The notes under the pieces are model-generated. The model saw only the letters and a list, made by a program, of their open reading frames with translations. It was not told the DNA's origin and did no database searches. From contig OX638340.1 of NCBI GenBank assembly GCA_951812955.1, positions 2,208,001-2,272,000 of the forward strand: 64,000 nucleotides of DNA, written 5' to 3'. A program made the translations under genes and the position numbers. The first letter of the stretch is position 1. Every line of letters begins with the position of its first letter. Origin of the DNA: an uncultured Gemmatimonadota bacterium. Its GTDB lineage: Bacteria; JAAXHH01. Positions 1-64,000 of the stretch are shown in pieces.

Positions 1-844
1 GCACACCGGCTGTCGCCTCGATGGCCGTGCGGTTCAAGGGTCCGAGCCTGCTGCCGGGGAAGGGGCCGATGTTGGTCTGCGTCTGGACCAGCGCGGCCAG
101 CCGGCCCGTGGTCCGGTATTCGAAGGCCAGCACGAGGGAAGTGATGGACCGCAAAGGGAATCCCTCGCCATGGGAAGGCCTGCCCAGCCGGCTGTGGGCC
201 AGGTTGGCGTGAAAGACCAGGTGCTGCTCCGGCCGCCAGGTCGCGAACAGCGCCGCCTGGAAATCCGTTCCCCCGCTGCCGGTCAGCGTCTCCAGGTTGC
301 CCGTGGACAGCTTCACGGCGCCGGCAAGGGCAAGGGTGACGTTCCTCCCGCCCAGGTACAGCGGCGTCTTCACCCGAAGCACAAGGTCCCCGGGCCGAAA
401 GGCGGCGGACTCCACGCTTCTGATCCAGAAACGGCGGTTTCGGACGACGAATACGCCATAGTCGTTCCTGGGGGCCCACTCCCTGCCCCCGTTGGACAGG
501 TTGAACATGCCGTGGAACCCCTCCACCACGCCATCCAGAAAGCCGCCGCCGTGCTTGAGGAAGGGCAGGGTCATGCCTGCCTGCAGGCGCGATGCGATTC
601 GCCAGTCCAGGTCCACCGAGACGCGCAGGGTTTCCGAATCGACGAACAGCCGGTATTCGTTTGCAGGTGCGGCCCGGTAGTAGTCATCGGCGATCAGGGT
701 ATCGCCCACGGGAAGGGTGCTCGCGTAGGTATTGGCGTAGTCGAACCGAACGGCCCAACGGGCCGACCGCCTCGGCAGCAGGTCTCCCGCATCGGGACGG
801 AGTCCGAGGAACAACATTCTTACCGGGAACTGGTCCCGCTGCAT
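1..844 (-). CDS. hypothetical protein, 3' end outside window (Gly/Arg-rich, possibly envelope-associated)
   Basis: Hand translation of the minus strand from ATG at 842-844 gives a continuous ORF to the window edge: MQRDQFPVRMLFLGLRPDAGDLLPRRSARWAVRFDYANTYASTLPVGDTLIADDYYRAAPANEYRLFVDSETLRV... It is absent from the ORF track only because no stop lies in the window. The listed plus-strand ORF 170..895 is its antisense shadow. Confidence 0.45.
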   Translation of the reverse strand, partial: MQRDQFPVRMLFLGLRPDAGDLLPRRSARWAVRFDYANTYASTLPVGDTLIADDYYRAAPANEYRLFVDSETLRVSVDLDWRIASRLQAGMTLPFLKHGGGFLDGVVEGFHGMFNLSNGGREWAPRNDYGVFVVRNRRFWIRSVESAAFRPGDLVLRVKTPLYLGGRNVTLALAGAVKLSTGNLETLTGSGGTDFQAALFATWRPEQHLVFHANLAHSRLGRPSHGEGFPLRSITSLVLAFEYRTTGRLAALVQTQTNIGPFPGSRLGPLNRTAIEATAGV

Positions 845-1075
845 GAAGGGACCGGTGGCAGGGGACTGGGAGAATACGGGAAAGGCGATGGTTAACAGGC
901 TGCAAGCAACCGCCCGGCGCAACACGCGAGCCGCGCCCGGTAGGCGAGCCGCCCTTGGAAAACGAGCCGCACCCGGAAAGCGAGTCGCAGCACCCGGAAA
1001 GCGCTTTTCAACCTGGAAACGGTGCGATGTATATTCCGTCATTCCATGCTCCAGCCCAGGTCCCGCACCGGGATC

Positions 1076-2887
1076 TCAACCCAGGTAGGCCAGCGTCTGG
1101 CCCGCGATCACCTGGACGCCCGGGTTTATGGAGACATGGGTCACGGTACCTGCGACGTCGGCGGTGACCTGCATTTCCATTTTCATGGCTTCCAGGACCA
1201 CGATGACGTCCCCTTCCTCTACGGTCTGCCCGGGAGCGACCGCCACCTTGAGCACTTTGCCGGGGATCGGCGCGATAACCGGCGTGGTCCCGGCTCGTTC
1301 CGCCGCCTCAGACGCGGCCTCGGACGTATCGGGCTGCAGGTCGACATCATAGGCCTTGCCGTTCACGATCGCCGTTTTGCCCTCGATGCGCAGCGCGTAA
1401 CTTCTGCCGTTGACGGTCACCTGGTATCCACGGGGACCGTCCGTTCCAGGCAGCGCGTCTTCCGGCGGTTCCTCCTGGTCCTTCGCGGCCTTCTTGCGGA
1501 CGCCGATGAACCCCTCACCCTTCAGAAAGGCCACCCCCCGGTCGCCGCACGCCGCGACGATGAAGATGTTCTCGTCCGTATCCTCGATCCCGGCTTCCTT
1601 CAGCACGCTTCGAGCCGCTTCGATGCCCTTCTTCGGATCGTTGTCGTTCAGTTCCAGCACAGGCCGACGGTTGGGCGGCAGCCCAAGCTGCTCCGAGGCG
1701 ATGTTCACGACCACCGGGTCCGGGGGCACGGGCGTCTTGCCGAAATAACCCAGCACCATGCGTCCGTAGTCTTCGGCGATCTTCTTCCAGGGGCCCATCA
1801 TCACGTTGTTGAAAGCCTGCTGGAAGTAGAACTGGGAAACCGGGGTGACCGACGTGCCGTACCCGCCCTTCTCTACGACCTCGCTCATGGCCTTGATGAT
1901 GGCGGGATAACGGTCCATGATGCCATTGTCCCGGAGCATCTGCGTATTGGCGGTCAGGGCGCCGCCCGGCATGGGGCTCCAGGGGAGCAGGGGTTCGACG
2001 GCCACGGCCTCGGGGGGAAGGAAATAGTCTTCCATGCACTCCTTCAGGACCTCCGACGCTTCCCGCACACCGTCGGGGTCGATGTCCAGGTCGTAGTTCG
2101 TGCCGCGCAGCGCGTGCCACATGACGAGGATGTCGGGCTGCGAGGTGCCGCCCGAAACCGGTGCGAAGGCGAGGTCGATGGCATCGGCGCCGGCTTCGAG
2201 CGCCGCCTGGTACGCGGCGACGGCGATGCCCGACGTGTCGTGGGTATGATAATGGATCCAGGTACCCTCGGGCAGCAGCTTCCGGGCGGCCTTCACGGAT
2301 TCGTAGGCCTTGGAAGGCACGGCCGTGCCCGAAGCGTCCTTGAAACACACCGAGTCGAAGGGAATGCCGGCGTCGAGGATCTTCCTGAAGGTCTCCGTGT
2401 AGAACGCCGCGTCGTGAGCGCCCGAACATCCCGGCGGAAGTTCCATGACGGTGACGCACACCTGGTGCTTGAGGCCGGCCTCCGTGATGCACCGTCCGCT
2501 GTGCACGAGGTTCTCCACGTCGTTCAGGGCGTCGAAGTTCCGGATGGTCGTCATGCCGTGTTTTTTGAACAGTTCAGCGTGCAGACGGATGATGTCGCGG
2601 GGCTGCGAATCCAGTCCGACCACGTTAACACCCCGGGACAGGGTCTGCAGGTTGGCGTCCGGACCCACGGCCTCCCGGATGGCGTCCATCCGTTCGAATG
2701 CGTCTTCGTTGCAATAGAAATAGGGCGACTGGAACAAGGCGCCGCCGCCGGCTTCGAAGTAATCGATCCCCGCGTTACGCGCCGCTTCCACGGCGGGCAT
2801 GAAGTCCCGGGTAAATACGCGCGCGCCGTAAACGGACTGGAATCCGTCCCGGAACGTGGTGCACATGAAATTGACTTTCTTTTTCAC
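1076..2887 (-). CDS. oadA: oxaloacetate decarboxylase alpha subunit (5S carboxyltransferase plus C-terminal biotinyl domain)
   Basis: 603 aa. N-terminal HMGL-like carboxyltransferase (MCTTFRDGFQS..., HYHTHDTSG). C-terminal biotin-attachment motif EAMKMEMQV. Lies in a predicted operon with beta and gamma subunits. Confidence 0.85.
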   Translation of the reverse strand: MKKKVNFMCTTFRDGFQSVYGARVFTRDFMPAVEAARNAGIDYFEAGGGALFQSPYFYCNEDAFERMDAIREAVGPDANLQTLSRGVNVVGLDSQPRDIIRLHAELFKKHGMTTIRNFDALNDVENLVHSGRCITEAGLKHQVCVTVMELPPGCSGAHDAAFYTETFRKILDAGIPFDSVCFKDASGTAVPSKAYESVKAARKLLPEGTWIHYHTHDTSGIAVAAYQAALEAGADAIDLAFAPVSGGTSQPDILVMWHALRGTNYDLDIDPDGVREASEVLKECMEDYFLPPEAVAVEPLLPWSPMPGGALTANTQMLRDNGIMDRYPAIIKAMSEVVEKGGYGTSVTPVSQFYFQQAFNNVMMGPWKKIAEDYGRMVLGYFGKTPVPPDPVVVNIASEQLGLPPNRRPVLELNDNDPKKGIEAARSVLKEAGIEDTDENIFIVAACGDRGVAFLKGEGFIGVRKKAAKDQEEPPEDALPGTDGPRGYQVTVNGRSYALRIEGKTAIVNGKAYDVDLQPDTSEAASEAAERAGTTPVIAPIPGKVLKVAVAPGQTVEEGDVIVVLEAMKMEMQVTADVAGTVTHVSINPGVQVIAGQTLAYLG

Positions 2888-3013
2888 ATTAGTTCCTTAC
2901 GGTTTGGAGGAATAGATGCTTTCTCATATCCTGTGCCACCCATATCTACATTGTATCTACATACATATCTACATTGTATCGACGTGCCCGTGGTACCGGT
3001 TTTTGCGCCGTGC

Positions 3014-4144
3014 TCATACGCCTACCAGCACCGACCATAGTATGCCCGCGGCGATCGCGGAGCCGAGAACGCCTGCCACGTTGGGCCCCATGGCGTGAAA
3101 CAACAGGAAATTCTGCGGGTCTTCGCGGTGCGCTTCCACCTGGGCTACCCTCGCCGCCATGGGCACGGCGGATACGCCCGCGGCGCCAATCAGCGGGTTG
3201 ATCTTGTCTTTGACAAACAGGTTCATGAACTTGGCGAAAAGCACGCCGCCGCTCGTCGCGATGCAGAATGAGACCACGCCCAGGGCGAAAATGAAGAGCG
3301 ATTCCAACGAGAGAAAGGCCTCCGCCTGCGTGCTCGCGCCGACCGAGAAGCCCAGCAGGATGGTGACGATGTCGATCATCGACGTGCGGGCCGTGTTGGC
3401 CAGCCGTTCCGTCACGCCGCATTCCTTGAGCAGGTTGCCGAAGAAGAGCATGCCCACCAGGACCACCGAGTCCGGCGCGATCATCGCGGCGATGATAAAG
3501 GCGACGATGGGGAAGATGATCTTCTCCCGCTGCGAGACCGTCCGGGGCGAAACCATGCGGATGAGCCGTTCCTCCCGCGTGGTAAAAAGCCGCATGATGG
3601 GCGGCTGGATGATGGGAACCAGGGCCATGTAGGAATACGATGCGATGGCGATCATGGACAGCAGGTGGGGCGCCAGTTTCGAAGACAGGAAAATGGCGGT
3701 GGGACCATCCGCTCCGCCAATGATCGCGATGGCGCCCGATTCAGCCGGAGTGAATCCGATGGCCATGGCGCCCAGCAGGGTCAGGAAAATGCCGATCTGG
3801 GCGGCGGCGCCCAGGAGGACGAGCCGCGGGTTGGACAACATGGCCGAGAAATCGGTCATGGCCCCGATGCCCAGGAAGATCAGGGGCGGGAAGATGCCTT
3901 CCCTGACCCCGAAATAGATGTAGTAAAGTACGCTTCCTTCGTCGTATACCCCGTGGCCGTCCCCTTCCATCATGGGGATGTTGCCCAGCATGATTCCGAA
4001 ACCGATGGGAACCAGGAGCAGCGGTTCGTACCTGCGGACGATCGCGAGCACGATCATGACCATGCCGATCAGGATCATCACGCCGTGTCCCCACGTAGCC
4101 GAGGCCAGGCCGGAAGCCGACAGAAAGTCATACAGTATCGTCAT
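3014..4144 (-). CDS. oadB: Na+-translocating oxaloacetate decarboxylase beta subunit (membrane)
   Basis: 376 aa polytopic membrane protein. Typical OadB/GcdB/MmdB family sequence (IGFGIMLGNIP, GAADGPTAIF, AMGPNVAGV). Confidence 0.85.
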   Translation of the reverse strand: MTILYDFLSASGLASATWGHGVMILIGMVMIVLAIVRRYEPLLLVPIGFGIMLGNIPMMEGDGHGVYDEGSVLYYIYFGVREGIFPPLIFLGIGAMTDFSAMLSNPRLVLLGAAAQIGIFLTLLGAMAIGFTPAESGAIAIIGGADGPTAIFLSSKLAPHLLSMIAIASYSYMALVPIIQPPIMRLFTTREERLIRMVSPRTVSQREKIIFPIVAFIIAAMIAPDSVVLVGMLFFGNLLKECGVTERLANTARTSMIDIVTILLGFSVGASTQAEAFLSLESLFIFALGVVSFCIATSGGVLFAKFMNLFVKDKINPLIGAAGVSAVPMAARVAQVEAHREDPQNFLLFHAMGPNVAGVLGSAIAAGILWSVLVGV

Positions 4145-4166
4145 TTAATCCGCCCGCATGGCCTGA

Positions 4167-4430
4167 TTACCGGTTATTGTTTTTTTCGTCGAGTGCGAAT
4201 CCGACCGCCGCGGCCACGGCTTCGTCGTCGTGCGGGGATTCCGATTCGGTGGGGTTGTGCGGACTTTCAGGGAGTATACCCCCGATCGAGGCCATGACTT
4301 TCGGCAGCATGGCAATGCAGAAGCTGATCGCGGCGAGGGCCAGGAACACGATGAACATGCCGGTGAAGGCGATTTCAAGGCCCTGGCCGTCCACGATGCG
4401 TTGCCAACCGATATACAGGGGAGTGGACAT
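4167..4430 (-). CDS. oadG: oxaloacetate decarboxylase gamma chain (OadG family small membrane subunit)
   Basis: ORF 4167..4508. The likely start is the internal Met, giving ~87 aa (MSTPLYIGWQRIVDGQGLEIAFTGMFIVFLALAAISFCIAML) with a single TM helix. Sits immediately upstream of oadB on the same strand. Confidence 0.6.
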   Translation of the reverse strand: MSTPLYIGWQRIVDGQGLEIAFTGMFIVFLALAAISFCIAMLPKVMASIGGILPESPHNPTESESPHDDEAVAAAVGFALDEKNNNR

Positions 4431-4588
4431 TAGCCCTTTGACAGAATCCGTGGAGACATTAGATATTATCGATTGGATCAAATAAAGGGCGGAACGCGCT
4501 CCGGGCAAGGGATTTATGGTGTGAAAGCCGCCGCGTGAAAGGGTGGTTTCCCGCTGCCCATTCGAAGCCAGACACCAAGGAATCCGGT

Positions 4589-5896
4589 ATGAGCACCGAC
4601 ATCAGGAACATCACGTATGCACTGGCCCCGGACCGGGTATGGGACGGCGTTTCGGACGAGACGCGGGACGGGTTGGCCGTCGTGGTGAAAGACCGCCACA
4701 TCGACGCGGTCCTGCCGGTTGCGGAAGTCCCTGCCGACATGGAGACCGCAATCCTGCCGGACTGCACGCTCCTGCCCGGCCTGATGGACGCCCACGTCCA
4801 CTACAGTTCCGTCATGGGACCGGCGTTCCTGGCCGCGGGGGTAACCACGATCCGTGACGTGGGCAACGACCTGGCGTGGATCCTGGGCGAGCGCGAGCGC
4901 CACGCCAATGACCTTTCGGCCGGTCCCTCCATCCTGTGCTGCGGCCATCTGCTCGACGGACCTCAGGTCTACTGGCCCCAGATGGGCCGTGCGCATGGCA
5001 GGTCGGAAGAGATCGTCGAATCGGTCCGTCGGCACGCCGAAGCCGGGGTGGACCAGATCAAGCTGTACGCGGGCGTGGAACCACAATTACTGAAGGCGGC
5101 TGTTGACGCCGCCCATGAATCGGGTAAATTCGTGGTGGCTCATCTGCAGACGACTACCGCGGAGGATGCCGTACGGCTCGGGCTTGATGAATTCGAGCAC
5201 CTGGCCGGCTGCGGCGTAGCCTGGCGCGCGGCCTCCGAAATGGAAGACGATCTCATGATCGATCTGCTCCTGGAGCGTGACGTGATCATCGACCCTACCC
5301 TGGTGGTCTGGGACCGGCTCGGCCGCATCCTGGACCGGCCGTTCCACCACGACGCCCGGAAGTCCTGGGTCCACCCCCGCCACCTGGATATATGGCAACG
5401 GTACCTCAGCCGTTTCGGACCGCCGGAGCAACGGTGGAGATACCAGGGCGCCATGACGCACCTGAAGCGGTTCCTGCGCAGGGCGCATCAACGGGGCGTT
5501 ACCGTCGCGCTGGGCACAGATACGCCCTTTCCCCACCTCGTCCCGGGGATGAGCGTGCATGACGAACTCGCCATGTATACCGACGCCGGCATCCCGGCCG
5601 TGGACGCGCTCCGGTCCGCCACTGCCGTAAACGCCCAAGTGCTGGGCATAGACGACCGGACCGGTACGATCCGGCCGGGCCTGCGGGCCGATCTCGTCGC
5701 GGTACGGGGGAATCCCCTCGAACGGATAGAAGATATCGAAAACGTACACTGCACCGTGCGAGAAGGACGGCGTTTCGAACCGTCTGGACTGATGGAGGTC
5801 CATAGGTCGACCTTCGGCAGAGAACCCGACGGCGCGGTCACGCGGGATCTGCAGGATTACGTCGACGGCAAACTGTTGAATCGGCCGGCCTCATGA
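4589..5896 (+). CDS. amidohydrolase family metal-dependent hydrolase
   Basis: Metal-binding signature LLPGLMDAHVHY near the N-terminus and a C-terminal RADLV motif typical of the amidohydrolase superfamily. I prefer the internal start MSTDIRN at 4589 over the ORF-track start at 4535, which would leave only 27 bp to divergent oadG. Confidence 0.7.
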   Translation: MSTDIRNITYALAPDRVWDGVSDETRDGLAVVVKDRHIDAVLPVAEVPADMETAILPDCTLLPGLMDAHVHYSSVMGPAFLAAGVTTIRDVGNDLAWILGERERHANDLSAGPSILCCGHLLDGPQVYWPQMGRAHGRSEEIVESVRRHAEAGVDQIKLYAGVEPQLLKAAVDAAHESGKFVVAHLQTTTAEDAVRLGLDEFEHLAGCGVAWRAASEMEDDLMIDLLLERDVIIDPTLVVWDRLGRILDRPFHHDARKSWVHPRHLDIWQRYLSRFGPPEQRWRYQGAMTHLKRFLRRAHQRGVTVALGTDTPFPHLVPGMSVHDELAMYTDAGIPAVDALRSATAVNAQVLGIDDRTGTIRPGLRADLVAVRGNPLERIEDIENVHCTVREGRRFEPSGLMEVHRSTFGREPDGAVTRDLQDYVDGKLLNRPAS

Positions 5897-6096
5897 AACG
5901 CATGATCAAGGACCTCCTGTTCTGCCTGATGATATCCGCCTTCACGGCGGCCATCCCCGCGGCAGGCGCAAGTACGCTGCTGGCGATGACCGGGATCATT
6001 GAGGACGACAGTGCACTGATCTGGATTTTCGTGGTTCTCGCGATACCTGTTTTCGTTTTTACCTACATGCGCGTTACGAGGAATTCGCGCGGCTGA
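5893..6096 (+). CDS. small hypothetical membrane protein (67 aa, two predicted TM helices)
   Basis: ATGA start/stop overlap with the upstream amidohydrolase. Hydrophobic composition. No recognisable family. Confidence 0.3.
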   Translation: MKRMIKDLLFCLMISAFTAAIPAAGASTLLAMTGIIEDDSALIWIFVVLAIPVFVFTYMRVTRNSRG

Positions 6097-6098
6097 AT

Positions 6099-6235
6099 GC
6101 GGCTGAGCAAGCAGGCAACGGACCCCGCGTGGATGAGCACGGCCTGGCGCTTCTGAACGCGACCGGACGCGGCTGAGCAAGCAGGCAACGGACACTGAGC
6201 GACCTGGCTCTTCTGGACGCGGTCCGGCGCGACGG
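6099..6235. repeat. imperfect ~70-bp tandem duplication (2 copies), intergenic
   Basis: CGCGGCTGAGCAAGCAGGCAACGGA occurs at 6099-6122 and again at 6168-6192. The following segments CTGGCGCTTCTGAACGCGACCGGACGCG and CTGGCTCTTCTGGACGCGGTCCGGCGCG are also paralogous. Confidence 0.7.
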
Positions 6236-6282
6236 TGGCGATTGAAAACGGATCAGCTCTCAACCCCTGGGAGGACGGCAAC

Positions 6283-6822
6283 ATGACGCAAAAGACGCAA
6301 GCGGCGACGCTGGGCGGAGGTTGTTTCTGGTGTCTCGAAGCGATCTATCAGCAGATCAAGGGCGTCACGGGCGTGGTGTCCGGCTATGCCGGGGGAAGCG
6401 TCGACAACCCGGATTACAAGTCCGTTTGCACCGGTGCCACGGGTCATGCCGAGGTCGTACGGATCACCTTCGATCCGGCCGCTATCAACTACGCGGATCT
6501 CCTGCATATCTTCTGGCGCATTCATGACCCGACTACACGCGACCGCCAGGGCGGGGACGTCGGTACGCAATACCGTTCGATCATCCTGTACCACGACGAT
6601 GAGCAGAAACGCACGGCCGAATACTCGAAGACGGAGGCCGACGCGTCGGACCTGTGGAGCGCGGCGATCGTCACCGAGATCGAACCGCTCACGACGTTCT
6701 ACGAAGCCGAGGCGTACCACCACGACTATTACCGCAACAATCCACGGCAACCCTACTGTTTCATGGTCATCGACCCGAAAGTGGACAAGTTCAGAAAATC
6801 CTTCCAGCACATGATTTCGTGA
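6283..6822 (+). CDS. msrA: peptide-methionine (S)-S-oxide reductase
   Basis: Catalytic GCFWC motif (ATLGGGCFWCLEAIYQ) and AEVVRITFDP. RBS GGGAGGACGG lies before ATG 6283. The ORF-track start at 6235 is probably too long. Confidence 0.9.
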   Translation: MTQKTQAATLGGGCFWCLEAIYQQIKGVTGVVSGYAGGSVDNPDYKSVCTGATGHAEVVRITFDPAAINYADLLHIFWRIHDPTTRDRQGGDVGTQYRSIILYHDDEQKRTAEYSKTEADASDLWSAAIVTEIEPLTTFYEAEAYHHDYYRNNPRQPYCFMVIDPKVDKFRKSFQHMIS

Positions 6823-6850
6823 TCCGCCGTAATCCAAGGAGTGCTTTTCT

Positions 6851-8320
6851 GTGCGCGTGGGCATCCTCTCGCTGATCCACGAATCCAATACCTTCAGCAA
6901 TACGCCTACGACCCTGGACCTGTTCCGGCGGGACGGGATCCTTACGGGCGAAGCCGTCGCCGACCACTTCAGGGGCGGATTCCACGAGATCAGCGGATTC
7001 CTGGAGGGCCTGGACGACGCGCGTATCGGCGCCGTACCGCTCTTCTACGCATCCACGCCCCCTTCCGGCCGGATTACGCGGGACACCTGCTTCGCGCTGA
7101 TCGAGATGATGTTCGAGCAACTCGCGGGCGCGGGGCCGCTCGACGGGCTGCTCGTCGCTCCCCACGGCGCCAATGCCGGCGAGGGAGCGGACTACCACGA
7201 CCTGGACGGCTACTGGCTTACGCGGCTGCGCAGGGAAATCGGACCGGACCTTCCGGTCATCTGCACCATCGATCCCCACGCCAATCTCTCAAGCCGCATG
7301 ATTTCGTCTTGCAACGCCACCATCGCCTACCGCACCAACCCGCACCTGGACCAGAAGCAGCGGGGTCTGGAGGCCACGTCGCTCATGGCCCGGACTCTTT
7401 CGGGTGAATTGCGTCCCGTACAGGCGGCATCCTTCCCGGCCGTGGCCATCGGCATCGAGCGCCAGGACACGTCCTCGCCGCCCTGCCTGCCCCTCTACGA
7501 ACAGGCAGATGCTTGGCTGAGGGAGGAGAGCGTCCTTTCCAACAGCATCGTCCTCGGGTTTCCCTATGCGGACGTGCCGGAAATGGGCTCGGCTATTATC
7601 GCCGTGACCGACGGCGATGCCGGCCTGGCCCAACACATCGCCGACGACCTCGCCGGATACCTGGTCGCGCACCGCGACGAATTCGTCGGCGAGTTCGTTT
7701 CCATCTCCGATGCGGTCGATGCCGCGCTGGGCAACGAGGGACCCGTGTGCCTCCTCGACATGGGCGACAACGTAGGCGGCGGCTCGGCCGCGGACGGCAC
7801 GCTCATCGCCCATGAATTGCTGGGCCGCGGCGACGCGCGGACTTTCCTCTGCCTGTACGACCCCGGGTCCGTCGAACAGGCCGTTTCCGCGGGCGTCGGA
7901 ACTCGGCTTACACTGGAAATGGGGGGCAAGACGGATGACCGGCACGGGCCACCTATCCGGACCGAGGTACGCGTACTGGGCATCCACGAGGGACGCTTCA
8001 CCGAATCCGCCGTGCGCCACGGCGGCAGGACGGCGTTCGACATGGGACGGACGGCGGTCGTGAGCACGGACAGCGGACTGACCGTCAGCCTGACGACGCT
8101 GCGGACGGTCCCGGTGAGCCTCGGCATGATGACCAGCATCGGCCTGGACCCGGCTGATTTTCAGGTGCTCATTGCCAAAGGCGTACACGCGCCCACGGCG
8201 GCCTACGCCCCGGTGAGCAAACGTCTGATACGGGTGGACACGCCCGGCGCCACAACGGCGGACATGCGGCGGTTCGAGTACCGGTACCGGCGGCGGCCGC
8301 TCTATCCTTTCGAAGACTGA
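6851..8320 (+). CDS. M81 family metallopeptidase (MlrC-like, DUF1485/DUF1446)
   Basis: 489 aa. N-terminus MRVGILSLIHESNTF matches the conserved MlrC/DUF1485 start. Length and architecture are consistent with the family. Confidence 0.7.
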   Translation: MRVGILSLIHESNTFSNTPTTLDLFRRDGILTGEAVADHFRGGFHEISGFLEGLDDARIGAVPLFYASTPPSGRITRDTCFALIEMMFEQLAGAGPLDGLLVAPHGANAGEGADYHDLDGYWLTRLRREIGPDLPVICTIDPHANLSSRMISSCNATIAYRTNPHLDQKQRGLEATSLMARTLSGELRPVQAASFPAVAIGIERQDTSSPPCLPLYEQADAWLREESVLSNSIVLGFPYADVPEMGSAIIAVTDGDAGLAQHIADDLAGYLVAHRDEFVGEFVSISDAVDAALGNEGPVCLLDMGDNVGGGSAADGTLIAHELLGRGDARTFLCLYDPGSVEQAVSAGVGTRLTLEMGGKTDDRHGPPIRTEVRVLGIHEGRFTESAVRHGGRTAFDMGRTAVVSTDSGLTVSLTTLRTVPVSLGMMTSIGLDPADFQVLIAKGVHAPTAAYAPVSKRLIRVDTPGATTADMRRFEYRYRRRPLYPFED

Positions 8321-8611
8321 ACAGGCAGCGCACGAAAGACTGAACAGGCAATGCACGTGCGTATGCTCGGGCCGGATCCACCAGGTTCTCGCATGACCGC
8401 TCGCTTAACCGGCTTTCGCACGGACGCTCGAAGAGTCCGTATGCCTTGACAGTAAACCTCCCGGTGATTATGGTTTTTCGGAATGCGCAGCAACCCGGAT
8501 GGTCAGGAAGCGGCCCTGTCCTGATTTCGGCAATCGAATACGTGCAGCGACCTACAAGATACATACTGAGACGTACAAGAAACGTACAAGAGACATGCAA
8601 GGAGAGACCAG

Positions 8612-9361
8612 GTGGATGATCTGAACGTAAAACTCGATCAGCTGGAACGGGATGGTTTCGTGTTGATCAAAGGCGCCCTGTCTCCGGAAGAAACCGAGGA
8701 AGTACGTTCGCGGATCTTTCACGCCAGGGAACAGGGGTGGGAAGAAGGCCTGAACGCGGTGGGCAACATGTGGTTCGACACCCTGCTGGACCGGGAACCC
8801 GGGATCTTCGGTCCGCTCGTGGGCCATCCGAGCGTGGCGCCGCTGCTCTACGCCATGATGGGCAAGCAATGCCAGCTCCGCAGTTTCCGTGCTCACATCA
8901 ATCCCGGCGCCTATACCCAGGAATGGCACATGGACTTCTACGGTTACTGGAACGAGAAGCGGGAAACGGAAAAACGAAGGCTGGCCGTGCAGCCCAGCAG
9001 CGTGAACACGACCTTCTACTTCCAGGACAACGTCGCGGGCCAGGGCCATCTGAGGTTCGTCAAGAACGGCCACCTATCCGAGCCGCCTCACCTGTATCCC
9101 CGGATCGAGCATGAAGCATTCGAAAAGTGGTGCTACGCGCAGGAACACGTCGTGCTGCACCCCATGGCGGGCGACGCCGTCGTCTTCCTCAGTCACATCC
9201 CCCACCAGGGCGCCAAGGAAGATGACGACATGGAACGGTGCAACGTGGTCTGCCATTTCCAGACCTGCCCGATGTACGAAGGCGTATGGTACGTCTCCAG
9301 TCCCCGTCCCTTCAAGGGATCCTTCCCCTTTCACAAGACGGTGCCTGCGGGGATGGACTAG
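8612..9361 (+). CDS. phytanoyl-CoA dioxygenase (PhyH) family Fe(II)/2OG oxygenase
   Basis: 249 aa. Start LERDGFVLIKGALSPEE and the HxD...H arrangement are typical of PhyH. GTG start is preceded by AAGGAGAG. Confidence 0.65.
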   Translation: MDDLNVKLDQLERDGFVLIKGALSPEETEEVRSRIFHAREQGWEEGLNAVGNMWFDTLLDREPGIFGPLVGHPSVAPLLYAMMGKQCQLRSFRAHINPGAYTQEWHMDFYGYWNEKRETEKRRLAVQPSSVNTTFYFQDNVAGQGHLRFVKNGHLSEPPHLYPRIEHEAFEKWCYAQEHVVLHPMAGDAVVFLSHIPHQGAKEDDDMERCNVVCHFQTCPMYEGVWYVSSPRPFKGSFPFHKTVPAGMD

Positions 9362-9550
9362 CCCTGAGGTACACCCGTTGCGAACGGGCGGTTGTTCACT
9401 GTATCCCGATGTTTCAAACCATCGCGACGAAATCCGTTGACACGAGAAAAATCGACCTTTAAAATACGGTCCTGCGTTGTTAAGTTAAATTAATGCATAG
9501 GGATAGCGTTCAATAGTCATCGGCGGTCCGGTTTCCGGGAGGAGGCCTTC

Positions 9551-9847
9551 ATGACCACCACCAAGAAGGAACTGGTGGAACAGATCAGCAAGCGCCTGGG
9601 GCTCAAGAAGGAACAGGTGTTCCCTGTTGTCGACCAGACGTTCGCGGCCATGCGGGATTCACTGATCCAGGGCGATCGCATCGAAATCAGGGGATTCGGT
9701 GTTTTCGAAGTCAAGGACACGAAGGCCCGCACTTCTGCGCGCAATCCCCGCACGAGTGATATCGTTTACGTCCCGGCCGGAAAAAAGACCCGTTTCAAAC
9801 CCGGAAAACTGTTGAAAGAAGCCCTTCGGGTCCCTCTCGATGACTGA
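9551..9847 (+). CDS. HU/IHF family DNA-binding protein
   Basis: 98 aa. MTTTKKELVEQISKRLGL...RIEIRGFGVFEVKDTKARTSARNPRTSDIVYVPAGKKTRFKPGK is the canonical IHF/HU fold signature. Strong RBS GGAGGAGG. Confidence 0.9.
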   Translation: MTTTKKELVEQISKRLGLKKEQVFPVVDQTFAAMRDSLIQGDRIEIRGFGVFEVKDTKARTSARNPRTSDIVYVPAGKKTRFKPGKLLKEALRVPLDD

Positions 9848-10730
9848 AACCAAGGCGGATTGCATACCTCCCGCCGTCCTCTCGAAACTCACCGCATTCG
9901 TCCGTACGCATCTGTTTCGATGGATGATGTGCCTGTGTCCTTTCCTGGCCGCCTTGCTGGACACGGCAGCACAGCAGGACACGGCCACCGTACAGGATTC
10001 GACCGCCTTGCAGGACACGACCGTCGAAACGGCCCTGCAGCAGGTCCCAGCGATATCGCTGGAAGAAGCCGTAACATTCTACGAATCCGGCCAGAACGAC
10101 CGGGCACGCGAGGCCTTCCTGCGTATTCTCGGTGACCGGCCTGAAGAGCCGATCGTCCTCTACCATATGGGACGCCTGGAGACGGACCAGGAGGCGGCCG
10201 AACAGTATTTCCTGAAGGTCCTGTTGCACGAACCGGAACACGCGCTGGCGGACGACGCGCTGCTGGAGGTCTCCCGCATCCAGTACGCCCTGGGCCGACA
10301 CGACGAGGCAGTGAACGCCTGCAACCGGCTCCTCGTGGCATATCCGGAATCGGACCTGGAGAACGAAACGCGCTTCCTGCTGGGACGAGCGCTTCTCGAC
10401 GGGCGAAGGCCGGAACTCTCGCGTCTGGTCTTCGAGCAACTGCTCGCTTCGGCGCCCGACTCGACGCTCGTTCGTTCGGCGCGGCTGGCCATTGCGGACA
10501 GCTACCAGGTGCAGGGGGATTTGATCGAAGCCGCCCGCCAGTACCTTAGGTTCGAGATCGATTTTCCGGGCGTGGAAGGGCTGGAGACGGTCCTGTGGCA
10601 GGCGGGGCAATGCCTTGAAAACGCGGGACGCACCGTCGAGGCCGGATACGTGTACCAGCGACTGATCAAGCGGTATCCCGACTCGGCGGAAGCGAAGCGC
10701 GCCCGCGTGGAAAGGCCTGTGCCGGAATAG
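9840..10730 (+). CDS. tetratricopeptide-repeat protein with N-terminal signal/anchor
   Basis: Overlaps the HU/IHF stop by 8 nt. Repeated helical TPR-like segments (AREAFLRIL, AEQYFLKVL, LIEAARQYL). Confidence 0.6.
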   Translation: MTETKADCIPPAVLSKLTAFVRTHLFRWMMCLCPFLAALLDTAAQQDTATVQDSTALQDTTVETALQQVPAISLEEAVTFYESGQNDRAREAFLRILGDRPEEPIVLYHMGRLETDQEAAEQYFLKVLLHEPEHALADDALLEVSRIQYALGRHDEAVNACNRLLVAYPESDLENETRFLLGRALLDGRRPELSRLVFEQLLASAPDSTLVRSARLAIADSYQVQGDLIEAARQYLRFEIDFPGVEGLETVLWQAGQCLENAGRTVEAGYVYQRLIKRYPDSAEAKRARVERPVPE

Positions 10731-10763
10731 CGGCGCGTCCGACGCGGTCCGAGCCGACTGGCG

Positions 10764-13637
10764 CTACCTGGCCGGCTTGAAGTACACGGAATGGTCCGGC
10801 GCGATCATGATACGCTTTACCTTGTCCGGCATTGCATACTCGAAGGTCTGACGCTTTTTCGTATTCCAGATTTCACGGGTTATCCGCTCCCCGTTTTCCA
10901 GTTCGAATACAAGGGGCACGATCGCCCTGAAAACCCGCCCGTCCTGTTCCTGCAGAAGCTGCCCGCGTACCGTAAACACCTTTCCTGCCGCCGCGCTGCC
11001 CTCGCCGGCCGCTCCTCTGCCGGTCTCCTTGCTGCCTGCGCCCGCGTTGCCGTCGCTCGCGTTACTACTGACGCTGACGGACCCCTCGCCGGCCGCCCCC
11101 TCGCTGCTCGAATCGCTGCCTGCCGCCGCGCTGCCGGTGTGATATACCCGGTAGACCGGATAGCCTGTGTCCCGGATCCACTGGTCGAAGAACCAGTCCA
11201 TCTCTCGGCCCGTAACCTCCTCGACTTCGGTCTCGAAGTCTTCCGTCGTAACGAGCTTGCCTGCCTTTTCGCGGCTGAAACGGGAGAGCACGCTCATGAA
11301 ATGGCCATCCCCGATGGTGCGCCGCAGCATGTGGAGTACCATGGCGCCTTTCTCATAGACGATGGCCTGGTAATTTCCCCCGAGCCGGCTTCCCAGGTCG
11401 ATCGCGCCGTGACGGTCGGCAAAGAGCGCCTGGTCCGTGTGCCGCTTCAGCATCTCGCGGAACGCTTCTGCGCCGGCCTCGCGTTCAATGTACATGTCGG
11501 CCGCGTAGGTCGCCACGGCCTCCGACAACCATGCGTCGCGGTACGTCCTGGGGATCACGGATCCGCCCCACCACTGGTGGGCCAGTTCATGGGCCAGGAA
11601 TCCGCGGAAGATGTGCTGCACTTCCGTGTACATGTGGGCGTGCAGGTTCGCGCCCAGGCTGAAGGCGTCCTGGTAGTACAGGCCCCACAGCATGAGCATC
11701 GACGGCAGCGCCCGGCCGAATGCATAGTCGTCCGGCATCTGGACGACGTCGAGTTTTTCGTAGGGATAGGGCCCGAAGATCCCGCCGAAGAAGTCCAGCG
11801 CGGGGCCGATGTGGTTGAGGATCCGTGCCGTGCTCGAATCGGCCCTGCGTCGGTCTTTGTCCACGCTGAGCATCACGTCGACTCCCCCCACGGATACCGT
11901 GCGGGTACGGCTTTCGGAGAACGTCATGCCCAGTGACGATACGGGACGCTTCCGCTGCCAGCGTGTGACGCGCGTATCTTCCTTCACTCGACTGGCCACG
12001 CTGGCGCCGGTCGTCGCCACGGTCAGCTTTTCGGGGTAGCGCAGTTCCAGGTCGAAAGTGTACAGATCCTCGTTGGAATGCACGGGCAGCCACTGCTGGT
12101 TGTTTAACAGGCCGAAGAAGTCTTCGCCGCCGTCCCGAAAAACGTCACCATCGTACCAGAAGGTCAGCGTGGTGGTACTGTCCTTCTGAACAGGCCGGCG
12201 AAACGGCACGGTGACATAGGTTCCCTGCCTCGTGAATAGCGCGCCATCGCCGCTGGCATAGTCCACGCGAAAGACTTCGAATTCCGGGTTCAGGGCGAAA
12301 GTCGCCGCCGTGAGCGGGTCCGCCCAGGCCGTGATTTCCAGGGTCGTCTTCATACGCATCCGCCTGCCGTCATCCTCCATCGTCCCAGCGATATCGTAGT
12401 GGTCCAGGGACAGCAGCGGACCAGGGGTCATCTCGTTCTTCTTCGCACGTTCAACCGGTTCCTGCGCGAAACGGCACCAGACCACGGGGGGACTGATTTC
12501 CGGGTTCCTGGGAAAACCGCTCTTCTGTACCAGGCTGACCGACTCCGCTTCATAGGGACTGTACGTGTAGACGAGCCACCGGTCCGAGTCCTTGAGGTCG
12601 ATTTCGGTCTGCAGGAAGTAAGGATGGGTGTGGGCGAGTGAGAAGCGTTGCCGGGCGGGTCTCATGTCCATGAAGTAGTCCTGGTCTACGCGTTTCAGCA
12701 AAGCCCGGGCGCGGTCGAATACCCGTCCGCCCTTGACGCGCGACAACGCGACGCCTTCCACCAGGTTCTCGTAACCTTCGGGCGACAGGACCAGCACCAT
12801 CCGGTCGAACCGGGCCGTGTACACATCGGCGTCCGTGCGGGAGTACCGGTTCATCTGCTGGCGCTCGACACGGTCCGGCGGCGTGAAGGTGAATCGGCCC
12901 GTTCCCACGAGGACCGCGCGCCCGATCCGGTCGCCGGAATATCCGGGCATGAGCAGGCCGTCTTCCATGTGCATTACGCCGGCGGGTCGCTCGATCGTCA
13001 GGCGGTCGAAGGCGTAGACTTCGTCCTCGCGCAGCGCGAACCGGTAGCCGAGGCGGGCCGTCAGCAAGGGTTCGAACCGTTCGGCCTTCCAGTCTGCCCC
13101 ATGCTGCGCGAAATGGACTTTCCACAGTTCCGACGAAAGCCGTTCTTTTCCTTCCATGAAAACACTGAGGTGGATTTCGGGACGGGCAAGAAGACTATCC
13201 ACCGCGTACCGCTCCCTCAGCCGGATCCTGGTACCCGCATGCCGTTCAGACAGGGAAGGCGCGTCTTCTGCGAGGATCTCTTCCAGCTGGACCTCGTCGA
13301 TTTCACGGCCGTTAATAAGCCTGTACAGACGGGTAAGGGCGTTTTCGATGGACGCGCCCGGGATGACGGGCTGGTCGACTGCGCGGTCTTCAGTCGCAGG
13401 GTCTTCGTTGACGGACCGGCCGATTGCGCGGTCGTCTATCGTGGGGGCTTCGTTCGCGGTGCCTGCCGACTGCGGGGCCGCAGAACCACGGACCGAGCTC
13501 GCCGGGCCTTCGACAGCCTGCGGAGGCGCCGGTTCGGCGCTGGGGCCGTCGTACGCGTCAAAGACAACGAGAGAGAGAATGAAAATCGGAAGGGTGAGCA
13601 ACAACCGGGATATCGGACGTGGCGGGGTGGCGATCAT
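10764..13637 (-). CDS. M1 family zinc aminopeptidase (large, with N-terminal signal peptide)
   Basis: 957 aa. HEXXH zinc motif HELAHQWWGG and the downstream E of WLSEAVATY, i.e. the gluzincin M1 signature. Confidence 0.8.
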   Translation of the reverse strand: MIATPPRPISRLLLTLPIFILSLVVFDAYDGPSAEPAPPQAVEGPASSVRGSAAPQSAGTANEAPTIDDRAIGRSVNEDPATEDRAVDQPVIPGASIENALTRLYRLINGREIDEVQLEEILAEDAPSLSERHAGTRIRLRERYAVDSLLARPEIHLSVFMEGKERLSSELWKVHFAQHGADWKAERFEPLLTARLGYRFALREDEVYAFDRLTIERPAGVMHMEDGLLMPGYSGDRIGRAVLVGTGRFTFTPPDRVERQQMNRYSRTDADVYTARFDRMVLVLSPEGYENLVEGVALSRVKGGRVFDRARALLKRVDQDYFMDMRPARQRFSLAHTHPYFLQTEIDLKDSDRWLVYTYSPYEAESVSLVQKSGFPRNPEISPPVVWCRFAQEPVERAKKNEMTPGPLLSLDHYDIAGTMEDDGRRMRMKTTLEITAWADPLTAATFALNPEFEVFRVDYASGDGALFTRQGTYVTVPFRRPVQKDSTTTLTFWYDGDVFRDGGEDFFGLLNNQQWLPVHSNEDLYTFDLELRYPEKLTVATTGASVASRVKEDTRVTRWQRKRPVSSLGMTFSESRTRTVSVGGVDVMLSVDKDRRRADSSTARILNHIGPALDFFGGIFGPYPYEKLDVVQMPDDYAFGRALPSMLMLWGLYYQDAFSLGANLHAHMYTEVQHIFRGFLAHELAHQWWGGSVIPRTYRDAWLSEAVATYAADMYIEREAGAEAFREMLKRHTDQALFADRHGAIDLGSRLGGNYQAIVYEKGAMVLHMLRRTIGDGHFMSVLSRFSREKAGKLVTTEDFETEVEEVTGREMDWFFDQWIRDTGYPVYRVYHTGSAAAGSDSSSEGAAGEGSVSVSSNASDGNAGAGSKETGRGAAGEGSAAAGKVFTVRGQLLQEQDGRVFRAIVPLVFELENGERITREIWNTKKRQTFEYAMPDKVKRIMIAPDHSVYFKPAR

Positions 13638-13667
13638 GTCCGTTTCCTCACGGGGAATGCATGATCC

Positions 13668-14048
13668 CTAGTCCATCGATTCCCGCAGGTCGATCAGGCT
13701 GGACCTGATCCACTGTATGATTTCAGGTTCGGATGCGGTTTCACCTGGAGACTCTTTCGCCTCGCCGCTTTGAACCCTGTCCCCCCCGCGCCCAGCTTTC
13801 GCCGCGCGGCGGTCCGACGAAGATTCCTGGAGCTTCTTCCTTGCACCGGCTATCGTGTATCCTTCGTCCCGGGTGAGACGCTTGATCGTGCGGATGAGCT
13901 TGATGTCCTTTTCTCGGTACATCCGCTTGCCGGCGCGGGTCCGCTTGATGCGAAGCTGGCTGAATTGATCTTCCCAGAATCGGAGTACCGACGGCTCAAG
14001 GTCGAGCAGGGTCGATACTTCGCTGCTGGAGTAATACAGCTTGTTCAT
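13668..14048 (-). CDS. MerR family transcriptional regulator
   Basis: 126 aa. N-terminal HTH YSSSEVSTLLDLEPSVLRFWEDQF...YREKDIKLIRTIKRL is typical of MerR. Confidence 0.7.
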   Translation of the reverse strand: MNKLYYSSSEVSTLLDLEPSVLRFWEDQFSQLRIKRTRAGKRMYREKDIKLIRTIKRLTRDEGYTIAGARKKLQESSSDRRAAKAGRGGDRVQSGEAKESPGETASEPEIIQWIRSSLIDLRESMD

Positions 14049-15370
14049 CGTTTTCCTTCCCGCCCGCGAACGATCACCCGAATAGGCGACCCCTCGAATT
14101 CGAAGGTCTCGCGAAGCCGGTTCGACAGGTAACGCTTGTACGAATCCGGAACGCCTTCGTCGTGGTTCAGGAAAAACACGAAAGTGGGCGGAGATGCCTG
14201 TGCCTGCGTACAGTATAGAATCCGGGTCGACCGGCCGTTTCGCGCAGCCGGGGGCGGATAATAGGCTGAGATGCTTTCCACGACCCGGTTCAATTCACCG
14301 GTTGAGACCCGGAGCGAGCACATTTCGTGCACGTGCTGTGTCTTCTGCATGATCTGCGTCACACCCCGGCGGGTCTCGGCCGACACGAACAGGATCGGGG
14401 CGTAGTCGGCAAAACGGAGGTACTCCCTGGCCGACCGGATAAAGGCTTCGGACGATTGCTCGGTCCGGTCCACCAGGTCCCACTTGTTGAAGGCGATGAC
14501 CAGCCCCTTCCCGGCTTCTTCCACCTGGGATACGATCCGCTGTTCCTGTGCGGACAGGCCATCGACCGCGTCCACCAGGAGCACCGCCACGTCGCAGCGC
14601 CCTATACTCCGCATCGACCGCGTGAAACTGTAGAACTCGACATCGCTGGAAATCCGGGCGCGGCGCCTGAGGCCGGCGGTATCGATCAGGCTGTATTTCA
14701 CGCCTTGCCGGGTGATCCGCGTGTCCACCGAGTCCCTCGTCGTGCCGGGAACGTCCGAGACGATCACGGTGTCCCTTCCCACGATGGCATTGACCAGGGA
14801 CGATTTTCCCACGTTGGGCTTGCCCACGATCGCCACCTTGATCGCGCCGTCTTCCTCCTCGGCGACGGGTACGGGTTCGGGCATCCGTTCCGCCAGCAGG
14901 TCCATCAGGTCGCCCGTATTGCGTCCCTTCAGCGCGGAAATCATCACAGGGTCGCCCAGGCCGAGGGCGCCGAACTCGTAGGCATGGTTCTCCTGCGCGC
15001 CGCTGTCCACCTTGTTGGCGACGACGATGACCTGCTTGCCGGCCCGGCGGACGACTTCGGCCGCCTTCTGGTCCAGGGGCATTACGCCGGTGCGGACGTC
15101 CGTGACCAGCAGGATCACGTCGGCTTCGCTGACGGCCAGCCGGGCCTGCTGTTCGATGGCCGCCTCCATGGGTTCGTCGGATTCAGGTACCAGGCCACCC
15201 GTGTCCACCACCGTGAACTTCTTCCCGAACCAGTCGGCCTCGGCGTAATGCCGGTCCCGCGTAATGCCCGGGGCGTCGTGCACGATCGCGTCCCGGCGTC
15301 CGATCATCCTGTTGAACAACACCGACTTGCCCACGTTGGGACGTCCTATGATGGCGATGACAGATGACAT
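14045..15370 (-). CDS. der: ribosome-associated GTPase Der (EngA), tandem GTP-binding domains
   Basis: Two G-domains with GRPNVGKS and GKPNVGKSSL P-loops, two DTAG motifs and a KH-like C-terminus. Confidence 0.92.
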   Translation of the reverse strand: MSSVIAIIGRPNVGKSVLFNRMIGRRDAIVHDAPGITRDRHYAEADWFGKKFTVVDTGGLVPESDEPMEAAIEQQARLAVSEADVILLVTDVRTGVMPLDQKAAEVVRRAGKQVIVVANKVDSGAQENHAYEFGALGLGDPVMISALKGRNTGDLMDLLAERMPEPVPVAEEEDGAIKVAIVGKPNVGKSSLVNAIVGRDTVIVSDVPGTTRDSVDTRITRQGVKYSLIDTAGLRRRARISSDVEFYSFTRSMRSIGRCDVAVLLVDAVDGLSAQEQRIVSQVEEAGKGLVIAFNKWDLVDRTEQSSEAFIRSAREYLRFADYAPILFVSAETRRGVTQIMQKTQHVHEMCSLRVSTGELNRVVESISAYYPPPAARNGRSTRILYCTQAQASPPTFVFFLNHDEGVPDSYKRYLSNRLRETFEFEGSPIRVIVRGREGKR

Positions 15371-15423
15371 GGTTGTTTTATTGTACCTTAGAGATCATGG
15401 GTTCGGTGCGATCCGGAGACAGT

Positions 15424-16716
15424 TTACAGTCCCGGTAGATCCATCACGTTTTCCGGGAAGAGTTCCACCGGCGCGCCGACACGCTCGCTCAGGCCGGACA
15501 GGGTCATGTCATCCAGCAGCAGGCCATTGTCGTTCAGCACGTTCGGCGGCAAATACACCCGGTCGCCCACTTCCCTGTCCTTCAACGCGCGAAGGATATC
15601 CTGGCCGGTCAAAAGTCCCGACACGGTGATCCCCGATCCGAAGAAAGTGTTTTCCGCCACGACCAGTTTCGCGTCCACGTTTTCCACCCGGTTGAGCGGT
15701 TCCGCGAGAGAAGTCCTGACCACTTCCTGGGCCAGTTCGGCCGTGACGAGCGTCGTTCGTACCGTCCCGGCCGCCCGGCCGGGCAGCATCCTCGTCTGCT
15801 CCGCCATGCGGGTCTCGAAATGCGAGACCATGCCGACGCCGTTCTCCACGACGGGACAGTCTTCGTAGAAGGACGGCGGTGGCAGCGGCGTGGACGACAT
15901 CAGGTACCATTCGTCGGAAAGGTACACGAGCGGATGTCCAAGCCGCTCGCGGAGTTCTTCCTGCCAGGCGCCGACCGTGTCGATCATGCGCCTTGCGTAG
16001 TCCACGGTGACCGGTTCGAGGTGGTAGAGTCCCTGCCGGTGTTCGGAAAGACCGACCGGTACGATGGATATCGATTCCACGGCCGGATAGAGTTCGGCGA
16101 GGTCGTCCACCGTTTTCCTCAGCGCCGCACCGTCGTTGAGACCGGGACAGAGCACGATCTGCGTTTCGATCAGGATGCCGCTTTCGGCCAGCCGTCCGAG
16201 TATGGGCATGATGTCCTTCGCCTTCGGCGAGCCCAGCAGCATCCGGCGAAGTTCCGGGTCCGTGGCGTGGACCGACACGTAGACCGGGCTCAACCGCTGC
16301 ACGATGATACGTTCGAGGTACGCGTCGGAAGCGAAGGCCAGCGTCACGTAGTTGCCGTACAGAAAGGTGAGCCGCACGTCCTCATCCTGGAAGTATACGG
16401 CCTTGCGCATGCCCTTCGGATTCTGGTGGATGAAACAAAACACGCACTTATTCGCACAGGCCTGGTAGGGCGGCTCATGCAGGTCCAGTCCGAGGTCTTC
16501 ATCCGGATCCTTCTCCACGTCGATCAGGATCCTGCTTCCATTCGCCTGGAGGATGTCCAGTTCCAGCACGTCTTCGCTGGACCAGAACCTGTAGTCGAGC
16601 GAATCCCTGACCCGGGCCCGGTTAATCCGAATCAACCGGTCGCCAGGGACCAGACCGACATGCTCCGCGATGCTGCCAGGATGTACCTGTTCTATCCGCA
16701 TATCACATAACACCAT
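15424..16716 (-). CDS. DUF512 family protein (PDZ domain plus radical-SAM-like CxxxCxxC core)
   Basis: 430 aa. CANKCVFCF cysteine motif after an N-terminal PDZ-like segment. Der-adjacent position is commonly conserved for this family. Confidence 0.7.
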   Translation of the reverse strand: MVLCDMRIEQVHPGSIAEHVGLVPGDRLIRINRARVRDSLDYRFWSSEDVLELDILQANGSRILIDVEKDPDEDLGLDLHEPPYQACANKCVFCFIHQNPKGMRKAVYFQDEDVRLTFLYGNYVTLAFASDAYLERIIVQRLSPVYVSVHATDPELRRMLLGSPKAKDIMPILGRLAESGILIETQIVLCPGLNDGAALRKTVDDLAELYPAVESISIVPVGLSEHRQGLYHLEPVTVDYARRMIDTVGAWQEELRERLGHPLVYLSDEWYLMSSTPLPPPSFYEDCPVVENGVGMVSHFETRMAEQTRMLPGRAAGTVRTTLVTAELAQEVVRTSLAEPLNRVENVDAKLVVAENTFFGSGITVSGLLTGQDILRALKDREVGDRVYLPPNVLNDNGLLLDDMTLSGLSERVGAPVELFPENVMDLPGL

Positions 16717-17128
16717 GAAATTTCAATGACAACATAGCGTCATCACAAGCATTCGTTTAGGTATCTCCATTAACAATTTGCGACTCTTGACAATATAGAG
16801 AATCGAACCCATTGTGTCAAGGGTATTGGCGTGCCGCGGAACCCGTAGATTGGGGGTGCCGACGGCCGGAATCCGGGGGCACTGGAACGCGGACTTTTCG
16901 CTTGCCCGCAGCGCCGCCGCAGGGCTATATTGATTACATTGGCCCGCCGATCGGCATAGCGGGTGTAAGCGATTGAATTTACGGTCTTTACAGGCCATCG
17001 AGCGGCACGACATCGACCGGTGGAACGGCTCCACGCCTGTTTACGGAAGTTCTCGCATGTTTACCGCGTGTATCGTGTATAAGAAGTTCGCGCATGTTTA
17101 CGAATCAGAGATTGCCGGGGAACAAGCC

Positions 17129-18529
17129 ATGACAGCCAGAACCATGTACGAGAAGGTCTGGGACCAGCACGTCGTCAAGGAGATGCCCGATGGGCTTACC
17201 GTCCTGTACATCGACGCCCATCTGGTCCACGAAGTGACCTCTCCGCAGGCTTTCGAGGGGCTGCGGACCGCGGGCCGGAAGCTGAGGCGGCCCGACCTGA
17301 CCTACGCCACGATGGACCACAACGTGCCCACCACCGACCGGTCCATTCCCATGACCGACGAGATCGCGCGGCTGCAGGTGGACATGCTGTCCCGGAATTG
17401 CGAGGAGTTCGGCGTGCCCCTGTACGATCTCGACTCGCCGCGCAACGGGATTGTCCACGTGATCGGACCGGAGCTGGGCATCACGCAGCCCGGGCTGACC
17501 ATGGTCTGCGGCGACAGCCACACGTCCACCCACGGGGCCTTCGGCGCGCTGGCTTTCGGCATCGGCACGAGCGAGGTCGAGCACGTGATGGCTACGCAGT
17601 GCCTGCTGCAGAAGCGTTCCAGGACCTTCGAAATACGTGTCGACGGCGTGTTGAGCGAAGGGGTTACCGCCAAGGACATCATCCTGAACATCATCCGCCG
17701 CACCGGTACCGCAGGGGGTACAGGCGCGGTCATCGAGTACACGGGCAGCACGATCCGCGGCCTTTCCATGGACGAACGGATGACGATCTGCAACATGTCC
17801 ATCGAACTGGGCGCCAGGGCCGGCCTCATTGCGCCAGACGACACAACCTTCGAGTACCTGGCGGGGCGGGAATTCGTCCCCGAAGGCGCGGCGTTCGACC
17901 GGGCCGTGGAGGGATGGCGGAAACTGGCCACCGACGATGAAGCCGAATACGACGAGCGGCTCGGGCTGAATGCGGACGAGATCGTACCCCAGGTGTCGTG
18001 GGGTACGAACCCCGGCATGGTGACGGACGTGACCGGCGTCGTGCCGGATCCCGGCGGGATGGACAGCGAGAACGACCGGCGCGCGGCGGAAAAGGCCCTG
18101 TCCTACATGGCGCTGGAACCCAACACCTCCATCACCGATATCGAGATCGACCGCGTCTTCATCGGCAGCTGCACCAATTCCCGGCTGAGCGACCTGCAGG
18201 CGGCGGCGGACGTCATCAAGGGCCGCCGCGTATCGCCGCGGGTGACCGCCCTGGTCGTGCCCGGCTCGCACGCGGTCAAACGGCAGGCCGAAGCCGAGGG
18301 ATTGGACCGGGTGTTCAAGGAGGCGGGTTTCGAGTGGCGCGAAGCCGGTTGCAGCATGTGCCTGGGCATGAACCCGGACATCCTGCAGCCCGGCGAACGG
18401 TGCGCCAGCACCTCTAATCGTAATTTCGAAGGCCGGCAGGGACGGAACGGACGGACCCACTTGGTCAGCCCGGCCATGGCTGCGGCGGCGGCCGTAGCGG
18501 GGCATTTCGTCGACGTGAGAAACTGGTAG
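17129..18529 (+). CDS. leuC: 3-isopropylmalate dehydratase large subunit
   Basis: [16 protein letters not shown]... and aconitase-family Cys ligands ([15 protein letters not shown]). Start chosen at the conserved MTxxTMxEKxWD rather than the ORF-track start at 16973. Confidence 0.92.
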
Positions 18530-18563
18530 GTAGGCAGTAGGCACACCCGAAACGGAGTATGGC

Positions 18564-19160
18564 ATGCCGGAACCCTTTACCACACACACCGGTCTGGTCG
18601 CCCCACTGGACCAGATCAACGTGGATACGGACCAGATCATCCCCAAGCAGTTCCTGAAACGCATCGAGCGCACCGGATTCGGCCAGTTCCTCTTCTACGA
18701 CTGGCGGTTCACGGGAGACGGTTCGCCCGATCCCGGTTTCGTGCTCAACGAAGGCCGCTACCGGGACGCCACGATTCTGGTCACCGGGGACAACTTCGGC
18801 TGCGGGAGTTCCCGAGAGCACGCCCCGTGGGCACTGCAGGACTATGGCTTTCGCGTAATCATCGCGCCGTCCTTCGCGGACATCTTCTACAACAACTGCT
18901 TCAAGAACGGACTGCTTCCCGTCGTACTGGACGCCGATACTGTGCGGCGCATGCTCGCAGACGCCGCGGAACAGCACCGGTATACCGTCTCGGTAGACCT
19001 CGAAGAACAGGTCGTCTCCGAGCCCCGCGGCGCGTCTCATCGGTTCGAAGTCGATCCCTTCCGCAAGAACTTTATCCTGAATGGTCTGGACGAAATCGGC
19101 TGGACCCTGCAATACGAGGATGATATAGCGGCGTATGAACGTACCCAGCGTACCGGTTGA
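18564..19160 (+). CDS. leuD: 3-isopropylmalate dehydratase small subunit
   Basis: 198 aa. [17 protein letters not shown] aconitase swivel-domain motif. Immediately downstream of leuC. Confidence 0.92.
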
Positions 19161-21894
19161 CCGGCTGCTCGCGCTGTCCCAGGCCAGCGACGAAATGTTG
19201 CGCAGCGTGTTTCACCGGGACCGCCACGCCACGCTGTGCACGGTGACCCGGTGCGTCCACGACCTGTTGGATGCCGAGTACTGCGGCATCTTCCTGGCAC
19301 CGGACGACGCGCCGCACGAACTCGAACTGACGGCGCAGTACTCGGACCTGTCCGGTCACGACGATTCGGCGCCGGTCCGCTTGCGGATACACAGCGACAC
19401 CCGGGGGGGCATGACCGGTCATATCGCCGAGCAGGGAGACGTCGTGCGCCTGCGCGGCACGCAGATCACCGAAAGTCCCTTCTATACCTCGGAAGTGCGC
19501 GAATACCTCGCCAGCAAGAAGCTGCGATCCCTCCTCGCCATTCCGCTCAAGGATCCCAAGGACCTGGTCCTGGGACTCGTCAAGGTGGAAAACAAGAAGC
19601 GGCCCGATGGTCCATCCTCGGAGTCCGGCTTCGACGAGGCCGACGAATCCATCGCCCGCATCCTGGCCAATACCATCTCGCTCGTCCTGGAGCATCTGAG
19701 GACGGATTCCATCAACCGGAGCCTCGTGCAGGCGATTCACTCGATCCGGGACCGTGGCTCCATGCTCGAAGAGATCCTGCGCTGCAGCCGTGCGCTCGTC
19801 CACGCCGACCGAAGCGATCTCGCCCTCTGGAACGACGCGCTCGGCGACCTGGTCGTGGGCGCCCAGTTGGGGGAGCGCACGATGACCATGGGCCGGCCGG
19901 TCCCGGGACCCAGCATCGTGCGCCGGCTTTGGAACGATCCCGGTCTGCGCGAGGTCTGCATTCCCGACGTATCGGCAGAGCCGTACTACCATGCAATCGA
20001 CGTCAGAACCCGAAGCCAGGCGTCGGTCAAGCTTCGGTTCGAGGATCGGGACATCGGCGTACTGAACGTGGAATCCTTCAACGAAGACGCCTTCGACGAG
20101 CACGACCTGGAGATGCTCCAGTGGCTGGGCCACTACGCGGCCATCGCCTACCAGGTCGTCGGCAGGGAAGTCCAGTTCCGCGGGATCGTCGAGCGCCTCG
20201 TCGAACAGTCGCCGCCCCGCGACGAACTGCTCAACCGGATCCTCGTCAGCATACGGTCGATCTACGGGTTCACCGACTGCGTAATCTACACCGTGGACAA
20301 CACGGAGCAGATGCTCCAGTGCAGGTCGTACATCGGTTGCGAGGGATTCGACGAAGACCCTTCGGTGCTGAGTTACCGGTTCGACGATAACACCCTTGCG
20401 AGCAAGGTTTACCGCGATCGCAAGGGATACCTGTGCGCCGATCCCCAGACGGATCCCTACATCAGTCGGCACGCTCTCCACCGGTTCAAATTCAAGTCGC
20501 CCATACTCGCCATCCCCCTGATTTACAACGAGAAAGTCGTGGGCACCTGCACCCTATGGAGCCAGTCCGGGAAGGTGACGCCCGGCGAGCATCACCTGGT
20601 CGAGATGGAGCCCTTCGCCCGGCTGGCGGCCGCGAACATAGCCCTGGCGGAGACCGAGCGGCACCGAAGCACCGTACTGGAATCCATTCAGGAAATCCTC
20701 ACGCTCATGCAGACCGAGATGTCGCGGGACAAGAACCTGCGTCTCATCCTCCAGGGCGTACAGGCCGCGGGATTCGACCGGGTACGCATCTACGAGACGG
20801 ACGAGACCCGGGAGAAACTCGTTGGGATCGACTCCGTCGGCATGGCAGATTCCGAAACCTTCATCGGTTATTCCATGACCATCAGGGACAATCCCTACGT
20901 CGACCACGTGGCGAAGCAGTCGCTGACCCGGCCCGCCGCCTGCTGGTTCGACCCGGCCGACCCCGCCTTCTGGGGGACGGACCCGGCCGCCGCCAGCCTG
21001 GGCAAGGACGACGATCTGCCCTGGCTGGACGTTCCCCTGGTCATCGCGGGCAGGTTCTACGGCATGATCGGCGCGGACAACATGCATACCCGCCGCGAAA
21101 TCACCAGCGATCACCTGGATTTCATGAACGTCGTGGGTGCCCTGACCGCGCAGGTCATCGCCAACTCGAGAACCGTCGACCTCCTGCGCGACCGCACCCG
21201 CGCCGAGGCGCGAAGCGAACTGGCCCAGCGGACGCTACACGCTCTGAAGACGCCCGCCATGGCCACGCAGATCTTCCTGAGGCATCTCGGCGAGACGGTC
21301 GTCGACACGCCGTCGAACAACGGCCGGGCGGGAGAGCTCATGGACAAGATCCGCGGACAGGTCGACCGGATCGCCGCGATCGCGGAGGACATGCAGCGGT
21401 TGACCAAGCTGACCTTCACGCCGAAGCGAAAGGTGAACATCAACGAAGTGGTGCGCCGCACCGTCATGGACGGCCTGATCAGCGACGACTGCCACGCGGA
21501 GTTCGACTTCGTGGAACCGGCGCCCATCGTCGAAGCAAACGTGGAAGAAATCGACCAGGTCATTACCGAACTGACCGGCAACGCGTGGAAGGTCATGGGG
21601 TACCGGGGAGATATCCAGGTATCCACCCGGATGGGTTCATCCGCCGACTATCCCCGGTTGTTGCACGGGAAAGAGGGCCGGTACGTGCTGATCAACGTGC
21701 GCGATACGGGCCCCGGGATCCCGGAGACCATGCTCAAAGAACTCTTCGAACCCGGCGTGTCGACCACCGGCGGTTCCGGGCTCGGGCTGTATGCCATACG
21801 GACCATCGCCGAGGAGCACCAGGGCGAGGTCTGGCTCGAGGATACCGGTCCGCAAGGCGCCACCTTTACCTTCGCCCTGCCCCTTGCGGGCTGA
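19135..21894 (+). CDS. sensor histidine kinase with multiple (about four) GAF domains
   Basis: 919 aa. Repeated GAF-like segments. H-box [11 protein letters not shown]. HATPase_c G-boxes DTGPGIPE and [11 protein letters not shown]. Confidence 0.8.
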
Positions 21895-21935
21895 ACGACA
21901 TTCCGGGCACGGACAAACTCACTGACGGGCATGCC

Positions 21936-23099
21936 ATGGCCAAACCCCTCGTATTGCTCCTCGACGACGATCCCGCCATGATCGATGCCGTTTCCCTCGA
22001 TCTGGAACCGGATTTCGACGTCATCTGCGCCAATGGGGTGGATGAATGCGTGGAGCGGATCGGCAGCGCCCGTGGCGCCGTCGACGTGGCGGTGATCGAC
22101 ATGTGGATCGAAACGGACCGGGAAGGTGGACTCGAAGCGATCCGGCGCATCCGGGCCCTGGAGTCTCCGCCGGAATGCGTCGTGCTGACCGCCTACGGCA
22201 CCCAGCCCAACATCGTGAAGTGCATGGAGGCAGGGGCCTTCAGTTACGTGGAGAAATCGGGCCGGGTCGCCGACGATACCACCGGACTGTTGATCACGGC
22301 CATCAACCGGGCGTTGGAAACGCGCCACCTGAAACAGCTCGAGGCGGCCCAGGAACAGATCAAGGCGGACGAGCGTCTCAAGCAGGACATCCAGCGCGCC
22401 TACGAGATCCAGCGTTCCATGCTGCCCCAGGAGGACCTGGCACACGCCGGTATGCGGTTCACCGGTTACTGCCGGCCGGCCGAGAACGTGGGAGGCGACT
22501 ATTACGACTACTTCTCGCTGCCGGACGGGCGGGTCGGCCTGCTGATCGGCGACGTGACCGGGCACGGGTTCAACGCGAGCCTGATCATGGCCATGGCGCG
22601 CAGCTGCCGGTCAACCCAGACCCGTGTCGACCCCGATGTCCCGCCGGTCATGGACGCCCTCAACCGGATCGTACAGACCACCGGTCCCAACTGGCTCTTC
22701 ATGACGGCCTGCTACCTGCTGATCGATCCAGCCGAACGTCGGTACGCCTACGCCAACGCCGGCCATCACTTCCCGCTTCACTACCACGCGGATACCCGCA
22801 CGGCCGACCCCCTGGAGTCCACCGGCCCCCTGCTGGGGATATACGCCGGCACGACCTTCGAAGCCGTGGAACGGACCTGGAACCCCGGCGACACGCTGGT
22901 CCTCTTTTCGGACGGGATCGTCGAGGCGGAAAACGCCACGGAAGAGGTCTTCGGAGAAGACCGCCTCCGGGCGCTCGTGGAAACCCATGGACACGAACCG
23001 CCGGCGGACCTGAAGCAGCGCATAATCGACGCCGTCGAGACGTTCAGCCAAGGCGTTCCGTTCATGGACGACGTGACACTCGTGGTGGCGAGACTCTAG
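21936..23099 (+). CDS. response regulator with receiver domain fused to PP2C/SpoIIE-type phosphatase
   Basis: The ORF track shows one 888-aa frame (20433..23099) whose first ~500 codons overlap the kinase in another frame. The real start is ATG 21936 (MAKPLVLLLDDDP). Receiver Asp region DVAVIDMWI. C-terminal SpoIIE/PP2C motifs GDYYDYF and LIGDVTGHG. Confidence 0.8.
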   Translation: MAKPLVLLLDDDPAMIDAVSLDLEPDFDVICANGVDECVERIGSARGAVDVAVIDMWIETDREGGLEAIRRIRALESPPECVVLTAYGTQPNIVKCMEAGAFSYVEKSGRVADDTTGLLITAINRALETRHLKQLEAAQEQIKADERLKQDIQRAYEIQRSMLPQEDLAHAGMRFTGYCRPAENVGGDYYDYFSLPDGRVGLLIGDVTGHGFNASLIMAMARSCRSTQTRVDPDVPPVMDALNRIVQTTGPNWLFMTACYLLIDPAERRYAYANAGHHFPLHYHADTRTADPLESTGPLLGIYAGTTFEAVERTWNPGDTLVLFSDGIVEAENATEEVFGEDRLRALVETHGHEPPADLKQRIIDAVETFSQGVPFMDDVTLVVARL

Positions 23100-23130
23100 A
23101 GCGGTATTCCGGGACGAGATTTTTCGATCG

Positions 23131-23252
23131 AACATCAGATGCCATGCCCGTGGCACGTTGCGAGCGAAGCCATGGCGAACTTCCCCGGCGAGACAACATC
23201 GTTGGAACATCAGATGCCATGCCCGTGGCACGTTGCGAGCGAAGCCATGGCG
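23131..23252. repeat. 47-bp direct repeat, 2 copies with 75-bp period, each with an internal inverted repeat GCCATG...CATGGC
   Basis: AACATCAGATGCCATGCCCGTGGCACGTTGCGAGCGAAGCCATGGCG occurs at 23131-23177 and 23206-23252. The region is intergenic between the response regulator and the GNAT gene. Confidence 0.8.
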
Positions 23253-23276
23253 TAGCGCTGAGTTGAGGACACTGTC

Positions 23277-23858
23277 TTGAAAATTGTCGAAGAACCACTG
23301 ACAAGGCTGACCGAGCACGGCCAGGTGCCCATCGCCTTCGAGGTGAAATCCCGTTTCCGGACCGATCCGGTGGACGGCGGCCTCGGCGGCATCGCGCTGG
23401 TAGAAGAACCGGTGCATCCCTCCTACGTAAAGGACTACGACCGGACGTCCGAAGAAGGACCCGCCGGATGGCTCGGGCGGTGGCGCGAGCGGTGGGACAC
23501 TTCGGCGTGGGGGATGCTTGCGGCCTATGACGGTTCTCGACGGGTGGGCGGGGCGGTACTTGCCCGGCGCACGGACAGAGTGAACATGCTGGAGGGGCGG
23601 GACGACCTGACGGTGCTTTGGGACCTGCGCGTCCACCCGGACTATCGCGGGACCGGCTTCGGGCGAGCTCTGTTCGAAGCCACCGTGGAATGGGCGCGCC
23701 GACACGGTTGCGTCGAGTTGAAGATCGAAACCCAGAATAACAACGTTCCCGCGTGCAGGTTCTATGCCCGCCAGGGGTGCCGCCTTGGTGCCATCATCTC
23801 CAACGCCTACGAAGAGTTCCCGGACGAGATTCAGCTGATATGGCGACTGCCGATCTGA
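23277..23858 (+). CDS. GNAT family N-acetyltransferase
   Basis: 193 aa. Acetyl-CoA binding motif RVHPDYRGTGFGRALFEATVEWARRHG. Apparent TTG start. Confidence 0.7.
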   Translation: MKIVEEPLTRLTEHGQVPIAFEVKSRFRTDPVDGGLGGIALVEEPVHPSYVKDYDRTSEEGPAGWLGRWRERWDTSAWGMLAAYDGSRRVGGAVLARRTDRVNMLEGRDDLTVLWDLRVHPDYRGTGFGRALFEATVEWARRHGCVELKIETQNNNVPACRFYARQGCRLGAIISNAYEEFPDEIQLIWRLPI

Positions 23859-23997
23859 CGGGGATTTCCGCCTTGCGTCCCGGTTGCGCCGGCTTATAAT
23901 GAGGAGTATCCGGCAGCACGGGAATTCTCACGGTCCCTCGCATCGAGAGCGCCGGCCCGCTGAGGGCACCGGCTCACCACAGGATATATCGAAGTAG

Positions 23998-24017
23998 AGC
24001 TGTACAATTGTACAGCT
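23998..24017. promoter_or_regulatory. perfect 20-bp palindrome AGCTGTACAATTGTACAGCT, 45 bp upstream of a PhyH-family gene; candidate operator
   Basis: Read directly from the sequence; it is its own reverse complement. No regulator gene with an obvious matching specificity is adjacent. Confidence 0.5.
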
Positions 24018-24061
24018 GAAAGACCGGACCACAACCTGGACAGGCAGCCTCGGACCGCTCC

Positions 24062-24910
24062 ATGCACCCCACGCCCCTGACCGAATCCCAGCGACGTTCT
24101 TTTGAAGAGGACGGTTTCCTCATCGTCCCGGGCGCACTCGACCCCGCTCAAATCGATGCGCTGACGGAAACAGGCGACCGGCTCCTGGATGGTTTCGAGT
24201 ACCCGGGTTTTTACGCCCATCGCCGTCCCGGTCTCGTGCAGGAGAAGCCCTTTCTGGATCTCGTAACGAACGATCGCACGGTCCCGCTGATCGTGGCCTT
24301 GCTCGGTTTCAACATCCACATCACGAACACGGCCCTCATCCACAAGCACCCAGAGGCGCCAGGGGATACCGATCAAGTCAACTGGCACCGCGACGTGGGC
24401 GTTTCACTGGACGTGGGTCACGTGAAGGTACCGCTGGTCGGCCTGAAGATCGGCTATTGCCTGACGGATTTCCTCGGTCCGGACACGGGCACGACCCTGT
24501 TCGTCCGGGGCAGCAATAACATGAAGTCTGCGCTCGCGATACGGAAGGGGCAGATCCATCCGGACGAATACGTGCAGCCGGTCCTCCGGGCTGGCGACGC
24601 TTTTCTCTTCGAAAACCGGACCTACCACGCGGCCGGACTGAATTTCACGAAACAGATCGCCAAACTGGTCATCTATGGCTATCACTACCGGTGGATCAAG
24701 CCGGACCACTACATGCGGTTCTACAACGATACGCCGCAGCCCGATGCCAGCCTGCTCGAGGGAACCGACGACGTGGGCCGCCAGTTGCTGGGCGCTACGG
24801 TGGACTCCGAGGGCCGCGAAGCGCCCGACGGCATCGACTGGCCCATCCGGGAATGGGCCGATCAGCACGGACTCGACGTAGCGCAGTACACGCACACCGT
24901 AGATGCCTGA
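24062..24910 (+). CDS. phytanoyl-CoA dioxygenase (PhyH) family Fe(II)/2OG oxygenase
   Basis: 282 aa. N-terminal QRRSFEEDGFLIVPGAL; conserved H (VNWHRD) and the distal His region. Confidence 0.7.
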   Translation: MHPTPLTESQRRSFEEDGFLIVPGALDPAQIDALTETGDRLLDGFEYPGFYAHRRPGLVQEKPFLDLVTNDRTVPLIVALLGFNIHITNTALIHKHPEAPGDTDQVNWHRDVGVSLDVGHVKVPLVGLKIGYCLTDFLGPDTGTTLFVRGSNNMKSALAIRKGQIHPDEYVQPVLRAGDAFLFENRTYHAAGLNFTKQIAKLVIYGYHYRWIKPDHYMRFYNDTPQPDASLLEGTDDVGRQLLGATVDSEGREAPDGIDWPIREWADQHGLDVAQYTHTVDA

Positions 24911-24979
24911 TCGATTTGCTCGAAACTGACCGGACTGTTTCCAGAAGGTCCGCTGCAACCCAAGTCTGCACAGGTTCCC

Positions 24980-25707
24980 ATGTACCTGAAACACATGCTT
25001 CCCCATCAACTGCGCAAGGCGGTGGAACGGGGCGACCCACTGCTGGTCCCCGCGCCGGATGCGTCGAGACCCACGGGCCGCACATGGCCATCGGCCACGA
25101 TACGATCATCGTGGAAGAGATCTGCGACCGGGTGGCCAGACGCGTTGAAGCCGTCATCTCGCCGCCCTTCGACTTCGGCCCCACCGGCTACGCGCTGGGC
25201 GGCCCCGAAGACGGCACCATTGATCCCGATTACGATTCCTTCGGGTCGTTCGTGAAGTCAATCTTGCGCAACTTCCTGGAGATGGGCTTCCGGCGGATCT
25301 ACGTAATCATCATGCACCAGGGCATGGAAGCGCCGCTGGCGCTCACCTTCAAGAAGGCCGCAGCGGAACTGTCCTTTGAAATGGTCCTGGCCGAAGGCAA
25401 GCCGCGGGGATGGTGGGCGGACGCCGCGCTGTCCAGGACATCGCAACAGTTCGGTCGGATCCAGGTACATCCCATGATCCTGCCTGCAGCGTCTCCACCG
25501 GCCGGAGGCGACCACGCCGGCTACAACGAGACCTCATTCCTATTGGCCACGCGCCCCGAACTGGTCGACCAGGAACAGTTGGACGAGAACGCGCCGTGGT
25601 ACTGCCGGCAGGATGAAGAACGGAACAGCTGGACAGCCAACGCTCAGCACGGGGCGTCGATGGTCGAAGCTGTCGTCGATGCCTGGGTTGCATTACTGCA
25701 GGACTGA
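24980..25707 (+). pseudogene. creatininase-family amidohydrolase with apparent -1 frameshift near 25057
   Basis: Frame A (from ATG 24980) reads MYLKHMLPHQLRKAVERGDPLLVPAP and then goes off-family. Frame B (offset -1) continues GCVETHGPHMAIGHDTIIVEEICDRVA..., matching the creatininase core LPVGSxEQHGPHLPLGTDTII, and runs to the stop at 25707. Joined they give about 241 aa, the normal family size. Confidence 0.55.
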
Positions 25708-25746
25708 ATTCCAATCGAAGTGCTTTATTGTAGAAAGGAGCAAAGC

Positions 25747-26457
25747 ATGCGGTCCATTTTCGTCGGTATCGAGTACGCCGGCAAATCCACCCTCATCGAT
25801 CTGCTGGACGCCTATTACCAGAAACGGAGGCGCCGGACGCACCTGGATGATCATTTCACCATCCCGGACGCTTCACTGAGTCCCGTGTCCAGGGCTCAGT
25901 ACGTCCACTACCCCGACGACGTGAAAGAACGCATGCAGCGGATGCAACTGCACTACCACGTGGAGGTGATCCGCAACTACCCCCATACGCTGATCGCCGG
26001 CTGGCACATCGAGGAAGCCGTCTACTGCGACGTGTACGGCAACGTGGCGGGGAATCCCTATTACCCCAACTACATCCACAACAACCAGCGGCATTACGAG
26101 GTGCTGGTGCTGGAAGCCCGACTGCCCGACGTCGTGCTGATCCACCTCACGGCCGACGACGAGGCGATCCGGGAGCGCATGCGCACCGATCCCCACGAGT
26201 ACCAGATCATCGACGAGAAGGATGTACCGGATCTGAAGAAGCGCTTTGAGGACGAAGTCGACCGGTCGCTCCTGACGCGCAACGGCCACCTCATCACGCT
26301 GGATACGACCGAAAAGTCTCCAGAGGAATCGCTGGACGAATTGCTGCTCAAGACGGATCCGCTGGTGACCGACGGGGAACTGGCCATGCGGGCCATGCCG
26401 GTGCCCGAGGGAGATTACGAGGTACGGTACGAGAAGGGTGTGAGGACGTTGGTGTAA
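25747..26457 (+). CDS. P-loop NTPase, nucleoside/nucleotide-kinase-like hypothetical protein
   Basis: Walker A GIEYAGKST directly after Met at 25747 (ORF-track start 25720). No further assignment possible by eye. Confidence 0.45.
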   Translation: MRSIFVGIEYAGKSTLIDLLDAYYQKRRRRTHLDDHFTIPDASLSPVSRAQYVHYPDDVKERMQRMQLHYHVEVIRNYPHTLIAGWHIEEAVYCDVYGNVAGNPYYPNYIHNNQRHYEVLVLEARLPDVVLIHLTADDEAIRERMRTDPHEYQIIDEKDVPDLKKRFEDEVDRSLLTRNGHLITLDTTEKSPEESLDELLLKTDPLVTDGELAMRAMPVPEGDYEVRYEKGVRTLV

Positions 26458-26615
26458 ATGGACGGTGGCAAACACCTATTCAAGACTAAATTGAGTCTGG
26501 ATACTAGATTGCCGACTCGTTTTTCGACTGTATTATAATAGCAGCGGCCATCGACCAGATCGGCTTTCTCAATACATGTTGTCAGTAAGGACTTCGGTTC
26601 TAACTGGACCATCAT

Positions 26616-26855
26616 ATGGATAATCTGGCTTTGATAGTAGACTCGGTATCTACCATATGCCTCGTAGTCTTGGCAATCGTCACCCTGTCATGGAAGTTCT
26701 CACAAAGAAATCAGGGCGAGTTGCAGGAGGTACGTGATTCCATTAATGAAATCAAAAACGTACTGTTTGACATCAATGGCAGACTGGGACGAGTTGAAGG
26801 GCAGTTGGCTTCTGGCTTAGGTAGCAGCGAGGAGAAAATTAACAGTGACAAGTAG
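26616..26855 (+). CDS. small hypothetical protein (N-terminal TM helix plus coiled-coil-like tail) in low-GC islet
   Basis: 79 aa; overlaps the next ORF by 11 nt; region 26460-27236 is visibly AT-richer than its flanks. Confidence 0.3.
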   Translation: MDNLALIVDSVSTICLVVLAIVTLSWKFSQRNQGELQEVRDSINEIKNVLFDINGRLGRVEGQLASGLGSSEEKINSDK

Positions 26856-27120
26856 ATTGTCTTTAGAAGCTAAAACGCTGGTTCTGAAGGCCTTGCAAAC
26901 CGAAGATGGGCTGATTTTGACCGGGCAGACTTTCGGAGGTTGGTTCATTCAGACCGGTAACTGGAATACCGGGTTTGTGAAAGGACACGATGCGGCCAGA
27001 TGGAAAGACGCACTGGAAACGTTGTATTTAAACCAGTTTATCAAACTTACCGGCGTCCACCTGTATGAACTCACATCCAATGGCCGGCAGTTGAGCAATT
27101 CTCTCAGTGCCGAAGATTAG
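26845..27120 (+). CDS. small hypothetical protein in low-GC islet
   Basis: 91 aa; soluble; no recognisable motif. Confidence 0.3.
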   Translation: MTSRLSLEAKTLVLKALQTEDGLILTGQTFGGWFIQTGNWNTGFVKGHDAARWKDALETLYLNQFIKLTGVHLYELTSNGRQLSNSLSAED

Positions 27121-27236
27121 CATCTACCCTCAATAGGGCCCCGGGCAGAAGTCCGGGGCTTTTCCATTCTGGGTGGTGATTCAGGGCTATATCCAATTTA
27201 ACTAATACAATCCGATTGATCTAGCTTGTCGGGTTT

Positions 27237-28376
27237 CTAAGCCGCCATTTCCTTGCCCTGAGCTTCCCTTATGCACTCCGCGAGAATGGGTATGCCATCG
27301 CGGATATCCTCAATCGTGGGGAAACCGTACGCGATGCGCAGGTAGGGAATATCCTCTCCCAGGGCGCTGAATCCCTGCCCCGGCGTGTAGTAGACGTCGC
27401 GGCTTGCCGCCAGTTGGTGGGCCTTGCGCGTGTCCGTCGCCGATGGGATCCGTACCCACACGAACATGCCGCCGGGCGGATCCGTCCACCAGACCTCATC
27501 GCCCAACGCGCCGAAGTGGGCCTCCAGCGATTCGACGACCGCGTCCTTGCGCGCTTTCATGACGCGGTTCACTTCTGCGATGTGGTCCCATAGATGCTCG
27601 CCGAAGTATTCCGCTACGATCATGCTCGCCAGGGCGTTCGTCCCTCCGTCCATCTTGTTGGCCATGATCCGCTGCTGCAACGCCTCCGGGGCCATGAAAT
27701 AACCCTGCCTCACGCCTGGTCCGAGTATCTTGGAGAAAGAACCGACGTAAACGACCCGTTCGTCTTCGTCCAGATGATACAGGTTCGGCGGCACCGGATC
27801 GGACTGGAACACGATGTCCCCGTAGCAGTGGTCGTCCACGACCGGCGTATCAAACTCGCGAGCCAATTCGAGCAGGCGTTCCCGCCGTTCCAGCGGCATG
27901 ATAGAGCCCGTTGGATTGTGATGGGTGGGGATGGTGTAGATGAACTTCGGCGGCGTTCCCGCGTCGACAAGACCCTGCAATACGGTCTCCAGTTCGTCCG
28001 TGACCAGTCCCTGTTCGTCGAGCGGCGCAGGCACGATGCGCACCTGCCTGCTGCGAAACACACTCAACGAGCCGCCGTAAGAAAAGGATTCCGTGACGAT
28101 CGTGTCTCCGGGTGACGCGAAGGCGTCCGTGATCAACTGCAGCGCCTGCATCGAACCAGAGGTTAAAACGATCTCTTCCAGGGGCACCGCTCGTCCAGTG
28201 CCGCGCGCGAATCGCTGCGAAGCGATGGCTCTCAACGGTTCGTATCCCCGGCCGTCCGGGTAGTTTACCAGTTCCGAGCCGCGTGCGGCAATGACCTTTG
28301 CCGCGGCCTCGGCCAGCGCATCTGACGGGAAGGACAGGGGGTCGGGCCGTCCGGCGCCTAGATTGATCTCACGCAT
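27237..28376 (-). CDS. PLP-dependent aminotransferase, class I/II
   Basis: 379 aa. Schiff-base lysine context SFSKILGPGVR and the HNPTG motif. Confidence 0.8.
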   Translation of the reverse strand: MREINLGAGRPDPLSFPSDALAEAAAKVIAARGSELVNYPDGRGYEPLRAIASQRFARGTGRAVPLEEIVLTSGSMQALQLITDAFASPGDTIVTESFSYGGSLSVFRSRQVRIVPAPLDEQGLVTDELETVLQGLVDAGTPPKFIYTIPTHHNPTGSIMPLERRERLLELAREFDTPVVDDHCYGDIVFQSDPVPPNLYHLDEDERVVYVGSFSKILGPGVRQGYFMAPEALQQRIMANKMDGGTNALASMIVAEYFGEHLWDHIAEVNRVMKARKDAVVESLEAHFGALGDEVWWTDPPGGMFVWVRIPSATDTRKAHQLAASRDVYYTPGQGFSALGEDIPYLRIAYGFPTIEDIRDGIPILAECIREAQGKEMAA

Positions 28377-28507
28377 CGATTTGCTCCTGCAGAACTTGGA
28401 TGTATTAGTATCGGTTTTTTGCTGCTAAATACAATCAGGATATCTCACCAACTAGATGGTGTTACAGTCTCAGTGTTTAATGGTAATGGAGAACTGCACT
28501 GTCTTTG

Positions 28508-29152
28508 TCACCTACGTGATCGCGATGGTACTGAACAATGATCATCCAATATTTTAACAAGAGACATACAAACACTTCTCATCTGACTAATCGCACTACT
28601 TATCTCTGATCGAGTATATCTGCGTCCGATATTCTCCGGTGGTTCTCGACCATGGGCAATAGCATTTCTGTGTGCGACCACTTCGTCTATTCGATTTCTA
28701 TGTTTTCGTCGGCGTACAGGCATCCGCCGAATACCAAAAACCCCAAAAATAAATCGCAGATGCGAGTATCTATAATGTGTTCCGTCGGTAGGTGGTTTGA
28801 TATTACTGGACAGATCAGGCTTTTGATCTGAAAATGCACGTTCAAATACTTTAACTCGATTTAACCATTCCTTACTTCGCGACCCGTCCCGCAATGATTT
28901 CAATTCTGGATCCAAGTAAATAGCCATTAGTGTAGGCAACAGATCTTTCATCATGTGTTTGTGGTTTTTAATCGCTTCTACTGCCCCAATCACTGCGTTA
29001 TTCACAGTGTATTCGTAGACAGCGTAAGTCTGCACAAACAAAAGCCCCTTGGCAACGACTGCTTGGTGTTCTTCCAGCTTCCTTGTCGCCTTCCAAAATT
29101 GCTCAATTGATAAAAACCGAGTTTCAATTTCTGTCTTAAGTGCTGGGAACAT
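28508..29152 (-). CDS. HEPN-domain protein (MAE_28990/MAE_18760-like), predicted RNase partner of DUF262
   Basis: 214 aa. Rx4H HEPN motif in VVAHRNAIAHGREP. Overlaps the upstream DUF262 gene by 17 nt. Lies in the AT-rich islet. Confidence 0.55.
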   Translation of the reverse strand: MFPALKTEIETRFLSIEQFWKATRKLEEHQAVVAKGLLFVQTYAVYEYTVNNAVIGAVEAIKNHKHMMKDLLPTLMAIYLDPELKSLRDGSRSKEWLNRVKVFERAFSDQKPDLSSNIKPPTDGTHYRYSHLRFIFGVFGIRRMPVRRRKHRNRIDEVVAHRNAIAHGREPPENIGRRYTRSEISSAISQMRSVCMSLVKILDDHCSVPSRSRR

Positions 29153-30215
29153 ACACTCTTCCTAAGAATCGATCTCGGCAGAACTCTATACGACCCTTCA
29201 CAGCTCTCAAACTATTTGTCGCGCCTGTGGTGAATCCTCTGAGTTCGTCCGAGTTCATCCAAGTAGAAATGTCTGTTGTGTCCAGTTTAGCATGTTCTTT
29301 TAATGCTAGTGATGCTCCTACGGCTATTGCCTCATAGAGATTCAATGGCGTTAAGCCCTTCCGACCAGGACGCCTTATACCTTCTGGGAAAGTTTGGGCT
29401 AGTTTTTGAAAAACCGTTCGAAACTCTTTTTCTTTGGTAATGTAGTCAAAGTGATTGCTCGCATCCTTCATGTAATCCGTTAAAAACTCCTCAACACTGT
29501 GTTCAAAGTTATTGTATCGATCCAAATACGCAAAATAACGAAGCACACATTCTTCTAAAGTTCCATCATTCCTGTTTCCTTTTGAAAGTTTTACGACCTT
29601 TTGGAAGTCATCAGTTTTTGCCAACTCATCTAGTTTGTCAGCAAACTTTCCTTGGTACACGCAGTCCCGTATTTCTTGGTTCGTTAGCAAAACACCGCCG
29701 GTGTTCAAGCGCTCAAAAAGATCAAACCGTATTACTTTGTCACTCTTATCGTTCAGGGTAACAACTCTTAAAGGTCTAGTCTTCACATGTTGTTGAATTG
29801 TTGTAGGAAAGGTACCATATGTCAAATTGTTGAAATTACTTAGTTTCTTCAGCCCTTTTAATACTAGCTTCTCACCCAAGCCAAATTGATTACGCAGTTC
29901 TTCATCGCCAGCAAACTTGACTATTGCACTCAAACGTTGAACTCCATCAACAGCTTCCCACGTGAAATCGTCATTTGTTGCCATAAAAAGATTGGGAATC
30001 GGTATTCCAAGCATGAGCGATTCTACGAGTCGAGAACAGCGTTCATCATTCCAGCGAAATTGCCGTTGGTATGAAGGTGCAACTGATATCTGTCCTTCCT
30101 TTAGCATGCTCAATAGTTCTTGGAGTTGGATGTCGAAAGTATCGAAATCCACTGTTCGTCGTTGAGTTGCCAGTTGATCAGTAAGGTCTTGCGGTATTTC
30201 GATAGGAATTTGCAC
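29136..30215 (-). CDS. DUF262 (ParB-like nuclease/NTPase domain, GmrSD N-terminal-type) protein
   Basis: 359 aa. DUF262 signatures APSYQRQFRW and AVDGVQRL (DGxQR). There is no C-terminal DUF1524/HNH half as in full GmrSD. Confidence 0.65.
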   Translation of the reverse strand: MQIPIEIPQDLTDQLATQRRTVDFDTFDIQLQELLSMLKEGQISVAPSYQRQFRWNDERCSRLVESLMLGIPIPNLFMATNDDFTWEAVDGVQRLSAIVKFAGDEELRNQFGLGEKLVLKGLKKLSNFNNLTYGTFPTTIQQHVKTRPLRVVTLNDKSDKVIRFDLFERLNTGGVLLTNQEIRDCVYQGKFADKLDELAKTDDFQKVVKLSKGNRNDGTLEECVLRYFAYLDRYNNFEHSVEEFLTDYMKDASNHFDYITKEKEFRTVFQKLAQTFPEGIRRPGRKGLTPLNLYEAIAVGASLALKEHAKLDTTDISTWMNSDELRGFTTGATNSLRAVKGRIEFCRDRFLGRVYVPST

Positions 30216-30706
30216 TTCACCCTCCTACGATCCGGCTTTCAATCAAGTTCCGATTAGCGAGACAATCTTGTTACGAACCAAGATGATAAAGGCTGCCAGT
30301 GCTAGTTAAACTCTAACATGTTCTTGGTAGGTAAAATATGCGCTAATAAGCCTCTCTGATTTGCCAATCTCATAAACTCATATACTTAAGCCGTAGAATT
30401 GCTAATGTGAATTATGTGTGAAACTGTGCAAGATTGAGGTACTCGATTACCGTGTAAGTTTTGGACGACACGGTGCCAGTTGGTTCATTCTCCTACAGTT
30501 ACTACAAATGCCGTGTAACTCGACCAGACAGCCAATGTAGAGCGGCCTTCCCATGCCTGTCAACCGCTTATGCACGGACGCGGGGCGTCTTCAACCGTAT
30601 ACGAGGCGCATTCAGCCGGATAAGTGGGCGCCGTTGACAGGATGCATGACCCTTTCTACATTGGTCCTACCGGTACCAGCAACTGAATCTCTCCATCATA
30701 TCGCCC

Positions 30707-33082
30707 ATGATCTCACACCGATTCATCCCCCTGCTCGCCACAATTGTTACGTGCGCGTCGTTCCAGACCGTTGCGCCCGTCACCCATGCGCAGGACCAGC
30801 CACCGGGTCAGCTGCAATCCAAGCGCCCGATTCGCGTCGAAGTCCCGCTCTTCGAGGGCGGCCAGGGGCTGGAGTTCTTCCTCGAGTGCGCCCGGACCTA
30901 TGAACAGGAGCATGAGGGCGTAGTGATCGACCTCTACGGCGATCCCCGCATACACGACAAGGTGCGGGTGCGCATCCTTGAACGCTCCTTCCCCGAGGTC
31001 ACAAACGCCCGCCTGAACTACTGGGCGCTCATCCGCAACGGCGACCTGCTGCCCTTGGACGAGTTTCTCGACCAGCCCAACTGGGAAGGGGACCGTACCT
31101 GGCGCGAATCGTTCCTGCCCGGTACGCTGACCCAGTACACGCATGAGGGTAAGACCTATGGCGTTCCCCTGATGGCGTCGGCCTACGCGGTGTGGTACAA
31201 CAAGAGCCTCTTCGAAGAACACGGCTGGCAACCGGCGACCACCTGGGAAGAGTTCTTTGCGCTTTGCGAAGAGATCAAGGCCGCCGGCATGTGGCCGCTC
31301 GCCTTCCAGGGCCGTTACCCGGGCTACGTGCAGGCCGTGATCGACCACGCATACTACCACCTGGCAGGACCGGAAAGGTACTTCGACCAGAAGAACCTGG
31401 TACGCGGCAGTTTTGACAATCCCGAATTCGTCGAGTCCCTGTCCCTTGCGCAGCAAATCGCACTCAACTTTTTCCAGCCGGGCGCCATGGGCATGAGCCA
31501 CACCGAATCGCAGCTCGAGTTCTTCCTGGGCCACACGGCCATGATCTTCTGCGGTTCGTGGCTCAAGAGCGAGATGCTGGGCAAGATACCGGACGGTTTC
31601 CGCCTGGGCTCCTTCAACCTGCCGGTAGCGCCTACCGGCAAGGCGGATCCATCGGCCGTTTACGGCGGGTCCGGGTACTATTTCGTCATGAAGGACAGCG
31701 ACAACCCGCTGGCCGGGGTCGAGTTCCTGCGCTTCATGACCTCCCGGCGCATGGCCGGCCGCTTCGCCCGGATGCGCGACATCCCCGTGTCCGTGGCCGG
31801 CGTATCCGAAGAGAACCTGTCGGAAGACATGGCCGACCTGGCGGCCATGCTGAAAGACGCGGCCGTCACTTACGGTACGCCGCCCGGGGAAGGCTATCCG
31901 GCTATGACGCAGTACTGGACCGACGCGCGCTTCCGCGTCATAACCGGACAAACCACGCCAGCCGAAGCCGCGGCGGAACTGGAAACCGCGGCGGCCGTGG
32001 TCCTGCGCCAGACCGTATCCCCGGACGAGATCAACATCCGGCACGTATGGAAGCCCGTCCTGCTGATCGGTCTCATGGCTCTGGCGGTGGTCTACTGGTC
32101 GGCCACGACCTACAGGCACTACCGGGAACGCAGGCGCGCCGGAATCAGCACCACGGAGGGCCGTCCCTTTCTTCGCCGGACCGACCGGATCATCCTCATC
32201 GCGCCCGCCCTCGTGCTTTACACGGTGTTCGTGATCATTCCGAGCGCGAAATCGTTCCTCTGGAGCCTGAACGAGTGGGATGGGCTGACTGAAATGCGTT
32301 ACACGGGCCTGCTCAACTTCGGCCGCCTGCTCTTCGAAAGCGACGGATTCTGGATCGCGCTGAACAACAACCTGTTCATCATGTTCGTAATCCCGCTGTT
32401 CGTCATCCCGATTTCTCTCTTCCTGGCCGTATGCATCAGCCGAGAGATCTGGGGGTCGCGATTCTTTCGCATCGCCTTCTTCTTCCCGAACATTCTCGGT
32501 GCCGTGGCCGCCACGCTCCTCTGGATGCACCTCTACAATCCCCAGGGCGGTCCGATAAACACGGCGCTGGTGGGCATCGGGGTGATCCTGTCCGCGGCCG
32601 GTCTGGAAACCGCGGGAAGCTGGCTGCAGGCCATGGAAGGATTCGCCTGGCTGTCGCAGTCCAACCTGTACTGGGCGCTGATCCCCATGTCCATCTGGGG
32701 CGCGTGCGGGTTCAACATGATCCTCTTCCTGGCCGCCATGGAGAGCATTCCCCAGAGTCTCTACGAAGCGGCGGATATCGACGGCGCATCGTCGTGGCGG
32801 CAGTTCTGGACCATCACCCTGCCCCTGATCTGGGAGGTGCTATCCATCTCCATCGTTTTCATGGTCATCGGCGGAATGAAGGTCTTCGAGTCCATATGGC
32901 TTTTGACCAACCAGTCGCCGACCACGCAGGTGCACGTCATCGGCACGCTCATGGTGCAGGACATGTTTACCGAGTTCAAGATCGGCGAAGCCACGGCCAT
33001 CGCCGTACTGCTGTTCATCATGGTCTTTTTCGGAACGGCCGCCACGTTGAGACTCATGCGGAGGGAAACGGTGGAATTCTGA
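30707..33082 (+). CDS. fusion of ABC (CUT1-type) extracellular solute-binding protein and ABC permease
   Basis: 791 aa. Signal peptide; ~430-aa sugar-SBP-like domain; an extra TM helix VLLIGLMALAVVYWSATTY; then a MalF/UgpA-type permease domain with the EAA loop YEAADIDGASSWRQFWTITLP. Confidence 0.7.
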   Translation: MISHRFIPLLATIVTCASFQTVAPVTHAQDQPPGQLQSKRPIRVEVPLFEGGQGLEFFLECARTYEQEHEGVVIDLYGDPRIHDKVRVRILERSFPEVTNARLNYWALIRNGDLLPLDEFLDQPNWEGDRTWRESFLPGTLTQYTHEGKTYGVPLMASAYAVWYNKSLFEEHGWQPATTWEEFFALCEEIKAAGMWPLAFQGRYPGYVQAVIDHAYYHLAGPERYFDQKNLVRGSFDNPEFVESLSLAQQIALNFFQPGAMGMSHTESQLEFFLGHTAMIFCGSWLKSEMLGKIPDGFRLGSFNLPVAPTGKADPSAVYGGSGYYFVMKDSDNPLAGVEFLRFMTSRRMAGRFARMRDIPVSVAGVSEENLSEDMADLAAMLKDAAVTYGTPPGEGYPAMTQYWTDARFRVITGQTTPAEAAAELETAAAVVLRQTVSPDEINIRHVWKPVLLIGLMALAVVYWSATTYRHYRERRRAGISTTEGRPFLRRTDRIILIAPALVLYTVFVIIPSAKSFLWSLNEWDGLTEMRYTGLLNFGRLLFESDGFWIALNNNLFIMFVIPLFVIPISLFLAVCISREIWGSRFFRIAFFFPNILGAVAATLLWMHLYNPQGGPINTALVGIGVILSAAGLETAGSWLQAMEGFAWLSQSNLYWALIPMSIWGACGFNMILFLAAMESIPQSLYEAADIDGASSWRQFWTITLPLIWEVLSISIVFMVIGGMKVFESIWLLTNQSPTTQVHVIGTLMVQDMFTEFKIGEATAIAVLLFIMVFFGTAATLRLMRRETVEF

Positions 33083-33125
33083 TGAATCGGGCGAGAACGA
33101 AGCAGCGAACGACGGTGAGGAACTG

Positions 33126-34046
33126 ATGACGCGGACGGACGAAATGAAACAAGCTGGAGATAACGGCCGGACGGGCGAAACGAGTCCGAAGGGCGAGATG
33201 CGCCGGACCGCGGCCTGGAATCTGATTGTATACCCGATCCTGCTCGGTTACCTGGTCATCGTGGTCTATCCGATGGCCTGGCTGCTTTACACGTCGCTCA
33301 AGACGGACCGGGAGATCTTCCTTGCGCCCTTCACGCTGCCGGACTGGGCGGACCTGCAATGGATAAACTTTTCGCGGGCATGGACAGTGGGGCAATTCGG
33401 GGATTACTTCCTGAACAGCGCGGTGCTGACGGTCCTGACCGTGATCCTGTCCCTGCTCTTCGCGGCCATGGCGGCCTATGCCCTCTCGCGGTTCCGCTTC
33501 TTCGGCGCGCGACCGTTGTTCTTCTTCTTCCTGGCCGGCCTGATGGTGCCGCTGCAACTGGCCATCGTGCCGCTATTCTTCCAGATGAAGGACCTGATGC
33601 TGCTCAACTCCCGGCTGGGACTGCTGATCGTGTACATCGCCTTTGGCATGCCCTTCGCCATCTTCATCCTGGCGGGGTTCTTCAAATCGCTGCCGTCGGG
33701 CCTTCACGAATCTGCGCTCATGGATGGGGCCGGCGAACTGCGGGCCTTCTGGCACATTATGCTGCCGCTGGCCAAACCCGCCCTGGTCACCGTGGGCATC
33801 TTCGCCTTCCTCGGCACCTGGAACGAGTTCTTCATGGCCTTCATGTTCCTGTCGGGCGAAAATGCCGAAAACCTGCGCACCCTTCCGCTGGGCCTAGCCA
33901 ACATTACCATCGTGAGCCAGTACCGCAGTGACTGGGGCATGGCCTTCGCCGGCCTGGTGCTCATGATGCTGCCCACCATGGTGGTCTATGCCCTGCTACA
34001 GCGGCAGGTGACCCGGGGGATCACGGTGGGGGCGCTAAAGGGGTAA
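33126..34046 (+). CDS. ABC transporter permease (MalG/UgpE-type)
   Basis: 306 aa, six TM segments. EAA-like loop ESALMDGAGELRAFWHIMLPLAKPAL. Confidence 0.8.
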   Translation: MTRTDEMKQAGDNGRTGETSPKGEMRRTAAWNLIVYPILLGYLVIVVYPMAWLLYTSLKTDREIFLAPFTLPDWADLQWINFSRAWTVGQFGDYFLNSAVLTVLTVILSLLFAAMAAYALSRFRFFGARPLFFFFLAGLMVPLQLAIVPLFFQMKDLMLLNSRLGLLIVYIAFGMPFAIFILAGFFKSLPSGLHESALMDGAGELRAFWHIMLPLAKPALVTVGIFAFLGTWNEFFMAFMFLSGENAENLRTLPLGLANITIVSQYRSDWGMAFAGLVLMMLPTMVVYALLQRQVTRGITVGALKG

Positions 34047-34118
34047 ATTCCAGCGCTTTGTCATCTTAAATCCACAGAATGCACGGAAAGGTACATATTC
34101 ACTCCCGATTCTGTTTAA

Positions 34119-35717
34119 ATGGATCCATCAACGCGTCTGAGGACCAGGGATTGGCAGATCATGCCACACGATTCACAGCCAACAGACACGATCTGGTACT
34201 GCATTCGGCGAAATGGCATCGCGAAAGATGAAGGCTGGATCGGCGATGTCACGCTGGATGACTTGCCGAATCAGGTGGGCGTTGAACCGGGTGATACGTT
34301 CGAAGTTTGTATCGCTTCAGACTTTCAAACTGTACCGCCTGACCAGATATCCAGCTTCTTCTACAACCGGGACCGCGGGATTGTCGGCTTGGAGATGGCT
34401 TACGGTGATGAGACCTTGCGAATCGCGCCTACTCGAATGATCGCAGCGAATCTCGGGTTTGCCCGGGCCATGGAGAGATTCCGTCAACAGTTAAACATAA
34501 GCGCTGACGAATTCGCCACCAACGGCAGGCTGCGTGTTTTTTCCGCCAGGCAGGTCCTGGTACCGGGCGGAAGCATACCTGACCGAATGGAACTACATCG
34601 TGGATCAACACTCGTGACCGAGGCTCCGTCGGATGGCAGGGACCGAGCTGAGGTGCTGGCCTGTGGAATTAGTCGGTGGATGCTTCGAAATATGTCCGAG
34701 GATGGCGCGTTGCCCTACAAATACTGGCCTAGCCGGGGTAAAGAATCTCCGGCCGATAACGCCATTCGCCGGTTTCTTGCATCCCTGGCCCTTGAACGTC
34801 ACGGTAGATATTTCGATGACAAAGAAATTCGTGAGGCGGCCCGGCGCAACCTGGGCTTCAATCTGAAGCGGAATTTCAGGGTCATCGGCGGTGGAATAGG
34901 CGCCATAGTGGAACCAACAGGAGCGAAGCTTGGTGCGGCGGCGCTGGCCGCTTTGTGTATACTGGAGAGCCCGGCATTCAGTGATTTCAAGACCGAGTAC
35001 GACATGCTGACCGCTGGTGTGAACTCACTTGCGGATAAGGAAATGGGATTTCGTACATTCTTCTTTCCACCCGAACGCGACGGAGAAAACTGGAATTTCT
35101 ATTCGGGGGAAGCACTACTGTTCTGGGCCGAGGCCATGCGCCATGGCGCGCCGGGTGCCCCTACGCTGGAACGCTGCGCCGAGACTTTTGATAAGTGCCG
35201 GGAACGGCATTTTCGGGCACGGAACCCCGCTTTCGTTCCGTGGCATATACAGGCCTGCACATCCCTGTTCAAACAAACAAGGCGGCGTGAGTTCGTCGAT
35301 TTTGTGTTTGAGATCAGCGACTGGCTACTACCAATGCAGCAGTGGGACGGAATGTTGCCGGACCTTCGCGGTCGGTTCTACAATCCAAAACGACCGGATT
35401 TTGGACCGCCACACGCGGCTTCCACCGGAGCCTACCTCGAAGGTCTTGCGGACGCCTCGATGTTGGCGCAAATGGTAGGAGACTGTCCCCGTGCCAAAGC
35501 ATACCAACGAGTCGTAAACCGTGGGCTGCGTTCTCTACGTCAACTGCAGTTCCGCGATGCCTGCGACACTTTCTATATTTCAAAGAAACACCGTGTCATG
35601 GGCGCGATCCGTACGGAAGCCTACGACAATTCAGTTCGAGTCGACTCGGCAGCGCACGCCCTGATCGCGGCAGTAAAATGGCTGAAATCAGGACGTACTC
35701 ATTCGGTCGGCGCGTAG
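34119..35717 (+). CDS. hypothetical protein, possibly (alpha/alpha)6-barrel glycoside-hydrolase/epimerase-like; last gene of the ABC uptake operon
   Basis: 532 aa. Weak resemblance of the C-terminal ~370 aa to six-hairpin enzymes (FYSGEALLFWAEAM, ASTGAYLEGLADA). Assignment is uncertain. Confidence 0.35.
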   Translation: MDPSTRLRTRDWQIMPHDSQPTDTIWYCIRRNGIAKDEGWIGDVTLDDLPNQVGVEPGDTFEVCIASDFQTVPPDQISSFFYNRDRGIVGLEMAYGDETLRIAPTRMIAANLGFARAMERFRQQLNISADEFATNGRLRVFSARQVLVPGGSIPDRMELHRGSTLVTEAPSDGRDRAEVLACGISRWMLRNMSEDGALPYKYWPSRGKESPADNAIRRFLASLALERHGRYFDDKEIREAARRNLGFNLKRNFRVIGGGIGAIVEPTGAKLGAAALAALCILESPAFSDFKTEYDMLTAGVNSLADKEMGFRTFFFPPERDGENWNFYSGEALLFWAEAMRHGAPGAPTLERCAETFDKCRERHFRARNPAFVPWHIQACTSLFKQTRRREFVDFVFEISDWLLPMQQWDGMLPDLRGRFYNPKRPDFGPPHAASTGAYLEGLADASMLAQMVGDCPRAKAYQRVVNRGLRSLRQLQFRDACDTFYISKKHRVMGAIRTEAYDNSVRVDSAAHALIAAVKWLKSGRTHSVGA

Positions 35718-36334
35718 ATGTAGTGCCCGCGTCCTTTCTCCGGCAGCACGTCGAAAATCAAGTGCACCCGTGGTTCGTTTGTCGGGTTTCTCGCTTCGTG
35801 CAGCGCCTTGTTGTCGAACACCCACAGCTCGCCTTCCCGCATCACTATGGTTTCACCTTCTGCGGTCATTGGACTCCCCTCCGGGCTCCTCAGCACAAGG
35901 TGGTATCGATCACGTATTCGGTAGTAAGCGCCGGCGTCGGTATGAGGTCGAACCCACCCCTGAGGTTGCAAGGATACCAGTGTAGCGCGTCCAAGTACAC
36001 CCCGATGAAGCGTGGCGATCTCTTTACAGAACGCCAGCGTTCGGGGGAATTTTCTAGCAGTAGCAGTAGTGCGACTGTCATGGACGTCGTTGGCGTTTTT
36101 CGCTCCTGGAGGCAGTGGTTTTTTAGCGGTACGCAGAAAGATATTTTGGGTGTCGCGTTGACAACGAACCTTGCGTTGCCGACTGGTATCGGCGAGCCAA
36201 AGATCTGGTACTGTGTCCAATTCCAGCATTAGCGGTTCAATATCGATGCCCGTCGCGATCCGGGTGAAACGCTTACCTGCCGGTGACACATCATTTGATT
36301 CTTTACCGGGAATCACATCGGTCTTGTGTATCAC
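35699..36334 (-). CDS. aspartyl/asparaginyl beta-hydroxylase family (AspH/LpxO/CinX-type) Fe(II)/2OG oxygenase, soluble
   Basis: 211 aa. Family core GWVRPHTDAGAYYRIRDRYHLVL...GETIVMREGELWVFDNKALHEARN...RVHLIFDV, matching HxxPHxD...RLRxHLxL...FDDSFEHEAxN of AspH/LpxO. No membrane anchor. Confidence 0.7.
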   Translation of the reverse strand: MIHKTDVIPGKESNDVSPAGKRFTRIATGIDIEPLMLELDTVPDLWLADTSRQRKVRCQRDTQNIFLRTAKKPLPPGAKNANDVHDSRTTATARKFPRTLAFCKEIATLHRGVLGRATLVSLQPQGWVRPHTDAGAYYRIRDRYHLVLRSPEGSPMTAEGETIVMREGELWVFDNKALHEARNPTNEPRVHLIFDVLPEKGRGHYIYAPTE

Positions 36335-36469
36335 AAACGACCACCCTTACCGCCATATGCCAATGGGATTGATCAGCACCATCTCAGTATTCAACACAAG
36401 TAGTTACGTATGCTGGAGCCAGCTCAACAGGCCAGAAAGTACACGTTCGGTTAATCGAACAGCCATGAA

Positions 36470-37483
36470 TCAGTCGTCATCGTCGTCATCTTTATCATCG
36501 TCGTCATCGTCATCGTCGTCATCGTCGTCATCATCATCGCCGTCGCCATCCCCGTCACCATCCCCGTCGCCATCGCCATCGCCATCGCCGTCACCATCGC
36601 CGTCGCCATCCCCGTCTCCATCACCATCACCGTCGCCATCTCCATCACCATCGCCGTCACCGTCGCCATCCCCATCGCCGTCCCCATCTCCATCGCCGTC
36701 GCCGTTACCTCCAGAGTTCCCACTGGGCGGTGGACTTAACTCTTCATCGCCGTCGCCATCCCCATCGCCGTCTCCATCACCACTGGGCGGTGGACTTAAC
36801 ACTTCGTCACCGTCGCCATCCCCGTCGCCATCCCCGTCTCCATCACCGTCGCCATCCCCGTCTCCATCACCGTCGCCATCGCCATCCCCATCGCCATCGC
36901 CATCACCGTCGCCATCGCCATCCCCATCGCCATCGCCGTCACCATCCCCATCACCATCACCGTCGCCATCACCGTCGCCATCCCCGTCCCCATCTCCGTC
37001 GCCATCCCCGGCCCCGTCCCCATCGCCATCGCCGTCACCATCGCCGTCGCCATCCCCGTCTCCATCACCGTCCCCATCACCGTCGCCATCCCCGTCCCCA
37101 TCACCATCACCGTCACCATCGCCGTCACCGTCACCATCGCCGTCCCCATCGCCACCATTTGAACTTGTGGTATTTGTTACCACACTTGCGTTGTCCTCGT
37201 TATTGCTACCTGCATCCCCGTTCCCATCCCCATTTCCGTTCCTATCTCCATTTCCGTCACCATCTCCATCTCCATCGCCATCTCCGTCCCCGTCGCCGTC
37301 CCCATCGCCGCTGCCACCCGGACTCTGAGCACTCCCCACCTGATTCGCACTCGTGGCGAATCCAGACCCTGATCCCATGGGGTTCAGATCGTTGTCCCCT
37401 CTGCAACCCAGGATCATGAGCAACGAAGCGACAGTCAGTTGCATTCTTCGCAACCATTGCATAATGGTTCGGCACAAGGCCAT
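36470..37483 (-). CDS. predicted lipoprotein composed almost entirely of (Gly-Asp)n dipeptide repeats, ending in poly-Asp
   Basis: 337 aa. N-terminus MALCRTIMQWLRRMQLTVASLLMILGC (signal plus lipobox-like ILGC). Then GDGDGD... for most of its length, with two EVLSPPPSG / EELSPPPSG spacers and a ~20-residue Asp tail. Wobble asymmetry supports this strand: the Asp codons are always GAY while the Gly codons use all four third bases. Confidence 0.6.
   Translation of the reverse strand: MALCRTIMQWLRRMQLTVASLLMILGCRGDNDLNPMGSGSGFATSANQVGSAQSPGGSGDGDGDGDGDGDGDGDGDGNGDRNGNGDGNGDAGSNNEDNASVVTNTTSSNGGDGDGDGDGDGDGDGDGDGDGDGDGDGDGDGDGDGDGDGDGDGDGDGAGDGDGDGDGDGDGDGDGDGDGDGDGDGDGDGDGDGDGDGDGDGDGDGDGDGDGDGDGDGDGDGDGDGDEVLSPPPSGDGDGDGDGDGDEELSPPPSGNSGGNGDGDGDGDGDGDGDGDGDGDGDGDGDGDGDGDGDGDGDGDGDGDGDGDGDGDGDGDDDDDDDDDDDDDDDKDDDDDD
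36480..37320. repeat. ~840-bp hexanucleotide-periodic microsatellite-like repeat (GGN GAY)n with all six frames open
   Basis: Plus strand reads (TCN CCR)n = SPSPSP. Minus strand reads GDGDGD. The ORF track shows overlapping ORFs in every frame across this interval. A 27-bp element CCACTGGGCGGTGGACTTAAC(T/A)CTTC occurs twice inside. Confidence 0.85.
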
Positions 37484-37817
37484 GGCACGCTACCTATTTG
37501 CCGGTTTGGAAATACAGTACAGGAGTGTTATTTGATTGTAATACGGAGCACACACAATCATGAGGAACCCTACCTTTGCCGTGACAGGCTATAGGGAACG
37601 TCACGGCAGACACAGATAGTAGGTAACGTTGTGTACCCTAAATAAAACCGGATTCCAGCTTGGATGTCAATGATTTAGACTTCAAGGTGATCACAAGACC
37701 TTTACATGACACAGTAATCCGTCCACTTTCGCCATTTCGATTCCTATCACAGCAACTAGGAATACGGCACCGCGGCGACAGTCCTGGCCTTGCATACACG
37801 GGTATATCAATCAGGTA

Positions 37818-38177
37818 CTAAGGCTTGTCGATCCAGACCGGATCCGGCGTGATGCTCGTCTCTGGCGGCGGCCCGGTATCGGTCCATTCTTCCTCGTTCT
37901 CGAGGAGGAATCCGGGTTCGACCGACATGTCGTGATCGCAGATGATCTGGCAGGACAACCGTACCTCGCCGACCAGCCCTTTCTCGGAAAGTACCGCGTG
38001 CTCGGCCTCGGTCATCGTGTCCGGCTCGCCCTCACTGATGGTCACCCGGCAGGTTGTGCACTTGGCGTTCCCACCGCACCGGTGGCCGATGTTCACCCCG
38101 GTGCCCTCGATAGCCAGTACCAGACGCTGCCCGGAATCGACTTCGTTCTCCACTCCGTTGACGGTAAGTTTCGGCAT
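37818..38177 (-). CDS. 2Fe-2S ferredoxin (plant/adrenodoxin-like fold)
   Basis: 119 aa. Cys ligands in GHRCGGNAKCTTCRV and a distal LSCQIIC. Confidence 0.75.
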   Translation of the reverse strand: MPKLTVNGVENEVDSGQRLVLAIEGTGVNIGHRCGGNAKCTTCRVTISEGEPDTMTEAEHAVLSEKGLVGEVRLSCQIICDHDMSVEPGFLLENEEEWTDTGPPPETSITPDPVWIDKP

Positions 38178-38274
38178 GATTCCCTGCTCCTTTCGCGTGT
38201 GTGCTAAACCAGTCTCAAGTGGGTTGTGACTCCATCTCGATCGAATTCAGTACAAGTATCTCCGTTTGCTACGA

Positions 38275-39066
38275 TTAAATAACGTGACCCAGCCGGTCCC
38301 GAGTATGTTCCAGGTCCACCCAGCGATGCGGTCCGTCGGTTACAGCGTAGCACACCTCGTAGACCGGATTCTCCGTGGCCTGCAGGGCCAGTTCGATGAT
38401 CCGCGTGATGTCCGCCTGGCTGCACCAGACCGATCGCAGGAAGGGTTCTGTTGCCTCGTTCTCCTTGTTGACCCATCCGATGCGAAGGCAGACGACGGAA
38501 AAATCGTGGGCATCATGGTAGGTGCGGCAGATCCCCTCGCCCCAGATCTTGCTGGCGGAATAGGGTTCCGTGGGCCGCGGCGGATCGGTGACCTTGACGA
38601 TAGGCATGGGATCGGGCAGCCCCTCCAGACGGCCCTTCAGTAGCGACACGTACGGTTCGTCAAATTGACCGTATCCCCAACTCGCCATGACGGAACTCGC
38701 GTAGATCATTCGCCTGATGCCCTGTTCCCGGCAGACCTCCAGCACGTTGTAGGTACCCCGGATGTTGGCGTCCAGAATGGTCTCGAAGGACGCGCCCGGA
38801 TCGGGGACGGCGCCGAGATGGACCACGGCGTCCATGCCCTCGAGAGCCCTGGACACGGCATCGCGATCGGTCAGATCGGCCAGTGAGAATCGATCTTCCG
38901 GGATGCGCAGGAGATCCTCGTCGTCGATGCGGTCCGACGACACGGTCCGGCGGCCGCTGCCGTAGGCTTCGTACTCATCCTTTCCGCTCAGATACCTGTA
39001 GGTCAGGTTGCCGATCAGTCCGTACGCTCCTGTTACGTGGACCTTCAAGGGTGTTCCTTCGCTCAT
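38275..39066 (-). CDS. NAD-dependent epimerase/dehydratase (SDR family)
   Basis: 263 aa. Rossmann N-terminus VHVTGAYGLIGN and catalytic YSASK. Confidence 0.75.
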   Translation of the reverse strand: MSEGTPLKVHVTGAYGLIGNLTYRYLSGKDEYEAYGSGRRTVSSDRIDDEDLLRIPEDRFSLADLTDRDAVSRALEGMDAVVHLGAVPDPGASFETILDANIRGTYNVLEVCREQGIRRMIYASSVMASWGYGQFDEPYVSLLKGRLEGLPDPMPIVKVTDPPRPTEPYSASKIWGEGICRTYHDAHDFSVVCLRIGWVNKENEATEPFLRSVWCSQADITRIIELALQATENPVYEVCYAVTDGPHRWVDLEHTRDRLGHVI

Positions 39067-39194
39067 CGATTCCTCCAGTTTAACTTCGGCAGATTGGTCG
39101 TACTACTTCTCCAACATACGATTACGCAAAAGTCGAATCATGCCTGCTTAAGATGTCTCGCTCTTCAGTCAGTGAATTTCGGTAATGGCCCTGC

Positions 39195-40826
39195 TCAGGC
39201 CTCGTCCATGAAAGGATAGCGCCAGTCCGTCGGCGGGACCATAGTTTCCTTGATCGTCCGGGCGCTCATCCACCGCAGCAGGTTCATCGGACTGCCCGCC
39301 TTGTCGTTCGTTCCGGACGCCCGGGCGCCACCGAAGGGCTGCTGTCCGACGACGGCCCCGGTGGGCTTGTCGTTGACGTAGAAATTACCGGCCGAGTTGC
39401 GGAGCGCATCCGATATGCGGACGATGGCTTCGCGGTCCTGCGCGAAGACGGAGCCGGTCAGGGCGTAGGGTGACGTGCCGTCGCAAAGCGTAAGCGTATC
39501 TTCCAACTGGTCGTCTTCGTAAACGTAGATCGTGAGCACGGGACCGAAGATTTCTTCTTCCATGGTTTTGAAACGCGGGTTCGTCGTCACGATTGTCGTC
39601 GGTTCGACGAACCAGCCTCGCTCGCGGTCGCAAACGCCGCCCGTGATGATCTCGGCGTCATCCGCCGAACGGGCGTATTCGATGTGACCGGCGATGTTTT
39701 CGAAGGAGGCCTCGTCGATCACGGCCGCCATGAAGTTGGTGAAGTCTTCGGGATCTCCCATCTTGATCTGCGAAGCTTCCGCCGTGAACCGATCCCTGAA
39801 TGCCGGCCACAGGGAACGGGGAATGTACATCCGGGAGGCCGCGGAACACTTCTGCCCCTGGTATTCGAAGGCGCCGCGTACCGCCGCCGCGACGAGGGCT
39901 TCCACGTCCGCTGAGGCGTGGACGAAGATGAAGTCCTTCCCTCCCGTCTCGCCCACGATGCGAGGGTAGTGCCTCATGCGCTCAAGGTTGCCCGCCACCG
40001 TGCGGTACATCCGCTGAAAGGTCTCTGTCGAACCGGTGAAATGGATCCCTGCCAGATCCGGGCTGTTCAGCACCGGATCGCCCACTTCGGCCCCGGATCC
40101 CGGGATGAAGTTAATCACGCCGGGGGGCAAACCGGCTTCTTGCAGCAGCCGCATGACGTGCCACGCCGAATAAACGGCCGAGGATGCCGGCTTCCAGAGG
40201 ACCGAGCAGCCGGTCAGCGCCGGCGCCGTGGGCAGGTTGCCGCCGATGGCCGTGAAATTGAACGGGGTTACGGCAAAGACGAACCCCTCGAGGGCCCGGT
40301 ACTCCAGTCGGTTCCACACCCCGACAGAGGATGCCGGCTGGTCGCTCATGAGCTGCGCGAGGTAGCTGACGTTGAATCGCCAGAAATCGATCAGTTCGCA
40401 GGCCGAATCGATCTCGGCCTGGTAGATCGTCTTGGACTGGCCCAGCATGGTGGCGGCGTTGACCGTCTGGCGCCAGGGACCGGCCAGCAAGTCCGCCGCT
40501 TTCGCTATAACCGACGCCCGGTGCTCCCAGGGCATATCCGCCCACGCGGCGCGGGCTTCCAGGGCCGCATCGATCGCCATACGGACCTCGACCGCTCCCG
40601 CTTTGTGATAGACGCCGAGATCGACTGTGTGATCGTGAGGCGCCCGTAGCGGTGCCGTGTTACCCGTCTTCACTTCGCGCCCGCCGATGATCAGTGGGAC
40701 CTCGACAGGCGAGGATTTCAACTCACCGAGCTTCGCCTTGACGGCGGCTCGTTCGGCCGATCCGGGCGCGTAGTCCAGTACCGGCTCGTTGTAGGGCTGA
40801 GGCGGGTTGAAGCGTGCGTTGGCCAT
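39195..40826 (-). CDS. pruA: L-glutamate gamma-semialdehyde (1-pyrroline-5-carboxylate) dehydrogenase
   Basis: Aldehyde dehydrogenase family with the PruA/RocA-type N-terminus MANARFNPPQPYNEPVLDYAPGS. Catalytic Cys in GQKCSAASR and the ETGGKD Glu motif. I prefer the start at 40826 over the ORF-track start at 40958. Confidence 0.85.
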   Translation of the reverse strand: MANARFNPPQPYNEPVLDYAPGSAERAAVKAKLGELKSSPVEVPLIIGGREVKTGNTAPLRAPHDHTVDLGVYHKAGAVEVRMAIDAALEARAAWADMPWEHRASVIAKAADLLAGPWRQTVNAATMLGQSKTIYQAEIDSACELIDFWRFNVSYLAQLMSDQPASSVGVWNRLEYRALEGFVFAVTPFNFTAIGGNLPTAPALTGCSVLWKPASSAVYSAWHVMRLLQEAGLPPGVINFIPGSGAEVGDPVLNSPDLAGIHFTGSTETFQRMYRTVAGNLERMRHYPRIVGETGGKDFIFVHASADVEALVAAAVRGAFEYQGQKCSAASRMYIPRSLWPAFRDRFTAEASQIKMGDPEDFTNFMAAVIDEASFENIAGHIEYARSADDAEIITGGVCDRERGWFVEPTTIVTTNPRFKTMEEEIFGPVLTIYVYEDDQLEDTLTLCDGTSPYALTGSVFAQDREAIVRISDALRNSAGNFYVNDKPTGAVVGQQPFGGARASGTNDKAGSPMNLLRWMSARTIKETMVPPTDWRYPFMDEA

Positions 40827-41095
40827 GATCCATATGTACCCGCCGCGGGGCCGATGTGTCAACTGTTTTGTAGGCCTTCCATGCGGCTGGAGGATCGGCG
40901 AATCAACGGCCGTTGGACGAGCGGACAGACGGCGGACAGACACTGCCGGACGGGCCATTTTAGCCTTGCCAGATCCTGCGGGGAAATGAGATATTGAGGT
41001 TATAGGCCAAAGCCAGACACGCGAATCATAAGAGCAGGATCAACCAGGTTCGCGGCAGCCCAGGAATTGCAGCCGCCCGGACCGGAGGTACGGTC

Positions 41096-42184
41096 ATGAG
41101 CACCGATCAAGCTGACCAGGAACACGGCATCAAGGCGGTCAACCAGGAATTCACGCAATACGACCAGGTGAAGAAGGAACAGACCTACAACCTGGCCGAA
41201 GGCGCGGCGGAGGAGGAATTCGACGAGGAAACGCAGATCAGGACCTGCGACATGAACCTGTTCCATCACGGCGGACCGGAGGGCAAGGCGCAGTTCGCCC
41301 GGGACATCGGTGAGGCCATGGAGGGCATCGGTTTCGTGATCCTCGAGAACCATGAAATCCCGGCCAGCCTGTACGTCGAGGCCGAGCGCAAGGTAGCCGA
41401 GTTCTTCACGTCCACGCCTATAGCGGATAAGATGAGATACGAGGCCCAGCGGCACGGGTCGGTCAACCAGGGCTACTTCCCCATCAAGCAGACCAGCCGG
41501 ATGCATCCCGATCTCGTCGAGGGCTGGGTATTCTGCCGGCGGGCCTTCAACCTGGGCGAGAACCCGGACTACCGCGAAACGGACTACTGGCCCGCGACCG
41601 GATACGAACCCTTTTTCCGCCAGGTCATCCGGCATCACGAAGGTCTGATCCTGCCCCTCATGCAGAGCATCCTGGCCTATCTCGGCTGTGACTCGACAAT
41701 GTACGACGAGAAACTCACGCGAACGAACTTCGGCTTCCGGCTCAACTACTACCCGCCCATCACCCGGGAGGACGACGAGTCCGGCGCCGGACGCATGCTG
41801 GGCCATGAGGACGTGGACCTGTTCACCATCCTGCCCTCCCACGGGGTGGATGGCCTGCAGGTGCTCAACCGCGAAAACATGAAGTGGATCCGCCTCAATC
41901 CGCCCGAGGGCAGCATCATCATCAACACCGGCGACTACATGCAGCGGATCACCAACGACCGCCTTCCTTCCACCACGCACCGTGTCAGCAAGCCTATCGA
42001 CACCAGTCTCTACGAATCGGCCCGCATCAGCATTCCCATGGCCGTATACGTCTGGGAGGAAGAAATGCTCGAGGTGCTGCCCAACACGGGCGAGCCCAAG
42101 TACGAACCCATCTCCGCCGTCCAGTTCCACACCCGGACCACGAGCAAGTACTACGGCGACGATTATGCGGTGGATGATGATTGA
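41096..42184 (+). CDS. 2OG-Fe(II) oxygenase, isopenicillin-N-synthase-like (DIOX_N + 2OG-FeII_Oxy)
   Basis: 362 aa. HxD...H triad context (GHEDVDLF ... TTHRV) and RxS-type 2OG binding. Confidence 0.7.
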   Translation: MSTDQADQEHGIKAVNQEFTQYDQVKKEQTYNLAEGAAEEEFDEETQIRTCDMNLFHHGGPEGKAQFARDIGEAMEGIGFVILENHEIPASLYVEAERKVAEFFTSTPIADKMRYEAQRHGSVNQGYFPIKQTSRMHPDLVEGWVFCRRAFNLGENPDYRETDYWPATGYEPFFRQVIRHHEGLILPLMQSILAYLGCDSTMYDEKLTRTNFGFRLNYYPPITREDDESGAGRMLGHEDVDLFTILPSHGVDGLQVLNRENMKWIRLNPPEGSIIINTGDYMQRITNDRLPSTTHRVSKPIDTSLYESARISIPMAVYVWEEEMLEVLPNTGEPKYEPISAVQFHTRTTSKYYGDDYAVDDD

Positions 42185-42380
42185 CGGGGACTGTTGAATC
42201 GAAATGGCTGATTCGATGTGGACGACGACTGACTAAATCGGGGCAGAAGCGGACCCTCTTCGAGCATTCGGAAGGTCGACGACCGAAGACGAAGCGATAA
42301 TACGTCTGTCGGCCACCCAGCGGCCCGCGAATGACCACCCGTGGTAGACGACGACAGGCGGGATCCAGGAAAGGCTAAGC

Positions 42381-43136
42381 ATGACTCCCCACGAAAGATA
42401 CCTCTTCGACCTGCAGGGTTTTATCGAGGTCCCGGACGCGTTGGACGCCGGGCAGCTCGCAGAACTGAACGGCATACTGGACGAGAAGATCGACGGGGCC
42501 ATGGCACCCGGCGCCACCACCCACCGATTCGGCTTCACCCTGCTCGACTGGGGACCAACCTACCGGGAACTGATCGACAATCCGCGGATAGATCCTTATC
42601 TGGAACAACTGATCGGTCCGAAGTACCGGCTGGACCACGATTATGCCGATATCATCCGAAAAGGCGACGGTCCAATCGGCACGACCCTCCACGGAGGCGC
42701 CATCCCCTTCGACCCCCTCTACTCCTACACCTGCACCAACGAAGAGATCCGTTGCGGCCTGACTGTGGTCGCCTACTACCTGAAGGACGTAAATCCAGGC
42801 GACGGCGGATTCGGCTGCGTGCCCGGCAGCCATAAGAGCAACTTCCGGTTCCCGGACGAGTGGCGCAACCTCAAGACCGACCAGCCCTTCATCCGCGCCG
42901 TAACCGGCAAGGCCGGCACCGCCGTCATATTCACCGAGGCCCTGACCCACGGCACCATGCCCTGGCACGGTGACGAGCGCCGCACCCTCTTCTACAAGTA
43001 CTCGCCCAATTCGATATCCTGGTACGCGGAATACTATGACGCCGACCGGTACGAAGGTCTGACGGAACGGCAGCAGGAGATCCTTGAGGCACCGAACGCG
43101 CGGTATGGAGAACGGTCTAAGCGTGGGGTTGTGTAG
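42381..43136 (+). CDS. phytanoyl-CoA dioxygenase (PhyH) family Fe(II)/2OG oxygenase
   Basis: 251 aa. ERYLFDLQGFIEVPDAL start; GSHK and the distal His (ALTHGTMPWHGD). Confidence 0.7.
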   Translation: MTPHERYLFDLQGFIEVPDALDAGQLAELNGILDEKIDGAMAPGATTHRFGFTLLDWGPTYRELIDNPRIDPYLEQLIGPKYRLDHDYADIIRKGDGPIGTTLHGGAIPFDPLYSYTCTNEEIRCGLTVVAYYLKDVNPGDGGFGCVPGSHKSNFRFPDEWRNLKTDQPFIRAVTGKAGTAVIFTEALTHGTMPWHGDERRTLFYKYSPNSISWYAEYYDADRYEGLTERQQEILEAPNARYGERSKRGVV

Positions 43137-43505
43137 GTGGGCTTTACGGATAGACCAGTTGATATTACGACCACATTTATTTGCTCATTGATTTACTGTA
43201 TCTCGAGGTTACAAATGGACGTTAAGGAAGCCGTAAGTACGGCCATAAAACATATTGCAGATGTATACTCGGAAGAGGGAATCTCGCATATTGGATTAGA
43301 AGAGGTAGAATACGACGAGATTAACTCACAATGGAACGTGACCGTTGGATTTGCACGTAAGTGGGACTTCCCTACTCCGGTTCTTATCCCCGTATTACCT
43401 TCACCAAGACCAAACCAAAGAACCTACAAAATCGTAGTAATTCGTGATAGAGACAAGAAGGTCACCGCAATGAAGATAAGGGATTTAGCTACGTCGAATG
43501 AATAG
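43137..43505 (+). CDS. hypothetical small protein, candidate antitoxin of the downstream PIN toxin
   Basis: Overlaps the PIN gene by 8 nt. First gene of the AT-rich island. Start ambiguous (GTG 43137 or ATG ~43215). No recognisable antitoxin fold by eye. Confidence 0.35.
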   Translation: MGFTDRPVDITTTFICSLIYCISRLQMDVKEAVSTAIKHIADVYSEEGISHIGLEEVEYDEINSQWNVTVGFARKWDFPTPVLIPVLPSPRPNQRTYKIVVIRDRDKKVTAMKIRDLATSNE

Positions 43506-43968
43506 TGTGCTTATAGATACGAATCTACTTGTCCTTTTGGTTGTAGGATCTACCGATAGAGAGTTTATTAGTCGACATAAACGCACAAAATCGTTCATAC
43601 CCAGAGACTATGACGAACTGACACGTCTGTTGTCGGGATCTCGTGAGTTATGGGTTACTTCTCACTGTCTGGCAGAGACATCGAATCTTCTGAAGCAAAC
43701 CGATAAAACAAAAGCACAGATCTTGTTACATACTCTTGCGGCCTACTGCGATATTGCCCGCGAATCGCATATTCCCAAAGAGACGGTATTTGGATACGAG
43801 AACTACCGCAGACTTGGCGTCACCGACACCGGCTTCATATACTCATCCGAAACAGTCTCTCGATCTATAACAGTAGATTTCAACTTGTACATCGAACTGA
43901 GTAACCTTGGCAGAGAAGTGATAAACTTCCACCACATCCGTGCTTCGTATCTCCAGAATGTCGATTGA
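43498..43968 (+). CDS. PIN-domain protein (VapC-like toxin)
   Basis: 156 aa. N-terminal LIDTNLLVLLVVG with the first acidic residue, plus later conserved acidic positions typical of PIN. Confidence 0.55.
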   Translation: MNSVLIDTNLLVLLVVGSTDREFISRHKRTKSFIPRDYDELTRLLSGSRELWVTSHCLAETSNLLKQTDKTKAQILLHTLAAYCDIARESHIPKETVFGYENYRRLGVTDTGFIYSSETVSRSITVDFNLYIELSNLGREVINFHHIRASYLQNVD

Positions 43969-44089
43969 CACGACGATCACACAGTTTTGCACATTCCAGT
44001 GCTTAGTTTTTGGTCAAGACCAACCTGTAGTTAAAACCAACCAATGGCCCTGAAGAAATCCCAAAATTTGGTAAACACTGCCAGGAGAG

Positions 44090-45034
44090 ATGCCACCTAT
44101 GCTTGACGAATTGGTTGGATGTATCGATGAACTTAAAGATCGTATTTCCAAATACCGAAACTCACTAAATGAGAACGAAACTCGTACTCGAATGCAGTTA
44201 ATAGATCCGCTGCTTCGTGTGCTGGGCTGGGACGTCTCCGATCCACGGTACGTTATCCCAGAATTCAAGGTGTCCGATGGTTGGGCTGACTATGCCTTAT
44301 TGCGGGATGATGGTAAGCCTGCTGCTATGGTGGAAGCTAAAAAACTGGACGAACCGTTAAAGCCCGCACACCGTGCTCAGATGTTGAAATACGCAATTGA
44401 GTTGGGTATCCCATACACTGGTTTGACAGATGGAAATCACTGGGAGTTGTACAATGTTTTCCAACCGGTACCTATGGAGGACAAACAGATCTTGGATGTT
44501 ACTTTATTGGATTCCCACTCCCACGAAAGTGCACTAAAGTTACTGCTGCTCTGGAATCCAAATCTAGACGCCGGCAGCGCGGTGAAAGCAAATGAACCTG
44601 TTCTCGTCGACACTCAGAATGGCGGTTCGATTCCTCCAATAATCGTTCCGCCACCATCGAACTGGAAGGCACTTTCAGATTACGAACCACCAGCAGGAAC
44701 ACCCGCACCTAAGGCTATTAGGCTTTGGGATGACTCAGAAAGAGAAGTGCATCATTGGTATGAAATTCTCACCATAGTAGCCGAAAAGCTCTACAACGAA
44801 AATGTCCTTACATTGGAACATATACCGATTCAATGGGCTAAAAAGACCTATAGTATTCACTCTCAACCAGTACATCCGACCGGCAACAAGTTTGAAAATC
44901 ATAAAGAAATCGGTAACTCGGGATTGTTCGTAAACGTAAATTTAAATACCGGTCAAGTACGAAATAACACCCGGAATCTACTGAAGAAATACAACATTGG
45001 TACAGAGAAGGTTTACCTCAAGGTAGCCGATTAG
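44090..45034 (+). CDS. HsdR_N-like PD-(D/E)xK nuclease-domain protein with uncharacterised C-terminal domain
   Basis: 314 aa. N-terminal NENETRTRMQLIDPLLRVLGW ... DYALLRDDGKPAAMVEAKKL is the type-I-restriction R-subunit N-terminal nuclease signature (D...EAK). The C-terminal ~160 aa match nothing I recognise. Confidence 0.55.
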   Translation: MPPMLDELVGCIDELKDRISKYRNSLNENETRTRMQLIDPLLRVLGWDVSDPRYVIPEFKVSDGWADYALLRDDGKPAAMVEAKKLDEPLKPAHRAQMLKYAIELGIPYTGLTDGNHWELYNVFQPVPMEDKQILDVTLLDSHSHESALKLLLLWNPNLDAGSAVKANEPVLVDTQNGGSIPPIIVPPPSNWKALSDYEPPAGTPAPKAIRLWDDSEREVHHWYEILTIVAEKLYNENVLTLEHIPIQWAKKTYSIHSQPVHPTGNKFENHKEIGNSGLFVNVNLNTGQVRNNTRNLLKKYNIGTEKVYLKVAD

Positions 45035-45444
45035 GTAGTTTCGTTGACCTACCATGTTGAGGAGTGATATTTCTTGATCTCCACAGACAAGGTTAAGGGT
45101 AAACCACAGCATACCTCCTCACTATCAGGCACGGTTCCTCAGTACGTTGAAGCGATATCAGCAACTCGCTAGCTAGCAGCTACCTGCCCCGTCGCATGGA
45201 ATACTGGGTACAAACCGTCTTTCACTTTAGTGGCGATTTGTTCACGGCTCCGTTCGTCAAATACAATTGAGCCCACTAATTCCACCTGTTTACCTCGACA
45301 AACAAGAGTACAGATCAATCACTTCGTATGACAAAACTCATTCAACTTCTATTCGAAATTGGAATCGGTGACCACCACTCAACCTCTGAATCGTGTGAGA
45401 CTGATGAAGATTCGCTGGTACATGGAAAGGATAATGGAGTGTAA

Positions 45445-47622
45445 TTGATGAATTCAACGTCTGAAGAAACCACCACCCGTCCCTGTTGGTTTGTGGGCGC
45501 CAGTTATTCTGGTACGGGCGATCAAACTGAGCGATTTCTCACGGAAGGTATCTGGGAGAACGGCTTCGACAACGATCATCCGGCCGTCGCGATGACCAAA
45601 ACCATTCAGCCCGGAGACCCAATCGCGATCAAGTCCGCCTACGTTCGCAAACACGACCTACCTTTTGACAGTCGCAACCAGTTCGTATCCGTAATGGCGA
45701 TCAAGGCCATCGGGACGGTTTTAGAGAACATCGGTGATGGCCATACCGTTAAGGTTAAATGGAATAAGGAGGTAACTCCGCGAGAATGGTATTTCTTTAC
45801 TAACAGAGGTACAGTTTGGAAAGTATCGCCTGGTAGTGACTGGTATTCCGACGCCCTGATCGGATTCGCGTTCGAGAACAAGCCGCAGGATATCGATCGT
45901 TTCTTAAAAGTGCCGTATTGGAGGGAGAGGTATCGAGGAGACACGCTCAATGATCAACGGTTTGCGTGGACGAGGTTCTACGAGGCCTTTGCGGATAAGC
46001 TGCTCACATATAGGAACAAGCGCTTAGACTTAATAAATGGTATACAAGAAATAGCTGCCAGAGAGTATGCCATGTTGGTTCTGAGGGATCAGTTTCGGGA
46101 CGGTACGATCGGTCCACTCAAAGACATATGCCCATTTACTACCATCGGATTGTTCAATAAGGGAATAACGAATAGCAATCGAAGATCAATTGCATCAGAA
46201 CTCGCTGAATTGCTGGGAGTGTCAGAGTCGGTTCCGGATTCATTCGATGGAATACCTGTTCTCAACAATCAGAATTCCTGGTTTTTTTCGTATGAAAAAA
46301 ACCGACGACCGGAAGATATTGAAATCCTTTGGAATGTTTACTCCCGTGCAATTGCCTTCGCTGATTCAGATGATTCCGATGCGCGATCTGCTTTCGTCTC
46401 TGCTTACGACGACGCATCCGAGGTTTCTCACGTAGGTTGGAAACTTACATTTGGGCTGTATTGGATACGGCCTTGGGATTTCCCCGTCCTCGACACGAAT
46501 ACCCGGCGTTACCTGGACAAGAAACTCAATATTGAGATCGGACTAAATGGACCGAAAAGGGGATACTGTAGTGCGAACGACTACCTGACGGTCCATGACA
46601 CACTTGAAAAGAGGTTTCTGGAGGACACATATCCGGTTCGTTCTTTTCCAGAACTAGCACGCGAAGCCTGGTTGTATAAGCCCGGTGACCCGGATCCCCC
46701 GCCAGATAGCGGTCTGGATCCCCCGCCACCACCTGTCCCTTATTCACTCGATGATATCGTGAAAGACGGCTGTTTCATTGCCAGAGATAAACTCGAGTCG
46801 ATACTCAATCGACTCCGTACCAAGAAAAACCTCATTCTACAAGGCCCTCCAGGAACCGGGAAGACTTGGCTCGCCAGGAAGTTGGCCTACGCTTTGATCT
46901 GTGAGCGAGACGAAAGCAAGGTTCGTTCGGTACAGTTCCATCCCAATCTCTCTTACGAAGATTTCGTACGTGGTTGGCGGCCGGCGGGAGATGGTAAACT
47001 TACGCTCGTAGATGGCCCCTTCATCGCCATAAGGGACGAGGCCGAAAAAGATCCTACTACTCGATACGTCTTGGTCATCGAAGAGATCAACCGGGGCAAT
47101 CCCGCACAGATTTTCGGCGAGATGCTGACATTGTTGGAGACCGACAAGCGAACTCCAGACGAAGCCTTGGAATTGGTTTATTCAAAGACTCCGGATGAGC
47201 GATTCTTTGTTCCTAACAATCTGTTTGTCATCGGGACGATGAACATTGCTGATCGTTCACTGGCACTTGTAGACCTGGCATTACGCCGTAGATTTGCATT
47301 TATCGATCTGGAACCTACCCTTGGCAAGACTTGGCGAGACTGGGTCCATTCTAAAAACGGGATAGATAACGAGACTCTCACCGAAATTGAGCATCGTATA
47401 GATGATCTGAACCGGACGATCTCCAATGATTCCGGTCTTGGCTCGCAATTTCGCTTGGGGCACAGTTATGTGACGCCGCCGTTTGAACAGCCGATTAAAG
47501 ATGGGAGAAAGTGGTACAGGGAAGTCGTTGAAACGGAAATTGGACCACTACTCGACGAATACTGGTTCGAAGACCTCGCGAAATCTAGAAACGCAAAAAA
47601 GAAACTTTTGGATGGTTTTTAG
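45445..47622 (+). CDS. mcrB: McrB-family GTPase (AAA+), with ~440-aa uncharacterised N-terminal region
   Basis: 725 aa. Walker A LILQGPPGTGKTW. McrB signature VLVIEEINRGNPAQIFGEMLTLLE. FVIGTMNIADRS. Confidence 0.85.
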   Translation: MMNSTSEETTTRPCWFVGASYSGTGDQTERFLTEGIWENGFDNDHPAVAMTKTIQPGDPIAIKSAYVRKHDLPFDSRNQFVSVMAIKAIGTVLENIGDGHTVKVKWNKEVTPREWYFFTNRGTVWKVSPGSDWYSDALIGFAFENKPQDIDRFLKVPYWRERYRGDTLNDQRFAWTRFYEAFADKLLTYRNKRLDLINGIQEIAAREYAMLVLRDQFRDGTIGPLKDICPFTTIGLFNKGITNSNRRSIASELAELLGVSESVPDSFDGIPVLNNQNSWFFSYEKNRRPEDIEILWNVYSRAIAFADSDDSDARSAFVSAYDDASEVSHVGWKLTFGLYWIRPWDFPVLDTNTRRYLDKKLNIEIGLNGPKRGYCSANDYLTVHDTLEKRFLEDTYPVRSFPELAREAWLYKPGDPDPPPDSGLDPPPPPVPYSLDDIVKDGCFIARDKLESILNRLRTKKNLILQGPPGTGKTWLARKLAYALICERDESKVRSVQFHPNLSYEDFVRGWRPAGDGKLTLVDGPFIAIRDEAEKDPTTRYVLVIEEINRGNPAQIFGEMLTLLETDKRTPDEALELVYSKTPDERFFVPNNLFVIGTMNIADRSLALVDLALRRRFAFIDLEPTLGKTWRDWVHSKNGIDNETLTEIEHRIDDLNRTISNDSGLGSQFRLGHSYVTPPFEQPIKDGRKWYREVVETEIGPLLDEYWFEDLAKSRNAKKKLLDGF

Positions 47623-48743
47623 TGGTGAATGGCCCAGTAGTTAGTACGGCTGACGAGACGATCGAACAGGCCGGGTATATCGGTCGTATCCCTTTACGAA
47701 ATATCTGGCTGCTCATGCTTTACGCCTCTGACCTTTTCAGGCAACTTGATGCGTCTGAATACCGCTCCTTCGAAGATAATCCTGATGACCTGCCCGATCT
47801 GGTTGCCGAGATCCTATCACATGAAGTCGAACGTCGACTAAAGCGAAATCTGAGTTACGGCTACCAATACCGTAACGAAGTGCTCGGACGGGTTCGCGGA
47901 CGTATCGACCTTTTACAAACCGAAGCTCATCAACTACTGCAACGCGGCATGGTCGCCTGTCGATTCGACGAACTGACAATCGACACACCGAGGAACAGGT
48001 ACGTTCGATCCGCCCTCGAGATGATATCCAAATATGTTCGTCGAAAAGACCTGGCTCACCAGTGCAGGTCCCTCGTTGGAAGCCTTAGGCGACAGGGAGT
48101 CGTTGGAGAACGACCTGGGCGTGAGGTGACGTCAGTTGAGCGATACGGTAGACATGACGCTGTTGACCGCAAGATGGTGGATGCGGCTCGTCTTGCCTTC
48201 GAAATGGCCATTCCGACCGAGCAGACCGGTTCCAGGCACCTTCCACTACCGGACCGTGATATAAACTGGATTCGCAGACTCTATGAGAAAGGCGTTGCAG
48301 GATTCTATGATGTGGTACTTTCCAGAAGGGGATGGAATGTGTATCCGGGAACGATTCTCAGATGGCCCACGACAGTCAGAAGTCCGCGAATAGACGGGAT
48401 ACTACCCTCCATGCGGACCGATATTGTGTTGGATCATGTTGACGAAGGCCGACGGATCGTTATAGACACGAAATTCAACTCGGTTTTGTCGAGAGGTTGG
48501 TATCGAAATGAAGGGATACGAAGCGGATACATGTACCAGATCTATGCTTACCTTAGGTCGCAGGAAGAGAGTGGTGATCCGCTTGATTGTAATGCAGAGG
48601 GAATGTTTCTCCATCCGTCGGTTGGTGAGATGTTCAACGAATGGGTAGATATTCAGGGTCATCGGATCCACTTCAATACCGTTGATCTCGCAACCGATAC
48701 ACAGACCATCAGATCGCAGTTGTTGGATGCGGTGAAACCTTAA
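47622..48743 (+). CDS. mcrC: McrC-family PD-(D/E)xK nuclease subunit
   Basis: 373 aa. GTG start overlaps the mcrB stop by 1 nt. C-terminal nuclease region DIVLDHVDEGRRIVIDTKFN. Confidence 0.75.
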   Translation: MVNGPVVSTADETIEQAGYIGRIPLRNIWLLMLYASDLFRQLDASEYRSFEDNPDDLPDLVAEILSHEVERRLKRNLSYGYQYRNEVLGRVRGRIDLLQTEAHQLLQRGMVACRFDELTIDTPRNRYVRSALEMISKYVRRKDLAHQCRSLVGSLRRQGVVGERPGREVTSVERYGRHDAVDRKMVDAARLAFEMAIPTEQTGSRHLPLPDRDINWIRRLYEKGVAGFYDVVLSRRGWNVYPGTILRWPTTVRSPRIDGILPSMRTDIVLDHVDEGRRIVIDTKFNSVLSRGWYRNEGIRSGYMYQIYAYLRSQEESGDPLDCNAEGMFLHPSVGEMFNEWVDIQGHRIHFNTVDLATDTQTIRSQLLDAVKP

Positions 48744-48834
48744 ACTGACTTTGCTCTCGACATAGTCGTTCCACCAGCCCATTTCCCGCATCCGTTTGGT
48801 GTGTTCGGCAGCTTCGGTAATCTCAAGATTTGAC

Positions 48835-49761
48835 TCACCCCGCCTTCCTGAAGACCTCGAAACGACGGTCCAGCCGGTCCTGGTCCGGATGGTCACGGGT
48901 GCGTGAAGGCAGGTGCAGTCCCGATCCGTCCAGTTGCTTGAGGGCCTGGAGCATGGGACCGTCATCCTTGTCCAGCAGGCGGTCGGATACGTGCAGCCGG
49001 TAGTCGGGATCAATGCCGATCAGGTGGGCGTCAAAGGCCGCATGATGAATCTTGGACAGGGCCAAGCCGTTGGGTACGACGGGTTGTCCCAATGCCTCGT
49101 CGCCATCGGCAATGATGTGGGCGGCATCCAGTAACTGCGTTTCCGGTAGGCCGGTAATGGCACAGCGGCCGCGATAGGCGTGAAGGACAGCCTCGCGGAA
49201 CGTGGCTTGGTGGAGTCGTTCCTTGACCATGCGCAGGGCATACCGCCGCTCTACCGCGTTAATCGGAGCTTCCATCTCGGCCTGGTTGGGGTTCCCAAAG
49301 GCAAGCGTGGACTTGAGCGCGAATCCATCCCAATTGGAGATGAAGGTGGGAATGATCGCCTGATACCGGCTGGGAGACACACCGAGAAAGTAGATCACGG
49401 GAATCTGATTCTCCCAGGCAACCTTTAACCACTGGTTGTCTGCTGCTGCCGGGTCCTGTCCCATGAAGGCGTAGTCCACGGAATCGTTGCCCTCGAAAAT
49501 CTGGCTGTGGACCTGCTTTTGGTCGTCGTACCAGACTCGGCCGCCCGGTCTGGGGTACACGGTCCTGATCGAGAGAAGGTACCGCATCCGGCGCGGCTTG
49601 AATATGCCCCGCTGCGGATTGACAAGGGGGATCCTTTCGCCTTCGAATACGAACCCCGGCGCCAGTTCGTCCCTCGTAAGGTGGCCATGGGTTTCACTCA
49701 GCCGCCGCACGTGATCGAACGCGGCCATCCGCATCCTCGGATCTCGGTCGTCGACGTTCAT
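48835..49761 (-). CDS. HNH endonuclease with N-terminal putative DNA-reader domain
   Basis: 308 aa. C-terminal HNH_2-type motif LLDAAHIIADGDEALGQPVVPNGLALSKIHHAAFD. The N-terminal ~200 aa are uncharacterised. Confidence 0.6.
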   Translation of the reverse strand: MNVDDRDPRMRMAAFDHVRRLSETHGHLTRDELAPGFVFEGERIPLVNPQRGIFKPRRMRYLLSIRTVYPRPGGRVWYDDQKQVHSQIFEGNDSVDYAFMGQDPAAADNQWLKVAWENQIPVIYFLGVSPSRYQAIIPTFISNWDGFALKSTLAFGNPNQAEMEAPINAVERRYALRMVKERLHQATFREAVLHAYRGRCAITGLPETQLLDAAHIIADGDEALGQPVVPNGLALSKIHHAAFDAHLIGIDPDYRLHVSDRLLDKDDGPMLQALKQLDGSGLHLPSRTRDHPDQDRLDRRFEVFRKAG

Positions 49762-49770
49762 CTCAGTCCT

Positions 49771-50787
49771 TTACCCCCGGTAAATCCTCTCATTGTGCCA
49801 GGATAGTACTTCGGTGGACGGCTGGTCCACCGCATTCCTGGGAACGACAATCTGTTTCCCGTGCAAAGAGTAGTAATCGCGCCCGTTCTCGAATTCCTCC
49901 CGGACCTGTCCGCTGACCTCGAAGTGCAATTCAGGGGTCACCGTTACGTATCCGGAATCGAACAGCCCGTGGATGTCGCGCCTTAGCAGCAGTCCGTTCC
50001 TGGCTTCGTGGATGCCCCCTTCGCTGTAGGGACGGATGTGCGCGGCATCAAGGGCCGGCAGCGTCCGTTCGCGGGTAACTGCGCAACGGCGGTCGTAAAG
50101 GTCGGTTACCAGGGCCCTGAAAGCACCTTGACCGAGACGCGGTTTGACCAGTTGCGGTTTGCCGTAAAGGGTTTGCCCGGCCAGGAGGCCTGAGGGTTCG
50201 GCCACGATGCCGGCAGGATTTGCAGATACACTGGTTGGCTGTCGGAATTCCAAACGGCCGTTGACTGCGTCCCACAATGCCCGTCCGTCTGAGTCACCGG
50301 TACTAAATGTCTTTAGTGACACGATGTTCGGCGACCATGTCGACGGCACATCGACAAACTCGGATGCCTCGAAGAAGAAGGGTTGGGTAAGGATCCGGCA
50401 GCCAATCTTGTAATCGCTCGGCTCACGTGGGTCAACATTACGGTAACGTGAGATACGATTTCGCATTTCCTGCAATGTCTCGGCACCGTTGGCTTCCCCG
50501 AATGCTTCCCATGCAAGGGAACAAGGCATCACATTGGCATAGGCAAAAACGCCGCCGCCAACGATTACGTTGTACGGCGCGTGTAGCTTGAAGAGGAACA
50601 GTTCACCGGGCTGAAGTGCCTTGAAGTTCGTGCCAGAAGGCGCCCAGAAGTTGACCTCCTCCAGGTGCGGCTTCTGCCGGAGAGTCTTGAACCAGTCCCC
50701 GTCGGTCACGGCAACGACCAGCTTGATGTCCATAGCGCGAATTCCGGTAAACTTTGGTGCTATTGGGATACAGGCAGATCCGATCAA
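49771..50787 (-). CDS. HNH endonuclease with N-terminal PUA-like (EVE/ASCH-type) domain
   Basis: 338 aa (start possibly the internal Met at 50733). N-terminus WFKTLRQKPHLEEVNFWAPSGTNFKALQPGELFLFKLHAPYNVIVGGGVF resembles the EVE/PUA-like pattern. C-terminal HNH ALDAAHIRPYSEGGIHEARNGLLLRRDIHGLFD. Paralogous to the neighbouring gene. Confidence 0.6.
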   Translation of the reverse strand: MIGSACIPIAPKFTGIRAMDIKLVVAVTDGDWFKTLRQKPHLEEVNFWAPSGTNFKALQPGELFLFKLHAPYNVIVGGGVFAYANVMPCSLAWEAFGEANGAETLQEMRNRISRYRNVDPREPSDYKIGCRILTQPFFFEASEFVDVPSTWSPNIVSLKTFSTGDSDGRALWDAVNGRLEFRQPTSVSANPAGIVAEPSGLLAGQTLYGKPQLVKPRLGQGAFRALVTDLYDRRCAVTRERTLPALDAAHIRPYSEGGIHEARNGLLLRRDIHGLFDSGYVTVTPELHFEVSGQVREEFENGRDYYSLHGKQIVVPRNAVDQPSTEVLSWHNERIYRG

Positions 50788-51076
50788 CGGACAACCGCAA
50801 CCGTGCGTCTCGCTGATCGAGCCTTATCATCTAAAATAAAAGACGGCAACCATGGCAGGTCAAGTGCCGCCTGTGCGACCCGGTTTTTGACGTTTGGAAC
50901 ACAGAACGAGTGCTTCCAGATTGCCTTGACCAAATGTACCTGTTAGTTTACTGAACGTTGGTACACTTGATCTCATAAGTTATCAGGAGATTACGAGCGA
51001 GTAGTGAAAGGAACGATTCATATCTTATGTTGTGTAATTTAAATCATATATCGGAAATAGTACATAGGGGAGTTGT

Positions 51077-51274
51077 GTGGTGAATAGTAACTCAAAAGAT
51101 AATAACGAACGGCGATCGCCGATAAAAACCGCCAAACATGACAACTCGAGTGACGAAAACAATCCCCCAGCCAACCTGGCGGAAGCGATACGCGCCCGTT
51201 TTGCACCGTTGGGTGGGATAGAACTGGATCTTCCGCCACGCGAACCCATGCGCGAACCGCCCGAATTCAAATAA
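51077..51274 (+). CDS. small hypothetical protein (65 aa) at island boundary
   Basis: GTG start; AT-rich context; no motif. Could be non-coding. Confidence 0.2.
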   Translation: MVNSNSKDNNERRSPIKTAKHDNSSDENNPPANLAEAIRARFAPLGGIELDLPPREPMREPPEFK

Positions 51275-51359
51275 TGAGAACGCATTAGCGCTGACTGGAA
51301 ACTGTCCCATATGAACCCGGCAATTCCGCACTGGTAATCCAACCAACAAAGGACACCCC

Positions 51360-52754
51360 ATGCCCCCGATCGACATCGGCTCACGCCGCGAGCTCTTTGT
51401 AGACTCATTTCTGATCGACACCCTCACGGACGCCCACCAACATCTTCACGAACCCGTTCTAAAGGAGACGGTATTCCGCGTAGAGGAACCTCTGGAGAAC
51501 GCCTGTACGGGTTGCTACAACCTGGTACAGACAGACGGCAAAGTCCTGGTGTATTACCGCGGCTATCACCCCACGGGCAAACACGAGGATCTGCCCGAGG
51601 GTTGGGCGGAAACGCAGACGACAAACCTGCTGGTCAGCGATGACGGCATCCACTTCGAACGGCCGAACCTGGGCCTGGTGGAAGCGGAAGGTTCGAAGGA
51701 CAACAACATCCTCGTCCGGGGCCGCGAGGCACATAACTTCTGCGTCTTCCTGGACGGCAATCCGGAAGTGGCGCCCGATCAGCGTTTCAAGGCCGTCGGT
51801 GGAGAAGGCAGGGACAGTCTCTTCGGTTTCACTTCATCCGACGGATTGACCTGGAAACCGGTGCAGGACGGTCCCCTCGCGATCACGGGCGCCTTCGACT
51901 CGGTGAACGTGCCCCTTTGGGACGACTACGCGGGTTGCTACCGCCTCTTCAGCCGGTACTTCGAACAGACGGGGGAAGACGGCGTCGGGGTCCGGGCAAT
52001 TCAGAGCTGCACCTCGGAGGATTTCATCCACTGGACCACGCCCGAACATCACGTGTACGGCGAAGGCGTCCCGTTCGAGCACTTCTACACCAACGCCACC
52101 ACGCCATGCCCTGGCGCGGAACACATCCTGCTGTCCTTTCCCATGCGGTTCGTGCCGGAACGGACGAAGGACATCAAGGGCATGGATTACCCCGGGGGCG
52201 GCGTGTCCGACGCTATATTCATGTCGAGTCGGGACGGCGTCCACTGGGACCGGAGTTTCATGGACGCCTGGCTGCGCCCGGGCCTGGAAAAGCGCAACTG
52301 GACGCACCGCAACCAGACGCCGGCCGCGGGAATCGTTCCGACAGCCCCGGACGAATGGTCGATGTACGTCGCCGAGCATTACGGATGGGACACCAACGGC
52401 GTGAGGCGGGTGACCGTCCGTCCCCACGGTTTCGCCTCCGTCCGGGCAGGCTACTACGGTGGCGAACTGTTTACGAAACCCCTGACCTTCACCGGATCGA
52501 CGCTGTATATCAACTACTCGGCGTCCGCCGTGGGCGCCGTGTCCGTGGAGATTCAGGATACGGAAGGTCGAGCCTTGGAGGGATTTGCGGCAAACGACAT
52601 GGATCCCCTGTTCGGCGACGACCTGGACGCCCCGATTACGTGGAAGGGCTCCGACGGTCTGAATGGCCTGAACCGGCTGAACGGTGTGCCGGTCCGCCTG
52701 CGGTTCATCCTGAAGGACGCCGATCTCTTCTCGATCCGTTTCGGAGATTCCTGA
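51360..52754 (+). CDS. hypothetical glycoside-hydrolase-like protein (beta-propeller-type)
   Basis: 464 aa. No catalytic motif assignable by eye. Confidence 0.35.
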   Translation: MPPIDIGSRRELFVDSFLIDTLTDAHQHLHEPVLKETVFRVEEPLENACTGCYNLVQTDGKVLVYYRGYHPTGKHEDLPEGWAETQTTNLLVSDDGIHFERPNLGLVEAEGSKDNNILVRGREAHNFCVFLDGNPEVAPDQRFKAVGGEGRDSLFGFTSSDGLTWKPVQDGPLAITGAFDSVNVPLWDDYAGCYRLFSRYFEQTGEDGVGVRAIQSCTSEDFIHWTTPEHHVYGEGVPFEHFYTNATTPCPGAEHILLSFPMRFVPERTKDIKGMDYPGGGVSDAIFMSSRDGVHWDRSFMDAWLRPGLEKRNWTHRNQTPAAGIVPTAPDEWSMYVAEHYGWDTNGVRRVTVRPHGFASVRAGYYGGELFTKPLTFTGSTLYINYSASAVGAVSVEIQDTEGRALEGFAANDMDPLFGDDLDAPITWKGSDGLNGLNRLNGVPVRLRFILKDADLFSIRFGDS

Positions 52755-52872
52755 GAAGAATCCTGAGAAGATTCGTGAGAAATACAGACCCCGGGGTTAT
52801 CCCATCGGTATTCCGTGTCAAAGGATAGCTTTGATGAGGATTGAGGACCGGGGGCAGCGACTTCCGGCTCAC

Positions 52873-53643
52873 CTATTCAGCCTTCGGTCTGATTTTCCTG
52901 TAAATCACCGGAGTCAGGGAAATGGTAATCAGCAGGGCGAGGGCGATGCCCAGGTTGGTCAGGGCAGAGGATCTTAGCGCGGCGCGCGCCACGTCGTCGA
53001 GTTCAGTGCCGGCCATGTAGACCTGCATCAGCGACGCCGCGGTGTATGCGTAGATGAAAGTGGAAGGCGTGATGCCGATCATCGTCCCCAATACGTAGTG
53101 AATCTTCCGGATTCCGGACAGCCCGGCGGCAAAGTTGAGGAGATTGAATGGGATCAATGGGATCAGCCGTAGCTGGAGCATGCGCAGGAAACCCTGATTC
53201 CTCAGCTGGCGGTCGATCCGGTCGATCGGACCCTTGATGTAGCGGGAGATGAAATCGCGGCCCAGGTACCGGGCCAGGTCGAAGGCCAGGCTGGCGCCGA
53301 TGTTCGCGCCGACCAGCACGTAAAGCGTGCCCCACATGGCGCCGAAGGTGAACCCGGCGACAAAGGTCATGACCACCATCGGCACGCCCACCGTCGTGAG
53401 CAACGCGTACAGGCCGATGAACACCAGGGGCGCCCACCAGTAGCCCGCGATGGAATCGAAGAATCCCTCCATCGCAATGGGCTGGAGATACGCTCCCAGG
53501 GGGGTGAAGCTATAAACAAGAATGCCGGAAGAGGCGATCGCGAGCAGGATGGCCAGCTTGACGAGCGAACGCTTCCGGCTTGTTCCCTTGCCGGGGCCTA
53601 CCTGCCGCATGGCGTGTATGATTTCTTCATCGATCCATCCCAT
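52873..53643 (-). CDS. TVP38/TMEM64 (DedA/SNARE-associated) family membrane protein
   Basis: 256 aa, multi-TM, with the family glycine-rich re-entrant region FVAGFTFGAMWGTLYVLVGANIGASLAF. Confidence 0.7.
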   Translation of the reverse strand: MGWIDEEIIHAMRQVGPGKGTSRKRSLVKLAILLAIASSGILVYSFTPLGAYLQPIAMEGFFDSIAGYWWAPLVFIGLYALLTTVGVPMVVMTFVAGFTFGAMWGTLYVLVGANIGASLAFDLARYLGRDFISRYIKGPIDRIDRQLRNQGFLRMLQLRLIPLIPFNLLNFAAGLSGIRKIHYVLGTMIGITPSTFIYAYTAASLMQVYMAGTELDDVARAALRSSALTNLGIALALLITISLTPVIYRKIRPKAE

Positions 53644-53745
53644 TCGGAGCGTTGTCAGTCAGCCCGGCGTGTCGGCAGTCAGCTCGGAACATTTGCACTC
53701 GGCCCGGTGTGTCGACAGCCAGCGCTTAAACTATGATCGACCGCT

Positions 53746-54531
53746 TTACTCCGCGCGCTGCTCGTTGATGCCCCAGTCATAATGCAGGTAGTCGACGTCC
53801 ACGTCTTTCCGCTTCAGCAACGCACGCGCCGCATCATCCGGCACGTAGGGCGTGATGTACTCCAGGACTTCCTGCTGGTTCTTCCCGAAGTCGTCCTCGT
53901 ACCAGTCCATGATCGGCGACAGCCAGACGGTGTTATCCTCCGGGTCGGCTCGGAACTTACTGGGATCGGCGAAAAAGACAAGGGTATTCGCCCTCAGCTG
54001 CCGGTCCATGTCCTCCGCTGTGAACGCTTCGGTCATGAGTGGCGGGCATCCTATGGAAGCGCACACGAGGGCGAAGTGGACCAGGGGCTCGTCCATCTTG
54101 CGCAGGATATTGTGCTCGATGTCATCCAGCGAGTATTCCCTGCCCTGGATTTCGATCTTGTAATCCTTCCAGATGCTGTACCCCAACAGGCTGACGTGAT
54201 TCTTGATGCTGCTCGTGGGATAGAAGTGCAGCATCCCGCGGATCGTCAACGCGTTGTAGGTATTGATCCAGAAGGCGAAGACCTCGTTGCGGTCCTTCAG
54301 CCCACCCGGGTCCACGCCCTTGATCATCTCCAGGTAGCCGTCCAACGTACCCACGTCGCGGGCCTTCCAGGTCCGGTAGTCGATCATGCCCCGTTCATCG
54401 ACGTATTTCTTCAACAATCCGTCGTACACGGAATGGTCCACTGTGCCGCCTCCCTGCGCTCCGGCGGTTCCGGTAAACATGATCGCCGTCAGCGCAACGG
54501 TCATCAAGGTAATCCATTGTCTTGTTCGCAT
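53746..54531 (-). CDS. DUF547 domain protein, secreted
   Basis: 261 aa. Signal peptide. WINTYNALTIRGMLHFYP and ALVCASIGCPPL match the DUF547 core. Confidence 0.65.
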   Translation of the reverse strand: MRTRQWITLMTVALTAIMFTGTAGAQGGGTVDHSVYDGLLKKYVDERGMIDYRTWKARDVGTLDGYLEMIKGVDPGGLKDRNEVFAFWINTYNALTIRGMLHFYPTSSIKNHVSLLGYSIWKDYKIEIQGREYSLDDIEHNILRKMDEPLVHFALVCASIGCPPLMTEAFTAEDMDRQLRANTLVFFADPSKFRADPEDNTVWLSPIMDWYEDDFGKNQQEVLEYITPYVPDDAARALLKRKDVDVDYLHYDWGINEQRAE

Positions 54532-54641
54532 CGTTCGCGCCCCCTATTTCCCTTGCCCGAGGTGGGATTTCCTGCTATCTTTCGTTCACTTCCGCAGACG
54601 TTCCACGGACCGGTTACATCCTTCCCAGGCGGTAAGAAACT

Positions 54642-55208
54642 ATGGAAACGAAATCTCGCGTCAACATCGTCTACGTCCTCGCCGCGCTCCTGATCCTGGC
54701 CGGATTGATCTCGGCCATCGTGGGCGAAATGAGATCGCCCGAAGTGGCCGTCATATTCGATGCGGATGGCTCAATCTCTTCTAACCCCTACTCGGTCGAT
54801 CTGGAATTCGCCTTGACGGACGCCGACGAGAACGAATTCACCATCGCGCAGTTCGAGGGCCAGGTCCGGGTCGTCAACTTCTGGGCCACCTGGTGCCCCC
54901 CATGCCGCGACGAGATCCCCGACTTCCAGGCGTTCCATGAGAAGTACGAAGAAAAGGGCGTCAAGGTCATCGGCATCGCCCTCGACGAGCAAGGTGCGGA
55001 AATCGTACAGCCATTCGTCGAGGAAATGAACATGACCTACCTTTCCCTCATCGACACCACGCAGAAGGCCGCCAGGGAATTCGGTGGGATCTACGGTATT
55101 CCGACCACCTTCATCATCGACCGCGACGGAATGGTCCAGAAGAAACACGTAGGCTACATGTCCTACGAAAACCTGGAATCCGCCGTGCTGCCGCTGCTGG
55201 CAAACTAG
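54642..55208 (+). CDS. TlpA/ResA-family thiol:disulfide oxidoreductase (thioredoxin fold), membrane-anchored
   Basis: 188 aa. N-terminal TM; active site WATWCPPCRDE. Confidence 0.85.
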   Translation: METKSRVNIVYVLAALLILAGLISAIVGEMRSPEVAVIFDADGSISSNPYSVDLEFALTDADENEFTIAQFEGQVRVVNFWATWCPPCRDEIPDFQAFHEKYEEKGVKVIGIALDEQGAEIVQPFVEEMNMTYLSLIDTTQKAAREFGGIYGIPTTFIIDRDGMVQKKHVGYMSYENLESAVLPLLAN

Positions 55209-55362
55209 GTTACATCTGCTGCTGGCGAACTAGGTGTTACATTCGGCCGATGCGCGTCGGTATATACGGCCACGGCTCCTCCGGCCGCTGCTCCTCCGGC
55301 TGTTTCCCGTACTCGATCCGATGCTTTGCCGTACGCGCCGAAATCACCTCCCCGAGCAGAAT

Positions 55363-55953
55363 TCACCTCTCCGTGCCGTGCAGTCTCCCGAGCGTCAGCG
55401 CCAGGTTACGCCCCAATCCCTCCACCGCCGCCTGGCGCTTCTCGTCTTTCAAACTACCATCATCCGTAAACGCTCCGTGCGCGCCCGGAACCGCCACCTG
55501 GTCCGGCAGGATCATGACGTGGATGTTGCTTAAGATCGATCGCACGTGCACGAGTCCGCGCAGACCGCCCAGCGCACCTGGCGAAGCGCTCATCAACGCG
55601 GCCGTCTTGTTCCGGAAGACCGCCAGCCTCTCCTCGCCCGGCGCGGGCCTGGATGCCCAGTCGATCGTGTTCTTGAGGAGCGGCGTGATCGAACTGTTGT
55701 ATTCCGGCGCGGCGATCAGCAGTCCCTGGCTGGCCATCATCAGCGCCTTGAAGCGGACCGCGTTCTCTGGAATTCCATCTCGTTCTTCCAGGTCGCCGTC
55801 GTACAGTGGCATGGGGTAGTCGCGCATATCGACCAGGTCGACCGCGGCTCCGGCCTCCTCTGCGCCACGCGCCGCGATACCGACCAGTTTCCTGTTGAAA
55901 GAACCGGTCCGCGCACTGCCGGCAAATGCAAGAATTCTGGGTACATAGCTCAT
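55363..55953 (-). CDS. NAD(P)H-dependent FMN reductase family oxidoreductase
   Basis: Flavodoxin-like N-terminus MSYVPRILAFAGSARTGSFNRKL. Internal start preferred over the ORF-track start at 55974. Confidence 0.7.
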   Translation of the reverse strand: MSYVPRILAFAGSARTGSFNRKLVGIAARGAEEAGAAVDLVDMRDYPMPLYDGDLEERDGIPENAVRFKALMMASQGLLIAAPEYNSSITPLLKNTIDWASRPAPGEERLAVFRNKTAALMSASPGALGGLRGLVHVRSILSNIHVMILPDQVAVPGAHGAFTDDGSLKDEKRQAAVEGLGRNLALTLGRLHGTER

Positions 55954-56484
55954 ATGGTTTTCGCTTTCTCCCACTGTTGATTCAGTTATTTAAATAGTAG
56001 TCCTGAACTATTTCAGCATCATTACTAAGCCACGCCGGAATCGCCCAGCGGCGCGACTTCCAGCCTACTGTCCCGCACGACCTTCAGCCCATTCTCCCAC
56101 GGCACGAACCGGGTCCGCGTTGGCTCCGCCCCGCCGCACGAGCTTCAACCCTCGATGGCACCGCTCCACAGCGAGTCCCGCGGAACGACCCTAAGGTACT
56201 ATAAAAAGTCGTGATACAAACCCCGAAAGTCAAGGGAGGATTAGACACTGAATGCGCCGGTCCGATCGGCTGCTTCACCCCTTCCGGCAAGGACTTTCCA
56301 GGCGGTTGAACGACGGAGAAACACCTTGACTGCAGGGGCTTGTATTGCTATGGTTCCAACATCGTAAACGCAACGTCCTCACAGGGCTTTCCGACGCGCT
56401 GCCGCGATGGGTTCAGCGCGGTATTCCGAGACGGAATCCCGGTTACTCCGAACCGGCCGGAAACCGGCCAATCCAATCCCGCCC

Positions 56485-59226
56485 ATGCCCCGATCCAAAG
56501 GAACGCTGACGCCCGCCATGGCGCAATACGCCAGGATGAAGGATCAGCACAAGGATGCGATTCTCTTCTTCCGCATGGGGGATTTCTACGAGACCTTCGA
56601 AGACGACGCCAAACTGGTGTCGCGCGTCCTGGGCATCACGCTGACTGCCCGCAACTCGGGCACCGGCGGCGGTGAGAAGACGCCGCTGGCCGGCGTGCCC
56701 TATCACGCCGTGGAAAAGTACATCGCCGAACTCGTAGGTTCGGGATACAAAGTGGCGGTCTGCGAGCAGGTTGAAGATCCGAAAAAGGCCCGCGGCGTGG
56801 TCAAGCGGGACGTGGTTGAGGTCGTCACGCCGGGGACGACGATGCTGGCGCAGACCCTCGATCCCGGCGAGAACAACTACATGGTCGCTCTCGCATTCGA
56901 CGAGGCAGAATACGGCCTGGCCTTTCTCGATCTGTCCACCGGCGAGTTCCGTGCGGCGGAACTGAACGAAGAAAACCTGCTCAGCGAGCTCAATCGCCTC
57001 GATCCCGCCGAAGCGATCGTGTCCTACGACTGGGCGGAGCAGGCAGCGGCCCTGCTCGAACCCCGGTTCCCCGAAATGGCGATCAGCCGCCTGGAGGAGT
57101 GGGCGTTTTCATACGATCACGCCCGCCAGGTCCTGCTCGATCATTTCGAGGTGTTGACGCTCAAGGGATTCGGCTGCGACGAAATGGCCGGCGGCGTCTC
57201 CGCGGCGGGCGGCATGCTGGTCTATCTCCGGGAGACCCAGAAGAACCGGCTGGCCCACCTGAAGTCCATGGCCCGCTACGACGTCGCGGACTCCATGCTG
57301 ATGGACACGGAGACCCAGCGCAACCTGGAGTTGATTACCTCGTTGCGGGACGGCGGCCGCGAAGGTACGCTCCTTTCCGTGATGGACCGGACGTACACGC
57401 CCATGGGCGCTCGGTACATGCGCCAGGCAATCACCCGGCCGCTGGTTTCGGCCGAAGCCGTCCTGGCCCGCCAGGGGGCGGTGGGCGAACTCCATGCGGA
57501 GCACGGCACGCGGGACGCATTCGCGGACCTGCTCAAGACCATGGGGGACCTGGAGCGCCTTGCGGCCAGGGTCGGATCCGAACGGGCGAATGCCCGCGAC
57601 CTGATCGCGTTGAAGACCGCCCTGCACGTGATCCCGGTCATCAAGGAAACGCTCAAAAGCCTGAAAGCCGGATTGTCCGCAGGCCTCCGGGACGGGCTGC
57701 GGGAACTGAAATCCCTGGCGGAGAATCTGGATCGAGCCCTGGTGGACGATCCGCCCCTCTCGCTTACGGAAGGCGGGCTCATCCGGGCAGCATACAACGA
57801 GGAGCTCGATGATCTGCGCACGGTCAGTTCGGGCGGAAAACGCTGGATCGCAGAACTGCAGCAGAAGGAACGGGAGCGCACGGGGATCCAGTCCCTCAAG
57901 GTCGACTACAACCGCGTCTTCGGCTACTACATCGAGGTCACCAAACCGAACCTGCACCGGCTGGAAGGCGAATACATCCGCAAGCAGACCATGCGCAACG
58001 CGGAGCGGTTCTTCACCCCGGAGCTCAAGGAATACGAGGAGAAGATCCTGGGCGCCGAGGAAAAGATCGGGGAGCTGGAATATGCCCTTTTCCTCGAACT
58101 CCGGGAGGAGGTGGCCGCGAGCCTGGGCGAGATCCAGGGCAATGGCCGATCGATCGCGCAACTGGACTTCCTGACCGCGCTGGCCGAACTGGCCGCCCGG
58201 AACGACTACGTGGCCCCGGAGATCGACGATGGATCCGTCCTGGAGATCGACGACGGACGCCACCCTGTGGTGGAGCAACTGTTGCAAGGCGAAGCCTTCG
58301 TCCCCAACGATACGCAGCTCGACACCCGGACAAAACAGATCGCCCTCATCACCGGGCCGAACATGGCCGGCAAGAGCACCTATCTCCGCCAGGTGGGCCT
58401 GATCGTACTCATGGCCCAGGTCGGTTCCTTCGTCCCGGCGCGGTCCGCGCGGATCGGCATCGTGGACCGCATCTTCACGCGCGTCGGCGCCTCCGACAAC
58501 CTGGCCCGGGGCGAAAGCACCTTTCTCGTAGAGATGAACGAGACCGCCAACATTCTGAACAACGCGACGCCGCGAAGTCTCGTCCTCCTCGACGAGATCG
58601 GGCGGGGCACGAGCACCTACGACGGGCTGAGCATCGCCTGGTCGGTCACGGAGTTCCTCCACAACACGCCGGAACGGGCGGCCAAGACCCTCTTCGCCAC
58701 GCATTACCACGAACTGATCGAACTGGCTTCGAGTCTCGACCGGATCGCCAACTACAACGTGGCTATCCGGGAGCAGGACGACCGGATCGTATTTCTGAGG
58801 AAGGTGATGCCCGGCGGGAGCGACCGCAGTTACGGGATCCAGGTGGCGCGCATGGCTGGGTTGCCGCGCAGCGTGGTCGAGCGAGCCCGGGTCATCCTGG
58901 CCAACCTGGAGGGCGAGGACCTTGCTCCGGGCGGCCAGGATGGCCAGGGCGGCGTCGAGGACGCGGATGGAACGGGCGGCGCGGCGGGCTCGGATGGCGC
59001 GGGTGGACCAGGTAGTCCGGCTGGCGCGGCGGGCGAGGCGGGCACACCGCGCCACGGAATGCCCAGGGCGGAAAGCGCCGAATACCAGCTCAGCCTGTTC
59101 CTGCCTGCGGACCATCCGGTCGTCGAGGACATCAAGGAACTCGATCTGGACGTAATGACGCCGGTCGAAGCCATGAACGCCCTGTACCGGCTACAGCAGA
59201 AAGCCGCGGATCCCGATGGCGAATAG
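56485..59226 (+). CDS. mutS: DNA mismatch repair protein MutS
   Basis: Start at the conserved TPAMAQYARMK...FFRMGDFYETF. Walker A GPNMAGKSTYLRQ. Family signature STFLVEMNE, DEIGRGTSTYDG. The ORF-track start at 56407 is too long. Confidence 0.93.
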   Translation: MPRSKGTLTPAMAQYARMKDQHKDAILFFRMGDFYETFEDDAKLVSRVLGITLTARNSGTGGGEKTPLAGVPYHAVEKYIAELVGSGYKVAVCEQVEDPKKARGVVKRDVVEVVTPGTTMLAQTLDPGENNYMVALAFDEAEYGLAFLDLSTGEFRAAELNEENLLSELNRLDPAEAIVSYDWAEQAAALLEPRFPEMAISRLEEWAFSYDHARQVLLDHFEVLTLKGFGCDEMAGGVSAAGGMLVYLRETQKNRLAHLKSMARYDVADSMLMDTETQRNLELITSLRDGGREGTLLSVMDRTYTPMGARYMRQAITRPLVSAEAVLARQGAVGELHAEHGTRDAFADLLKTMGDLERLAARVGSERANARDLIALKTALHVIPVIKETLKSLKAGLSAGLRDGLRELKSLAENLDRALVDDPPLSLTEGGLIRAAYNEELDDLRTVSSGGKRWIAELQQKERERTGIQSLKVDYNRVFGYYIEVTKPNLHRLEGEYIRKQTMRNAERFFTPELKEYEEKILGAEEKIGELEYALFLELREEVAASLGEIQGNGRSIAQLDFLTALAELAARNDYVAPEIDDGSVLEIDDGRHPVVEQLLQGEAFVPNDTQLDTRTKQIALITGPNMAGKSTYLRQVGLIVLMAQVGSFVPARSARIGIVDRIFTRVGASDNLARGESTFLVEMNETANILNNATPRSLVLLDEIGRGTSTYDGLSIAWSVTEFLHNTPERAAKTLFATHYHELIELASSLDRIANYNVAIREQDDRIVFLRKVMPGGSDRSYGIQVARMAGLPRSVVERARVILANLEGEDLAPGGQDGQGGVEDADGTGGAAGSDGAGGPGSPAGAAGEAGTPRHGMPRAESAEYQLSLFLPADHPVVEDIKELDLDVMTPVEAMNALYRLQQKAADPDGE

Positions 59227-59373
59227 CACGCTTCGGAGAGAGTAGCCGCGTGGGTGTAGAGAGGAGCCGTGCGCATCGTCTTCTCCGCCCTGCTCGTCAA
59301 CGACGACTCCATATGTAGGTGGCATGATCGGCATTCCTGCCGCCATGCTCTTCAACCCCGACTCCTAAGGTAG

Positions 59374-59799
59374 GTGGCCGTGTCCATCATATCCTCCGCT
59401 ATGCTCGTCAACCCCGATGGAGACATCCTCGTCAACCTCCGCGACGACGACCCCCGGATCATCTTCCCGAATCTGTGGAGCCTCATCGGGGGCCACGTGG
59501 AAGCGGGAGAATCGCCCGAAGAAGGCCTGGTCAGAGAGGTGCTGGAGGAGATCGGCTACCGGTTGACCGAGTACCACGCCCTGGCGACCTTCTTCGACGG
59601 GGAAGACGTGCGTCACCTCTATCTCTCCCCGATCGACGTCCCGATCGAAGATCTCGTACTGGGCGAAGGCCAGGCCATCCGGTTCATCGATCCCAGGCGG
59701 GCGCTCGCCGAACTCGACCTGTGCGTCACCGGCCGGCGGTGCATCGAGGTCTACCTGCGCCACCTCGAATTCCAGGCGTACGTCCGCACGCGAAGCTGA
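59374..59799 (+). CDS. NUDIX hydrolase
   Basis: Nudix box GGHVEAGESPEEGLVREVLEEIGY. Start ambiguous (GTG 59374 or ATG 59401). Confidence 0.7.
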   Translation: MAVSIISSAMLVNPDGDILVNLRDDDPRIIFPNLWSLIGGHVEAGESPEEGLVREVLEEIGYRLTEYHALATFFDGEDVRHLYLSPIDVPIEDLVLGEGQAIRFIDPRRALAELDLCVTGRRCIEVYLRHLEFQAYVRTRS

Positions 59800-59861
59800 G
59801 GGCGGCCCGCCAACCCGGATCCGCCAACACGGATCCCAGCAACCTCCCGAAAGACTTTCCC

Positions 59862-62800
59862 CTACGCTTTCTTCAACCCCCATGACCTGACCATGTAGTA
59901 GATGACCGGAATGACCACGAGGGTCAGTACCGTAGAAGTCACCATGCCGCCCACCATGGGCGCGGCGATGCGCTGCATGACCTCCGATCCCGTGCCGGTT
60001 CCCCACATGATGGGCGTCAACCCGGCCATGGTGGCGGCGACCGTCATCATCTTGGGGCGCACGCGCTCCACGGCCCCGTGCATGACGACCTCGTAGAGAT
60101 CCTGACGTGTGTTCAGCGCGTCACGGTCTACCCGTTCCTGGTAGGCCTGTTTCAGATAGAGCAGCATGACGACCCCCGTTTCCGCCGCCACGCCGGCCAG
60201 CGCGATGAACCCGACGCCCACCGCGATGCTGAAATCGTAGTCCATCAGATACATCAGCCACACGCCGCCCACGAGCGCGAAGGGCAGCGATAGCATGACG
60301 ATCATACTGTCCGTGACGTTGCGAAAGTTCATGTATAGCAGCAGGAGAATGATGGCCAGGGTGACGGGCACGACGACCTGCAGACGGCGCTGCGCCCGCT
60401 CCATGTACTCGTACTGCCCGCTCCAGACCATGCTGTATCCCACGGGCAGGGAAACCCGTTCCGCGATGTGCTGTCGGGCGGTTTCCACGTAGGCGCCGAT
60501 GTCCGTGTCCTTCAGATCCACGTATACCCAGGCCGTGGGCCGGGCGTTCTCCGACTTGATGCCGGCGGGTCCTTTCCGAAATCGGATTTCTGCCACCTGG
60601 CTGATGGGGATCTGCGCCCCCGAGGGCGTAGGAATCAGGATGCGCCTGAGGTCCGATACGTCGTCGCGCAGCTCCCGGGCATAGCGGATGTTCACCGGGT
60701 AGCGCTCGAGTCCCTCGACCGTGTGAGTCACGTCCACGCCGCCCACCGCTGACATGATGACATCCTGCACGTCGCCCACGGTCATCCCGTAGCGTGCCGC
60801 CTCGACGCGGTCGATCTCGAAGTCGAGGTAGTTCCCGCCAAGTGTCTTCTCCGGGAAGACGCTGAGCGTGCCCGGCAGTTCACTGAGTTCTACCGCGACC
60901 TGCTCTGCCAGATCCGACAGCTCGGCCAGATCGTTCCCCATCAGCTTGACGCCCACCGGGGTCCGGATGCCCGTGGACAGCATGTCGATCCGGGTGCGGA
61001 TGGGCATGGTCCAGGCGTTGGTCAGACCCGGAAACTGGATCGCGTTGTTGAGGGCTTCTACGAGTCCTTCGCGGGTCATGCCCGGCCGCCATTCTTCCTC
61101 GGGCTTTAACATGATGGTGGTCTCGATCATGGACAGCGGCGCAGGGTCGGTCGCCGTGTCAGCCCGTCCCACCTTGCCGAATACCCGTTCCACTTCCGGG
61201 AAGGAACTTATGATCTTATCGGTCTGCTGCAGGAGCTGTCGGGCCTTGGTAATCGATATGCCTGGATCCGTGGTGGGCATGTAGAGCAGGTCGCCCTCGT
61301 AGAGCGGCGGCATGAACTCGGACCCGATCCGCTGCAGCGGATACCACGTGGCCGAGAGGACGACCACCGCGACGGCGATGGTCAGCCACCTCAGGCGGAT
61401 CGCCGACCGGATCACGGGCCGGTACAGGAACACGAGCAGCCGGCTGAGCGGATTCCTGCGTTCCGGCAGCAGACGTCCCCGGACCAGGTAGCCGATCAGT
61501 ACGGGTACGAACGTAATCGCCAGCAGGGCGGCCGCTGCCATGGTGTACGTCTTGGTATAGGCCAGGGGCTTGAAGAGCCGGCCCTCCTGGGCCTGCAGGG
61601 CGAAGATTGGCGCGAAAGACAGCGTGATGATGAGCAGGGAGTAGAAGAGGGACGGTCCCACTTCCTTCGTGGCGTCGAGGACGATCTGCCAGTGGTCCTT
61701 CTTCCCGCGGTCCCGCTCCATGTGCTTGTGCGTGTTTTCGATCATGACGATGGCGGCGTCCACCAGCGTGCCGATGGCAATGGCGATCCCGCCGAGGGAC
61801 ATGATATTGGCGTTGATCCCCTGCCAGGACATGACCAGGAAGGCGGCGAGCACGCTGATCGGAAGGGTGAGGATGACCACCAGGGCCGATCGGAAGTGGA
61901 TCAGGAAGATGATGCAGACCAGGGCGACGATGAGGCTTTCTTCCAGAAGCTTGTTGCTCAGGTTGTCGATGGCCCGTTCGATCAGGTTCGACCGGTCGTA
62001 GGCCGTGATGATCTCCACGCCCTCCGGAAGGCCCGATTTGAGCGACTCCAGCTTCTCCTCCACGTCCCGGATGACCTCCATGGCGTTCTCGCCGTACCGC
62101 ATGACGATGATGCCGCCGACGATCTCCCCCTCGCCGTTCCATTCCGCCAGCCCGCGCCGCAGTTCCGGTCCGGTCGTTACCCGCGCTACCTGGTGCAGCA
62201 AGACGGGCGTGCCGAAATCGTCTACACCAAGGGTGACGTTCTCCAGGTCCTCGACGGACTTGATGTACCCCAGTCCTCGGACCATGTATTCTGTTTCCGC
62301 CATTTCCACGACCCGGCCGCCCACGTCGTTGTTGCTCCGCTGGATCGCCGTCTTGATCCGGTTGAGCGGAATGCCGAAGATCAGCAGCTTGTTGGGGTCG
62401 ACCTCCACCTGGTACTGCTTCACGAACCCGCCGATGCTGGCGACCTCGGAAACGCCATGAACAGAAGTCAGTTCGTATCGCAGGAACCAGTCCTGGATGC
62501 TACGGAGTTCCGCCAGGTTGTGCCGGTCGCTCCTCAGCACGTATTCGTAGACCCATCCCACGCCCGTGGCGTCCGGTCCCAGGCTCGGATTCACGCCTGG
62601 CGGCAATCGGTCGGTCACGTAGCTCAGGTACTCCAGCACGCGGCTACGGGCCCAGTAGATGTCCGTGCCGTCCTCGAAGATGATATACACGAAACTGAGC
62701 CCGAAGAAACTGTAACCCCGAACCGTCTGCGCATGGGGCACCGCGAGCATGGCCGTCGTCAGCGGGTAGGTCACCTGGTCCTCCACCACCTGCGGCGCCT

Positions 62801-62966
62801 GGCCGGGATATTCGGTCAGGACGATCACCTGCACGTCCGAGAGATCCGGGATGGCGTCCAGGGGGATCTCCACCAGGGCCACGGTTCCCCCCGCGATCAA
62901 CAGCAAGGTGACCAGGATCACGAGGAACCGGTTCTTGACAGAGTATTCGATTATGCGTTGTAACAT
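59862..62966 (-). CDS. cusA: CusA/CzcA family heavy-metal efflux RND transporter
   Basis: 1034 aa, 12-TM RND with the HME-family N-terminus MLQRIIEYSVKNRFLVILVTLLLIAGG...IPDLSDVQV. Confidence 0.9.
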   Translation of the reverse strand: MLQRIIEYSVKNRFLVILVTLLLIAGGTVALVEIPLDAIPDLSDVQVIVLTEYPGQAPQVVEDQVTYPLTTAMLAVPHAQTVRGYSFFGLSFVYIIFEDGTDIYWARSRVLEYLSYVTDRLPPGVNPSLGPDATGVGWVYEYVLRSDRHNLAELRSIQDWFLRYELTSVHGVSEVASIGGFVKQYQVEVDPNKLLIFGIPLNRIKTAIQRSNNDVGGRVVEMAETEYMVRGLGYIKSVEDLENVTLGVDDFGTPVLLHQVARVTTGPELRRGLAEWNGEGEIVGGIIVMRYGENAMEVIRDVEEKLESLKSGLPEGVEIITAYDRSNLIERAIDNLSNKLLEESLIVALVCIIFLIHFRSALVVILTLPISVLAAFLVMSWQGINANIMSLGGIAIAIGTLVDAAIVMIENTHKHMERDRGKKDHWQIVLDATKEVGPSLFYSLLIITLSFAPIFALQAQEGRLFKPLAYTKTYTMAAAALLAITFVPVLIGYLVRGRLLPERRNPLSRLLVFLYRPVIRSAIRLRWLTIAVAVVVLSATWYPLQRIGSEFMPPLYEGDLLYMPTTDPGISITKARQLLQQTDKIISSFPEVERVFGKVGRADTATDPAPLSMIETTIMLKPEEEWRPGMTREGLVEALNNAIQFPGLTNAWTMPIRTRIDMLSTGIRTPVGVKLMGNDLAELSDLAEQVAVELSELPGTLSVFPEKTLGGNYLDFEIDRVEAARYGMTVGDVQDVIMSAVGGVDVTHTVEGLERYPVNIRYARELRDDVSDLRRILIPTPSGAQIPISQVAEIRFRKGPAGIKSENARPTAWVYVDLKDTDIGAYVETARQHIAERVSLPVGYSMVWSGQYEYMERAQRRLQVVVPVTLAIILLLLYMNFRNVTDSMIVMLSLPFALVGGVWLMYLMDYDFSIAVGVGFIALAGVAAETGVVMLLYLKQAYQERVDRDALNTRQDLYEVVMHGAVERVRPKMMTVAATMAGLTPIMWGTGTGSEVMQRIAAPMVGGMVTSTVLTLVVIPVIYYMVRSWGLKKA

Positions 62967-63006
62967 GATGAGCCCCTTTAAGTTCCGGACGGTCCAGGCG
63001 GACCGG

Positions 63007-64000
63007 TCAATGCATCATCCGGTGGTCGAGCATTTTCTGGATCGCCTCCTGGAGCCGGCTTTCCGAATCGATCAGGAACTGGGCGGAGGTCACGACCCGT
63101 TCGCCCGCGCTGACGCCGCGCATCGCCTCCACGTAACCTTCCCGACCCTCCATGCCGAGGGTAACTTCGCGGGGCTCGAACTTCCCGCCATCGAGGGCGA
63201 CGAAGACCACGTTGCGCTCGCCGCTGTGGATGACCGCGCTGCCCGGGATAACCAGCAGGGGCCGCTCGCTGCGCGCGGAAAGGCGGATATTGGCGTACAT
63301 CTGGGGTTTCAGTTCGAGATCCCGGTTGGGGAACACCAGACGGATCTTGATGTCACGCGACGCGCGGTCCAGGTAGGGATAGATGTAATCGATCGTGCCG
63401 CGATAGACCTTCCCCGGGTTGTAGGGCAGTTCCATCTCGGCCGTCAGTCCCGGATTCAACCACGGGGCGTCCCCGTCGTATACGTGGGCGAAGGCCCAGA
63501 TGCTCGAAAGATCGGCCATACGGTACATGTCCATGCCTGGCGTGACCCGCATGCCCAGTTCGGCCATCCGCTCCACGACGATGCCCGTTGAAGGCGCATA
63601 GATGGTCAGGGTCCGGGCGATCGTGCCCCTTTCCTCCAGCTCCTGGATCTGCGCCTCGGTCACGTCCCAGTAGAGCAGGCGGCGCCGCGAGGCATCCAGC
63701 AGCGACTCCGCGCCTTTCGTGATGGTCTCAAACGTGCTGTTTTCGAGATTTTCAACGTTCTGGAACGCCAGGAGGTATTCTTCCTGCGCCGCGACGAGTT
63801 CCGGCGAGTAGATGGCCAGCATCGGATCGCCCGCGGCGACCCGCTGACCCGTCTCGTTCACGTAGAGCTTTTCGATCCACCCGGGATACTTGACGTTGAT
63901 CCGGGAATACATTTCCTCGTTGTAGTCCAGGTGGCCGACGGTCCGTATGGATCGGGTCAGCGGACGTTCCTGGACGGCCGCGGTTTGGACGCCGATGTTC
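63007..64000 (-). CDS. cusB: efflux RND periplasmic adaptor (CusB/CzcB family), 5' end outside window
   Basis: The ORF-track Met at 63912 is internal. The same minus-strand frame stays open to the window end (...IGVQTAAVQERPLTRSIRTVGHLDYNEEMYSRINVKYPGW). Membrane-fusion-protein beta-barrel/hairpin regions. Confidence 0.8.
   Translation of the reverse strand, partial: NIGVQTAAVQERPLTRSIRTVGHLDYNEEMYSRINVKYPGWIEKLYVNETGQRVAAGDPMLAIYSPELVAAQEEYLLAFQNVENLENSTFETITKGAESLLDASRRRLLYWDVTEAQIQELEERGTIARTLTIYAPSTGIVVERMAELGMRVTPGMDMYRMADLSSIWAFAHVYDGDAPWLNPGLTAEMELPYNPGKVYRGTIDYIYPYLDRASRDIKIRLVFPNRDLELKPQMYANIRLSARSERPLLVIPGSAVIHSGERNVVFVALDGGKFEPREVTLGMEGREGYVEAMRGVSAGERVVTSAQFLIDSESRLQEAIQKMLDHRMMH

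What the first reader, a model, noticed from the sequence alone, without database searches (positions are those of the whole stretch)
48835..50787. Two tandem, paralogous reader-HNH endonucleases immediately after McrBC
Both proteins end in the same HNH_2-type motif (AAHI..-..NGL.L...H..FD) and have ~200-aa N-terminal domains. One N-terminal domain has an EVE/PUA-like pattern (W..dW...W...nf..l.pGelfLF.lh...ivGggvf). The other is divergent. EVE/PUA-HNH and SRA-HNH proteins are modification-dependent restriction enzymes. Two diverged copies next to McrBC suggest layered recognition of different DNA modifications or of phosphorothioate. They could also reflect an arms-race duplication.
Basis: partly seen in the sequence, partly recalled or inferred. 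Interest (0 to 1): 0.6.

Follow-up and report, generated by a model that had tools for sequence, protein, structure and literature searches.

The report
Two stacked modified-DNA-reading HNH nucleases
Two adjacent genes each fuse a different predicted "modified-base reader" domain to an HNH DNA-cutting domain, so they are most likely two separate restriction enzymes against modified foreign DNA; this is a known kind of defence, and the neighbouring McrBC is unrelated to them.

Summary
Two intact minus-strand genes, A (48835-49761, 308 aa) and B (49771-50733, 320 aa), both end in a Pfam HNH_2 nuclease domain. Those domains are 29% identical; the N-terminal domains show no sequence similarity.

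They are not a local duplication. Each belongs to a large family that is 65-75% identical across many phyla. About half of each family occurs alone. When paired, the order is always B then A, with a 6-13 nt spacer in 43 of 44 pairs.

No sequence signature separates paired from solo copies, so two autonomous enzymes travelling as one bicistronic cassette is the best reading.

McrBC is convergent, has lower GC, and is absent from close relatives that keep B-A at the same site; the linkage is incidental. Phosphorothioate sensing is unsupported. Target modifications remain unknown.

Verdict: new members of a known kind, moderate interest.

The parts
49771..50733 (-). Gene B: PUA-like reader - linker - HNH endonuclease, 320 aa. 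The ORF is open up to a TTG at 50787, but homologues start at the ATG at 50733.
   Evidence: The family is 306-320 aa, with mean column identity 79%.
50254..50733 (-). B reader domain (residues 1-160): PUA-superfamily fold in the ASCH/EVE/YTH group. Invariant residues include T10, W14, F15, W30-x-P32 and W75.
50149..50253 (-). B inter-domain linker (residues ~161-195), variable in length. The Gemmatimonadota subgroup carries a 14-aa insertion here.
   Evidence: Alignment A2. It sits in the same position as the VcaM4I linker helix 148-178 (PMC7897488).
49771..50148 (-). B HNH_2 nuclease domain (residues ~196-320) and stop codon. Invariant H232, N246 and H255.
   Evidence: Pfam HNH_2 E 3.9e-12. 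Matches VcaM4I (PDB 6yex) at E 4.5e-7 with the single sequence and 9.4e-9 with the profile.
49762..49770 (-). 9-nt B-A spacer (AGGACTGAG) holding a Shine-Dalgarno-like AGGA before the A start codon. This is a bicistronic arrangement.
   Evidence: Sequence. The spacer is 6-13 nt in 43 of 44 intact pairs from other genomes.
48835..49761 (-). Gene A: SRA-like reader - HNH endonuclease, 308 aa.
   Evidence: The family is almost uniformly 308 aa, with mean column identity 80%.
49258..49761 (-). A reader domain (residues 1-168): divergent SRA-like fold. Invariant motifs are NPQRGIFKP, LLSI-T, Y78-x-D80-Q81 and Y97-AFMG.
48835..49257 (-). A HNH_2 nuclease domain with its preceding helix (residues ~169-308) and stop codon. 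Invariant H215, N231 and H239/H240.
   Evidence: Pfam HNH_2 E 5.2e-11. PADLOC HNH model PDLC04132 E 1.6e-28 over residues 140-304.
45445..48743 (+). Neighbouring McrB (45445-47622) and McrC (47622-48743). This is context only: an independent, variable module convergent with A.
   Evidence: AAA_5 and McrBC Pfam hits; NCBIfam McrC above its cut-off. Absent from L002-L005, which keep B-A at the same site. GC 0.48-0.51 against 0.59 for B-A.

Best explanation
A and B are two separate, self-sufficient Type IV (modification-dependent) restriction endonucleases, transcribed as one B-then-A operon.

Each protein would dimerise through its HNH domain, as TagI and VcaM4I do. Its N-terminal reader would flip a modified base out of foreign DNA into a pocket, and the HNH pair would then cut nearby. 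A uses a divergent SRA-like reader and B an ASCH/EVE/YTH-like reader, so together they probably cover two different modification types or sequence contexts.

Shown here: the domain content, the intact catalytic motifs, the fold class of both readers, the recurrent cassette, the autonomy of each gene, the lack of a conserved methyltransferase partner, and the independence from McrBC.

Inferred only: modification dependence, base flipping, homodimerisation, and which modifications are read.
For: - Both carry HNH_2 with invariant His/Asn/His. B's HNH is homologous to the solved EVE-HNH enzyme VcaM4I.
- Reader folds: A is SRA-like and B is PUA-like in the ASCH/YTH/EVE group. The size and reader-linker-HNH layout match VcaM4I and TagI (PMC7897488; PMC6212794 abstract).
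- Autonomy, A side: of 78 loci anchored on A, 24 have an intact B directly upstream, 10 have a partial B or one cut by the contig end, and about 42 have A alone.
- Autonomy, B side: of 80 loci anchored on B, 31 have A downstream, 32 have B alone with at least 1 kb of downstream sequence, and 17 are undetermined.
- Remnants of either gene sit beside an intact partner: B truncated in L001, L054 and L070; A truncated in L127, L140 and L165.
- Paired and solo copies are not separate clades. Nearest-neighbour label concordance is 0.64 against 0.50 in shuffles, mean identities are equal, and no alignment column discriminates them.
- No other neighbouring gene family recurs; HsdM appears in only 8 of 78 loci. 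This fits the published observation that PUA-nuclease genes rarely sit beside methyltransferases (PMC6765204).
- The pair travels as a unit: pairwise identities of A and of B correlate at r = 0.79 across 44 pairs, and the spacer is fixed at 6-13 nt.
Against: - There is no biochemical evidence for any member of either family. Public annotations say only 'HNH endonuclease' or 'putative restriction endonuclease'.
- Both AF2 models are of moderate confidence (pLDDT 70 and 73). The most conserved motif of A (residues 49-79) lies in the low-confidence part.
- Neither reader is detected by Pfam SAD_SRA, EVE, ASCH or YTH models. Foldseek E-values for A are not significant. Pocket residues could not be verified.
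- HNH_2 also includes modification-independent Type II enzymes such as HphI and BbrI (PMC5714182).
- Cross-phylum conservation of 65-75% is unusually high for restriction enzymes and is not explained.
Confidence: 0.6

Rival explanations
1. A and B form an A/B heterodimer through their homologous HNH domains. The resulting nuclease has two different readers, and either needs two different marks or cuts one strand per subunit.
For: The order is strictly B then A, with a 6-13 nt spacer and an RBS-like AGGA, which suggests coupled, stoichiometric expression. The two genes are co-inherited, r = 0.79. Known reader-HNH enzymes dimerise through their HNH domains (PMC7897488; TagI abstract).
Against: About half of each family occurs without the other. 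Either gene persists beside a decayed partner. No clade or residue signature marks paired copies. The HNH domains are only 29% identical.
Confidence: 0.12
2. One or both are not modification-dependent. They could be orphan sequence-specific HNH_2 (Type II-like) nucleases, selfish or homing-type nucleases, or nucleases whose PUA-like domain reads RNA or damaged DNA rather than epigenetic marks.
For: HNH_2 includes Type II enzymes with unassigned recognition domains (PMC5714182). ASCH and YTH domains, the top structural matches of B, mostly bind RNA. Very high conservation combined with a patchy distribution across phyla resembles selfish elements.
Against: No cognate methyltransferase recurs nearby, and a modification-independent REase would need one. 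There is no intron, intein or target-gene context. The genes lie in variable defence contexts: McrBC, type I and type ISP RM neighbours. The structural matches include several SRA-, EVE- or YTH-type readers of restriction enzymes: TagI, ScoMcrA, MspJI, LpnPI, AbaSI, VcaM4I and the T. gammatolerans McrB N-domain.
Confidence: 0.18
3. They sense phosphorothioate-modified DNA, like ScoMcrA/SprMcrA.
Against: The NCBIfam match covers only the HNH part and scores 55-58 bits against a cut-off of 180. ScoMcrA also contains an SRA domain, which is the likely matching part, since all the other top hits are SRA domains. No dnd or ssp genes recur nearby.
Confidence: 0.04

Closest known systems
SRA-HNH Type IV endonucleases (TagI, ScoA3IV/Sco5333, TbiR51I)
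   Different: A's reader is invisible to SRA sequence models, whereas the UHRF1 SRA sequence finds TagI at E 1.4e-20. A's HNH did not match TagI or any solved HNH by sequence. Specificity is unknown.
EVE-HNH Type IV endonucleases (VcaM4I, TspA15I, CmeDI)
   Different: B's reader is not recognised by the Pfam EVE model. Structurally it is as close to ASCH (9.7) and YTH (9.0) as to EVE, so the clade and the preferred base (5mC/5hmC or 6mA) are open.
ScoA3V (Sco5330), a PUA-like-HNH with 6mA-stimulated nicking, encoded three genes from ScoA3IV (Sco5333) in S. coelicolor
   Same: This is a precedent for a non-EVE PUA-like reader fused to HNH, and for a PUA-like-HNH and an SRA-HNH lying close together in one genome (PMC6765204).
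   Different: The Streptomyces genes are not an adjacent bicistronic pair, and ScoA3V homologues were reported only in Actinomycetales. Sequence relatedness to B could not be tested because no ScoA3V sequence was available here.
ScoMcrA / SprMcrA (SBD-SRA-HNH or SBD-HNH, phosphorothioate-dependent)
   Different: No sulfur-binding domain was detected, and the NCBIfam PT model is matched only on the HNH part, far below its cut-off.
McrBC (the neighbour at 45445-48743)
   Same: Also a modification-dependent restriction system, located in the same variable region.
   Different: A GTPase-driven two-subunit machine on the opposite strand, with lower GC, present or absent independently of B-A in close relatives.

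Membership tests
SRA-HNH (TagI/ScoA3IV) - gene A | C-terminal HNH beta-beta-alpha-metal nuclease with a conserved His...Asn...His | tested here: met
   Pfam HNH_2 E 5.2e-11. H215, N231 and H239/H240 are invariant in 18 diverse homologues.
SRA-HNH (TagI/ScoA3IV) - gene A | N-terminal domain recognisable as SAD_SRA by sequence | tested here: not met
   No Pfam hit at E<=10. hhalign against the UHRF1 SRA gives probability 0.1-0.2%. The same UHRF1 sequence finds TagI at 1.4e-20.
SRA-HNH (TagI/ScoA3IV) - gene A | N-terminal domain with the SRA fold | tested here: met
SRA-HNH (TagI/ScoA3IV) - gene A | Pocket for a flipped 5mC/5hmC (aromatic pair plus Asp) | tested here: inconclusive
   Invariant Y78, D80, Q81 and Y97 are candidates. 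They lie in or near the low-confidence segment, and no residue-level structural alignment was available.
SRA-HNH and EVE-HNH - both genes | Cleavage dependent on DNA modification | not testable with these tools
   This needs enzyme assays or in vivo restriction tests.
SRA-HNH and EVE-HNH - both genes | No cognate methyltransferase in the operon | tested here: met
   Clustering of neighbours over 78 loci shows no recurrent partner other than B; HsdM appears in 8 loci.
EVE-HNH (VcaM4I/TspA15I) - gene B | HNH domain homologous to VcaM4I's | tested here: met
   PDB 6yex at E 4.5e-7 and 9.4e-9 with the family profile.
EVE-HNH (VcaM4I/TspA15I) - gene B | N-terminal domain recognisable as EVE (PF01878) by sequence | tested here: not met
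   No Pfam hit at E<=10 for residues 1-160. The PDB profile search aligns only the HNH part.
EVE-HNH (VcaM4I/TspA15I) - gene B | N-terminal PUA-superfamily fold | tested here: met
Phosphorothioate-dependent SBD-HNH (NCBIfam NF045808) | Whole-protein score above the curated cut-off, with the sulfur-binding domain matched | tested here: not met
   54.6 and 57.5 bits against a cut-off of 180. Only profile positions ~157-284 (the HNH part) matched.
McrBC-associated accessory genes | Conserved linkage to McrBC across genomes | tested here: not met
   McrBC is adjacent only in L001, L006 and L087 among 166 loci. It is absent in L002-L005, which keep B-A at the syntenic site.

The most novel reading that the evidence does not exclude
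The B-then-A cassette is a distinct, widely mobile two-reader defence unit in which the SRA-like-HNH and PUA-like-HNH proteins cooperate. They might form a heterodimer, or one might relieve the other's auto-inhibition. That would give coincidence detection or a broadened range of modified-DNA targets, and such a functional constraint could explain the fixed gene order, the 6-13 nt spacer and the unusually high cross-phylum conservation.
Probability: 0.12. Interest if true: 0.6.

Novelty: new member of a known kind. Interest (0 to 1): 0.35.

Why it matters
Reader-HNH enzymes are useful tools for mapping DNA modifications, and they shape which modified phages can infect a host.

These two families are large: the profile of A's reader alone finds 1832 clusters at 50% identity. 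They are spread over many phyla and are very common in sponge-symbiont and soil genomes. They are annotated only as 'HNH endonuclease', and their reader domains are not covered by Pfam.

Assigning them to the SRA-like and ASCH/EVE/YTH-like reader classes gives testable specificity hypotheses. It also names cultured sources: a Methylibium petroleiphilum PM1 plasmid for A and a Mesorhizobium amorphae plasmid for B.

The recurrent bicistronic cassette is a natural case for testing whether two reader-nucleases act independently or together.

The finding does not reveal a new mechanism, and the link to McrBC is incidental.

Tried and rejected
- Sequence-level assignment of the N-domains failed. Pfam at E<=10 found nothing. 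PDB phmmer and profile searches found nothing beyond VcaM4I's HNH. hhalign of A profiles against the UHRF1 SRA was not significant; its best local match, NPQRGIFKPR against VSESGVHRPH, is suggestive only.
- hhalign of A's N-domain against B's N-domain showed no similarity.
- I looked for a bridge to canonical SRA through distant relatives. The representative search lists only the best 150 hits, mostly fragments, and ten divergent full-length members still show only HNH_2 in Pfam.
- I looked for a conserved partner such as a methyltransferase, dnd/ssp genes or McrBC. None was found.
- I looked for a 'paired' subfamily or discriminating residues. None was found.
- A phage origin is not supported: each gene has only 4 hits among 2.9 million viral contigs.
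- Promoter and terminator scans of 48600-51400 gave nothing above chance. There are no tRNA genes in the window.
- 'Recent tandem duplication' and 'PT sensor' were considered and rejected, as set out above.

Full report
**What is there**

The minus strand carries two back-to-back ORFs. Gene A runs 48835-49761 (308 aa). Gene B is an ORF at 49771-50787 (338 aa). Homologues of B are 306-320 aa and all begin at the internal Met (MDIKL.../MGINL...), so the real gene is 49771-50733, 320 aa.

B ends in TAA. Nine bases later (AGGACTGAG, with a Shine-Dalgarno-like AGGA) comes the ATG of A. This is a bicistronic layout with B first.

Both proteins pass the Pfam threshold for HNH_2: A at E 5.2e-11 and B at E 3.9e-12. 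Their His...Asn...His positions are invariant across diverse homologues: A H215/N231/H239-240 and B H232/N246/H255. Both genes are full length relative to their families.

**How the two relate to each other**

Only the C-terminal ~123 residues align, at 29% identity and E 5e-11. The N-terminal ~160 residues show no similarity by BLASTP or by profile-profile comparison.

Each protein is 65-75% identical to orthologues in very distant bacteria, with mean column identity around 80%. So these are members of two old, distinct families that share a nuclease domain. They are not a recent local duplication.

**The N-terminal domains**

No sequence method assigns either one. Pfam gives nothing even at E<=10. 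PDB sequence and profile searches find only VcaM4I's HNH domain, and only for B.

I modelled each N-domain with AlphaFold2 on alignments of about 70 homologues. The alignments have low diversity, so confidence is moderate: A pLDDT 70 with residues 49-79 poorly defined, and B pLDDT 73.

Foldseek independently ranks ten SRA structures first, but with non-significant E-values of 0.07-0.5.

So A is an SRA-like-HNH and B is a PUA-like (ASCH/EVE/YTH group)-HNH.

A's reader is not a canonical SAD_SRA. The UHRF1 SRA sequence finds TagI at 1.4e-20 but does not find A's family. The best, non-significant, local match pairs A's invariant GIFKP with SRA's GVHRP.

**Distribution and the cassette**

A scan of one genome per species found A in 386 genomes. 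These include Gemmatimonadota, Acidobacteriota, Alpha-, Beta- and Gammaproteobacteria, Nitrospirales and Dehalococcoidia, and many are sponge-associated MAGs.

In the 78 loci anchored on A that were fetched:
- 24 have an intact B directly upstream on the same strand;
- 10 more have a partial B or one cut by the contig end;
- about 42 have A alone.

In the 80 metagenome loci anchored on B:
- 31 have A directly downstream;
- 32 have B alone, with at least 1 kb of downstream sequence;
- 17 are undetermined.

The order is always B then A. The spacer is 6-13 nt in 43 of 44 intact pairs.

Across pairs, the divergence of A tracks that of B (r = 0.79), so the pair moves as a unit. Paired and solo copies nevertheless interleave:
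- nearest-neighbour label concordance is 0.64 against 0.50 in shuffles;
- mean identities within and between the two classes are equal;
- no alignment column separates them.

Remnants of either gene occur next to an intact partner. In the closest genome, OY762445.1 (L001), B's whole reader domain is deleted while A is intact.

Solo copies in cultured bacteria are annotated only as 'HNH endonuclease'. Examples are A on the Methylibium petroleiphilum PM1 plasmid, and B on a Mesorhizobium amorphae plasmid next to a type ISP enzyme.

Both genes are rare in viral contigs, with 4 hits each. No other neighbouring gene family recurs, and in particular no methyltransferase does.

**Relation to McrBC**

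McrB (45445-47622) and McrC (47622-48743) are on the plus strand and convergent with A.

In the window's own lineage, B-A sits at a fixed chromosomal site between the genes at 42381-43136 and 51360-52754. McrBC is present there in the window, L001, L006 and L087, and absent in L002-L005.

B-A has host-like GC (0.59). McrBC and the genes to its left have GC 0.45-0.51.

The similarity patterns are also mosaic. L087 has McrBC 96-99% identical to the window but B-A only 85-87%. L001 shows the reverse. McrBC is therefore a separately acquired, variable insert in a hotspot next to a resident cassette. The adjacency is typical defence-island stacking, not a functional unit.

**Most likely mechanism**

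This is by analogy with solved relatives. VcaM4I has an EVE domain (1-147), a linker helix (148-178) and an HNH domain (179-309). It dimerises through the HNH domains, flips 5mC or 5hmC into an EVE pocket, and is auto-inhibited by the linker (PMC7897488). TagI is a dimer whose nuclease domains jointly form the DNA site, with separate pockets for modified bases (PMC6212794 abstract).

A and B have the same layout. I therefore infer that each forms a homodimer, reads a modified base with its N-domain and cuts nearby. Having two different reader classes suggests two different targets. SRA readers typically take 5mC or 5hmC. The ASCH/EVE/YTH group includes both 5mC/5hmC and 6mA readers, and ScoA3V is a PUA-like-HNH stimulated by 6mA (PMC6765204).

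Everything about substrate and oligomeric state is inference.

**Rivals**

- An obligate A/B heteromer is made unlikely by the frequent solo occurrence of both genes and by the lack of any pairing signature.
- Phosphorothioate sensing has no support. The NCBIfam PT model matches only the HNH part, far below its cut-off.

**Verdict**

These are new, uncharacterised members of the known class of PUA-superfamily reader-HNH Type IV enzymes.

The modestly new points are:
- the very divergent SRA-like reader of A;
- the size and cross-phylum conservation of both families;
- the recurrent fixed-geometry B-A cassette.

Interest is moderate at 0.35. The most novel reading that the evidence does not exclude is cooperative two-reader action, at about 12% probability.

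Noticed in passing
window 45445-46740 (McrB N-terminal ~430 aa): The long N-terminal region of McrB has no Pfam hit even at E<=10. Among relatives it diverges much faster than the AAA+ part: 61-65% against 82-87% identity in L001 and L006, yet 99% in L087. This fits a swappable reader domain of unknown specificity.
   Followed up: partly
window 43137-45034: The low-GC (0.45) left part of the island holds a 122-aa ORF overlapping a 156-aa ORF by 8 nt. The layout looks like a toxin-antitoxin pair, but neither has a hit in Pfam, NCBIfam or PADLOC. Next to them is a 314-aa protein whose only hit is a weak HSDR_N (type I R-subunit N-terminal nuclease) match.
   Followed up: partly
L001 9867-9963, corresponding to window 50192-50831: In the closest genome (OY762445.1), B's reader domain and about 100 nt upstream are replaced by ~97 nt of unrelated sequence. 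This leaves an in-frame HNH-only remnant with no obvious start codon, next to an intact A. In VcaM4I, an HNH domain without its linker is toxic, so this remnant is probably silent.
   Followed up: yes
L087 and L001 compared with window 45445-50733: The similarity is mosaic. L087 has McrBC 96-99% identical to the window but B-A only 85-87%. L001 has B-A at 93-94% but McrB at 68% overall (61% in the N-terminal part). This implies recombination between the adjacent defence modules.
   Followed up: partly
L058 1738-2660 and 10001-10924; L049 and L051 (same MAG): Some genomes carry two copies of gene A. In a Candidatus Foliamicus MAG the two are 8 kb apart, and one Vicinamibacterales MAG has copies on two contigs.
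   Followed up: no
L127, L140, L165 (A remnants); L047, L054, L070, L036 (B remnants): One cassette member appears truncated or degenerate next to an intact partner. These were not checked individually for frameshifts as opposed to assembly errors.
   Followed up: no
P0288 and P0302: Two proteins of 307 and 311 aa match A's reader domain strongly (E 1e-52 and 7e-47) but have no HNH_2 hit in Pfam even at E<=1. They may carry a diverged or different effector domain.
   Followed up: no
window 50734-51359: A roughly 620-nt non-coding stretch with lower GC separates B from the divergently oriented gene at 51360. The consensus scan found no sigma-70-like promoter there. Most of it (window 50832-51305) is 85% identical in L001, and a further piece (51339-51500, which runs into the gene at 51360) is 88% identical.
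   Followed up: partly
loci L001-L078 (record titles): A large share of the genomes carrying A or B-A are sponge-associated MAGs, for example Poriferihabitaceae, Porisulfidus and bins named SB0665, COS2, CAR1 and APA. The window's lineage appears to be Gemmatimonadota-like.
   Followed up: no
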